Source of the DNA: Girardia tigrina
Lineage: Eukaryota
Reading direction: 5' to 3'
Assembly (NCBI GenBank): GCA_001938485.1
Contig: MQRK01230469.1
Coordinates: 1 to 64,000, forward strand
Length of the DNA: 64,000 bases
Shown in pieces: positions 1 to 64,000 of the stretch. The notes beneath the pieces were generated by a model. It had not been told where the DNA came from. It saw nothing but the letters and a program-made list of their open reading frames with translations, and ran no database searches. Both the position numbers and the translations under genes were made by a program. Each line of letters starts with the position of its first letter. The first letter of the stretch is position 1.

Positions 1-419
1 GAGGGAGAATGCCCATTTTTACACTACTACATTTGAAAAGGAGTCAGACAATTATATTTGAAAGCTTGTTTAAAGTTATTAACAAAAATATTTTAGAATA
101 CCCAACAATTTTAGCTTTGAGATCGTTCATAGATCTCAGAAGTATGATGATGAGACGTGATGAGTCATTAAATAATTGACGGTTTGGCAGTAGAAGCCAT
201 GTATATGCACACATACTCTCATATCACCTGATAAGCTTTCGAAATAACATTACATAACAGCATAATGGATTAATACGTACATTTGTGTGTATCTAGTACA
301 TATTTAGATTTTTTAGGCACTCACACTTACATTAGTCATACAGTTTTACATCCACTGGGTTACACAAAGCATATAGCATCTACTATTGTGGTAAATTTGT
401 GGCACTACAGAGAGAAAAT

Positions 420-560
420 ATGTCACAGCGTGAAAAAGTTGCTCGAATTGGAATGAGCAAGACAATAGTGTCTTACTTAGCCTTGCATTACAGCTTCGTT
501 TGAGGCTCAACCACGATTTGGAAGGCCGCGAAGTATGTCAGCTCAAACAGATTTGTTGAT
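420..560 (+). mobile_element. Degenerate Tc1-like transposase N-terminal (HTH) remnant
   Basis: Manual translation gives MSQREKVARIGMSKTIV and, further on, GRPRSMSAQTD, resembling the Tc1 paired-like HTH and GRPR motif; no intact ORF or TIR seen. Confidence 0.35.
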
Positions 561-1056
561 CAAAAAGCGCGGTCATCTTTAATGCTCTCTCAATTACAGC
601 CTAATCTTACCCCAAGTAGCTGAACAAAACGGTATCGACTCCTTGATAATTTTCAGCTACTTGCGCATTACCCAGCATGAGTGCCTGCATTATCTCGCAA
701 GAACGGTACTGATCACCTTGCATTGATTAAACGACATCTTCACTGGACTCTCGATGGCTGACCACTAGCGATGAAACAATAGTGCAACAGTACCAATGCG
801 ATTCTTCCCATGTGTGACGACCGCGTTGACAATGCTTTTCTAAATTAGTATATATTAAAGGAAGAAAACAATAAAGAGCACTAAGAAATCATTAAAATAC
901 CATATTCTGTAGGTTTAAAAAATTTAAGAAGAGTATTTGTAAGAATATTGGTAGCGTTAAACTGACTTCTATGACATCGAAAGTTCAAAGCTACCTTTTA
1001 AATAAATTGTAAACAATTTTTGGATGACAAGATAATCAGGTTTATGTTATATATAC

Positions 1057-1228
1057 TGTAAGGATGACTAATTATAAAATATCTATATTATATTAAATAC
1101 ATATTGATATTTATACTTAAAAAGGATTCACAATATTTTTATTAATTCTCCTGAATTGTTGTTTAAATAATATGGTATAATTGTGGATATAAAAAAATCT
1201 TTGAAAATGACTTGTGTGCCTCCTTACA
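1057..1228 (+). repeat. 5' LTR of gypsy element
   Basis: Direct repeat of 10516-10686 (about 7 substitutions and 1 indel counted by eye); 8-bp terminal inverted repeat. Confidence 0.95.
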
Positions 1229-2205
1229 TGGCCACCACGCCTTACAACATTTTGTCTCCAAATATATATGACGGACACAATGATTTGGAACAATTTATTA
1301 TCGAGTGCCAGAGGTTTTTCGAAGTATCTCTGGTAAACGAAACGATACAAGCTCTCGCAGTGAAGGCTTTTATCAACAAGGATCTTCTATCAACATACAA
1401 AGCAGTGGACGAGAAAATAAAGAATTTTGCAGAGCGTCTTCGAAAGGCATTCAAGAAGCCATCGTCATTAATCCATGACTTTCAGGATATTATCAATTAT
1501 AGAAAAGGATCGGATTCGGTAAATTCATATTATAATAAAGTTTAAAAAATGGTGGACAAAATTTTAAGCTACAAATTAAATAAAACTGAGTTAATGACAT
1601 ATTTTGTGACACATTGTGTCAAAGATGTTGATGTAAAAACTCAAATCTATTTGCAGGAAGCGAAGTCCCCCGAAAAAATTAAAATGGTAATCGAAAAAAT
1701 GGATATGATCCACTCGGAAGTCCAAGCTTCAGAAGTGGTCAATATGTACAGGAAAAAGGTGCTGAAGGAGAAAACTGATTTTCAACTACAACAACCAAGG
1801 AAAATGCAATTTGGCAGCGAATTCAGAAAAACAATGACAGGATCACCTAAACAATCGAACTTAAGAACAGAAAACCACAATATCACGTGTTATGGGTGTG
1901 GAAAGAAGAGACACATCCGGCGTACATGCCCAGAAAATGTGAAAACTTGTTATGGGTGCAGAGGCTCGGGACATTTAAGAAGAAATTGCCCATACTTAAA
2001 ATGCGCAGCATGTGGAGCAAACGACCATCTGCAGTATCAATGTAACAGAAAAGAAGACAGTAAGAGGTCAGATAATCGTTATCGATTTAACCAACGGGAT
2101 TCGTCTCCCAAAGTGACTATTGCGGGAATGGATGAAACGGATGGAACTCGACGATCGGGAGGTGAATCGGAGAATCAGTCAAACTTCGAGGCTCTGTCAC
2201 ATTAG
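1228..2205 (+). pseudogene. gag: gag with three CCHC zinc knuckles, one in-frame stop (1543-1545)
   Basis: ORFs 1183-1545 and 1549-2205 are in the same frame; CYGCGKKRHIRRTC, CYGCRGSGHLRRNC, CAACGANDHLQYQC. Confidence 0.9.
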
Positions 2206-2220
2206 GAGGTGATGGGAGCC
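2178..2220 (+). promoter_or_regulatory. Candidate gag-pol -1 ribosomal frameshift signal (slippery heptamer + stem-loop)
   Basis: G_TCA_AAC in the gag frame, 5-nt spacer, hairpin GGCTCTGTCAC/GTGATGGGAGCC (2190-2220); the -1 frame stays open into the protease ORF at 2244. Confidence 0.65.
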
Positions 2221-2243
2221 ATAAACTAAATGGTAAGAATATT

Positions 2244-4725
2244 TTGAATCCTTATATATGTAATAGTATTAAATGTAATTATATTTATAATAGTAGTAAA
2301 AATATTAATGATAGTTATGATATTGGTAATATTTATAAGAATAATAAAAGTGTTAAGGAATACAATGTTAATAGTATGACACCAAATGATAAAAATAAAA
2401 ATTGCTTGAATCAGGGTAGTAAATGGATAAATGAGAAGGGAAATGAAACGAAAATGAGAGAGCTTTTAATGAATTCAAAAATGAAGTTAGATTATGGTAT
2501 ATTTAATGGGAGGCCGAGTATGAAAGCAAATATTGATGGCTGGGAATTAAATTGTTTATTCGATACCGGAGCCCGAATAAATGTACTAGATCAGAAAATT
2601 GTTACAAAATTAGGGATTGTAGTGGATAATAAAGCTTTAAATAAGACAGAAGTAGTGTGTAGCAATGGAAGTGGTATGGAAGTTATGGGTATATGTAGAT
2701 TAGGGATTATTTGGAGAAATACCAAAATAGATGGAGTATTTTATGTGGCCAAGACAGTATTTCCATCGGTAATTTTTGGAATAAAATTAATTGAGGCTTT
2801 GGGTTTTGAATTAAAATATCAGGGAGATGTTAACATAATAGAAGACAGATTGATGAACATTCCAAATATGGAGATATGCGCGATTGATCCATATATAAGT
2901 AAAAATCCGAAGAAAAAAGGCTACAAAATGAGAAATGTAAATTAAAACTACAGACTGGTACAAAGTTGTACATAGCGTAGATAAATTCAGAAATATTTTC
3001 ATGGCTGGTAAGTGGGAAATAGGAAAAAAGACTTTAGTTAAACACGAAATAAAAACCAATTCTACACAAACCTCGTCGACAACCGGCCCATTTGGAAAAG
3101 CATATTGATGAAGCTATAATGAATTTAGAGAATGATGGGATTATAGAGAAATGGTCATCACCGTGGAATACGTCGATGGTTTGCGTATGGAAAAAAGAAA
3201 AGAAAGAAATTCGGTTGTGTCTGGATTTTAGACTATTAAATCAGGTTACGGAAAGACCAGCTTTTCCTATACCAAACATCGATGAAATGTTAGAATCTCT
3301 AAATGGAATGAAATGGTTTAGCGCTATAGATTTAGGCAATGCATATTATCAGATAGAGTTTGAAGAAGGATCGAAATTAAAAACGGCATTTTCGACTAAG
3401 ACAGGACAATATTGTTTTACCAAGATGCCGTTTGGTATAATGGCTGCACCAGCAACGTTTCAAAAATTAATGACAGATATTTTAAAAGAGATGCTGTGGA
3501 AGGAAACCCTGGTATATTTAGACGCCATCTTAATATTATCTGAAACAGAAGTACAACATTTCGAGAGGCTCGAAAGGTTGTTTTCTAGAATTCAAACAGT
3601 AGGACTACGAATAAACCCAGAAAAATGTAGATTTTTTCAAAAAGAGCTAAAGTTTCTGGGCCACATTGTAAGTAGAGACGGTATTAAAACAGATTCAGAG
3701 AAGGTTAAAACAATTCAAGATTTAGAGAAGCCAAACTGCATAAAAAAACTACGTAGTTTTTTAGGATTGTGCAACTATTATAGAAAATTTATTAAGGACT
3801 ATTCAAAATTGTCAAAACCATTAGAAGAGTTGTGTGGAAGTACAAAGAACTCTCTGTATTGGTCAGAATTTCATACCGAAGCATTTAATAAATTGAAGGA
3901 AGCCCTGTCGACTACACCAGTATTATGTTATCCAGATTTCAAGAAAGAATTCATATTAGATACCGATGCTTCATTTGACACAATACGTACTGTATTGGCA
4001 CAGCTAAATGACAATGGATCTAAGACGATATCGAAACATGAGATTGGCTATTGCATTATGAGGAAAGGGCTACTAGCCATTTTTCACTTTACCAAACATT
4101 TTAAACACTATTTATACGGTGCCCGATTTAAATTGAAAACAGACCATAAGACAATAGAATTTATTATGACCACAAAGAAAGCAATAATGCCCCAATTTCA
4201 GAATTGGATGAATTATTTAAGTAGTTTAGATATGGAGTTAAACTACAGGAAAGGAACACTACATCAGAATGCAGATGCGTTGTCACGGAAAGATTGTATG
4301 ACATGTGCACAGTGTCTTTTGATACACGAACAGGCGAAATCAAATAGACCACGAATGAGAATGTTGACGTTAAATGAGGACATGTCACCAATTCCGTGGC
4401 AAACGAATAATGAGGAAATCAGAGAAATATGTGTAAAATTGGATGAAGGTAAGGCCGTTAGATTCAAAAGAAGTAAGGGATGTATTAAAATATTAAATTA
4501 TAAGATCTGGATACGAAAAGACTCTAGGAAAGATTGTATCTCATTTTTCCACCAATATCTGTGTCATGCAGGAGTCGATAAAAAGTACTACTTCATGAAA
4601 AAAGAATATGATATGGAAGAATTCGCAAAACAAGTAGAAGTAATTGTTCGGAGTTGTGTAACATGTCAAACATCACAAACATATACAGGAGCCACTAAGG
4701 AAACAATAATAAACTTGGTTTCCAA
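2244..4725 (+). pseudogene. pol: pol (protease, RT, RNase H, integrase Zn finger), disrupted
   Basis: LFDTGA protease; RLCLDFR, MPFG and YLDA (decayed YxDD) in RT; ILDTDAS RNase H; H..CH...C..C integrase N-terminus; disruptions between 2945 and 3092. Confidence 0.93.
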
Positions 4726-5593
4726 CAGTGGCGAACCCAAGATTTCTGTATGGGAGGGACCCTATAAGTTTAGCTTTGCAAAATCGTCATTTTAAATATT
4801 TAAATACCAGCATTTCCGCGTAATTTCTGTTAGAATATCTGAAATTGGAACCAAAAACGGAATAACGATGGTATTCATGAAATCATCAAGTTATTTAATT
4901 ACAAAACAACTAATGCTAGAAAACTTCACAAGCAGAAGTTCAGCTTTCTTTTGGATTTGGCCAATTCATCAACAATTTTATCCACACCATCCTGCTGAAG
5001 AGCAATGGTAATGTCACGATTCCTTGTCATGTGAGTCAATCCACTAAGTCTCAACGTCTTTATAGTAGAACGAAGGTATATCTTCAGTCGACGCTGTGTT
5101 GAAAAGGAACGTTCTGAACTTGCTGATGTAACAGGTAATGTTGCAAAGATATGCAGAAACACAAATATATTTGGGAAAAATAAGCGATTGCAACTCCGAA
5201 GAGACTCAATTGCAGATGTTGATCTTTGCGAGATTGGGAGTTTCGTCCACTTGCTTGTCCACCGGTTGAACTCAGCTTCCAATACTTCGCATGATGATTC
5301 GTGTAGATCATCCGCATAAAAGTGTGCCGCTTCCATAATGTCTGGGAATGATGACATGGAAGAATACTTTGGGATCAGACACTGCAGTTTTAAAGCGGTA
5401 TTTCTTCCGTCTGCAAAACGTGACTTGAATTGCATTATCAGATAGTCAATATAGGGCAGAAAGATGTTGCGATTGTAATATTCCAAAGAATTTTCACTAG
5501 GCACATTCCCCCTGTGCACCTGCCTTGGGAGAATTCTCGGCAGCTTTATTTCTGATCCCGCAAGAATAGCCATCGAACACATTAGCATGAATA

Positions 5594-8042
5594 TGTCGCG
5601 ACCCCTCGAGGTATAAACATTTTTGAAAGCTTTTGAGCCCCCAGTGGCTCTTAAGGGTCAGCCACAACCCAACATCGATTACAAGATTTACTGATTTCTA
5701 CTTATATGACGGGTCGGACGTCTCTTCTCACTCGACATCTGCCTGGCAGTGCCGAGTTTGAAGGACCTTCGGGTTCTGGTAAAGACGGGATGGCCTTTGG
5801 GCCCCCACCTGGCTGAGCGTCGCACGAGGATGATTTTAAACTATACTTGTTATCCCTATCATGTCTTAGTAATAATCCGAATTAGTTGGTAGTTCTGGGG
5901 ATCACCCTAAAACCTTAAGGTGTCGACCTCACTATTGAAATATTTTATAGTAAGAATGTTACTTAAAGATTTTCACTTCATTTTCATGCAATTTCAAATC
6001 CCTTTATCGTGAAATGACTTAGTTTTATTTGGATTATTGCCATATTATAATTACTAAATCGTAGATTGTTTAGTTACTAAATGACAATCTCGTTAAATCT
6101 TAAACTTTATTTATTTAATACTCAGTGCATTCACTTATTTCATATCAATTTCGTACCGCTTACCGAACTGATGATTTCTTTAAAAACGAAACGATTTCTT
6201 TAAATTACTAATACATCTATATTTATTAAACTCAAAATCTTTCAATAAAATCAGTTAAATTTGATTAATAATAAACTTATAAAATTGAGTTAAAATTAAA
6301 TAAACGTAAAAAAAATATAACTGCATAAATGCACGTAAAAACGTTTGTTTAAATTATCAAAGTTCGACCTTTAATTGTCGACACGGAATTGAACTCTGCT
6401 TAAAATCATGGTTTTACATCGAGCCTGATTGCAAAAGACGCGCTATGTTCGCGCTCGTGACCCACTCGGGTAATTTGTCTTAATTGTTCCTTAAGTTTTT
6501 ATATATGAAATCACTATTATCTTTATTTTATTAACTTTCTCGCACCAACAAAAAAAATGTTAAAATATACGCTTCAAATAATTTAAATATCAATTCAATA
6601 ACGGTTAAAGCGACATTCACTAAAATTCAATACTCCAATTAATTTAAATATTAATTTAATAACGATTAAAACGACGTTCACTAAAATTTATTGCTTTATA
6701 AGATTGAAAGGTTAAGGTTAAAGGCCGATTACGACGGAACGGAATTTCCCGCGCCACCGTCGCTATATGGATCGCTGCACATGAACCGGTGGATCGAGTC
6801 CGTCGAGAAATGATGCGCTGTGAGCGCCTCTGATAAACACCTCCATTGAAATTGACCTTATGTCAACGATCATTAGGACCGTATGGTCCCCCACGAATTC
6901 TGTCGGCTCTACCATTTGGAAATCGATTTGGGACATGTATAGCGACGGGCGACGGCGGCGACGACGACTCTCTACTCTACTTAAACGATTAACTCGGTTT
7001 ATAAATTAAAATCAATGGAAATTAAGGAATAACATTAAAAATTTTCATCATAAAGTTTTATTACACAATAAAAAGAGTAAAAAATAAAATAACTAAATTA
7101 ATTACAGTTCGCTTTATTTCTCGTTTCCGGGGAATGTTCGTTCACGTCGATCTCTATCCTCAGCATGTTCTCGAATGGTAGTGTTGAATCTCCAAATAGC
7201 GCTGGGAAAGGCTCTCGGAAATGCTCTCAGATTATGCGCGTTGAAATTGTGCTGGAAGTCGCGTGTAGATGATAGCTCGAACGAAATGTCTCTATAAAAT
7301 TGTTGATCAATAAGTGCGAGCTGTCTGGAAAAGTGATTCCCTTTTATATTCTAGGTTCCGTGTATGTGGTGTCTCAACTCCACCAATCAACTGCTACCAA
7401 CAAGGAGTCTAGGAACTTCTAAGATGCTGGTTGGACGGCCGAGTAAGCGTGTCTTCTAAAAAATTTTTCAATTTTTGAAAATTTTGATTTTATTATAGGT
7501 TCCTAGCCTGTGTGTCATGGCACACCTTCAAATCCTGACATTCGTGTGCGGCTGCGTCAGCGATGACTCGGCTGAAATTTTCGGGTGATTGTTGACTCAT
7601 GGTGAGTTTTAATTAACATTTGTTTGTTTTAATTAATTCTTGATTCTTTGCAAGGTTATAACTTTCGTCAGGAATAGATTGTCGATCCGGGGATTTCGAT
7701 CATGGGTTCAACGCATGAAGATCTACATGGGAAGGGTCAGTTGACCCCCTAACTATAATGGATAGTCCTGTAGGTAACTTTTTTAATTTCGGGATTATTT
7801 TAATTGATTTTTTCTTCTTTCAGGGTCCACAACCCCTCTTCTAGTCTTCGTGATGCCGCGATACCGCCTCACATGGACCAAAATGATGTGAAGTGTTTTA
7901 TTAGTGAATATATTTTCTGTTAATGTCTTCTTTTTTTTGTGTTGTCAATTTGTTTGTATTTCTAGTAATAAATTTGCTTAAAATATTTTAATGGGTTAGT
8001 ATTTCAAATAATAAATTTTCTAATGGGTTCTGGACCGTAACA
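5594..8042 (-). mobile_element. 2.45-kb solo LTR of a large LTR retrotransposon
   Basis: Ends TGTCGCG...CGTAACA, 4-bp TSD AATA (5590-5593 / 8043-8046); removing it rejoins the hAT ORF; minus-strand TATA at 7342-7348 suggests orientation. Confidence 0.85.
5618..5834 (+). ncRNA. Candidate structured RNA module at LTR terminus (copy 1)
   Basis: Nested helices with G-U pairs, a cUUCGg loop, and ordered motifs shared with 34883-35088. Confidence 0.55.
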
Positions 8043-9754
8043 AATAACAGCAAAGGATTCATCGGCACGCATGGCTTCAAGTTGTTCTTTAACGTCTTCC
8101 ACGTTTTCCACCGCAAAATGCAGATCCAAATCAACTGACTGGAGTGCTTCAGATAGAGGCGATATTAAGGCATTTTTGACCTTTGCTTGGACGCCATTAA
8201 ATTCGCCCGACATTGTCGAACACCCATCATAAGCTTGTCCTCGAAGAAGATTGCCATCCAAGTCATTATATTTCAAAATGTTGAGAATGTTCTCTGAGAT
8301 GTTCTCTGCACACGTGGAACTTAGTTCAGAAAAGCATAGAAATCTTTCCCTAATGTGCAAGTTATCCATATCAACATAACGAAGGCACATACTAAATTGT
8401 GATTGCGTTGCACAGTCCATCGTTTCATCTGCAATCAGAGTGAAGAATCGTGATTTCTTCACTTCACTGGAAATTGTCTGACGGATAATGCTGTCAATCG
8501 CCGCAATAATCTGATTTTGCAAATTCCAACTGATGTATGTAGCATTTTGTGCAGCTGTTGATATATGACGTTCAAGTGCTTTGTCTCCTGATCTGATTTT
8601 GAAACGCTGCAATGCTCTAAAAACACCATCATTTTCATCAGCTTCACTTAATTTTAAATCACCATGATCGCGATGTCCACGAAGAGGCAGTTCCGCAAGC
8701 CCGCAGAATAGAATAGACTCAACTGATGGCATAATTCGAGCACGATTCTCTAAGATCTGTGCACCCCGACCTCTATCAATTAAATTAAGAATTGTCTCGG
8801 ATTCCTTGTTCTGTATCTTGCAGAAATTTTCACTAAACTCCATTGCAGTTTTGTGGTAGTTAGTATTTTTGTGACTCTGGCAAATTTCGATGGCCTTCTT
8901 AAACTTTGCTAATGGCTGCTTCACCAGAACACCAGGGGTTACGGAGGAATTGTATGACACGTCCGAACAGACAAAAAATACACAGTGCATGCAGAACCCA
9001 CCATTCACTTTCTTACTGTAGAGCAGCCAAGGAAATCGGCAAATCCAAGAGAGTTGAAATACCCGTTGTTTACCGCCTTCGGTAACCGGGGGAATTTGAA
9101 GTCTGCTGGTGGTATCCAGGCATCTTGTAGAAATTTCAACTTCTTTGTCTCACTGACGTTAGTTGGATTCAGAGATGTATCACTGATGTCAAAGGGAAAG
9201 GAAACCCAAGCTGCCACCCCGATGGAAGTCGAAGAGATAGTTGTCATAGCGGAGGTTGTGGGGATATTTGCGGAATATATCTTCTTCTGTGGAGGTTCTT
9301 TGTTAGTGGGCATCGTGGCGTCAACTTCAAATGGTCGTTTTACCAGAAAAGCAGAAACTGAAGTTTGTTTCATCTAAAAGTACACTAACAATTCATTAAA
9401 ATATGTAAAATAATCGTCTTTCCTGAAATGGTTTTACCTTTTAGTAAAGAGATCAAACAGGTAAAACGACACACTGAGTATTAACAGGAATTAACAGCAC
9501 ATGCCATTATATAATGTCTACAAGTCAATATAAATACATCCCACTGCATTTAATTGAAAGTGATTGGTCTATTTATAAAGTACAAGGCACAAAAAATTGG
9601 ATGAGTCATAATGCTCTCTGAAAAGTCATACAAATGTCATAAATTCTGGGCACATTTTTGACTGAGTAGGGAGCCAATCATAAAAAGGTCAAAATTTCTT
9701 TGCATATTTTTTGGGGGGCCCGTACCCCTTGTGCCCCGCCTGGGTGCGCTACTG

Positions 9755-10503
9755 GTTTCCAAACAGCCGTTCGACGACTTTTATATCGATTTTTGTGGGC
9801 ATCTACCCGTTACTAAGGGAAAGAAATACATTTTGGGCATTATTGATAGATTCAGCCGATACATCGTACTAACAGCCAGGAGCAATCAAGATGAAGCGAC
9901 AGTGATGAATACGATTCAGTAAAAGAGGATATTCAGATTCAGTGCACCAGGATGTATACATGTGGATCGAGGTAAAGTTTTCGAAGCTCAAAGATTCTTA
10001 GAATATGCTAGATTCATGTTAATTGAGATACGGTTTTCAAGTCCATATCACCAAAATGCGAATGAGATAATCGAGCGCCAATTTCGAACGATTCGGGATG
10101 TACTAAATGCCTCTCTGAAAGAAGAAAATGGAAGAAACTGGGTGGATTTACTCCCATAAATCGAGTTTAATATGAATGCATCCATACAAAAGACTATTGG
10201 ATGCAGTCCGGCAGAAGTTATTCTGGGAAAAAGGATAACACTAGATGGTTCGCGTCATTATGAGTTAGACAACAAGAAAGTAATTGAAAAAGTTCTAATG
10301 ATTGAAACAGAGTTACCAATGTCAGTAACACCGAGGCGCGAATTTAAAGAAAGGGATTTAGTTTTAGAAAGAATAGAAAACAGACAAAAAGTAACGGACC
10401 GGTATGAAGGGCCGTATGAGATTATTAAAAAAACCACATGATCGTTGTGTAGAAATGAAGAATAATACGGGTCGAATAATGAATAGAATGGCTAAAGCCT
10501 TTT
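9755..10503 (+). pseudogene. pol: Integrase core / C-terminus of gypsy pol (continuation)
   Basis: FYIDFCG, IIDRFSRY, DRG, SSPYHQNAN..IERQFRTI, GCSPAE, YEGPY; several stops. Confidence 0.9.
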
Positions 10504-10515
10504 AAAGAAGGGGGC

Positions 10516-10686
10516 TGTAAGGATGACTAATTATAAAAAACCTATATTATATTAAATACATATTGATATTTAAACTTAATAAGGATTCACAATATTCTAT
10601 TAATTCTCCTGAATTGTTGTTTAAATAATATGGTATAATTGTGGATATAAATAAATCTTTGAAAATGACTTGTGCGCCTCCTTACA
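10516..10686 (+). repeat. 3' LTR of gypsy element
   Basis: Repeat of 1057-1228, preceded by a polypurine tract. Confidence 0.95.
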
Positions 10687-12603
10687 TATACATTGAAATA
10701 TATATACATGGGTAAAGTAAGGCCGCCTCATGCTTACAAATTTATAATGTAATAAATACAAATTTATTACTTTCGGTGTTTATTTTTAATTTTATTAAAA
10801 CAATTTATAGTTGTTGATGATGGTGTATGTAACATAGAAAGATGTACAATGAATATATTTAGAAACAAGCTTTTAGCAAATTATATTGAAACAATATCAA
10901 ATTAACATTCACAAGGTTCAATATGATTACAAAAAATGTGCATAATAAAATTTTATAAGCTATAATTTTGTAAAATGAAAATCATTAAAATTCAATATAT
11001 AATCATTCTATGTTATTACTCATACGGTAGGTAACAACTCAAATTCTTAAGTTTCAAGATTGTATTTGAATAATTTCATATTCTCTTGAAAACAACTGTG
11101 TTGTAAATACAATTATTTTGTGTAGGTGCCTTAAACTATAACAGAGTTCACCAGTCCACAAAATATAAGAAAAACAAAAAAATAAAATAAAATCTGTTTT
11201 TAGAGACACAAAGAAAGAATGTGTTTAAATCATTTGCAAAAGTTCCGTTACGATCTGTGAGGAAATGTTGTAGAATAAAATCAATTTACTAACAGACAAA
11301 AAATATATAAATAATTTTATATTATAAGACGAAAAATAATGAAATATTTTCCTCATTAATGATTTGTTATTATTTCTATCATTTCAAAATTACAAATCGA
11401 TTTAATATTAATCATACAATTTTCGTTAAACTATTTTTAATTTAAAATTATATAAAAATTGAATGTCATTGTAAATTACACTATTTTATAAATTTGAAAT
11501 AGAAATCATTAGCAAACGATATATGTATAACAAAGCAATTATTTGTTGTATGAGCAAATCAATGAACACGCAATCAGTGTTGCATTGACAGACCATATGA
11601 ATCATTTCCAGGGGAAGAAAATTTCCTTTCAACCAATCAAAACACTACACACAAAGCCAGTTTCTTGAGTAATAAGCAAAGAGAATAGTGTGTGTTACGA
11701 CGTTGTCATAGATTCGTCCCGCTACTGATCGTGTTTATTTGTCTCTCTCTCTATGAGATATGCACTTTTAAAAATGACGTTTTGCGTCCCTATAGAAATA
11801 AGTTCAATTCAGGTCATCGTGAGGTGAATGATAAAAAGTATTATATTCAAAGAATTTTGCAAACTAATTTTATTATCAGTTGGATAATTGCGTCAAATAA
11901 TTCAATTGAGGTACTTTCGATAATATTTTATTAACCTAGATTAAAATAACTAAAAAAATTTGAATTTAAACGAAAATTAGAGAAATATTTTTTTATTATT
12001 TTGTGAATTTGATCAATAGAAATATTTAATGTTGTCTGCTCATTTTACTGTGTTAAAGTTTGATTTGGAAAAGTGTTATGTTTATTATTTCATCGTCAAA
12101 GTTTTTTATAAAAAGCGTTAATTTGAATGGGAGTATATATCAAATTAAGGCAATCTTTATATATTGATGGAAACGAAGATCGAAAGAAGATGAATTTCGT
12201 AAAATTAATAATTATCCACTCGTATCAATGGAGAAATATCGAATAAGCAAGTTGCGACGAATTCATTTTTTTATAAATATTATTATATTATCTTTGAGAA
12301 ATTAGTAAATCGTATATTGTACTTGTTTTTACTATTCTGTTGACTTTTTTATCGGTATCCCTTTAGTCAACATTTGATTATCTTTCACTCAATGTTACTG
12401 TCATTTCTAGTAAATGGATGATCCCTCATCTCGTTTTACTTAAAACAAGTTTCAATTCTGGAATTTGGAATACAAGTTTAATAGGATATTCGACAAAGTT
12501 TCACTTAATTTTATATATTTATACTTAAAAATAAAAAGAAAAACAATTTTCCATTAAATTTAAATTTATTAAACAGACCTCTTTCATCATGATGGCATTT
12601 TAA

Positions 12604-12898
12604 TCCTTTCACTACTATACAAATTTATACCCGCTAAAAAAATCGTATCTCAAACGCTCTGGACGTTTATTTTCGCATCATATTTTAAATAAGGTTCCTT
12701 CTCAACACGTCTTTTTTCATTACGTATTACGAAGGTGTGTGGGCAAACGAACATGTTGCGACTTGCATATTTGATTTTAAAAATAATATTTTTCTTCCGT
12801 AATTACGTAAAACTGCTCTACTCGAATAAACACGCAACCACTAAAATATACTCGCACAGCAGACACAAAATCTCAGAAACTATTGCGCAGTGAAAGGG
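12604..12898. mobile_element. piggyBac-type non-autonomous element (MITE)
   Basis: TTAA on both sides; TIR TCCTTTCACTAC / GCAGTGAAAGGG. Confidence 0.7.
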
Positions 12899-12949
12899 TT
12901 AAGTGCATTTTAATACAATTATCATTACAGTTACAAAACTATACTTTAG

Positions 12950-13554
12950 GTGTTTGCTGAAATTTGAATTGTGATTCTCCCACCCAGCTGGAGAATTGGT
13001 ACTTCATAGTATTTGCGAACAGTGATCATTCGAACAGAATTGACATTTTTAAAATTAATGAAAATGTAATAATCTGATAACATTTAAATTTATGAAGTAA
13101 TAATGTCGGGTAATTTCTAATATAGGTAATATTTTTCAAAAATTAAAATGAACATGTTTCATGTTTTAATTAAAAACATTTTGGGGGGTTTGAATAATTT
13201 TTAAATTAGTTTATAATTTTATGAAATATTTTAAAGTTCAAATAATAATAGATGTTTAGGATAGTTGTTCGAATAATCATTAATAACAATTCAGAAATAA
13301 CACTAATTAGAATGATGACAAAAGATGAAAGAACTTCCGAGAATTATGAGGACTCGAAATGTGATTTTAATGAATGTTTGCATAGTAATTGTGTCGGTGC
13401 TCTTAGCCATACAAATTAAAATTTTATCAGATTAGTAATTTTTCATTATTTTTAAATATGCAAATTCTGTTCGAATGATCAGTTATCGCAAATGCAATAA
13501 TGCACAAATTTTCCAATTGGGTGGGAGAATCATAATTCCAATTTCAGCAAACTC
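12950..13554. mobile_element. MITE with ~140-bp imperfect TIRs (Mutator-like)
   Basis: GTTTGCTGAAATTTGAATTGTGATTCTCCCACCCA... is inverted at ...TGGGTGGGAGAATCATAATTCCAATTTCAGCAAAC; TSD not resolved. Confidence 0.7.
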
Positions 13555-14736
13555 AAATAAAGACATCACATCCATACAAAATTTAAAATATTCATCGCAA
13601 TGATTATCACTTCGTCTAACTTGACATTTGTGATTTTGAAACTAAAATCGATATGCCTACTCGATTGAGTATGTTCAGTAATTCTAGTGCGAAGATGACG
13701 ACTTTTATCTTCAATTGGAAAAATGGTAAAATACCCTTACTTTTAGATAACTAAACCTTTATATGGATAGAAGTTTTAAGAATTGTCAGATTTTGTTTTT
13801 TTACTGTTCTTTTATGTTATTGATAAAGTGAAAAATCTCTAAGAGTTTAACACATTTCGGTGTATACAAATACTACAATTTTTAGCATATTATTTATAGT
13901 ATTTTCACCAATGAGGTCAAATCATACTGTATAATTTAGGTTTACATTTATTTTTATTTACATTTTTTTTATTTTAGATTTACATTTATTTTCTAAGCTA
14001 ATCAACTCAATTTTACTGAAAAGTAGTTTACCTCTGGAAATGACTTTTCAATATTTTAATGGTCATTCGATTTATAATTTCAAATCAGAAACCCTGGTTA
14101 AAGCAGTTTTATTTAAAAATATAATACTAAAAATTATATCATTACAATTATAATTGCCTTAAAATTCTTTATATTTTACTTTACGAAAAATGTTAAGCAA
14201 TGCCTTTAGTTTCACAAAAGTAAATGAAAAAGTAATTGAATTTAATTATTTCAAACTTCTGTTTTAAGATGTGAAAAGAATTATTTTAATAAAATGGCAC
14301 TTAATATTAATTTTATTTCAATTCTTGATTTTAAAATTTTATATGAATAATTTATTATTCGCTTTTTTTCTTTGAATTATATTTTAAAATTGAAGTACAT
14401 ATAATATATGTGTACTCATACCTTCTTTTTCGTTTGAATTAAATTAAATAGGAAAATGTAATTAATATTAAAAATAGTTTTCGTGAAAATTGGTTAATAA
14501 GTGTGAAGATTTGATAGTAGGTACTATCTTTAAGTTTATCATGTTTTTTTTGCTACTTTGCACTGTTACTACATTTGCATTGATCATTTTCCCATTTCTG
14601 AAGAAAATTTTATTAACAATTAATTAAAATATTTTGAAATATGTAAAATTAAATGTCTCATTTATGTTTTTGCAAATATTTAACGAGTTGTTTAAGTTTT
14701 TTAAAATCTGATATTTGATCTTTAGAAAATATAATA

Positions 14737-15739
14737 TTAGGTTGGTCGAAAAATAATGGCGGTTTTGGAGCTTTATACATTGTTTATCTACTTTGATATG
14801 TATATAAGTTTAAATGCATTAGTGTTAGATATTATTTGAAATCTTATGCCTAGCTGTATATTCCTATATCCATTATTAACATATTGCTGTTATTTTTTAG
14901 AATATTTACGGTGCTAAATTAATAATGGAAAAAAATAAAATTCGAGCAATTTTCTTGTACGAATTTAAACTGGGTCGTAAAGCAGCAAAAACGACTCTCA
15001 ATATCAATAAAGCGTTTGGCAAGTGAACAGCTTCTGAGCGCACAGTGCAACGATGGTTCCGAAAATTTTCTGATGGAGATGAAAACCTTGAAGATGAAGA
15101 AGGTCGTGGTCGTCCAGNNNNNNNNNNNNNNNNNNNNNNNNNNNNNNNNNNNNNNNNNNNNNNNNNNNNNNNNNNNNNNNNNNNNNNNNNNNNNNNNNNN
15201 NNNNNNNNNNNNNNNNNNNNNNNNNNNNNNNNNNNNNNNNNNNNNNNNNNNNNNNNNNNNNNNNNNNNNNNNNNNNNNNNNNNNNNNNNNNNNNNNNNNN
15301 NNNNNNNNNNNNNNNNNNNNNNNNNNNNNNNNNNNNNNNNNNNNNNNNNNNNNNNNNNNNNNNNNNNNNNNNNNNNNNNNNNNNNNNNNNNNNNNNNNNN
15401 NNNNNNNNNNNNNNNNNNNNNNNNNNNNNNNNNNNNNNNNNNNNNNNNNNNNNNNNNNNNNNNNNNNNNNNNNNNNNNNNNNNNNNNNNNNNNNNNNNNN
15501 NNNNNNNNNNNNNNNNNNNNNNNNNNNNNNNNNNNNNNNNNNNNNNNNNNNNNNNNNNNNNNNNNNNNNNNNNNNNNNNNNNNNNNNNNNNNNNNNNNNN
15601 NNNNNNNNNNNNNNNNNNNNNNGGCAAAAATGTATTGATGCCAACGGTTCATACTTTGATTAATAAACTTTGTTTCTGTGAATTTGCACGTCTTTGAAGT
15701 TTGTGTCCCAAAACCGCCATTATTTTTCGACCAACCTAA
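14737..15739 (+). mobile_element. mariner (cecropia/Hsmar1-like), spans an assembly gap
   Basis: TIRs TTAGGTTGGTCGAAAAATAATGGCGGTTTTGG at both ends, TA TSD; transposase start MEKNKIRAIFLYEFKLG at 14925 with a premature TGA; C-terminus QKCIDANGSYFD. Confidence 0.93.
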
Positions 15740-17527
15740 TAATATTTTATTTTGAGTACCAAATTACTATGTAATCATTGATCATAATAATTATGTAAAT
15801 TGAAATTTTTTAATCAAATTTTAAAAGTGCTCATATAAGTAATAAAAGAATGAAAAGAAAAGAAGAATAATTATTTCACTTAACACTTAGTAAATCTTTA
15901 ATTTAATGGGTGGATAACAATCGGAATATTTGTTTAGAAGGATGAGTGATTAAGTTTCTGATAATCTAGGTTGATTCTAAATAGTTGAATCATTACAATC
16001 TATTCAAAAAATAATGTGTAATATTTAATTTTTGGAAAAATTAATGTTTAATACAGAAGTAAATGTATCAATTATGCAAATGATCAAAATAAAAAATGTC
16101 TAACGGGTTACTTGTGTTCTATTTTTTAGTTTTTTTCATGATTCACGATAAAATATATTTAGAATGTTTACTAAAATTAACAAAAATATTTTATATAGCG
16201 AAATAAGTATCGATTCACGAACGACATGCACGGGGAATATTTTCAGTTTGTTTTTTTATCTCAATGCATGGATCACAAATAAACCCTTAAAATATCGATA
16301 AAACATACAGTAATCGATTAACTCAAAGGAAAAAACAAGGAATATGAGAATAATAATGAGAGCTTTTTTCAATTCAACATTTTAATTTAGACTGTCTACG
16401 AACATGTTGATATATTTATCACTAATATATAATTAAATATTATAATGTATTATTAATGTATTATTATTAATGTATTGTGAAATTGAATTTTTATTTAGAA
16501 AACATTAAGTTTCTTTTAATATCAAACAATCAAATGTTGGTTTTTGTAAAACATTTTGTGTCCCAATATTTATGATTCTTTAGATTCCTTCTTATTTGAT
16601 CCACAGGTGTTTTACTAACTTGAGTTTTACTAATTACTAACATCATTTTTCATTCACAGTATATTTAAGTATTTTAACATGTTCGTACCAGATATGTATG
16701 TATAAAACTTCACCACAGCATGTGGTCCACATGCAAACTCAAATTTTTTTCATTAAATTATTATAAATTGCCAAAACAGTTATTTTATACACATTAATGT
16801 ACATATTATTTATATTTTGAACATTAACAACACATTTTTGTCCCGCGTCAGTGTGGGATCGTCACTGACGATAAAATTTACGTTCATCTGCCGTACATCG
16901 AGCTTGTTTGTGATTCACTTATTGTGAGATAAGGAATAAATATGAAAAGTAAAAAAAATAATAACAATTCTATATTGGCGAAATATTACTTTTATCGAAT
17001 TCTGAAAACTAAGATTCATGGAATGAAATAATACAAGAATATGTTTCAGTGAACTCTTAACAACTAATATGGATAAATAAAAATATAAATAAATTTTAAC
17101 TAAACTATATTTTATAAAAGGGTAAATAACTAATATATATGAATAATATATAAAGTTTGGCAATATAATTGTTAGATGGAACTCGAGAGAAATTCTTGGG
17201 TTAAGAATTGGTTGGGGGTTTTGTGGAATTTGTATTGTAGAAATTGAGAACGACCAATGGTAGTGGATGGAAATGAGATATCTGAAGCTGTTGTTGTTAA
17301 ATTGTCTCACATTTATATCACAAGAAATGTATTAAAATCTATTGTTGATAGTTGTATAATTCCATGGTAAACTTCTTTTGGAAAGTGAGATAAATGTGAA
17401 AGTTGATTAACCGACACAAAGAAATACAAATTAAAATGTTTCCAAATAGAATTTATGAATTTAATATTTTATCGATCCATATTATCTATATATAATTTAT
17501 ATACATAATTTATTATTAATAAATATA

Positions 17528-17930
17528 CAGTGGAACCTCGCATAGCGAGCATAATTCGTTTCAGAGTGTTACTCGTTAAGCGAAATAATATTAACAATAT
17601 AAATTAGTATAAAATAAGATAATGCTTTCCATACAGAAAAAATAATCAAAGGAATTTTTATTTAATGAAAAATACATTTGAATTATTAAGGACCGTTATT
17701 CAACTTCATCTTTCTTCTATTATTATTATTAACATACCTACTTCTTTTTTACTAGAAAACTATCTAGAGACATTTGCTTTTGCCGAGGCTTTAAAATTTG
17801 GTAAAAATGCGACACTGCATTATCATTTAATAGATTTGTAGCTCTCATAGTCACTTCCATATTAGGGTGATACTTCTCAATGTATGATGCAACAGTTTCC
17901 CATGCTTTCAGCATTTCTCTTATTTCGGAA
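17528..17930 (-). mobile_element. pogo/Tigger remnant
   Basis: TA|CAGTGGAACCTCG end; minus-strand translation IREMLKAWETVASYIEKYHPN...QKQMSLD resembles a Tigger transposase C-terminus. Confidence 0.65.
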
Positions 17931-18007
17931 TATTCGGAAACATATATATATATATATNNNNNNNNNNNNNNNNNNNNNNNNNNNNNNNNNNNNNNNNNNN
18001 NNNNNNN

Positions 18008-18038
<31 letters not shown>

Positions 18039-18040
<2 letters not shown>

Positions 18041-19350
18041 TAAATTTTATACATACATAGGGAATTTAAGTGAGGGATTAAAAGTAACAAAAAGTATATC
18101 TTAATGTATCATAAGTGGCGACATTTAATTTTTAGTGAACTAAATGTCGCCAATTATAGATATACTTTATGTAACTTTTAATCCCTCCCTTAAATCCCCT
18201 ATGTATGGAATTCAATCCCGGTCTTTTTTTTAAATCTCGGGATCCCGGACTTCCGGGATTGATATATATTAAATTAAATTATTTAAAGAAAAACTTTGTT
18301 CCACAAATTATAAAAAATATATATAAAAAATATTCACAAAATTGATATACTCAGAGAAAGCTCGCTTTGCATCAATAGTTTTATGTGGAATGGTCATTAA
18401 GGCTTTATATATAGATTCCAGTATTTTCCCACGCTGACCAGTCGATTGATGAAAATCCATTTCTTTTTTGATAGCGACTTTTACATTGTTAACGGCTGGA
18501 GAATTCGAAAAATGATGACACTTTTTCAGCACATCCGTCAGCCTTTCAGCGATAGTGAGAACCATTGGAGGTACTTTATCCGCAATTCTAAAATCATCCG
18601 TCCCAGGCACCAGTTGAAGTTTCTCAGTCAATGTGGTCAGAATTTCTATGATTGGTGGGAGATCAGCATTGTTTGAATTTTGTAATTCCTGTTGAGACAA
18701 GACATAAATCGTTGACATCAGGACGCTTTCTCGGTCTGAGATTCTTTTACAATGCATTTACTATGGCAATCGCCATGTTATTCTTCTGCTTGTGGAGCTT
18801 CTCAATATAAAAGTTCACACAAGCAATGACCATACAACTTTTAAATGCACTATCTCAAAGAATAACAAATTGTATTTCATTTTCGTAAATTGTATTTCAA
18901 AAAATAATAAAATAAAATAAAAGCAATTGTATTTTAAAGAATAAAAATTGTATTTCATTTTAAAATTATGATTCACTGTATTATACTGTAGAAAACGTAA
19001 ATATGTTAACCAAGGTGAAAATTCAATGGGAAGAGATATTTCAAAGTTTGAAATTCAAATACCATGTTTTATGCAAACAAACATGTACACCATTTTCAAT
19101 TGAATTAAAGGAAAAAATGTAATGTCTTCGTTGTAATTCTTTGTCATTGACAGAAAATTTTTAATTGTCGACACAAAGAAAACTCATAAACACAAAAAAT
19201 ACATAAATGTTAAAAAAACAAAAAAAAGAAAATCATAACTGAATCCCGGGATCCCGAGAGTCTAATCCCGGGATTACAATCCCGGTTATATATCCGGAAT
19301 TCCAGGATCCCGGGATTGAATTCTTTACCCCTATGTATGCATGAAATTTA

Positions 19351-19352
<2 letters not shown>
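18039..19352. mobile_element. Foldback MITE inserted in (TA)n, interrupted by a hAT element
   Basis: Near-palindromic CATAAATTT...AAATTTATG once the insert is removed; flanked by TA repeats. Confidence 0.7.
18204..19327 (-). mobile_element. Internally deleted hAT element
   Basis: TIR ..GAATTCAATCCCGG, 8-bp TSD CCCCTATG (18196-18203 / 19328-19335), subterminal ATCCCGGGA repeats, ORF 18308-18757 ending ALMTIPHKTIDAKRAFS (decayed hAT dimerization motif). Confidence 0.88.
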
Positions 19353-19388
<36 letters not shown>

Positions 19389-22300
19389 AGGATACTTATT
19401 TTTAGTTCTTTGTTTTCATATATATATTCTTAACACCTATGGTCATTCCCAGTGTGGTCAAAGCACCTAGAACCGTTTACGATTGTAGTAATGATAACGA
19501 TGATTTTGATCATGATATATTGGTGTCAAGAAAAAAAACTAAATTCATTTAACTATGCTTTACATAGTGACTTTAGATTGTTTAAATACTGAAAGACCTG
19601 TTTTGCTTTTGAGGAGATAGACGACTCCTAATCTGAAGGTTGATTAAAAATAATAAACGAAAATAGATTTTTAATTTTATTAGAATTCCATTTATCTTTT
19701 GATGTTAGAAATTTTTTTATTACTGATTTTGGTTTAATAATAAAATTCTAATTCAAATATTATAACTTTATTTCTGTAGTTAAGCATTTAGCTGTTTATG
19801 CTGTGTAAACGGGGTAGGATTAGAAGGACTGGCAATATGATATAAATTCTGCCTATACACTGGGTTTGGTATTTGAATTTTTTATTTAAGTTTACTTTAA
19901 TAGTAGAATTGTATTATTTGTTTTTCTTAACAATTTTAAAATTGATTTCAAGGTGAAATAGTTCGTCAGTTTTTGACTCTTCATTAAAAAACATTAGTCA
20001 ATCAAGGGACAAAATAAAATAAACATATATGATAGATATCATTTAAACATAGGTTAATTATAATTTGTAATTATTATAAGTCGGATTTAATTAAATAAGT
20101 GAGTTTAAAAGTAATTAAAATGTAATTCGTATGCTTTGAAACTTCAAATAAATGTTGATATTAATTAATATTTTAAAGAATGATTAAATTTTAAATGAAT
20201 GTATTAATTTACTTTAATCAAAAATAAAAAATAGTTGCAATTTAGTTTGAAAAACATTAAGACGCCATTTATAAAAAAACATTTTAAATACAATTAATTT
20301 CGACGGTGTTACCCTCATTGCCAGGAAATCAAAAAATAAGAATTCAAAATCTGCCTATACAAGTAGTGGTGATGTAATCCATGAATCATTGTGTCATCTA
20401 AACACACCCAATAAGGTTTCCGAGAGACCCGTTTGCACATTAATATTATGATTAAAGATCTTATGCATATAATGTTTCGCAAGACACTTTCTCCCAGTAA
20501 TTATTAAAATAAGCACACAGAATTTAAAAATTATTTATGTTTACATTTGCGTTCGAATTGAAAAACTTTTTGTCTTCTACGATATGACTAACACCCATAT
20601 TACGTTCAAGTTATTAGATTCTCCTACACAGATGACGAGACACCTTTCTAATGGATGTGACATTACACCAAAAACATGTAAATTGATATACATGATCCGA
20701 ACATAACCCAAATGGGATTAAAAATTTATTACAAAATACTGACAGAACACCCAATAATATAGTTCCATTAATACATGATTTTTATAAAGTGATTTAAAAT
20801 CATTAGTGTTATTTAGGGTTTTACTACAATTACAGTATTTAATTATGAAGGACAAGAACATAAAATGGTCAATAGTTCTGTTTCATATTTCTTATTATTG
20901 GTCATTTTAATTTCAACTTCAAAGATTAATAGAAGAAACAAACGAAAAATAAAAACCGAATTATTTTTCAAAATATGTGCAAGGAATAATAATATTCTCG
21001 AATATTATTAATAGTGTGACTATGCTAATGTACTACACATTTGAATTGAGTGCACATATTTTCATCTCAAGTGGCACTCCACTCATCATTTGCATTACTA
21101 TTTTTGGTTGCTTTATTTTATTAATTTTTGAGAAAGATTATTTTTAACTGAGGAAATAAATCCGATGTTCAGAAGTCTGTTTCGGTACAGAAATAAATTA
21201 AACTTCTTGCGATTACTTTCTTTCAATAATCATGCAATCTGATAAACTTTTGCGTTACAGAAATATAGAATGTTATTTAATTTTCATATATTTAAATATA
21301 TTCAAATTGTATTTATAACACTAAAATTTTAAATCTGAATTGATAAAAAAATGTTATTTCGTAAAAATCTAAAAATAGCCTCTTGTTAAATTTGTCTTTT
21401 ATTCAGATTTTGAAATCTCAATCGAAAATTTTCGAACTCCTTTCATTTAAATATACGTTCATTACAAAGAACAAATTCATTCAAGTAATTTTCTTTTTCA
21501 TAAAATTATAACGCAAATTTTTTGACGTAAATTAGTGATGAATATCTAGCCGGTCAGATGTAGGTTGGAAAAAAAACATCACCGGGTAGACATTCATTCT
21601 CTGAATTTATTGTAAATCAACAAAAATATAAATAAATTATTCACTTATATATGTATAACATGAATTTCGTATTGATTTAATAAATTTTATTTATGTATTG
21701 ATTTTCAGTAAATGTTGAATAAGCTGTTCAAGTAATGAATCATTGTCATTGCAGAAGTGAGAGGACAAACGCAACTGCTGTTTACACACATACACACTTA
21801 CATACATTCATATTCTCTCTCATTTGTAATTTGGGCTGCAAGTGATGTTTTACTTGTGATGTTTGTTTGTGAATTTGTGAGCGTGCGTGCGTGTGAGTTA
21901 GTGTGTTCAGCATTGGCTCATTGCAGATTATAAGATTTGGCCAATGCCTTTTGTACTTTAAACTGAAAACAAGTTGCGATAAGTTCACATAAGGTCATTG
22001 TGAGGTGAAAGTAAAATATAATATTAGATTCTACATTTATTTCAAATGGATTTTCCAATGCTAGTGTATAGTAAGATTAGTTGCAATTTCATTATGCTTT
22101 CATAAATGCACAATTTTCTATTATTATTTTTATATTATTTTATCACCACAGTTTTTTGATGTATGCTACTTGGTTTTGTTGTTTGGAAATATTACATCAC
22201 CGGGTAGACATTCATTATATAACTGGTGGGTTATCGTCAATTACTTCCTATTTTGTTTGACTGTTCTTATATATACTTATTCATATTGTATTGTTTGAAG

Positions 22301-24531
22301 GTTTTTGATTCTTATTTCGATTTTTGAAAGTATTTTTCTTGTGATTACCGTTTTAAAATAGTATTTGATCTTAATCGATATATTTTAAAATTAGAAAATG
22401 ACAACATTTCTAATTTAACGAAGATGATTATTTTATCACTCTCATAGTAAATTTTATTGTTAAATTTTGAACGAGAATCAGATTATCGTTTTAAAAAGAT
22501 TGTTTTCAGTTGATGTATGTCTTGTTTGAATGATCATTTTATTAACCCGAGGATTGTGGACTAATATAGTATGTATGCATATTTCTATTAATATCCGAAA
22601 TCATTGAGTCATCGCTCGCTGTCAGAGTTTGAAGAGAATCAATACTCGATACTTTAATGAGTTAATATCGATGATGCGCTTTAATTAATGTTAATCGATT
22701 GTAGAATCGTGCAAAAGTGGAGGGATTGTTGATGATGGTGATGTCTTTTGATTCTCGATAATTCTGAAAGAAAATCAGATATTTTTAATAGCATTTAATA
22801 AATTAATTAATCGAATTGTTAATTTAATATTTTTTAATTCCCAAAATAAATTCGGGACTATTTGTTATGCTGAAAATAAAAATAACAATTCATATTGTTG
22901 ATTAAAAGTGTTCAACAATGTCAAATGTAAATTATATTTCATTGAATGTTTTATTTCATATTGTTTATTTTAATACTAGCTTCGTGAAAAAAAATTGTAT
23001 TTTCGTTAAGTTTTAACTTGAATGTGAATAATACGAACTGATTTGTTGATATAATATCGCTAGGTTTGTCAACCAACGGAATGTTAGTATAGTGAATTAC
23101 AATGATTTTAACTTAACTGAATGTATTCAACAAACTTTGATCAGATCTGCTTGAAAATTGTCACTTCAGATTTTAAGAAATTTATCACTTGAATAACATG
23201 ATGACCGAATTGACTTAACGAATATTTTACATAAATTATGAGGAATAAACCATATTGTATGAACTCAAAGAAAGAAAAATCAAAACTCCATTAATGTGAT
23301 ATGTGAAGCCTAAATTTATAAAATAATGTCACATTAATTTAAGGAATAAAATATCAGTAGTTGCCATTCCGAATGCGATCAACAATTTCAAATTGAATTC
23401 AGGTTTACTTAAATTTAAATGTGATGAAAATGTTTTCTTCTACAACTTTTCCATTATGTAAAAAAATTAAAACTATATAGAAAATGTGGTTTCATGATAA
23501 TTTTGATATAATTACTCTATTATGTGTTCTTAATCTGTCCAATCGAAGAACTTTTAGTATTTGAAAATCTCTGTGTAATGATCAAAGATATTTGAGGAAT
23601 AATATATATATATATATATATATATTGAGATTGTTGTCAGTTAGAGAATTCTTTATTTAGAATCATTAAATTAACAGTAAAAGTTTCACAATCTTTATTT
23701 ATTTTTATTTTTTTAAAAATTTTAATGTAATATTATATACTGTAGTCGTTCGAAATTGAATTACATCAACATTTTATTCTCAAAATAATAAGTGAGCAGT
23801 TTTTATTGTGAAGAAACAATTCAATCTGTTAAATATTAGATAAAATAGCAGTATTTTAAAATCAAACTTTTATTGGAAAACATTTTATTCATTTTTAATA
23901 GCATCGACAGCTGATAAATTGTCAGTAATGAATTTTTAAATACATAGATAGTTTTTTTAATACTTAGTTAGGAAAGCCATGGCGCAATTTTTCAATATAA
24001 TTGTTTGTCTAAGGAAATCCTTCAAATTATCCCCCCTGACCAGTCCACATATTGATTTCTTAAATGGAAGATCTTTGCGCATATAGTCGATTAGGTCTTC
24101 CAAGTAATATTACTGCCATTCAATATGTCAAATGCTTGTAAGATTAATTATCTTTTCTGCACAATCCGCTTCTTGTTCGTTTTGTTCCTTTATTCCACTT
24201 GCTTGTATTTTTCTATATATATTTCGAGACAAGTGGAAAATAACCTCTATATTATTCATCCGTGAATTCTGTAGTAATAGCATTAACTTTTTTTATATAT
24301 TTCCTTGTCTTAAAAGTTCTTTTATTTCCTATCAATAAACGAATGTAGGAATTATTTTTGTATCAAAGAGAAGTACATAGACTACCAGACTAGGTATTAA
24401 ATTTTTTAACCATGAAACATCTATAACTTCCAAAATAGATGACTAAAATGTACCATCCTCATTCCAGGGATTTGTTTGTGTAACTTCCTTTGGAAGAATG
24501 TACACAATCATCACGTGAATATGGGATCCTA

Positions 24532-24801
24532 TGTAAGAAGCAGTTCACCTCTTAATGCTATTTTATCATTATTGATAATAACTGTCTCTACTTTTTATTG
24601 CAAAGAAGCATTAAGACTCTTAAGTTCTTATGTTTTCAGTGACCCACATTTAACTTAAGATCATTTGAAGCAAATACATGATTTTTGCCTGTTTTATAAT
24701 ATATATTTCATATATAAATAAATGTTTAAATATAAGACGCATTTCCAAATCAACATACACATTCAAGCACAAAACATCAAATATTCAACATATTCCTCAC
24801 A
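24532..24801 (-). repeat. Short LTR related to the one at 28028, in opposite orientation
   Basis: Minus strand begins TGTGAGGAATATGTTGAATATTTGATGTTTTG and ends CTTCTTACA; no matching TSD. Confidence 0.55.
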
Positions 24802-26179
24802 GACATAAAAAATGTTTTTATTGAATTGAGAGCTTTTACTTAAGTAAGAGTAAGCGTTTAGTATGAAATCTTGGTGTACTTTTTTATAATGTCTCTAATT
24901 AAAATAATTTCTGTAGAAAATGGCCTTATAGCTCATTAGATTATTGTACTCTTGAGAAAGTTATAATTAAACAACAAAATGGCAACCAATAAAATTTAAG
25001 TTTTCTTTGCTAAAACCTTCAATCTCGCTATATTTTTCTATGTTTAAAATGTAGATTCTAGAGGAGACAAATACCCCCTTCCCCCCCAAGCATACATCCT
25101 CGTCGCATATCCAATATCAATCATTCCAATTATATATGAATTAAACATACTAAAATTTGTTGAACATTCGATACTAAATGCTTCATTACTAATTCTATCA
25201 TAACATTAATCAAACTTCCTTCCAAACCAATTTCAGAAAACGCTAACTAAAGACCTGGTAAAGATTTAATCTTAAACGAATTTTACTTTATCATCGAATT
25301 ATTAACTTTAGATTTATTATTGAACTCTCTCTGTTTTTACTCTTAATTTTAGGAAATTTTATATATTTTGTTTTGCCTACTTTCCGTTTCTTGTGTACAA
25401 GGGCGGATCAAGGAGGGTAAAGGAGATAATTACTTCCCCTGATCCGTCCTAGCCTCTACACCTACCTTGATGCTTGATGCTCATGAAGATGCTAAAATGA
25501 TGAAGATAAACACTTGAAGAATCAATGTGCTGGACACATCACAGATATTTAAATATCAAGAAGATGAAATAAGAGAAATTAAAAGAGAACCAAATTCAGG
25601 AAAAGACAGAAAACTTACTATTGAATATGGCATAATAAGAATAAACATGGGGAAGATGCACGAAGAAGCTAAAAAAGGGGAAATTAAAACTCGATTCTTG
25701 GCTTTAGATGAAGAATCAAAAGAGTTCATATGACAGAAAGAAAATGACGAAATAAATAAGATCAGAGAAGATATTAGAATGGGAAGAACCGAGCAATGGA
25801 TACAGAAAAACGATATTGTGACAACAATAAATAACAAATATTGGATTCCGAGAATCACAAGGGCAAAATTCGTGGAAAACTTTCACAAGATGATTTTCCA
25901 TACTGGTAGTAAAAAGGTTTACAAATATTTGAATGATGATTTTGATATGATTAATATGAGAGAGATAATAAAGGAAATTGTTAAATGTTGCAAAAATTGT
26001 CATAAGAATAAGACTTTAACAACGAAAGCGAAAGAAAGTTATATTAAACAATTCACTGGTGAACAATTTCAAAATCTGTAAATGGATTTTTGCGTACCAT
26101 TTAAAAGGACTTTTAATGGGTATCAAAATATATTGGTTATAATCAATCAATTTATCAGGTATAATAGTTTGAATTCTGT

Positions 26180-27417
26180 TGTAGTGTTCACAAAATCGCA
26201 TTAGCAGTAGCAACCAATTAAGAGTTTTTTTAAATGATATGTAATTTAATTTTTTGATTTATAATTTTGAAAAAATTTCTTAATTGAATTTGCGACCATT
26301 GAAATTTTTAAAACTGAAAAATCCAGATGCGCATTAAAAAATTTTAAAAACAATTAAATAAAATTTTGAATGATCAAAAAAAATTTTATTTACAATTTTC
26401 GAAAACAAATTTGTTTTACTCAACTATGATTTGTTGTACTAATTGAAATACAAATTATTACCAAACACTTCGTATTTTTATTTAAAATATCGATAGAATT
26501 TACATTCGTTGTTGTAAATCCGAAATTTATGGTGGGAAGTGCTTTGAAACGATTAATGTCCGAATACAAACAACTGACATTAAATTCGCCGGAAGGAATT
26601 GTTTCTGGTCCAATTGACGAAGAAAACTTTTTCGAATGGGAAGCTCTAATTGGAGGCCCGGAAGGAACTCCATTTGGAGGAGGCGTTTTTACTACGCGAT
26701 TGTCATTCCCGATGGACTATCCATTGAATCCGCCAAAAATGAAATTTATCTCCGATATATTTCAACCAAACAATGAAGAACCGAGATCGATCGAGTGAAG
26801 AATCGACCAAACGTTCGAGTCAAATCGATGGGTCAAATGACCCGCTTCCATTCGCCAAAAATTCCGCGAAAAGATTTGGGTATTTAACGAATGGCGGTCC
26901 AATAGTCGGGATGGAGTTGTTGTCCGATTGTTGCTCGTCGACATCGATCGCTTCTTCCTCGGTCGATAACGCCAACAATTCAAATAACAATCGAAAAATA
27001 ATCACCACCGGATCGAATTAGAAATATTTGATGTCGAAAAAGCGAAGAGCCGAAGAGCTATTGGGATTGTTCAGTCTTTCAGTGAATCTGCAATCGATCG
27101 ACGACACGATCGTACTGACGTTGTCGAAAATCCGTGACGAAGACAACCAACAGGCGATCACTTCGGTCGATCATTCCGGGAATAGCGCTTCGATTTGTTA
27201 CAAATGACCGAACCACGATCCTTTATCGTCTGGATCATGGTGCGTGCGGGTGTAGTGGCGACCCTTCGTAAGTACGAACGCTACCAAAATACGGTAAGCC
27301 TTATCGATCGACGAGCGAATCTCCCCGTGTCGCTTTTTAGTACGCGACAACTCAGCTTGTTCCACGAGATCCACGGAACACATCCCGGCACGTCAAACAT
27401 CAATTTCAACTTCAACA
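26180..27417 (+). mobile_element. 1238-bp TG...CA-bounded insert carrying host gene fragments
   Basis: 5-bp TSD TCTGT (26175-26179 / 27418-27422); removing it restores the integrase frame FIRYNSLNSVFHQE, colinear with FSRYIVLTARSNQD of the first element. Confidence 0.8.
26529..26772 (+). pseudogene. UBE2G2: Truncated intronless ubiquitin-conjugating enzyme E2 G2 (Ubc7) fragment, residues 1-81
   Basis: ALKRLMSEYKQLTLNSPEGIVSGPIDEENFFEWEALI...LSFPMDYPLNPPKMKF..IFQPN closely matches the UBE2G2 N-terminal half; homology stops at the HPN motif, before the catalytic Cys. Confidence 0.9.
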
Positions 27418-28685
27418 TCTGTATTTCATCAAGAAGGAAAACTGCATAGATTGTATTACTGGACAGACGGATATGGAAATTCGGACCGCCAAAAGAGATT
27501 TATGTGAGTAGAGATAAAGCATACGAATCGGCACTCTTCAAAGACACACTGAAGAAATTTAAAGCAGAAATAATTTACTCTAGTCCTTATCATCACAATA
27601 CCAACGGAATCATTGAAAGACAATTTAGAACAATTAGAGACGCTATGAAATTAAGGATAAAATATGAAGCCCACATAAATTGGACGGACATTTTGCCAGA
27701 AATAGAATTTATGAAGAATAGCACAATTCAAGCTACCACAGGTATCTCACCAGCAGAAATGATATTTGGTAGGAAGTTAAGACATTGGTGGATACCAAGA
27801 AATAGAGTTGTGATAAGAAGGAAAAGAGTGAAAATATGATCACGACAAAACGAATATTTCATACTGTGAACAATCTGTTGATAAAGAAGAAAAACGCTAC
27901 AAAAAAGCGGATCGATATATGGGTAGAGCCACAGTAAAAAAACAGAAGACATGAAATAAGTTAGGAAATGGAGTTAGAGGATGGTGAAATTTTGTGGAAT
28001 GGCTAAATCCATTTAAATCGAGGTGGATGTGAGGAATATTTGGAATGTTGATGTTTTGTGTGTTGTATGAATGTTTGAACGCTGTGTGTTGATTTGTGAT
28101 TGTGTCTCTTCGAATCAGATGAATGATTAATATTTTAATTTTTATAATCCGAAAATAATTTATTCAAATTTAGATTTAATATTCAAACTTTTTATTTATC
28201 ATGATTGTAATTTTTAATGATTTTTATTAATTTTATTTTTTTTATATTTGTAAATAATTAAATCGGATTAATATTTTAAAATGATAATAAAAGGTAATTA
28301 CATTTTAACCAATGATATGTAAAGAAAATATTTTAAATAAAATAATTCGTTTCAAGTTAGTTCAGATGTTGGATGAGAAATAATAAACATTGAGTGATGA
28401 ATTTAAGTGCAAGCAATATTATGGTTTGTCATAGAGATTATCCAAATTGCGAATATGTTCGAGGTGATTTAGATTTATAAACGAAGATAAAACAATTTAA
28501 GATAAAAATATTATTTAATATGTACACTCTGTTTTACAAGTCAGTTAGTTAAAATCAAACTTAACCTTGTTTATGATTTTGAGTAGTTAGGAAAGTAAAT
28601 TTTATTTGCCCTTAATAATATAATATATAAAAATATAATTGCTTATAATATATAAATTTATATATTCACACCATTTTTATTTTTA

Positions 28686-28942
28686 GGGGCCGTCCATAAA
28701 TGATGTCATGCAGGAGTAGGTGATGGGGGGCGCAGAATTTTGTGACGAAGTGTGACGTGGAGGGGGAGGGGGTTTGATAAATGTGACGTCAAATCTAAAT
28801 GCTGAAGTATTTAGTGAAAGAATTCTGTGACGAAGTGAGAAAATGGCAGGAGGGGATTCAAGCTTTTTGTGACGAAATCTGACCAGTGTGAGGGGGGTTG
28901 GAAATCCTTTAAAATCGCGTGACGCCATTTATAGACAGTCCC
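28686..28942. mobile_element. PIF/Harbinger (Tourist-like) MITE
   Basis: TIR GGGGCCGTCCATAAATGATGTC / GACGCCATTTATAGACAGTCCC, TTA TSD, internal TGTGACG repeats. Confidence 0.85.
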
Positions 28943-29099
28943 TTATTCATGCAACATCCAATATAAATATGATGATGTTCTGAACACAATCTCATCCGAA
29001 TTTATATAATTGTAATTGAATTAATTAGACTTTGCGTGATGTCTAATTTATTATGATAATCAAATTCTTAAGATTCCTTCGAAAATAAGTAATTGGCCT

Positions 29100-32000
29100 T
29101 TAAATTAACTCTCTATGATTTTTATCTTGTAATCGGCCTCCCATCTCTTTCAAGAATGGTATTGAATCTATAGGCTCTTTAGATGGTCCACCCAAACCAA
29201 ATAAGTCTATATGATCCCCGATAGGCCTCCTATGGGGAATTCAGCCTTTCGCTTCCGCGCATGCTTTGGCAATCCAATCAGAAACGACCAGTCATGGATA
29301 GTAGTCCCATGATTCTGCATCTCTTTGGCTGCGTACGTGGATTTTACACATCCGCGAAACAAGCATCTGAAGGTTCCTCTCACATTTAGATTTGTAAGGC
29401 GGTAGCCAGATGGGTTTCTAAAGGACTCTCTTCTGACTCTCCAATCGAAGCAGCATTCGGATCGATGATTTGAACTTGAGTTGTGCTGTCTTCTGGTATC
29501 GCGTTCAGTGGAAGATTTCCTTCTTCTGATTGTCTGGACTGACTGGTTCTGCTCAGAAAAATTTGGACTAATTGTTCTTCTTCAATTTTGTGCGCTGTTT
29601 TGAAATATCTGACGAGTCATCCTTTGGTCTTGTAATTCTTTCGGCCTAGATGGCGATTGAATTCCTCCGGCTCTTCTTCTTGAGGGACTCTTGATCTATG
29701 ATCTTGTTTCTCGTGTCAATTCAATTCTGTCTGCTCCGCGAATTCCCTGAAACAAGATTCGTAAGAACATTGAAACAGTTTCATCCGCGGTCTGATAAGT
29801 TTTGGCATGTCTTCTGAACTCCGCCCAATTATACACCTCTCGAATATTATTGAGTCGATCCTATCTTTCATCTTTAGTTGAGCGCTTTCCTGCTGCATTA
29901 ATTTTTAAAAATCATCAAAGGAAGGGGTTTCAAAAAAGTCATTCCGTGTCGACTCTCAGGCATTCTTTGATTTTATGCTTCTTTCTTCCTGAGATTTTCT
30001 TACCATCTGTCATTAAGGATTCAATGACGCTTTTCAGGATTATCGGTCCATTGCCAGTAGCTAAGAGAGAGTGGAACGGGAGCTGTGTATTAGCTAGATC
30101 GACTCAATAATATTCGAGAAGCGTATAATTGGGCGGAGTTCAGAAGACATGCCAAAACTTATCAGACCGCGGATGAAACTGTTTCAATGTTCTTACGAAT
30201 CTAGTTTCAGGGAATTCGCGGAGCAGGCAGACATTTGGTGAGGTAACCCAATTGTGATGATATCCATTCTGAACATCTGATCCTTCCTTATCCCCAACAC
30301 TAGGCGAGTACCATGATTATGTAGGCTCTGCAGTTTCTTCACCAGTGTGTCGGTAGTCCTCCAAATTTCACACCCATAGTATACCACAGGTAGTATACAA
30401 CTCACAATCAATTTTCATTTGATTTTTCCAAAGGAGCGTTAGCTTTGGACACTTCAGGATAGGCATCAAAGTTCGTAGCTTGCCGTACCCTTTCCTTATT
30501 CTCTCTCTGATATCTGCTTCACAAGTTCCCTAAAAAGATATTATTGAACCAAGGTGACTGAACTCGGTAACCCATTTGATTCCAGACACCATCTCGCAAC
30601 CTGCTGTTTGTATTTTCGAGTCACCATTTAAATTCATAATCTTGGTCTTTTTATGTAGATCTTTAGACCCAATTGCTGGAACACTCCATTTAGAATAGTA
30701 GTATGAGGGGTTAATTTTAAATTTTTATCTCGCCTGAATAGTTTATTATTTTTTTAATTTAAAGGGTAAAATATTTTTATGTTAATTTGCTTATTAAATA
30801 TTTTAAAAAATTAAAAANNNNNNNNNNNNNNNNNNNNNNNNNNNNNNNNNNNNNNNNNNNNNNNNNNNNNNNNNNNNNNNNNNNNNNNNNNNNNNNNNNN
30901 NNNNNNNNNNNNNNNNNNNNNNNNNNNNNNNNNNNNNNNNNNNNNNNNNNNNNNNNNNNTTTATTTATAAATAAAAATATTTTTAATAAGCAATTTTAAA
31001 AAATTGATTTTGAAAATAAAGTTTAAATAATTTTTTGAAATAAATTTTCAGGATTTTAAAAATTAAATCGAAAAGAATCTAATAGATTAATTTGGGTCGA
31101 GATAATTAAATTAAATTAACAGGAAAATTTGTTTTAGAAATGTGATAGGAATAAATTTTGGTGTTTAAAAAAAATGAATTCTGATATAGACGTTGCAACC
31201 ACTTCTCACAAGTAGATTTCTTGTTAACTCATAATAGTATTTGTCAATGAGACAAAAGTCATCTGCATAAGCTAAATGATTGATCCACAGTTCGGTTCAG
31301 TCCTCATTTCATAATTTTACCCATCCTGCCATCCCATTATCTTCTGCTAGTTTAAGTGCTCTATCAAACACAATATTAAACAAAATCGGTCCCAGAATAC
31401 AACCCTGTCTTACGCCTTTGAACATTGTGAACTCATGTTCACCAATTGAGCCCTTGAATCCTTCGTTAAATTGAGTAATCATGCTTAGTGTTCTGCCATT
31501 TATCCCCAGTTTCTTTAGGCATGTCCAAAGCACATTTCTTGGAACACCATCGAAAGCTTTCTCCAAGTCTATGAAAATTATATATACATCTTGGTTTCTG
31601 TACCTTTCTTCTTCCTGAATCTTCCGAATAATACATATTGCATGTTGCGTTCCCCTGTCGCTCCGGAAACCAAATTGTCATTCATCAATTTCTCTTTCAA
31701 ATATCTGGCTAATTCTATTTACTAAAACCCGTGCCATTATCTTTCCTCCAACTTCAAGTGAGAATATCCCTCGGTAATTGTTGAGGTCATTTCTTGAGCT
31801 CTTTCCTTTGTATATAAGGACCACATTCACTTCTTTCCAACTTTCCGAGAAGTCTACTCTTCCTTCCCAAATGTGTTCAAAGCATTCTGTCAGTTTGAAA
31901 ACAAGATTATGGCCTACCCATTTGAATAATTCAGGAATTATTCCATTCGTTCCTGCAGTTGTTCCGTTCTTTAGCTGTGCTATTGCGCTTCCAACTTCCT

Positions 32001-32150
32001 CTACTTGCGGCACTGCTTCTAGGGAAGCATTATGTTCTGATAGTCCGATAAGGTTTTCGATATCCAAGAGATCCATCGACTGAAAAATCCGATTAAAGAG
32101 TGAGGCGATTACCTCGTCTGGAACTAATCTGTTTACTGTACATAGGGTGT
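29100..32150 (-). mobile_element. 5'-truncated decayed non-LTR retrotransposon (RTE-like LINE)
   Basis: RT motifs NNYRGIFSL, FIDLEKAFD, GVRQGCILGPILFNI, LAYADD-like, ILPVVYYGCEIW; C-terminal C2H2-like motifs; interrupted by an AT-rich insert and gap at ~30700-31200. Confidence 0.85.
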
Positions 32151-33063
32151 ACTCCCGACTCTCAACGTTGCTGATCAGTCTAAGCTACATGAATAGATCA
32201 CGTCTATTACCCCCTACATGGTTCAGGATCTTGTCTTCAGGGTCGTGTCTTTGTTGTTATTATTTTCGGTTATGTATTGTTTGCTGTTTGTTGTGTGTTT
32301 TCTTGTGGTTCTCCTTTTACTCAACATTTTCGTTGTTTTGTTGGATTTGTGTTTGTGAATATGTGATTGAATGTATGTATTTATGTATTGTGTTATGTTG
32401 TGTTGTGTTGTGTTGTGGGTTCAATCTTTTTTTTCTGACACCAATTTGTAAAACCTTTATCCGTCGTTAATTTCAAATGAAGGCTTTACAAGAAAATAAA
32501 ATAAGAATGAATAAAAAATCCAAATAACCAAAACTATTAATTATTGAACTCCAACAGAAGGATAAAAAAAAGCAGTTACAATTTATCACCGTAAAAATGA
32601 AATGAGTTTTGTGAGAAGGACGAATTAAATAATGTTACTTAAACTGTGGGACGAAGAGGCTTTCTTGTAGTCCGTCGAGAAATCGTTATATTAAATTAAT
32701 ATATCTTCAGATGTCTTCTTAGAGAAAAATTCTCAGACGTAGGTTGGGTGAGTATGCGGTTTGAAAATTGAAATGGATTGTTGACCTTTCGAATCGGACT
32801 TGAATTTTGAAAAATATTCGATTTGTTTGTGTTACGGAAACGAGCTAATGAGTCAAAGATCATCACTAGCTCGTCTACGCAATCTCGTTTTGTACGATAA
32901 GTAAAATAAAAAGGATATAAATAATTAAATAAAAATTATAATTGTATGAATAAACGATATAACAGCGTAAGGTAAAGTTAAACGCAGAGGTCAATTGATC
33001 ACGAAGGAATAACGTACGTAGTTTATGGAATAATAAAAAAAATAAATCACTGGATTAGAAACC

Positions 33064-33240
33064 TGAGATCTTGATGTTATCAAATCTGTTTCTGTTCGGG
33101 GAATAGATCGGAATTGAGAATCGTTGATTGGGTTTGAAATACAGCCTGGAATAGAACTGTTTCGGTATGGAGAAAATGTTCCCGTACTCGAATTTGTCAG
33201 ATGAATAAGGCGATTCACGGACCTTTTCTCAGACACGGGT
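33064..33240 (-). other. Possible exon or pseudo-exon of an unidentified gene
   Basis: CpG-richer Ser/Pro-rich open frame ending at a CAG|GTTTCT donor-like site; in-frame stops just upstream; no recognisable family. Confidence 0.2.
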
Positions 33241-34399
33241 ATTTGATTTATCGATGATAATTATGAAGACACCGAAAAAAAAGCGTCAATCGTCGCTTTC
33301 TTGAAAGTTTGACGAATTAACTTGACGTTGTTCAAATTTAATATTTTCAATATTCTCGATCAATTTTTTTATCGATCGTTTTTTTATCTTTATTATTGCT
33401 ATAGGCAATATTCATAATTAATAATTATGATAATTTGCCTTTTAATAAAAACTAAAAAGTATTTCAAATGAATTTACAAATAAATATTTATAATTTCATC
33501 ATACGAAATCAGATCACAAATTATTCTTATATAAAAAAATAACAACACAAAAAAATGATTAAATTAAAAAAAACTGATAAAAGGTGCAATATAAGAATGG
33601 TGAATGTCAGTCTTTGAATTATAAAACCCTTTCTTTGATAAATCAAAAAAAGTAGACATTTGAAAGAATATACACATTTCGCTGTTGCATTTATATATAA
33701 TCAAATCTAAATATCACTTTAGGTAACACACACTGACGCGCGCATTAGAGGACACAAGTACATACTCATACACACACTCTCACACTGCCGAGGAACACAA
33801 GTGATCAAATATTCGTCATCAGTAATAGATAATAATAAACAAAGGAACAAAAGTTTTCTGAACAGAGGACACTACTGATCCAAAATTCACAATAGTGTAA
33901 AGAAGAAAATCAAAGTCCGGAACAGTTTGTGTCGTAGAGGATGCGAATGAAAAAGATAGAAAAAGAATATTTGCCACTATTTTGACATCTCTACGAACGG
34001 TTATTATCGCAACAACTGTTATTTGCGTATTTTTCTGAGTTGTAATCGTTTGATAAATTTTTAATTTTAATATTCAATTCAAATTTCTGAATTGATTTTT
34101 TTATTGATTTCTTTCTTTTAATTGTCCTTGACGATTTTATTTTAGATAATTATTAATTGTAACAATAATTATGTTTTCTTTTTTAACTTTAATTTTTAAA
34201 ATAATCTGTTATTTGTTTCGGTTATCCACTTGGAAAATAATTTCACTTTTTGTAGAATGTATGGTTTTCGTTCGAGATCTTTAATTGACGAATAATTTCG
34301 ATTTTTGTAAGAGGTAAAATTTTGGTTTGATGCATTCAATTGTCGAAAGATTTCGCTTTTGTTGAATAATAAAAAATATAATAAATACATACAAAAATA

Positions 34400-34790
34400 A
34401 AATTTCATGTTCACACACGTCAGCATAACAAGATTAACAATATAAGTAGGGCACTACAATTCTTTTCTGTTTTGGTTGATTTTGAAGTTTGATATCAGAA
34501 ATAAGTCTCTTCATTATGAGAAGCTTAGCAAAATTATTCGGTTTACTTTCAAAGTAGAGGATTGCTTTTTAAATTCCTTTCATGGCTTCTGCAGCATTTG
34601 GAACGGGAATCACAACTCCACCATCGTCATTATCCTTAGGACTATCCTCTCCAGTACCATTGACTGTTGTGTTTATCTGAGTCACTAGTGCAACAATTAA
34701 TTCATCTGATAGCATCTCAAACTTGGGTTCTGAAATGTCACATTGTAACCACGCATCAGCAGCTGGTGAATCGATGTTGAGTTCGTGAAA
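34400..34790 (-). mobile_element. pogo/Tigger (Jerky-like) transposase C-terminal remnant
   Basis: Manual translation ADAWLQCDISEPKFEMLSDELIVALV...AEAMKG..KAILYFE...KQKRI. Confidence 0.5.
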
Positions 34791-34858
34791 ATTATTTTAT
34801 ATTGTAGTTTTCAAAAATTATAACAATAAATAATTAATTAACAATATAAGCATTGTTG

Positions 34859-37800
34859 TGTCGCACTCCCTTCTACTCACAACATTTTTGACAACTCTGA
34901 GCCCCCAGTCATTCATAACGGGGAACGGCAACCCGTAGTTCCTCCATCTAATTCTATACCTTTACTAAGGCCAGCGGACGCGTCTCCTCCACGCACGTGT
35001 TCTACTAGTGCGCGCTTCAGAGCGCCATCGGGTTCTAAACAGTGACGGGAATTGCCCGACCGGTGGCCTCAGCGTTCACAGAGATGATAATAACTTTAAT
35101 TATACATATTTACATTGAACCTCACCTCTATAAATTTATACACGGGTTCTATACAATAGAGGAGAGCGTCAGGGAACCATCGCCGGACGTGCGAGACGAC
35201 CTGTGTTGCTTCCAGGAGGTTTCTCGAGTCACTAGTGATCCTCAAATATTTTAAAAATTTGATACTTACATCTTATACTATTTATGTCAATCATCTTAAT
35301 ACCCGACTTGACTGTTTATGTTCTAACCATATTATAAAAATAAAGAATTCAATCCTCAAACCACAAGGAGGTGAATCCGTTATTTTTATTAACTGTTATT
35401 AAAAGGATGGACTAATCAGGTTAACCAAACTAAGTATCATTAGGTGAACCTGTTTAGTATTGTTTAAAAAAACAAAATCAACAAATGAGTTAAAATATGT
35501 ATATCTTTTCAACAATTAACACTTTTATAGATACAACCATTACTAACGGAATAGAGTTGATATATATAGAAAAGATATAGTCGAAACTCTAACGAAGCGT
35601 TGGCGATAGTCTATAAAATAACAAAAAATAATAACGTCACTTCGTCAAAAAAATATATGCAGAACTGGCAACGCGAATTTGATATAATTCATTCATTGAA
35701 ATCATAAATTATTGTCGTCTGGTAATTAAAACTATTTATTTTTAATCGATTTTAAATTCAACATTTAAATTTAAAATCAAAAAAGTTAACGACAATATTA
35801 CAATGAAATAATAATGTAGTTATATTAGTGTTGGTAATTAGACCACCACCAAAAGCCAGTCCATTTGTTTCGCTCAAAAATTGATCGATGTGGTAAGAGA
35901 TAAACCCGTTGTGGTTGGATGTATTGCAGAAGGCATAAAATAAACATGAGCCAATGGTGGCATGAACAAAACATGCTACAAAAGTCTTGAGGATTGCGAA
36001 AAAAGATTTTGGGAAGTCAAATTTGCAATACCCGACGTCAAAAGAAAGTATTAAAATAAAATCATATAATCATAATTATCTTCTTTTTTTCTTTTCTTTT
36101 TCCTTTCATTCCTTTGTTTCAATCACTTCGAATTTGCATAAAAAAATAAAACATAAAAATATGAATAAAAAATAAAAAACACGACACAGAGATTAACATC
36201 AGACCAAAACATAAAGTACATAATAAAAAAAACAAACCCTTACATCAACAGGTTATCAAAAATAAAAATTAAACAAACAAATAAAATAAATCTTTTAAAA
36301 TCTTTACTCATATAAACTATTGATTATCTAAAAGGTTCTTGTCATCATGTACACAATCACAATTTAAATTCTAAATAAAATAAATAAGCTTTGAATGGAA
36401 AGTAGAATCTAACTTGTATTTTCAAGTAGTAAGATTTAAAATGAAGATAATTTAATTAGTCTAAAAGATTTAGTTCTAAAACAAGAAATCAAAATAAGAG
36501 ATAGCTAATTAAACAGATTAAAACGTTTGATTTATATACAACTATATCCTTATTCCTATGAAGTCGAAATTACACTTCAAAATCATATACCTAACTAAAT
36601 AAATAAACCTTTATAAATAAAATACAAATAATCGTTAGATTTTCATATAAACAAATTCTAGTTGACTTAATTTTTACGTGAATTATTTTAGATAAATTTT
36701 ATTGATCATAAATTTATAGACAAATAAATAAATTCTAGTTGCATTAACTTTGCTTCAATCTCCTTGAATAAATTTTAGCAAATGTTCAAATGATCATATT
36801 CATAAATTACACTAAAATAAAACTAATCAAGACAGAATGAAATGTTAGATATAAACAAATAATATAACTTTACCTTTTAATAAATAAATACTGTCAGATA
36901 ATTAAATTGGTTATACAAAGTAGCGCAATTAACTTCGGTAGTTTTAATTAAAGCAAATTTTTGTAATAGAATTAGGGATGTTAAAAATTGTCTGAAATAA
37001 TAATATGCGTGATCTGCTAAAATACTCTCGTATTTATAGCAGAATTCCTTGTAGACTGTTCCAAAATGTCGGCTGCTTACGCAGGCCTACATTTTCTCTA
37101 CCCCTACTAGTGCATATTGTTTACAAATCATCGCATCCTGTGATATCAGGCTGGCAGTTATTCAGCGGTCATGTAACAGTAATTTTCTCTATCCGGCGTT
37201 ACACATTCATTTACAGCCGCCGTTACTTATAAATGCGTATTATTACTTATCGGTGATTCGCATGGACAAAGAGTGAATGTTTTCCTTCCGTTGTTTATTA
37301 ATTCGCATTCTTATCAGCTGCACTTATTCACAGACTCTTAAACGGCTCGTCCATAGGCAGTCAATAATGTTACAGAGGTAGAACGGAGAATCACGCGGTA
37401 GATTATTCACCGCTGATTCACTCTGTTTTTCCAGAATTTATTTTTGGAAACATCCAAGTAAGATTTTTTGAATTAATTAATTAACGATTGTACTTTTATG
37501 GTTTTTTGTTCATCAAGGTTTTCCGAATGGCATGAGGCCTTGTCGTTTCAGGTTATGGAGGAATCAAAACTCAATTCAACATGGTTGTTGGTTAGGCGGC
37601 CCTCATTGTGTCTCGGGCCATACTCCAAATCGGGAAGTTGGTACGACAGTGAAACGTGTGCCGGTAATCCACAACTGCTCTTTTGTTGGGTCTGTTGTAA
37701 GTTATTTATTAATTTGAACCTGTAAGATTAATAACTTCTATTTTGAAGACTAAGAACTTTCGGGGAATGCCAGGAATTCTGGACTTATGCATGGCCATTA

Positions 37801-37953
37801 TTTACTATTTTTTCAATATATGCTTCCGATCTCTTTATTTTTATAGCATGTGTTTAATATTTTTACATCGCAACATATGTATTATTGCCGTATTTTAATA
37901 ATAATATCAGGTTTTAAAACGTCAACATATAAAAACTTTTTGGGATCCATACA
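34859..37953 (-). mobile_element. ~3.1-kb LTR, likely the 3' LTR of a truncated large retrotransposon, distantly related to 5594-8042
   Basis: Left end TGTCGCAC, probable right end GGATCCATACA; shared terminal module; minus-strand TATA at 37031-37038; no TSD match, right boundary less certain. Confidence 0.65.
34883..35088 (+). ncRNA. Candidate structured RNA module at LTR terminus (copy 2)
   Basis: Same motif order as 5618-5834, with different helix sequences that still pair. Confidence 0.55.
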
Positions 37954-38416
37954 TCCAGCCGCAGTTTACTGGTGGCACTGTATTCCTTTCTCTACGCTTT
38001 TCCAACTGTTATCCATCTCAGTGCACTCTTTCTTCAGTTCAGCTGCAATTGATTCTTTCTTCTCTTTTAAAAGTAATTTGTCCAGTCTTCTCTGCCTTTG
38101 AGGTTTCCTTCTCCTATATCTTGTGATAAAAAATTTGTGTTTTTTCTTTTAAATTCTTCTGCATTTTATATTCTTTCTGTTCTTATAACTTAATCATATT
38201 TACTAAATTAAAGTTCTATTTTCCCTTTCAATATACTTTTCTTAAAATTCTTCATTTGAATATTTACCTTTTCTTTAAATTTTATCTCTATTATTTATAT
38301 ATATTCTATATTTATTTAAATAAAAAAGTAAACATTCTGTTTTACTTATTTAATTAGAACAATAATTATATAAAATATTTTTTCTTTATACTTTACTCAA
38401 CAAATACAACAAATGT

Positions 38417-38860
38417 GGTGTCGGAAAATTCGTCCTCAGGAAAATTGGTGTTTTATTAATAAATAAAAAATAATATTGTGTTAAATTTATTGATTAAAAT
38501 GCATGTCGATTTCTTGAGTACTGATTAATAGGATCTGTTAGTTTTTAAGATAAATATTACAAAAATATTCCAATACTTGGAACGAAATATACACTTCAAA
38601 TATAAAATAATTTTTATATATTTTAAAAAAATTTATTGATCCAAATTACATTTTCAGATTTTTTTTAACTTAGAAGTTAAAATTAAATGTAATAGCTCTC
38701 AGATATTCAATATTATTATCTTATGCAAAACACGGAATAATCTGAAAATTCGTTCCCTACTATTTTTAATATAGTCATTTTTTACTTTAATTTTGAATTA
38801 TTTAATTATTTAATTTTTCTGGGAACAAATTTTTTCCGGGTACGAATTTTCCGGATCTCC
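38417..38860. mobile_element. Mutator-like MITE
   Basis: Imperfect TIR GGTGTCGGAAAATTCGT / ACGAATTTTCCGGATCTCC. Confidence 0.5.
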
Positions 38861-39121
38861 CTTATTGAACCCTAATTATTTAACCTTAGAAATTATCGAA
38901 GAATTTCACTTGATCATTTTTGGCTAATTCAGATCATTTGGCTAATTACGTTTTCAGCGCATCCGAATAGTTAAGTATTAGTTCTGCTTTTAAAAGAGTG
39001 AGGCCGATTGAAGCGTAGAAAAAGAAAATATTTACGAAATTGGATTAAAAGGATAAAACGTTGAAGTACGACAATTTGAATCGAAGCAATCTCGTCGACA
39101 AATTAAAGAGTGAACTGATAT

Positions 39122-39470
39122 ACAGGGTTGTCAACTAAGTTTTTTCCAATGCATTTTTCGTTGTATCTGGAGATCTTTGACCGCTAAGAAATCCAAATTT
39201 GGTGAGCATATTGTATGATTAATATACATTATAACTATAAAAAGTTTATTAATATTTATTTCAGTTTACATAATAAAAAATGTAATAAATTAAAAATTGT
39301 TTATTTAGAGTAATACGATATTATAATATTTTTGCAATTTTTCAAAGTAAACTATGAATTTCAACAGAGAAAACGTGAGAAAGCTTATTTTCTATTGTTG
39401 GAAGCTTAAATTATCAGCTGTAGACATTGAAAAAGAGATAAACAACACACTGGGAGAAGGAACAAGTTTG
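39122..39470 (+). mobile_element. mariner 5' end remnant
   Basis: TA|CAGGGTTGTC end followed by MNFNRENVRKLIFYCWKLKLSAVDIEKEINNTLGEG (mariner N-terminal HTH). Confidence 0.55.
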
Positions 39471-39749
39471 TATATTTGTGTATTTAAAATCAAATCATGA
39501 GGACATAAATTGTTCAACTAAAAATCCAAAATCATTTGAGAGAGAGAGAGTATAATGCGCAGTTTTTGACAACAAAACCTTAAAATAAGCACAGTGAGCT
39601 TATTTTTGGGTACTCTTATTTTCGGAAAATCCCGGTATATAAATAATTACATATTTGTTAAAAATCAGTCATCTTTGCATTCTTTTTAAAGATAACTTTT
39701 AAATCACCTCCATACGCCAGCAATAATAATAAGAAAATTTTTTATTAGT

Positions 39750-40027
39750 AGGACACGGAATTTAATGACCTTAAAAATCAAAAAAATGACTCTTTTTATT
39801 TCCTCTCTTTCCGTTTGAAATATTATTTTCTTCTTCCCTTCTGTCAATTATTAATAATAATAATAATCATTGATAACAGAGTGGGTGGCGCAGTGGTGTG
39901 ACTGCGGCGGATTGGTGACGGTGGCGACTATATTGGCAGAATGGAAGTCGAAAATAATATCTCACCCGGAAAGAGAGGAAATAAAATAGTCATTTTTTGA
40001 TTTTTAAGGTAATTAATTCCGTGCCCC
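39750..40027. mobile_element. MITE with ~65-bp TIRs
   Basis: GGACACGGAATT...TTTCCTCTCTTTCCG is inverted at CGGAAAGAGAGGAAA...AATTCCGTGCCCC. Confidence 0.7.
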
Positions 40028-41416
40028 AGTTATTAGATTCAAATATTCGTTCTTTTTAAATAAGTGTTAAGTATATAAAAAATAAAGATTAAAAAATTAA
40101 ATATTTTGTTTTAATTAATTGGGTCAAATAAAAAATTATTTACCCTTTTATGATAATAAATATAATTTATATATAAATAATTGNNNNNNNNNNNNNNNNN
40201 NNNNNNNNNNNNNNNNNNNNNNNNNNNNNNNNNGATTAATTGAGCAGATCAAGTTTAAGTCAAGAATCCAAATCGTCGATCAAGTTACGACTTAAGAATT
40301 CTAAAAAGAGAGCTGATCAAGTTACACTTAAACTCTAAGTGTCTAGACGGTCGACGAACTAATTTGCATCAGAGCAATTATATAAGTCTCTGATCAAAAT
40401 CTATTGANNNAAACTAAAGATTTCGGATCTCAGTGCAACAATTAGAAAAGTACGATTATCGGCTAAAAACATATAATTTATATATTATTTAATATATTTT
40501 TATATATATCTAAATTGACCGGAGGTAAACGTTGCGTTTCCTCCCCTACCCAATATTTAAAATCTTGAATAAGTTTAAGTTCTTTTTCAAATATAATTCT
40601 AAATTGTAATTTTTGTATAAAGTGAAAATATATATTTTTATTTAAAAGTCTCGTTTTCGTTTCTCATTTGAATAAATCATTTTAATCACACCTATATACC
40701 AACATAAGGATAAATTAAAATATAATGATTAGCTTTACAAGCAAAGAAATTGTCGCTATATGTTTAAAATAGAAAGATTTTTCATTTTTGATTTTAAATT
40801 TAACCGAAAATTATTAAAAATTTATGAAAATTTTTCTAATTTATTTTTAATAGAAAAGAATTTACCCAAAAAAACATCTAGAAAATACAAATACAAAATG
40901 ATATTTTTTTAAACTATAATTTTATTGACCAAAATTTTTCTAGCAATTTTAATTTTAATATTAAGAAAATCATTTTTTAAATAATGAAGTAAAAATAAGT
41001 AAATACTTTTCATTTATGTTTTATATTTCCTAAGTTAATAAAAAACAGAAAAAATATACTCAAAATTATTGATTAGTAATTATTTTTAAAATACTTTGAC
41101 GAAACGTTAAATTTTGTACAACAAAAATTTCTAGACGAAAATTTTATTTAAATTGAAAAACAAAACATTTTTTCCCATAATGAAATAAAAAATTATTAAT
41201 TATGAATTTATTCTATTAAATCAACATTTGTTTTAAAATGGATTTTGTAGAACACGCATTTGAAAATTAAATTTCGCATTTTATTAGTGAGAAAGTTGTT
41301 TTTCATTTTGAGTTTTGTTTTGATAATTTGAGATTTCCGATTTTTTTTTGCTTTTCGGGTTTTTTGATCTTTTCTCTGTCCGTTTGTATCGAAAATCAAT
41401 CAGAATCGCGCCAATC

Positions 41417-44400
41417 ATGACAGATTTGGAATTGGCCAACAACAGTTCGAATATTTTGAAATCGAACTCGAAAATTCCGGTGTCGAATTACCGGACGAAA
41501 TCAACGAATGACGACGTCGAGTCGATCTCGTTCAATAATCGCTGCGGATTGTTTGCGTGGCGACCGAATTGTCTACAAGTAATAAGAAAATGATAAATAT
41601 CGCGAAGTACTTTTGTTCTTGGAGACGTGAGAGAGATGGAAGAAGAAGATAGAGAGATTAGGAGATAGAGTGAGGAACTAGATTGAGAAGATGAAGTCAG
41701 AAGAGATGAGATAGTTTAAGGACAGAGAAGATAGAATTTGGGTTCACTGTAACTTTTTCGAAAATGACATCTTCGAAAACGAATTATTCGAACGATAAAT
41801 TCTTCGAATGCATTTTTTTCGAAAATGCTAAATATTTTTAAGTTTTTCTAGTTAGTTTTTTTGAAGGTATTTGTATGTTTTGCTCGCTATTCGAAGCCAT
41901 TGTTTGACTAACTTAGCATTTTCGAAATTGTTTGAAGTACATATTCTCGAAAAAAAGTGCATTGGAAGAATTTATCACTGGGAGGAAGTGTTTTAATAAC
42001 TTAGTGTTTTCGAAGAATTCCTAAAAAAATCATTCGAAGAATTTATCGTTCGAAAAAATCGTATTATAAGAACTCGTTTTCGAAGCACAAGTCGGATACC
42101 TAGATTAAAGTGAGGGCGAGGAGCTAGGATTAAAATTAATGGCTATGAGTTATGGCTGAAATCCATGTTAGACTAATGCAGCGTTTGGAGGTAAAATTAA
42201 CGTTTAATACTTAGTATTAAGATTAAGTGTTAAAGGAAGGATTTAATGTCAAAATCAAAGGTTAGTTGTTAAGATTACGAATAAAGTTGGAAAGTCAATG
42301 TTTATATTAATGGCTTGGGTTATAGGGTTATGGTTATTAGTCAAGGTTAAGATAACTGTCTAGATATTGGGGATGTACTTGGTTATTAATCCACATCTGT
42401 TTAATTGTATAAATCAATTTAAATTACCTAAATCGGGCAATCATTTTGTACATTATCTTTGTTTTTTTTGTGAGAAATTTCGTTTTAAAACATTTTTTTC
42501 AATAATTTTTAAAAAATATTTATTATTTTATTTTCGGGTGTAGTTCCGTTATGGGTCCAAGCAAAACTAAAAATATGACAATGTATAAAAAATTTTAAAC
42601 AACCCAGAAAAAAATATTTTTAAATTAAAAAAAAAATTATTTAACTTTTTTTAATTAACCTAATGTGAAGAGAAAATATCTAGATTGGTTGCGCAATCAC
42701 TAACGTCACTGACTTATTCTGGAAAATTATTTTTAAAAAATATTTATACGCTGATTTCAAAATGAAATAAATGGTTACAAATTTTTTTCCAATTATGCCC
42801 AATACATTTTATATATCCGAATTTTTTCAATTTAAAATTGAATATTTTTTTGGAATTGTTTTCTCTATTTTTTAAATTATTTTCAGTTAAATTTTCCACC
42901 GAAAAATAAGTCAGTGATTACACAATAAATATTGATATTCTCCCTAAACATTTGGTTACTTAAAAACATTAAATAAAATTTTAAAATATTTGGGTATAGT
43001 TCCGTACGGGCTTAAGCAAAAATAAAAGTATGACAATATATAAAAAATTATCAGCATTGTAGGAAAAATAATTTCAAATTAAAAAAAAATATTTAATTTT
43101 TTTAAGCAACCTCAAATAACGTATATTAAATACGTAATCGCTGGCTTCTCCCACTTATTTTCTGTATATTTTTAAATTTAACTTGTTTTTTGTCTCATTT
43201 TTTAAAACTATATTTATTCTCATTTTTGCATAAAAAATTAACTAAAAATAATTTTAAAAACTATTCCAAAAAATTATTCAATTTTAAGTACAGGCATACC
43301 TTGTTTAGCGCTCATATTGCGTTCCTGAAAATTGAGCGTTTACAGAAACAGCGTTAAAAGAACAGCTATTTACACTAAAATAACCAATTTTTTTGTATTA
43401 CAAATAATGTTTTTTTTTATTTTGAAATAAAATTTTTATTTCATTTATACTTCATTTAAAAATTAGAAAATAAATTAGAATTCAATATAACAAAACAATT
43501 TCAATAAAAACAAAAAAATATATTAATACATATCACAAAATAAAGGCGTAAATTTATATTTAACTATTTTTTTAAAAATGTGGGTAAGCTTGTTTGCTTA
43601 AACAGTTTTCTTTTTTCTTTTAAAATTTCCATGTAGGGTGATAAAGTGTTCATTACTCCTCGTTTTATAGCGCAGGACCTTTCAAAATTGGGATCATTTT
43701 CACTTAAATCTTCTAAGGCATTTTGGATTAGATTATGTTCCAAACATTTTTTCATTAAAATATTTTCTGTCAAATCTTCTGTTTCTAGCGTAGTCTCCGC
43801 AATTTCTAGCTGAATTTGTGATAAACTAGCTATCTTCATTGGAGATACCATGGTCATCACTTTCAATTAGTTCTTGAATGTTTCCCTCATCAACTTTGAC
43901 TACTGGTGAATGAGTTACTCACATAAAGTTCTGTTAAATTGTTTTTATTTGTACGATACAACTTCTAATAAATTCTGTTGCTATATGAAACAGTTGGTTC
44001 CCAAAATAAAATGTTTTTTATGATACCTACATATCATAAAAAAACATTTTATTTTTGCTTTTCTAAATAGTAACAATTTTCATATGAAATTAGAAAAAGA
44101 AAACCTTTTAAAAAATATTTTGAAAAATTATTTTTTTTTCATAAAATCAAAAGAGCGCTATAACGAAACAGCGCTAAAAGAGGTAGTGTTAATAGAGGTT
44201 TGCATAAAAAAATTTATTTATAAAATATATTAAATATTACAATTTTTTATCATTCTGAAATCGTGGTACAAATATTTCCTAAATTAAGTCAAATAATTTC
44301 TAGAGTAAGACATTGAAGCAAGTGATTTAAAATTTTCAATAAATACACATGTTTTCCATTGAGATTTTGTGACTTCAAAAACATTTAAAATATTTTTTTT

Positions 44401-47400
44401 AAAAATTTAAAATTATTTTTCCTGGAATGCTGATAATTTTTTTATATATTGTCATATTTTTATATTTGCTTTGGTCCGTACCGAACTACACCCTTATTTT
44501 ATTTTCTAAATAAAATATCAATTTCTAAATTTTCAATATCAATTTTAATTGAAAAATTAATAATTTTACTTTAAAAGAAAATTGATTTTCTTTGTTTTTG
44601 AAAAATAAAGTTAAAATTTTCAAATATTAACTGAAAATTGAATAAAAAATTAAAAGTAAAAAAAAAACGAAATGAAATCTGAAAAAAACAAGTATTTTTA
44701 CATTAAAAAATCGATAATTGTTTTTACAAATTTATCGATATTAAATCCCAAATAAACAAAATAAAACAAAATGTTTTTTGAAGTAAATTAAATCAATGAT
44801 TAAGTATTTGTAAATAATCAAATATTAACTGCAAAATTAAACAAAAGAATTCAAATATAAACTCTTAAAATAATAGCAGAATTAAATTTCTAATAAATCC
44901 GAAACCATCGAGACATTTAAACAATTTAAATATGATTGTGCTAGATATTCTCAAACCGATGGGGACCCATAACCAAATACAGTAAAGGTTTAGATTAAGG
45001 TTCAGTGTTACGAGATTAGATGATGTTACGTGCGTTTCTTAAAAGCATGTCAGTGGACATTGTTACAAGTTAAGATTAAAATTGAAAGGAAACCGGATTT
45101 AAAACGTAAAGATTAGGTACAGTTTTCTCATAATTCAGTGCCAAATTATTTATCGTCTTGCTGTGAAACAATAAATATCTTTTATTTCTGTCAAACTCCA
45201 GAATTGAAGTATTCGCAAAATTCGATTTTTTTCTTGATCTATCGGGTTTTAATTGATTTTCAGAGATTCAGAAGTATTTATTTGTTTTTGTTGACAATGT
45301 GCCTCGTGTGTATCATTCAAACGGCATTGTCGGCCGGTTACATGAGCTCTCAAATCACGACACTCGAGCGTCGTTTTTCTCTTGACAGTTACATGCTCGG
45401 GGTCATTCAGTCTTTCTTTGATGTTGGTTTCATCGCGTCTGTTGTGTTTGTTGGTTTTTTTGGAGGTCAAGGTCGAATACCTCTCTGGATCGGCTGCGGG
45501 ATGCTCATTATGAGTCTCGGGGCGTTCTCTTTTGCCGTACCAGAATTCATTACGACTTTCCATGTGAGTTTTACTAATCGATTCGATTATTACTATTATT
45601 TATTTTTTTACTACTTGTCAATTTGCTTTTCGATTTTGTTATTACAATAAATTTTATTGAAACAATTAGAAAAATAATATTTGTATTTATACACTCAAAA
45701 AATCAGTGCAATTTGTGTGCAGGGAATATTATTTCACAAATAATTAAATATTAAAATTAATAATGCCATTCAAAACAACTAAATTTTATTGTCTGAATTT
45801 GTGTAACAGCTGAATTCACTAACTATATGAAAAAGTTTCATTTTAATATGAAAAATATCAATATAAAATGAAAAAATATCGATTTAATATGAAAAAATAT
45901 CGATTTAATATGAAAAAATATCGATTTAATATGAAAAAATATCGATTTAATATGAAAAAATATCGATTTAATATGAAAAAATATCGATTTAATATGNNNN
46001 NNNNNNNNNNNNNNNNNNNNNNNNNNNNNNNNNNNNNNNNNNNNNNNNNNNNNNNNNNNNNNNNNNTATCGATTTAATATGAAAAAATATCGATTTAATA
46101 TGAAAAAATATCGATTTAATATGAAAAAATATCGATTTAATATGAAAAAATATCGATTTAATATGAAAAAATATCGATTTAATATAAAAATATCAATTTA
46201 TTATGCAAAATAGTCTCGAAATGTAAAATTTTATTCATAGTTATTATACATTCTTTCTGGATGGCGAGCCGAATTGCGAGCGTCTTTACATTGTATCTAT
46301 AAAACATTTTTTTTCATATTAAATGTTAAGATTCATTTCATAATTGAATTAAAAAAACTTTACAAAAATTCATTATATACAAATTGTGTAGTAATTTTAA
46401 AAATTATTGGGAAAGAACGTTGTTATTTCGTCTTTGTATTTCTCTTGCAGAAACTTTATATCTTGACCATGTCATCCTTCTCTGTATATTTTCTTACCGA
46501 TTATAATTTCAGCTGGACTCTTGCTCATTATTTTCTGAAAAGTTGCGTTTACGTCACTTTCATTATTAACAGATTCCATTTTCATAACTCAACACCAAAA
46601 TTTTTTTAATGATTTTCTTTATTATATCATTTTTAATTTTAAACTTGTATTTATTTGCTTTTTTTTAAACTTTCAAATTAACAAAATAATAAACTATTTT
46701 GGTGAAATTCAAATTTAAATTGACCCCACATACAATCAATTACATCAATAAATTCCAAAAAAATCCCACCCCAAAATTATTTACCTCTTTAAATTTCTAT
46801 ACGATTTAAAATTCAGATAATTTTAAATATGTTATGAAATAAATAAAATCAAAACTTAAAGATCGCATAAAATATACATTTTTTTACCACGTTTTTCTTA
46901 GCTTGGTTTCTTGTCTGTTTGTCTTTCTGTCTGTCTGTCTTTCTGTCTGCCTGGAACAAATCTTGCGATTGATTTTTCGACCACTTTCAGTCATCCAATT
47001 GAGCTGATTTTTTTTATACAGGCTTGTTTCCGATGACAATACAATATTTTAAAACACTTACGGCTCTACATAAACCGCATATGCTATAATTTAACTTTAT
47101 GAAAAAAATCAATAATATTAATTAATACGTACAAAAAAATTATTTTGAAATAAAACTTGCTTTTATTAAAATAAAACTTTGTTATTTTGGTTTTATTATC
47201 ATTTCTGTTATTCGAAATCAATCGAAATATTTGAATTCCTAAATGATAACTAAAAATAGTTAAATAGTATTATTAATAAAAATTTTTTATAAAAACAACC
47301 ACGTTTTTCAAGCATTACCAATGCACTAAAAATAGGAAAATAATTTTTTTCTAGACATGTGAGAAATTTTATACCTAACCAAAAACGTGGGGCATAGAAA

Positions 47401-50400
47401 TGATCGATTGTTACTAAAAAAAGAGGAAATAGCAGTTACTAATAGCAGTAATTCAGAAATCGGCCCCACGTTTTTGGTTAGGTATAAAATTTCGCACATG
47501 TCTAGAAAAAAAATTATTTTCCCCTTTTTAGTGCATTGGTAATGCTTGAAAAACGTNGTTGTTTTTATAAAAAAAAATTTTTATTAATAATATTATTATA
47601 AAATAATACTGTTTTTTTTGCCCAATTTTTTTCCTCTACCTCCTTAAATTAAAAAAAAATCGAATTTTCGTTTGGAATTTAGAGAGGTTTTACAGTAATA
47701 TAATAGTTATTGACTGATTTTTTGATACTTGATTTTTAACGATTAATTTTTTAACAGGAAATTGTTAATGATTGGGGTTGATTATCATTGCTATTTACTA
47801 TTCAGGCTACCCAGAATGTCGGTTATCAAAGCGTGCCCGTTTGTCATTCGAGGGCATCGGGTAATTACTCGATAAACGGCAACTCGAGTGACAGTGGGGA
47901 CTGTGTGTCCGGTAACAGAGCCAATTGGCTTGTCAAGCTGCTCTTTATCATCGGTCAGGTTTTGATCGGATGTGGCTCGAGTCCCGTGTTGTCTTTGGGG
48001 CCGACTTATATCGATGATCATGTCATTCCGACTTTTGCGCCTCCCCTTATTGGTACTTATTGATTATTATAACTAGTATTGCTTTATAAGGGTATCCAAA
48101 TCCGGCGGGTAAATAAGGGGGATCTGGTCAAAAATCGAAATTGATTATTAAAAAAAATTATTTTTTATAATCAATACCGAATTAAATTCAATTGACTCCA
48201 AGTTGTGTAAAGTTTGAAGTAAATTGATTGAGTAAAAGGCCTTTAAAAATAGGTTTCTAAATTCCTGAACTTGAATACGGAAATTTGGTTATTTCTTTGT
48301 GTACCGTGTCCTTGGAAATTGCAAAATTTTGAAAGAAAGTTCAATATTTAAACCATACGATACACGTAATATAATGATGGTAAGAAACGCATTAAATCGC
48401 TTGTAGGGGATGGGGCAAGGTAACCACGTGTCATCGATACCATTGTAGGAAGCCTGTGTCTTTGTTTGATTGCCACCAGAGAAAAGGATCTCAAAATATT
48501 CATCTGCACTTTCTCAAACAAATCAATGGGCTAAACACTGTTTCAGAGTTCGTTGAACTGTGGTGTGTTATTTGATATTAGTAGTAGAAGATGAAGGTAA
48601 GTGGCACTCTTGTTTATTTTCCTGGAGGCGAGCAAGCTATTTGGAATGTTGAAAGCCAAGATGTGTTATTATTGAAGAGATACCGAATTTCTTTTCCCTG
48701 TATTCTGATCGTCCACAAGCAAAGTAGTCCTGACTTACTTCACAGATTGTTAAAATTGTCTCGGTACGATGGATATCAAGAAATTACACACACTCTTTGG
48801 TGAATTCATAGTAATTACCGTATAACTGCATCTGTAAAAGTATCATTTTTGAGGCCTTATTGTAACATCACTTGCTTTTTATAATCGAATTAATCTATGA
48901 GAGTTTCTAATTCTTGTAAACATTGATCAACAAAACCGGTAGAATTTTGCCTTTAAAAAGAATGATTAATACACCTGTTGAGATAACTCACACATTTGAC
49001 AGAATATTTATTATATTCACAATTGTTATCATCTTTATGACAATCAATAGTATTGCTTTCACTTAGATCCATCACTCAATTTTCAATAACAAAATCAATA
49101 AACTTATTTAAAAGCTGCAATAATAAAAATTAAAAATTTGAATATTAAATCTAAATTTAAATAAATTAGTTTCGGATTATAAAAAATTAAATATTGATAA
49201 TCCATCTGGTTAGGAGAGGCACAATCCCAAATCAATATACAACATTTAAACATGCAAACACTACACAAAAACATCGACACACCAAATTTTCCTCACAACA
49301 CCAAGGCCCCGCTTTGCGTTCCGAAAGTTGAGACGCTAAATGAGATTCGACACATAACGAATATATTGATCAGAAAGTCTGTTACAATATATCTATCCAA
49401 ATATAACAAATGTTTATCAAGAAATAGTACGAAAATTGCGCTCTTAATCCATTAAAACTAATCGATAATATAAAATCAGTAAAAAGTGAGTGTGCATTAT
49501 AAATATAATTATCAAAACTTCTTTCAAAATCAAAATTTACTTTTTAAAAAATTTTTCCAGTGGTTTGTACTGCATTGTCTTTTGTTCCGCATAAATTTCT
49601 TTATAGCAATTTATGCTACCCAGAACTGATATGTTTACCCTCGAACTTCTTTCGTGATTACGGTCATCTTGATTAAATATCTGCAGAGCTTGATCAATTA
49701 ATTGAAAAGCTTGAGCTAAACATTTCGTCGTTAACGTTTGTTCTACGACAATATCTTCGATTTTTTCCTCAGAATCACTACTGTGTGCTGTCTGAAATTC
49801 AATTTCCATTAATTGAGAAGTCGTTATCTCTTCATTGTGCGAATCCAATAGTTCTTCTACATCTTCGACCTCTATTCCTTCAACTTGCAATGCGGATGCT
49901 AAGTCAACTATCTCTTTAATTGCAGTTTTTTGCAGAACGTTTTCATTGTAATATTATCAATTCCTTCCGTGGCTGTGAAAAGTTCCCTGAAAGTTCGGCC
50001 CCATGGTCCATTGGTTGTAATATTGCAGTTGTGTTTGGGGGCACATAAACGAACTTTATATTTTCTGAAAGTTCATCCAAATCAACTGGATGATGACTTG
50101 GTGCGTTGTCCAATACAATTAGAATTTTAAATTCTAAACGTTCTTTCTCACAATATGACATTAAATTATAAAATTAAATTTTATGTCAAAAAATAAAAAA
50201 AATCAATCGACGCATAACGAATAGACGCATAGCGGGGCTTTGGTGTATCTAACGTATTTCATAAAATGTTATTTTATTGTAAAATTACTTAATTATACTT
50301 TATAATAATCTGACATTGACTCTGTGGCCACATTCAATTTGTTTGAAACGATATTATGGAAAAAGACCGGTTCACATTTTTAATTATTTGATTTTTGTAA

Positions 50401-53400
50401 ATTATTTGCATAAAGAACAACTTGTTGACACTACAATAACTTGTTTAACTGTGGTCAACTATCTGAAGAAAATGCGCTTGATCTCGGAGGATATTGTTCA
50501 ATGAATTTCGACAAGACAAATTATAATTTAAGAAATCGCATTCTAAGTATAATCTATCTGTTTTTTTGTGACTTACGGGAAAGATTGTGAGCAGCAATTG
50601 ATTATTTTCTCTTGAAAACTTTTGGTACTTACAATGTCATGGTAATAATACCTGACATTATATGACGTATAATAATAATACCTTAAGATTTGCCTTATCT
50701 CTTACATGATTTTTTTTAACGAGCAAATGTAGGAAAACTTTATAAGTAGTGATTTAACATGTCATTCTTTCGCAGTAAATACATTTCTTTATTTACCAAA
50801 TTAAGAATTATATTATGAAAAATGTATTCGAGCAAAATATAAAAAGCAAAAATTAACTGTTGGAAGGTTTAAAAAAATATTAAAACGTTTTTATTTGACG
50901 AATAAAAGTCGAAAAAATATTAAAAAAAATAACTGATTATTTTAAATAAATCTAAAATTTGGATTTTCGATAAAGATTATTTGGATTTCTTCGTTTTTTT
51001 TGTACTGTTTAACTACATCATTAAGGGTAAAATAAAGATGATTAACCTGTTACAAAACAATTACACCTAATTCTGTTTTTACATGGTAGATACGTTTCAG
51101 AAGAATTCGTGTTGAAATATTCAAAAGGTATCCAAACGATTTCATGTGTCAAATATAAATTATAATCCATTATTAAATGAAGTCAGCTCAATTCTCTGGA
51201 CACAACCTCTTAATATTTAAGGATTATATTTCGTTTTCCATGTCTTTTTGGAACTGAATTTCATTCGGTTTATTATTTATTTAATGAATAAAGAATTTAC
51301 ATTTCTCTTCTGAATCGATACTAATCCACGTTCTTTTCTTATATCGTTTATATTCACGTAATTTACTCTTTATTTAATAAATTCATAATAGTAGTTGTCA
51401 CAAATAATTAAAAAGCTCTAATGGATAATGGCAACAACATTAAAAACGAACACAAGTCATAAATATCAATAAGCAAACACCGCGGCTCTCATAATCCCAA
51501 GATATTTGACATGCATTATTTCTGGAAATAATATCTATGATGTTATCGAGATTAAATCAAAGAAGTTTTTAATGAGATGGATATCAGTCAATTTTTAGAA
51601 ATTTTTATTTAATTCCGAAAAGAGAATTTTTAATAGTGGCGTGTTTTGATTACATGTTATAATAATCGGCATAATTGTAAATATTCGGTCTTTGACGATC
51701 CCCCCCCCAATGCCACATGCAATAAATCCAAGACCATAGTAAAAAACAATTTGTTATTTATGAATTTTTCATTCCTTCGATAATTGAGAATTGAGATTTA
51801 TCTTTACTTAATTATCTGCCTATTTCATCAAAATATCACATAATACTCCATTAAAATACCCCCCATAAATGTAAATCGATTCAGCGTTATTGTATGCATC
51901 AAGCGCGTTGGGACCCGTGTTTGGTTTTGGGCTGGGGGCCACAATGCTCAAGTATCCTGTCAGTGGCAAGTTATCACCGGGAAGTCGGCCGGGGGATATC
52001 GATTGGATAGGAGCGTGGTGGGGAGGATATGCTTGTTTAGGTGAGGCGAGAGACCATACTTATCGATTGGGAATGTTTGACTTACGTTGACAGGAATTTG
52101 CGGAGCGATAATGGCGATTTTTCTTTTTATGTTTCCCAAGCAAGTGAGAAAACTTCGACAAACGAAACCGTTGAATTCTTTCCTGTGTTTTTCGAAAAAG
52201 AAACAAAGTAAAGATTAATTTAAAAAATAAAGAAGTTAAGAAAAAGAAATTATCAATTGGTTTTGTTCTCCCAGAAGATAATTCGAATGTCGATGGAACG
52301 AATAACATGAAAATAACGAAAAACGATTATCAAACTGCTCCGACAAGAGAACCGTTAATGAAAATCAAAACGGATAATCTCACCGATAAAAGCAAATCAT
52401 TTGGTTCATCGGTTCCCGAGTTACAAAGTGAAGTGAGTCGACAAATGTCAAACGCATCAATAGCCAAAGAATATGGGAAAAATCTGAAAGGTAACATTTC
52501 TCTGATTGAATTAATTTCTATATTTCTATATTTATTATATTTATTATATTTATATATAATTATATTATATTTATATTATTATATTATTTATTATATATTT
52601 ATTTTTATACATTATATTTTAATATTTTTAATTGTATTTCGTTCTTAATTATTGATAATTGGTAAAAATATATTGTTATTGACATTTTGTGTGGCGGCCG
52701 AGAGGAGGCGCTTATTGTCTCATTACTGATAATGACAAATCAATGTAATTGAGACTCGTCAGAGAGCGATCATGATGATAATGAGCGGTGTGTGCGTGTG
52801 TGTCGAGATAATCTGCTTGTATGTCTCGATATTAATGAGAGTCATGTGTGTATCGGTTATTATTAATCGATAACGATTGCGGCGCTGCTGTTTTTTGCTT
52901 TTTTAATCGGCATTCGATATCCGGATATTGCTGTCATCGATGTCATCATTGATTGATTAATGCGCTGCACTTTGCCGATAATTGTTTCAGACTGCTTTCA
53001 GATATGTTCTTTTTATTTATTTCTAATTTACAACTCATAATAACTTATCCAAAAACATATTCACATAAAAAATGATTTATGATTAGATCTAAGTTACTTT
53101 TAAATTACGTCTCGTGTCCGTTAAATAACACAATTATATCAATTATTTATTCATTCGCTAAGATTTTGATCGTGAAAAAAGAATGGCAAAAACGACATTC
53201 AAAATAGTCTGATAATAATTTGACAATTCCTTTGATACATAAAACATAATCTACATTAATATTCACAACAGAAAATACGATTATTCTCTGAAATAATTTG
53301 GAACGAAAATTATTTGTCGAATTTTTCTTGTAATATTATTTATAGGTTTTTATCGCTTTTGAATCTAACTCAATTTTCAGAATTTTCCCAAATAAATTAC

Positions 53401-56400
53401 TATCTATTTTTGTGTAGATGGACATTTGCGTCACGAGACCGAATACAGAAAATACGTGTCATAAAACCTGTGAAAAATTATTTTTTGTTTAATGTATAAT
53501 TTCGATAGATTTTTATTGATTGAATTTCGTTAAACTGCTTTCCAGAGGTAAACTGAAAGATTTATATAAAACTAATATGTCATCCGTCAATCTCTGATTT
53601 TGGATATGAATTCTGAATCAACAAGTGTGTGGGAATGTATATCATGAAAATAAGTTTCGTAGCAATAAAAACAGTGGCACATAACGGGCTTGGATGAATA
53701 TATCATTTGTACTCTTATTCAACAAGTTCCAATAAAGTAAAAATTAAAATGAAAGACATTTGATCATCAAAATCAGTTAATTTTCAGTGGGAAATGGATC
53801 AAAACCCACTGCAACTTACCATGTGCACAATGAATGAAGCAATTACCGTTACATTCATTATTAAAACAGTTATTATCAACAAAGCTTACTTCGTTGACAT
53901 CGTGAAAATAGTCACTTATAGATCCATATTTTTTCCATGCTTATTGTCACATTAATAAATTGGTTGTTGAAATATATTAAAAAAGTGATACATCATTCTC
54001 AGACTTTTCATAATCTGAATACATGCCTCAAATTCGAAAAGCAACATTTAAAAACTGTTTACAGGTTAATTATGCTACAAAATTTAAAATCTCGAACTTT
54101 GGAGGTTGTAAAGAGAGAACAGTTAAACTGATAAGCTCGCCGAAATCTATGAAGTGTATATATTTTCATTAAAATCCCTCATGAAATATGTTCGTCGTGA
54201 GAGATTTTACTATACCAACTGTAAAAATTAATGTTTCGAATTGTTAGTATTGTGATCTTCCATAGTAACACCTTCAATTATGAAGTATTTGATGATTCTG
54301 TATGAACTGTACATCACACCCTGATGTGAACTGAATTACTTAATCGTAAAAAGCCGTTCAATTTTTTTGCCGAGAGGATTTATATAAAATAATATTTATT
54401 TTTATGATTTTGCAGTTAAAATTTTACGAAGATGTTTCATTCCCTTCACAACACTTTTTCATCGAAAAACATTAAAAAAAGTATTTTATTACAAAAAAGG
54501 AAAAATTTTCCATTCTTTTTACTAAATATGCTCTCTCTCTTTTTCAAAGGAAATGACTAAATGTCTGGGGGATCATAAAATCTCCATCAACATCACATGA
54601 AAACCACAAATATATGTGACGTCATCAAATATTCGTCTATTATCTAATTACATTTATTATCAAACCAAAGATAATAATTAATTTTGGTAACTGTCAAGAC
54701 AAAAATTTCATTATCGGTATATAATATGTTGATTAAACACAGTTCGTTATCTAAATAAAAAGATTAAACTAAAAATGCAAACAGTAATATGCTGCTTATT
54801 TATATATTGATAAAAATTTTCTATTTGTAAGTTAATGTAAGACATTGATGATAATGGTTTGATGCATTCGACCTGCATCTATCTGTATCGTACGACCAAG
54901 GATGATCTGATATTATGGTCAGATTGATACTATCTGTCTTTGCTCTGTTATGGAGTCGATGTACTTTGAACTGTTATTTTCTTTAATGTAAATAGATATA
55001 AATGTTTAGAAATGAAAATTATGTTTTGAAAATTTCAATATTTAAAATAAATGTATCTCACAAGCATCATATTCCTCTGATTCTTCAACACCAAAATACC
55101 ACATTAGGGGTATAATTCTCAAGACAATGTAGCGCTGTATTTTTTCGCTAAGGGGTTTTTGACTTTATTTTTTTGTTATTTTGTTTTCTCTTCACAAGAA
55201 ATTTAAGAAAATTTTTCACAACAATTTTAGATGGATAATTTGACTTAGTATTTATCGTCTTCTGTTTTTAAATCATTGGTATTATCAATTATTTATACCA
55301 TATATTTTTTTATCTTTATGTACCTCATAGATTTTTAATGATGAATTAGACGTTTTAAAGTTTCCACTTTTTTCGCTAATGACTTTCGATGCCTATAAAA
55401 TTATTTGATTGTTATATATTAAATGGCATGATATATAAACTGGACAATTGATGAACATATTAACACCAAATGGTCAGTAAAATGCACATTTTCGTTTATT
55501 TGGATCTATGAATATGTCTCTTCATATCAATAATATTTATCAACAGAATCTCGATGGAGTCACATAGAAAAGAGTAGAAAATTTTAATTATATTTAATAT
55601 ATATATATATATNNNNNNNNNNNNNNNNNNNNNNNNNNNNNNNNNNNNNNNNNNNNNNNNNNNNNNNNNNNNNNNNNNNNNNNNNNNNNNNNNNNNNNNN
55701 NNNNNNNNNNNNNNNNNNNNNNNNNNNNNNNNNNNNNNNNNNNNNNNNNNNNNNNNNNNNNNNNATATATATATATATATATAAACCCTAAAAAATGCTT
55801 ATGACGTCTGAATTTTTCTTACAAAATAAAAAAAGTACATATAATATATAATACTTTACCTATAATTATTATAATATTTCACAACAAAAGTACAAGTTAA
55901 ACATGTTAATTACCAGACATTCCTGGAGCCATTCTGTCATTGCTCAAAAACAAAGTCTATATCGTTGTCAGTTTGGCAATTTGTTGTGAAATGTTTCTTG
56001 TCAATGGATTCGCAGCATTTCTTCCGAAGTATATAGAGAATGAATATAAAGTCAGCAACATCACGTCGAGTTTAATAGCCGGTAATAACAAATAAGCAAT
56101 CAAACCTGATCAGATGACTTTTTTTCTTTCAGGGGGTTTAATTGTTCCATCGGGAGCTTTGGGAATAATTGTTGGTGGAATAATTATGCATCGGTTCCAA
56201 ATGTCTCGACGACGTAAGTCGTTATAATTGATTTCTTTGTCTATCTATTGTTGTTTCCAGGAGCCACTCTTTTTTCTATCGTCGCAGTATTAGCTGTACT
56301 CATTTGTTTAGTATTATTTTTTATTACCGGTTGTCAGAATCCCCCTTTTGCGGGAAAGAACACACCAAACTAGTGAGTTGATTATTTATTATTTATCTGA

Positions 56401-59400
56401 TTTTTTGCTCAAAAATCAACAATTAATTATAATTTATTGATGATTTATTTTAAAAAATATTTTATCATTATTTATTCCATATAATATATAGTCAATATTA
56501 AGAGAATTTACTTTAAAACACTCCTTATGTATAAATCTAATAATGATTCGTGAATGTAAACTTAGAATCAATGTATTTTCGCCAAATTTATTGAAAATAA
56601 ATGTACCAGTGAATTATTTCAGTCGAATTTGACTCAGATTTACCGTTTCTATAGCATAGTTGATCGTTATATCATCTATAACATTAAAGTTTTATAGTGT
56701 TGATTCGAGAGATCACATGAAGAGTTAACAGACCAGATATTCGAGCAATTTTCTTGTACGAATTTAAACTGGGTCGTAAAGCAGCAGAAACGACTCGCAA
56801 TATCAATAAAGCGTTTGGCAAGGGAACAGCTTCTGAGCGCACAGTGCAACGAGGGTTCCGAAAATTTTCTGATGGAGATGAAAACCTTGAAGATGAAGAA
56901 GGTCGTGGTCGTNNNNNNNNNNNNNNNNNNNNNNNNNNNNNNNNNNNNNNNNNNNNNNNNNNNNNNNNNNNNNNNNNNNNNNNNNNNNNNNNNNNNAGTC
57001 CTGGATCATTTAAAACAACTTGGAAAAATCAAGAAACTTGATAAATGGGTTCCACATGATTTGAATGAAAATCAAAAGAACCGACGCTATGAAATTTGTT
57101 CTGCCAATCACCTTCACAATAAAAACGATCCATTTCTTGATCTTATTATTACCTGTGATGAGAAATAGATCCTGTATGATAACAGACGTCAATCTGCACA
57201 GTGGTTGGACAAAGATTAAAAAAAACTTTCCAAAACCGAAATTAACACCCCGTAAGGTTATGGTGACAGTTTGGTGGTGTGATGCTGGAATCATCCACTA
57301 TAGTTTCTTGAATCTAGGTGAAACAATCACAGCGGAGAGATACTGTCATGAAATTGATAAAATGCATAAAAAATTGAAAACCCTTTGTCAAGGATTGGTC
57401 AATCGAAAAAGTCCCATCCTTCTTTATGATAACGCTAGACCTCATATTTCAAAGGTGACTCTTCAAAAACTTAATGAGTTGGGCTATGAAACCCTGCCTC
57501 ATCCACCATATTCACCAGACCTCTCGCCAACGGACTTCTACTTTTTCAGGCATTTGTACAACTTCCTACGTGAAAAAATTTTCAAAAACCAAAATGATAC
57601 TCAAAATGCCTTCCAAGAATTCGTCGCTTCGAGAACCGATGCATTTTATGGTGATGGAATAAAACAACTTGTTTCTTGTTGGCAAAAATGTATAAAAAAC
57701 GGTTCATACTTTGATTAATAAACTTTTGTTTCTGTGAATTTGCACGTCTTTGAAGTTTGTGTCCCCAAACCGCCATTATTTTTCGACCAACCTAATATTA
57801 AAATTTTATATTTTGAAATAGAAATATTGGTTTGAGGAATAAGTAAACGATGTTTTATTACATTAAACGATTCACTTTTTATTTAAATAATCAGTTATTT
57901 TCTACCATATTAGAGAGATCCTGACATTTTGCTTCGAAATTAAACATGACAATCAATGTCTTCAAACATCTAAATATTCTTTCTAGATTTTAACATCGAA
58001 AAAAACTTCTATTGGCTGGTTGACTTGACAAAAACCTACATTCACTGTTTCTGGTAAAGATTTTTATTACAACTCGATTATTTAACGCATCGCTGAATCT
58101 TTCAGTTCATCTTTTCCTTTCATCTTTTTCCTTTTATTTTTCCATTCATCTTTTTATTTTACTATGTATACGTATTGAACTAATTTCATTTCTTTTAAAA
58201 TTTGATTGTCATTTCAATACCTCTTAATAAAAATGTATAATTTGCTCGAATAACTGTAACTTTAATTATCATGTGTCTTTAGAGCCGTGTGTCATGCGGC
58301 TCCAAGTCCCTACTAAAACCGTCGTTTTCTCTACATACTTCTTCATACTTCTTATGTATATTCAAGTTTTAGTAGAACAATTAATACTAACAAAACGCCT
58401 CCAAGAAAATATATAGGTATTAATGATATTGTATTTATTGGCCGCTCGTATGATCTGGAAAATTCGATATTCGATACCTACATTGTTCTAACACTAGAGG
58501 CTGCTCGATCAATTTCAGCTTTGCAACCATACTTCCACCGGAACCCATAGACTTAGGTTTCCCGGTGACTTCTCGCAAGGAGATTTGAATTACCTTCGCG
58601 AACTGTCAGTTGGCTTCGTTCTTGATTAATGATAGCATTCTGCGCAAATGCGTTCGCAGTTGTTTGTCTGGTGATGATCTAAGAATTTCACCTCTAGCAC
58701 CACCATACATATGCCCCCGACAGTCTCTTAATCATTAATTCAGTTTCGAAAACCAACAAAATAAAACTGAAGTCCTATTTTATTATTCCATGCAACAATA
58801 TACAAGCATAAGCCTGCTTTAAGTACTCTAATTCAAAGTAAACTTGTCGGTCATCCTCAACACCCATTAAAGATCATCAAAGATATACACGACGTCGAAT
58901 GATAAGATAGCTATCGTATATTTTAAATAATCTTTTTCCTCAATTTCTTTTACTACGAGCTTTTAATACTAGAGCAATTAATACTACTGAAACGCCTCCA
59001 AGAAAATATATAGATATTGATTAGGTCTGAATCCCAGAAGTGGACAAATCATTCATTTTATCATTTGTGCGACTCAAAAACCTAATTTGCATATCATCTA
59101 TGACAATATCCATCATAAATTACTAGTATAAAAAAGTCCCGTTTGTTCATTAAGACTAATATTTAATAGAAGAAAAATTATGGATTATTCTTTTATTAAA
59201 ATCATAATGAAAAATTATGTGAAAAAAATATAATGAAACTGTTTAAATGCCATTGAACTTAATGTGATCATTATATCAGTGATGTTATAAGAAACGCTCA
59301 TTTGGCCTCATTTGATATGAACAACTGAACTGAGAGTGTCATCTTTTAAAAGTCGATAAAAAGGACAATAACAAATTAATAAAACTAACGAAGGTCTGGA

Positions 59401-59728
59401 GTACTAGAATACTTTTATTTATAGAAAAACCTAATAATTTTAGTACTCAATTAACATATTTAAATCCTTAAAACCTATATAATTTTCACTTAATTTGTTT
59501 GTAATGTTTTCTTATGAGTGACTGAAATCCACTAACAAAGTGATTTTCCCTAGTTTTGAATCAGAGAATTATACCTCAATCGATGGCAAGTGCAATTCTA
59601 AAAATTGTGCAAATAAGTGCAACTCCAATTTATTTCACCCAGTTTGCGACCTTAAGAGTGGAGTGACATATTTCTCAGCCTGTCATGCCGGTTGTCGAAA
59701 TTTCTCTCCTAGTAACACAAATCCAAAG
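41417..59728 (+). CDS. SLCO: Organic anion transporting polypeptide (SLCO/OATP, Oatp30B/SLCO3-5-like), 3' end outside window
   Basis: Exons 41417-41578, 45264-45563, 47806-48052, 51885-52040, 52094-52207, 52275-52490, 55917-56081, 56133-56213, 56261-56372, 59554-59728; all GT-AG with consistent phases. Motifs CGLFAWRPNCLQ, ITTLERRF, GPTYIDD, WIGAWWGG (OATP signature), FLPKYIE, Kazal-type PVCD...TYFSACHAGC. Confidence 0.95.
41740..42100. mobile_element. Mutator-like MITE with TTCGAA subterminal repeats (SLCO intron 1)
   Basis: TTCGAACGATAAATTCTTCGAATG is inverted at CATTCGAAGAATTTATCGTTCGAA. Confidence 0.6.
42536..44493. mobile_element. Long-TIR non-autonomous DNA element (Mutator-like) with an internal duplicated left end and nested Tigger
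   Basis: GGGTGTAGTTCCGT... / ...ACCGAACTACACCC; second left-end copy near 42992; flanking direct repeat TTATTTTATTTTC. Confidence 0.75.
43291..44205 (-). mobile_element. Tigger/pogo deletion derivative
   Basis: TA|CAGGCATACCT end; ORF 43564-43866 with ENDPNFERS...KQTSLPTFLKK. Confidence 0.75.
45847..46186. repeat. 21-bp tandem minisatellite (ATGAAAAAATATCGATTTAAT)n, spans gap
   Basis: Directly visible perfect repeats. Confidence 0.97.
46881..47592 (+). mobile_element. Helentron-associated (HINE/DINE-1-like) element plus an inverted second 3' end
   Basis: T-run then ACCACGTTTT subTIR, (TCTG)n microsatellite, subTIR repeated and inverted near 47300-47392. Confidence 0.55.
49299..50245 (-). 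mobile_element. Tigger/pogo deletion derivative (SLCO intron 3)
   Basis: TIR CACCAAGGCCCCGC / GCGGGGCTTTGGTG; LIVLDNAPSH and PPNTTAILQPMDHG DDE motifs; C-terminal DRNHERS. Confidence 0.88.
56739..57795 (+). mobile_element. 5'-truncated mariner, same family as 14737-15739 (SLCO intron 9)
   Basis: WVPHDL, TCDEK, DNARPH, PYSPDLSPTDFYFF; same 3' TIR followed by TA; stops and frameshift. Confidence 0.93.
58509..58966 (-). pseudogene. 18S rRNA: 18S rRNA gene fragment (V4-V5 region), decayed
   Basis: Reverse complements of conserved SSU tracts: TTTCAGCTTTGCAACCATACT, TTCGTTCTTGATTAATGA, AAGAATTTCACCTCTAGC, TTATTATTCCATGC, ACTACGAGCTTTTAA; internal deletions. Confidence 0.92.
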
Positions 59729-60086
59729 GTAATAATACTGATTATCTTCGTTAATTTACGATGTATATATAATTTATATAATGTACAATTTTTTTGTAAA
59801 ATATCACTCATTGTCGTACATCTTCAAAATATTCAAAATTTTGCAAAAAAAACCACCAAAAATAAAAAAAATAAATAAACGCAATTTATTGTTGACTTTA
59901 CATCTAAAATGAGAATTTAGAACATTAAATTTAATTAAACTGTCTGCTAATTAAATTGAGACATTTCCAAAATTGTCTATGGTTTTGATCTAAAATTTGC
60001 AAATGATTTGTAGCAGAGATGTTGGTACGTCATTGAATCAAGACATTGATTTCTACTATTGTTTAAGGCGATAATACCCTAGCACC

Positions 60087-60471
60087 GGGATCCGGTTAAA
60101 TGACCGTAATTATTACAAAATTATTTTCATTAATTAAAGAAGTTTTTTTATTTTATATGAAAAAAAGTCTCATTTTAAATTGAGATTTTTTTAAAATTAA
60201 TTTTTTTTTCATATAAAATTAAGAATATTTCATTTTCTTTGTTTTTAAAATTTTAAGGCATTGAAAATCTGAATTTTAATTGAAAAACTCATTTTAAAAT
60301 AAAAAAATCTCAATTTAAAATGAAAAATAACATAATACTACATACAGCGATGTACTAAACATTTAAAATATTCCTCATAATAACTTATTTTAAAGTTATT
60401 GTATTTTAGAATAATAAATTTTGTAATAAATAATTTTAGTCTTTTGGAATTCGGTCATTTGACACAAACCC
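60087..60471. mobile_element. Mutator-like MITE
   Basis: Imperfect TIR GGGATCCGGTTAAATGACCG / CGGTCATTTGACACAAACCC; degenerate 9-bp TSD CCTAGCACC / CTTAGAACC. Confidence 0.55.
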
Positions 60472-60589
60472 CTTAGAACCCAATTATATAAAATAATTAT
60501 TTAACATGTTTTTTGAGCCATCTAAAAAAATAATGTTGAATAAAAAAAATTATATAAATAAAAAAAAGTTTATACTTTAATTTTATACT

Positions 60590-61760
60590 TTATTTTTTAA
60601 TGTTTCTGTTGATAAAGAATTTTTAAAAGAATTTACAAGCTTCTTCAATTTGTGATTTGAAAACATGATTTTTAAAACTTCTTAATTTTTGAAAACAAGA
60701 ATCTGTCACATAGATTAAAATCTGGACTATATGGCGATTGATAATTTCTTTAAAAAAAGAGTTGTTTCTTTGAAAAGAATGAGGTCTTGCATTATCATGC
60801 CTCCACTTAAGTTCCTTTAGCTTGATACTGTTAGATCTAAGTTACCGCTATTTTTCACCGGTGTCATGAACAAAGTTCACATAGGCCTCAGAATCAATCT
60901 TGGTACCATATAGCAGTGCTTTTACATTAAAACGTTTGTTGCAGGTAAAGGTTACGAAAACAAGAGATTTTTTATCAGTCATTGGCGATGGCTTTATCAC
61001 TTTTGGTGGAACAGCATTAGAAGGAATCTTAACTTTGTGATCTTTCTTTCCTCTACCTTGGAAAAAGACCCATGTCTCATCCTCGATCGCTATGTTGGAA
61101 TATGCTTCATCACCCATCTGTGAAATTACATGGCGTGTATGCTTTGCAGTGTTAATGCGTTGTTGTTTATTAGCAGCAGAAAGTTCGTGAGGGACCCAAA
61201 CAGAGCAAACTTTTTTGTAATGAAGTTTCACGCAAAATTTTGTGGACTGTATTTTTGCCTAAAGAAAGTTCATTTTCAATATTACGCAAAGACGCATTTG
61301 GAACTTCATCAATCAATTCTTTGACTGCTTTAATCTTTTCATCGTCTATTAATGACGGCCTGCCACTTCTTGATGAATCGTCGCAGGACGTCCGCTTTTC
61401 TTTTTTAAAATCAGTCAACCATTGTTGAATAGTTTTCAGTGTTGAGTGATTTGCGTCTTCCCATGCCTGATGAAGTTGCTTAAGAATTTCTGAAGCAGAG
61501 AATCCTCTTTTACTTTGAGTTAGAACAAAAAAACGTTGGCAACATTTATTTGGTTCCATTTTTAAAATCCGCTCGATTTGAATTCACTGCACTTTTAAAA
61601 TTTCAATACTTTAATAAAACAAAATTTTACTTTTTTTTTAATTTTATGCTTTGAAATTTTAACACAGTATTTATGACAGTCTGAATAATATTCAGTCCAA
61701 ATTTGGTTAAATATTAGTGTGTTTTTAAAGGCCACCTGAGGACTTTTGGGACAGCCTAAG
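60590..61760 (-). mobile_element. Divergent mariner-like transposon, frameshifted
   Basis: ORFs 61170-61559 and 60848-61231 (RSGRP, WVPHEL, EDETWV); downstream HDNARPH and PYSPDFNLCD; terminus ...GGGACAGCCTAAG|TA. Confidence 0.85.
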
Positions 61761-64000
61761 TATTATGATAAAAATATTTTGGAATAACAAATATCAATGA
61801 TTTTATACGTAGACTTTGAAATGTGGTTAATAATATTCTTCTCAGCTAACCTAAAATTAAGTAGTCTAAGTGATTCAAACCAGGAGATCTCGGTGGTCAG
61901 ACATGTTCTAGATCACCTTGTCTTCTAACAATCTACCATAAGGAATATCATTGATTAGGATGGGATAGTGACGTGGAGCGTCCTCTTGTATAAAGATGGT
62001 TGATGAAAATTTACATTATTGAGAGAACTGTGGATGGGCTTGTGTTTGATCGATTTGATTGTTTTCTCGAAGAAAAATGTATGAACTTAAAATCTGCAGG
62101 AATTTATGATTAATATACTTTATTCAGTGAGACATTAAGACAGGTTTCCATTGGAATAATATATGACATTTGTGAGTTTTCAAAGTGCCGTAATAGGAAT
62201 TTTTTTTAAAATTTCTACTTATTCATAATGTTGTGTTTTTATGCCGAATCTGTATTATTAATTATTAATAATTTTGGCCATGCCATATTTACAACAGGGA
62301 CTTTGAAATTTCATTTTGTTATTTTCAGATTCGAGTTCGGCCTGTAAGTTATTTAGTTTTTTTTACTGAATTGCGTAGTGACAATGACTTTCTAACAAAA
62401 TAACTTTCATCATTAATCTAATTTCAATATTAAATATCTATTAAATTTCATAAAAACAATGTCACGAAGTGTTGGAATGGAATGAATGGAAAGAATGCTT
62501 TTATTGAAACACGAAGGAAAAGAGATTTGCATTCTTTAATATTAAAACATGAATTATAAAATAATGAAAGAAAATTAATTTGTTCCAAATATTCTGTCTA
62601 AGAAGATAAAATAGTAATTGCTAAATTAAAAAAGACAGAATATTTCTAACAATTTAATATTTTAGTGCAATTGAATTAGGAACAATTTTGTAATTTCCAT
62701 AGTTTCTTGTCGATAGATGCCCCAAGATTTTTTCAAATAACAACAATAAACAATTGTAAATATATTCCACATAATCCCCCTTGTATTAAGTTACTATATT
62801 CATTGACGTAACAGATTCGTCAGTTCCTAAATACACAACGAGATCGCGTCGCAGTAAAACCTCTTTTAATGACTTATTCAATATTTAAAAATTTATGAGC
62901 CTCGTCAACATTTCTCCTCGAGATCAGAATAAAACAATTATTTTTGCTCAGTTTTAGTTACCTCTTTTATTAAACATGATGAAGTGTAATTTAAGTCAGA
63001 TCACACGCGGATTTCCTTATTAGACATTTACCGTCGGTTTGTTTTACGATAGTTCTAAAATGCAGCAACAATATCCCCACAATGATTTATGTAAATGAAT
63101 TTGTAAGAGATTTGCGGTACAACAAAGCCTGTGATCTGACTAGATGCGATCCTCTGAGGCAATCCTCTGAATCAATTACTACCGGGTGATCTGCTAGATC
63201 CGTGACATCAAAATGTTATGATATAATTATACTCAGTAACATTACAAACAATTTTTCAACCAACCCAATCCTGTGCATTTGTTCTAATAATCGCAATAAA
63301 GTATTTAACAATTACTTCTCTATCATATTCGACAAAATAATGTTTTCAAAATCGACCTCCTGATTATATATATGAATATTAACATAAAATATAGAGAAAA
63401 AAACACAAAAATAGATCTTTAATCGCGTTATATTGTTGATGGTTTAATCTGTTGCGTTCTGTTTCAGTTTTGGTGTTGTACACTTTTCGTTTCAGTAATC
63501 AAATGGAAGTAATTTATTTGACAATGTTTTCTTCCTAATTCTATTGAGATTTTTTTTGGCAAGTAAAATATTTTTTTCTGTACCAAGAAAATTATAAGGA
63601 TTATTCAAATTAATTACCGTAAAGTCCGACCAATAAGACTCATGGTGTATAAGACAGCTATTAAATAAAAAAGTAAAAACTAGGATTTAACAATGAAAAG
63701 GGGTCTTTACGGACCGGACTTTACGGTATCTCAAATATTCATTAATTTTTTTTCAAAAGAGAATAATAAATATCTATCATTTATAAACAATGTTGACGCT
63801 TTTTTGCAACCTAATTTCTCATTTCCAGTAGAATTCATGACATTGAGTGTCTCGTTATGTTTCGCTTCCAAGAAGATTGTTTCCATCATCAATTTCGAAA
63901 TACCCATTTTTTCTAAATGTTATTCTTAGATAATTCTTGATCGAAATCTTGGCCGTTATAAAAAAAATTGGGATTCCTTTTCATATAGGTCTATACTTTT

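Follow-up and report, generated by a model that had tools for sequence, protein, structure and literature searches.

Two giant LTRs lie in the window analysed here, which is the whole stretch of 64,000 nucleotides at the start of Girardia tigrina contig MQRK01230469.1, and both carry the same structured module at one tip, which raises the question of which nucleic acid folds there, on which strand, and what the fold is for. The initial annotation had read the module as a structured RNA of the plus strand, antisense to the LTR, with possible IRES, ribozyme or decoy functions, or as a fold of the minus-strand strong-stop DNA. The part of that proposal which described a retrotransposon-borne, covarying structure without an Rfam family has stood; the antisense RNA, IRES, ribozyme and strong-stop DNA readings are not needed to explain the data.

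Setting and orientation of the two LTRs

The features of both LTRs are collected in Table 1. LTR A is inserted in a hAT transposase gene. LTR B, the end of which was set by comparison with copy L146/L056, is flanked by 4-mers unlike each other and was oriented by homology because a search for a PBS-linked family-B copy found none, its four look-alikes being one insertion without a PBS.

Table 1. Positions in the window of the two LTRs and of their module features (tRNA-Pro positions are numbered sequentially in a 75-nt tRNA)
Feature	Position	Strand	Description
Solo LTR A	5594..8042	minus	2449 bp; TG..CA ends; 4-bp target duplication AATA
H0 (GGCUC-N1-2-GAGYY)	5628..5639	minus	mini-hairpin; overlaps internal site; weakened in LTR A copy
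Segment 3 (UGGGGGCUCA), LTR A	5634..5643	minus	antisense to tRNA-Pro 3' end, nt 66-75
H-type pseudoknot, LTR A	5644..5670	minus	S1 4 bp, L1 1 nt, S2 6-7 bp, L3 4-5 nt; stem 2 abuts internal tRNA site
AT-rich variable spacer, LTR A	5671..5710	minus	roughly 30-60 nt among copies; from alignment
Long hairpin P2, LTR A	5720..5766	minus	predicted basal extension partly over segment 2
Segment 2 (GAACCCG on minus), LTR A	5770..5776	minus	antisense to tRNA-Pro nt 49-55 (T-arm 5' strand); PAS-like
Hairpin P4, LTR A	5783..5810	minus	6-7 bp, 2-nt bulge, 4 bp, 5-nt loop; directly abuts segment 1
Segment 1, LTR A	5811..5835	minus	antisense to tRNA-Pro nt 1-24 (5' acceptor strand and D arm)
AATAAA, LTR A	7113-7118	minus	motif match only
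TATA-like motif, LTR A	7341..7348	minus	from sequence alone; no match at corresponding place in L151
LTR B (family B)	34859..37875	minus	3017 bp; orientation from homology
Internal PBS-like site, LTR B	34897..34907	minus	11 nt; duplex with tRNA 3' end -24.2 kcal/mol
Pseudoknot region, LTR B	34908..34936	minus	geometry alike by eye; C.A mismatch in stem 2 on minus
Hairpin P2, LTR B	34980..35025	minus	
Segment 2, LTR B	35029..35035	minus	antisense to T arm
Hairpin P4, LTR B	35039..35064	minus	
Segment 1, LTR B	35065..35089	minus	antisense to tRNA-Pro nt 1-24; duplex -23.9 kcal/mol

The similarity between the two LTRs is confined to the tip, as had been proposed: the only substantial alignment joins positions 21-253 of LTR A to positions 22-242 of LTR B (63%, E=1.6e-7), and the second best is an AT-rich match of 32 nt (E=4e-4). 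Among family-A copies, which were picked with the module as query, homology mostly ends at about position 240-260. Partial copies (L037 and L058), matches with N or cut ends and two truncated copies (L108+1657 and L021-1011) were dropped before counting.

A tRNA-Pro PBS, matched by host tRNA-Pro genes, adjoins the module-bearing LTR end in 4 of 30 related family-A loci; the minus strand is therefore the sense strand, in agreement with the initial annotation, and the module lies at the U5 end. PBS-LTR junctions numbered 259 (control, 0), and the primer is tRNA-Pro in every PBS-linked family found, with a full-length PBS of 18-19 nt and a computed duplex of 19 bp. The AATAAA motif would place the poly(A) site far upstream of the module and give LTR A a U5 of about 1.5 kb.

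In U3, the plus strand carries conserved elements of intron-like GT..AG form, a hint that the LTR is also transcribed in antisense. Splice-donor-like motifs upstream of the module number 23 on the minus and 7 on the plus strand among 71 non-independent stretches, a count that is suggestive only. Metatranscriptome contigs cover the module and cross the PBS in 2 of the 4 runs examined as contigs, but these show no strand, start, end or GT-AG joint and are therefore not evidence of transcription. None of nine listed sequencing runs (all contigs) held half of the module's words, a metagenome pattern scan for the module gave 5 matches that were all unrelated tandem repeats, and a scan of viral contigs gave 0 matches.

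Burro elements of dugesiid planarians have been described with a polyprotein in the order Gag, ubiquitin-like, BCL2-like, mononegaviral-type fusion glycoprotein, protease and dUTPase, an upstream MATH/TRAF accessory ORF, kilobase LTRs and thousands of copies (passages of PMC6431247). One PBS-linked internal region has a domain order consistent with Burro: on a contig that also carries a family-A PBS, a single ORF downstream of that PBS (L126:770-4060) matches the Env-like fusion glycoprotein family PF24664 (E=2.6e-82), followed by protease (E 0.007-0.05) and dUTPase (E 0.005) matches that are weak and below their cut-offs; Ty3_capsid (E=5e-4) and ubiquitin (E=1e-4) matches, both below cut-off, also stand in Burro-like order. 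Burro elements are further marked by an RT-RNase H-integrase part and a total length above 30 kb; the contig here stops just past the dUTPase, the assembly being fragmented. Pfam gave no BCL2 match in the PBS-linked internal region, where a motif spotted by eye is presumably BCL2-like. In family D, an ORF with zf-TRAF and MATH domains (E=1e-32) begins about 0.7-0.8 kb after the PBS. Given the likeness in the order of glycoprotein, protease and dUTPase, MATH/TRAF accessory ORF, kilobase LTRs and copy number, LTR A and LTR B are classed as Burro-like giant Ty3/gypsy elements; the published account, in the passages available, differs in covering proteins only, with the LTR RNA element and the primer absent (PMC6431247).

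Covarying helices and the folding strand

The covariation claimed for the module is beyond chance. Over 30 copies, the 41 pairs of a structure with helix registers and tRNA mappings assigned by eye and in part with regard to the minus strand, were paired in 89.4% of cells, compared with 74.5% after shuffling and 38-45% after sliding, and 25 of the 41 showed two-sided changes. In 41 disjoint sister pairs drawn from 83 copies, 16 double changes preserved pairing against 3.3 ± 1.9 expected (0/1000). An unguided mutual-information scan placed its top Watson-Crick-rich pairs within P2, the remainder being family-level noise.

Hairpin P2 corresponds to the helix annotated as ACTCG/CGAGT in one LTR and CGCAC/GTGCG in the other, has two-sided changes at 12 of 18 pairs, and was predicted independently on both strands by RNAalifold, with greater stability on the minus strand. 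The "further hairpin" of the initial annotation is P4, which is paired in 89.4% of cells, has two-sided changes at 8 of 11 pairs, shows 45 G.U against 7 A.C cells on the minus strand and keeps its layout in family D with a longer bulge. The H-type pseudoknot rests in families A and C on compensatory changes, with stem 1 reading GGGU/ACCC in family A and AGAGUU/AACUCU in family C and with compensation at 4 of 5 counted pairs of stem 2. A legal, mismatch-free version was found on the minus strand in 57 of 87 copies, the commonest geometry, 4/1/7/0/4, accounting for 30; all six family-B copies shown failed this mismatch-free search. Mini-hairpin H0 is paired in 95% of cells, with 28 G.U and 0 A.C cells and no two-sided changes. 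A three-way junction closed by a helix P1 was rejected, as P1 is Watson-Crick paired in 79 of 150 cells, varies in register by family and is missing in family D.

Other annotated elements did not survive the alignment. The outer stem GGTCGG/CTGGCT has a C.A mismatch at one pair in 51 of 83 copies and three G.U pairs, and the copy in the window carries a private change. In the hairpin GGAC-cTTCGg-GTTC, the 5' bases covary instead with an upstream GYS triplet (GTC/GAC, GCC/GGC, GCG/CGC) and the 3' strand never compensates, while family D has CCTTCCAGGTTC and no UUCG loop. Both the CGTCT/AGACG helix and the GACGY-GCGTY pseudoknot draw on bases that belong to P2 and P4, and their pairing is broken in families C and D. 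The annotated ATG is likewise not supported as a start codon: it occurs in 63 of 83 copies as part of a tRNA D-arm copy in segment 1; its frames (64 of 97 matches with ATG) are short and unrelated, at 2-74 aa with a median of 15.5 aa, and share no peptide.

As to the strand, wobble direction, consensus folding and pseudoknot geometry favour a fold of the genomic (minus) RNA over the plus-strand fold first proposed. The RNAalifold consensus of 12 copies reaches -23.76 kcal/mol (24 pairs) on the minus strand versus -16.38 kcal/mol (17 pairs) on the plus strand. Among independent sister pairs, single changes on the minus strand comprise 85 between Watson-Crick and G.U versus 47 between Watson-Crick and A.C. 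Recurrent G.U and A.C pairs stand at 31:9 pair-by-family cells (p=0.0007), and the loop geometry of the pseudoknot is legal on this strand. Folded as single sequences, the copies are unexceptional, with a mean z of -0.33 for the plus and -0.35 for the minus strand; the plus strand has the lower raw MFE in 24 of 32 copies and is favoured by one pseudoknot pair in family B.

Rfam holds no family matching the module, either in the window at E<=1 or in five loci of four families at E<=5, where the scan gave 4 sub-threshold matches, none over the module. The hammerhead consensus is a CUGANGA and GAAA core around a three-way junction; this core is absent from both strands of the alignment, the closing helix is not conserved, and no Rfam match was found. 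Resemblances to type IV IRES, HDV, twister and pistol elements, drawn by eye against consensus features, were dropped and had no Rfam support.

Complementarity to the primer tRNA

Read on the plus strand, TGAGCCCCCA, CGGGTTC and CTCAG...GGGGATGAT, all conserved, are host tRNA-Pro pieces in sense orientation, which makes them tRNA-pairing sites on the genomic RNA. Complementarity to tRNA-Pro nt 1-24, 49-55 and 66-75 is conserved in four families, with duplexes of about -23, -13 and -21 to -24 kcal/mol for segments 1 to 3 versus an MFE of -31 kcal/mol for the tRNA, and each segment abuts one helix (P4, P2 and the H-type pseudoknot). The pieces are not collinear with the tRNA, their order on the plus strand being 3' end, T arm and 5' third, so that a simple, captured tRNA insertion was rejected. 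For a Pol III box A/B reading, no conserved box A was present.

Segment 1 pairs with tRNA-Pro nt 1-26 at a median of -23.0 kcal/mol, compared with -7.8 to -15.9 kcal/mol for 12 other host tRNAs (best anywhere on them, -18.4), -12.4 ± 1.8 kcal/mol for shuffles (0/300) and -10.8 kcal/mol for the plus strand. The stretch that faces the acceptor strand has a degenerate middle, which reads CUCAG, CUCCG or CUUUG in the commonest A subfamilies. Weighted over 41 clusters, departures from full complementarity were G.U rather than A.C by 27.1 vs 3.0 in the D arm, 55.6 vs 3.5 in the 5' acceptor strand and 8.8 vs 3.2 in the T arm, an excess inflated by the composition of the tRNA segments, in which G/U positions outnumber A/C positions (7:2, 6:3, 5:2). 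Segment 2 is exact in 62 of 83 copies, with 7 bp in families A to C and 8 bp, one of them G.U, in family D; it is weak alone, as tRNA-Ala binds equally (-13.3 vs -13.4) and one match of its type arises in 23 of 300 tRNA shuffles. In the RNAalifold consensus, segment 1 stays unpaired and so does segment 2 apart from its last two bases, which pair with the strand after P2 and show no two-sided change.

The T-arm and 5'-acceptor pairings had been recorded before family D, which was found by its PBS alone, was seen. Family D keeps the hairpins, the T-arm match and the internal site, along with an exact 9-nt D-arm match that was first noticed there and afterwards held in families A to C. Nested whole-molecule cofolding placed tRNA-Pro first in 3 of 8 copies and among the top three of 13 in 8 of 8; this method cannot use crossing sites together and discriminates weakly.

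Segment 3 lies about 50 nt into the LTR and resembles a second PBS. A PBS and an internal site spaced 30-60 nt apart were found at 206 genomic places (control, 0). Among the pseudoknot matches listed, the internal site is intact in 66 of 100 (counted by eye) and damaged in 34, one damaging change being common to three separate insertions, and the PBS-linked copy L170/L172 lacks it. All 18 variant-site copies fetched, several of which are duplicates of one insertion, keep a normal LTR end and therefore give no sign of priming from the internal site. Self-priming was rejected, as the internal site and the PBS run in the same sense.

A putative primer-binding scaffold and its alternatives

Since the conserved stretch is complementary to three parts of tRNA-Pro, it likely grips and unfolds the primer, and we consider it probable that the U5-end module is an extended primer-binding scaffold that captures and unfolds tRNA-Pro for reverse transcription. 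The genomic RNA would fold into two hairpins and an H-type pseudoknot, with flanking strands complementary to the three tRNA parts. Annealing to the PBS would free the 5' acceptor and T-arm 5' strands of the tRNA and destabilise its D arm; segments 1 and 2 would then hold exactly these freed strands, leaving the anticodon arm alone folded, and the intermolecular duplexes may stack on the adjacent P4, P2 and pseudoknot stem 2. More speculatively, the tRNA 3' end would dock first on the internal site of 10-11 nt, where the stacked pseudoknot would block extension, and then move to the stronger PBS about 50 nt away, with H0 closing the vacated site. This staged docking, hand-off and closure is proposed tentatively, the balance lying somewhat against it. 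The fullest version is rather doubtful: the LTR would be a self-contained tRNA-capture switch that unzips the whole tRNA-Pro, parks its CCA end on a decoy PBS, which could not prime because a pseudoknot locks its first template bases, and lets it pass to the true PBS in full-length genomic RNA alone.

Alternatively, the PBS might hold the primer while segments 1 to 3 bind another tRNA-Pro that does not prime and that would serve packaging or dimerisation, or else a Ty3-like 5'-3' bridge, provided that transcripts extend through the 3' U5. The three segments all lie within the LTR and could jointly bind a whole tRNA without the PBS, and for Ty3 it has been proposed that tRNA mediates cyclisation and dimerisation (passages of PMC4974528). 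This arrangement is nevertheless quite unlikely: segments 1 and 2 match the strands freed by PBS annealing, so that one tRNA explains both; Ty3 dimerisation and packaging survive loss of the tRNA or PBS, according to the same passages (PMC4974528); and sequence signals suggest, as noted above, that the poly(A) site lies far upstream of the module.

It is very improbable that the sites bind fragments of tRNA-Pro and not the intact primer, with 5' fragments on segment 1 and 3' fragments on the internal site, in a decoy or self-limiting role. Segment 1 spans the 5' third of the tRNA and the internal site its CCA end, but the T-arm site, the helices abutting each site and the position beside the PBS would be left unexplained. 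For a 3' fragment, the match at the internal site is to its 3' end and not to the 5' end that would serve as the seed. Repression of LTR elements by 3' tRNA fragments acting through the PBS has been described (bioRxiv 10.64898/2026.01.22.698655, in the part available).

There is hardly any likelihood left for a plus-strand structured RNA acting as IRES, ribozyme or decoy, for which speak the ability of P2 to form on either strand, the lower plus-strand MFE and the intron-like elements of U3; against it stand the three strand tests, the failure of the UUCG hairpin and outer stem, the D-arm ATG, which 20 of 83 copies lack and which leads into no conserved frame, and the lack of Rfam ribozyme or IRES matches and, by inspection, of a hammerhead core. 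Just as remote is a function in minus-strand strong-stop DNA, such as tRNA displacement or aid to strand transfer, since although all three segments are present in this DNA as tRNA-sense copies and several hairpin loops are only 1-3 nt, a size that DNA tolerates, the tolerated changes are those that keep genomic-strand pairing and the RNA-type pseudoknot geometry exists only on the genomic strand.

The scaffold reading has partial precedents. In Ty1 and Ty3, extra genomic-RNA segments pair with the T and D arms of the primer tRNA, those of Ty1 serving primer packaging and initiation, and a 5' pseudoknot is required for Ty1 reverse transcription (passages of PMC4974528, PMC5371799). Segments complementary to both arms occur here too. 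By comparison, the present elements have an 18-19-nt PBS and tRNA-Pro instead of an 8-10-nt PBS and initiator tRNA-Met, and a second CCA-end site abutted by a compact H-type pseudoknot. The segments lie in U5, 5' of the PBS, whereas in the accounts available those of Ty1 lie 3' of the PBS in GAG and those of Ty3 in the 3' UTR, and the 5' acceptor strand covered here is unpaired in Ty1. The retroviral PAS of HIV-1 and the U5-TpsiC interaction of Rous sarcoma virus involve a leader segment of 7-8 nt complementary to the primer T arm and partly hidden in a helix (passages of PMC11181671, PMC3185550), and segment 2, with its 7 bp (families A to C) or 8 bp (family D), resembles it. The PAS is one short contact, in contrast to three sites of about 40 nt in total, set among covarying helices at a distance of 170-240 nt from the PBS. 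Literature searches returned, in the part of the listings shown, no description of the module element, and found no second CCA-binding site abutting a pseudoknot; such a site suggests a possible staged, regulated step in priming.

How primer tRNAs are selected, packaged and unfolded, and what non-PBS contacts contribute, is still argued even for HIV-1, where the PAS interaction itself is disputed (passages of PMC3185550; for the wider debate also PMC11181671). The HIV-1 evidence consists of short, poorly covarying contacts; the planarian elements offer four divergent families as a natural series, across which about 40 nt of complementarity to the tRNA, with G.U-tolerant changes, and the helices are conserved in a fragment of about 300 nt while the remainder of the LTR is unalignable. 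If the capture-switch reading were true, each transcribed solo LTR, of which there are thousands per genome, would also be a trap for tRNA-Pro. For Burro, described in the published passages by its proteins only, the module adds a cis-element and a short diagnostic with which its LTRs can be found and oriented.

Module position and element identity

The window comes from a fragmented, AT-rich animal assembly of 1.43 Gb. Outside the module, LTR A and LTR B lack substantial similarity, as the initial annotation had held, with their first ~250 nt (63%, E=1.6e-7) as the sole substantial alignment; the module was also said to be unmatched to any known RNA family, and a scan of Rfam returned no match to it. 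Genome searches yielded 2901 and 997 first-look candidates, with 40 scored for each. In copies of family A (the LTR family of LTR A), which were picked by module match, identity of 70-90% mostly ends at position 240-260. In L004, L013, L022 and other loci, the modules are ~90% identical and the adjoining U5 is unalignable beyond LTR position 250, pointing to either recombinational exchange of modules or very rapid U5 turnover in such subfamilies.

The stretch adjoining the module end is identical to the host tRNA-Pro 3' end in 4/30 family-A loci, and a genome-wide pattern search for this primer-binding site (PBS)-LTR junction found 259 matches (control, 0). Since a tRNA-Pro PBS adjoins the module end, the retroelement runs in sense along the minus strand, with the module as the U5 end, directly before the PBS. 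A PBS-linked copy of family B (the family of LTR B) was sought and not found; the orientation of this family therefore rests on homology. In one PBS-linked family-A internal region, accessory ORFs are followed by Gag-like and ubiquitin-like regions and then by a single multi-domain ORF encoding a Monjiviricetes-type fusion glycoprotein (E=2.6e-82), a protease and a dUTPase, while family D carries a TRAF/MATH ORF downstream of the PBS. This domain order and the TRAF/MATH ORF fit planarian Burro elements as described in the available text of PMC6431247 and point to a dugesiid planarian as the host; the available parts of PMC8532177 and PMC11410931 name Burro for expression or size only. No description of the module was met in the literature covered, which comprised work other than the original Burro description and its supplements. 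Family D looks young, given its many near-identical copies of an intact TRAF-like ORF.

A pattern search for the PBS accompanied by a further tRNA 3'-end copy (the internal site) 30-60 nt away found 206 genomic places (control, 0); 100 were listed, of which 30 were taken as loci and 20 further were fetched. These loci revealed many extra A subfamilies and another divergent family, C. Among 20 further PBS junctions, all missing from that list, 10 belonged to the very divergent family D (internal site ~70 nt from the LTR end in nine, a gap in one), nine came from A or C copies whose internal site is damaged or replaced, and one was interrupted by other sequence. The internal site is undamaged in 66 of the 100 pseudoknot matches listed (131 in all). 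Most repeated damaged variants are duplicates of one insertion, yet three separate insertions carry the same change; the normal LTR end is retained in all 18 fetched copies with a variant site.

Features of the window and of related loci
Feature	Position	Strand	Remarks
Small Ty3/gypsy element, unrelated	1546-4795	plus	Broken gag-protease-RT frames
hAT transposase gene split by LTR A	4926-5593 and 8043-9149	minus	DUF4371 and hAT dimerisation domains, one either side
LTR A	5594-8042	minus (sense)	TG..CA ends, 4-bp target duplication
Splice-donor-like motif, LTR A	6156-6165	minus	Strong, upstream of module
GT..AG intron-like elements, U3 of LTR A	7602-7654, 7770/7774-7823	plus	Short
Transposase fragments, two, related	14906-15763 and 56704-57718		Both with assembly gaps; presumably mariner-like (by eye)
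LTR B	34859-37875	minus (sense)	End set against another copy with clean target duplication; flanking 4-mers (34855-34858 vs 37876-37879) unequal, unlike LTR A; may be a recombinant of two insertions
Splice-donor-like motif, LTR B	35262-35272	minus	Strong, upstream of module
GT..AG elements, LTR B	37457-37520, 37699-37749	plus	Similar to those of LTR A
OATP-family transporter exon	45117-45650	plus	E=1.6e-27
Small-subunit rRNA gene fragment, eukaryotic	58481-59004	minus	Degenerate
Coiled-coil-like ORFs, family A	L065:3768-5822, L068:3074-4500, L070:2953-3378		Several, between PBS and Gag, without Pfam family
Gag-like ORF, family A	L125		~7 kb past PBS
RING/zf-TRAF/MATH (TRAF-like) ORF, family D	L211:1376-2746 and related loci		Intact, ~455 aa, right behind PBS

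Predicted fold and folding strand

On the minus strand, the module is predicted to comprise segment 1, hairpin P4, segment 2, the long hairpin P2, a variable AT-rich spacer, an H-type pseudoknot, the internal site, mini-hairpin H0 and the LTR end, followed by the PBS. P4 (6-7 bp, a 2-nt bulge, 4 bp and a 5-nt loop) keeps an identical register across families A, B and C. Across 30 representatives (14 A, 6 B, 10 C), the 41-pair structure model has 89.4% of cells paired compared to 74.5% after shuffling and 38-45% after sliding, with two-sided changes at 25 pairs. Because relatives share changes, 41 disjoint sister pairs drawn from 83 copies were also compared; these showed 37 double changes (22.3+-4.0 expected), including 16 that preserve pairing (3.3+-1.9 expected; 0/1000). 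Covarying helices in a module absent from Rfam were thus correctly observed in the initial annotation, but its outer stem, UUCG hairpin and 3' pseudoknot fail against the alignments, and RNAalifold does not return the UUCG stem. A closing helix, P1, was rejected as not conserved.

The plus strand had been proposed to fold, but wobble states, RNAalifold energy and pseudoknot loops side with the minus strand. Recurrent minus-strand states are G.U rather than A.C by 31:9 (with P1 and mis-registered pseudoknot stem-1 columns counted in), and single changes in sister pairs are G.U-type rather than A.C-type by 85:47. For the same 12 copies, RNAalifold with no structure supplied gave -23.76 kcal/mol on minus and -16.38 kcal/mol on plus. 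The minus-strand pseudoknot has legal loops and is mismatch-free in 57/87 copies (commonest geometry: S1 4 bp, L1 1 nt, S2 7 bp, L3 4 nt); the same stems on plus would have to cross the minor groove with a loop of 1-2 nt, and a plus-strand search found only weaker alternatives, in 32/87 copies. By contrast, z-scores of single sequences lie close to zero on either strand, raw MFE is lower on plus in 24/32 copies, and one family-B pair favours plus. The minus-strand sense and a structured retroelement RNA without an Rfam family stand from the initial interpretation; its folding strand and its proposed functions do not.

Complementarity to tRNA-Pro

The minus strand holds three unpaired segments complementary to host tRNA-Pro (numbered 1-75): segment 1 to nt 1-24, segment 2 to nt 49-55 (exact in 62/83 copies; in family D, one change to a G.U pair and one pair gained) and segment 3, the internal site, to nt 66-75. 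The pieces are out of collinear order with the tRNA, and each adjoins a helix (P4, the P2 base and pseudoknot stem 2, respectively). On the plus strand segment 1 ends in GGGG-ATGAT (A), GGGGTA-GAT (some C), GGGGTATG (some A, one B) or GGGTATGAT (D), all subsets of the tRNA D-arm sequence; the supposedly conserved ATG is present in the module, but inside this D-arm match.

The duplex of segment 1 with tRNA-Pro nt 1-26 has a median energy of -23.0 kcal/mol (92 segments, nine being identical family-D copies), compared to -7.8 to -15.9 kcal/mol with 12 other host tRNA types from the genome and -12.4+-1.8 kcal/mol for shuffles (31 representatives, 0/300). Departures from complementarity are mostly G.U, but G/U positions also outnumber A/C. 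In the most frequent A subfamilies, the anti-acceptor stretch is degenerate at its centre; tRNA-Ala fits segment 2 equally well, and nested cofolding ranked tRNA-Pro top in only 3/8 copies. A D-loop change in one tRNA-Pro(CGG) gene (L187), possibly a variant or a pseudogene, gives a slightly closer match to the most frequent form of segment 1 (median -24.7 kcal/mol, against -23.0). In families B and C, the anti-D-arm C-run may have an alternative partner, over 5-6 bp, in a purine run close to the LTR end (A, ~3; by eye); this pairing (alignment columns 28-33 and about 306-313) may compete with tRNA binding and with a U5-leader stem.

The genomic strand very probably pairs with tRNA-Pro at these sites. 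That this pairing serves primer capture or initiation is likely, the main rival explanation being that the module binds a second, non-priming tRNA.

Possible roles in primer handling

Judging by TATA-like and AATAAA motifs, U5 may be 1.5-1.8 kb long, in which case the module would lie in the 5' leader only. Upstream of the module, splice-donor-like motifs number 23 on minus and seven on plus (71 stretches), and the module and PBS might sit in an intron, retained in unspliced RNA only. The two GT..AG elements of LTR A align across four family-A LTRs, inside a second, weaker conserved block (68-70%), and suggest a spliced antisense transcript from the Burro U3.

The module would work similarly to the extended PBS of Ty1/Ty3, as covered in the available text of PMC4974528 and PMC5371799, and to the retroviral PAS, as covered in that of PMC11181671 and PMC3185550. 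However, it is outside the Ty1/Ty3 arrangement: its element has a full-length PBS and a different primer, its segments are upstream, in U5, with the 5' acceptor strand predicted to be bound, and it has a second CCA site and a pseudoknot.

Covariation, position and complementarity are read directly; the tRNA handling beyond them we infer. The internal site would form a 10-11-nt duplex with the tRNA (-21 to -24 kcal/mol) and, more speculatively, could be a first dock, where the 3'-OH would stack on the pseudoknot and extension would be blocked; the tRNA 3' end would then shift to the PBS, and H0 would close the vacated site. We consider this switch rather unlikely. Pairing of the PBS with the tRNA 3' 18-19 nt (-43.6 kcal/mol in a young copy) would release two tRNA strands, the 5' strand of the T arm and the 5' acceptor strand. 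These, along with the D arm, would be held by segments 1 and 2, so that the anticodon hairpin alone would stay folded, and such holding would aid primer selection, packaging and stability, as the extra segments of Ty1 do.
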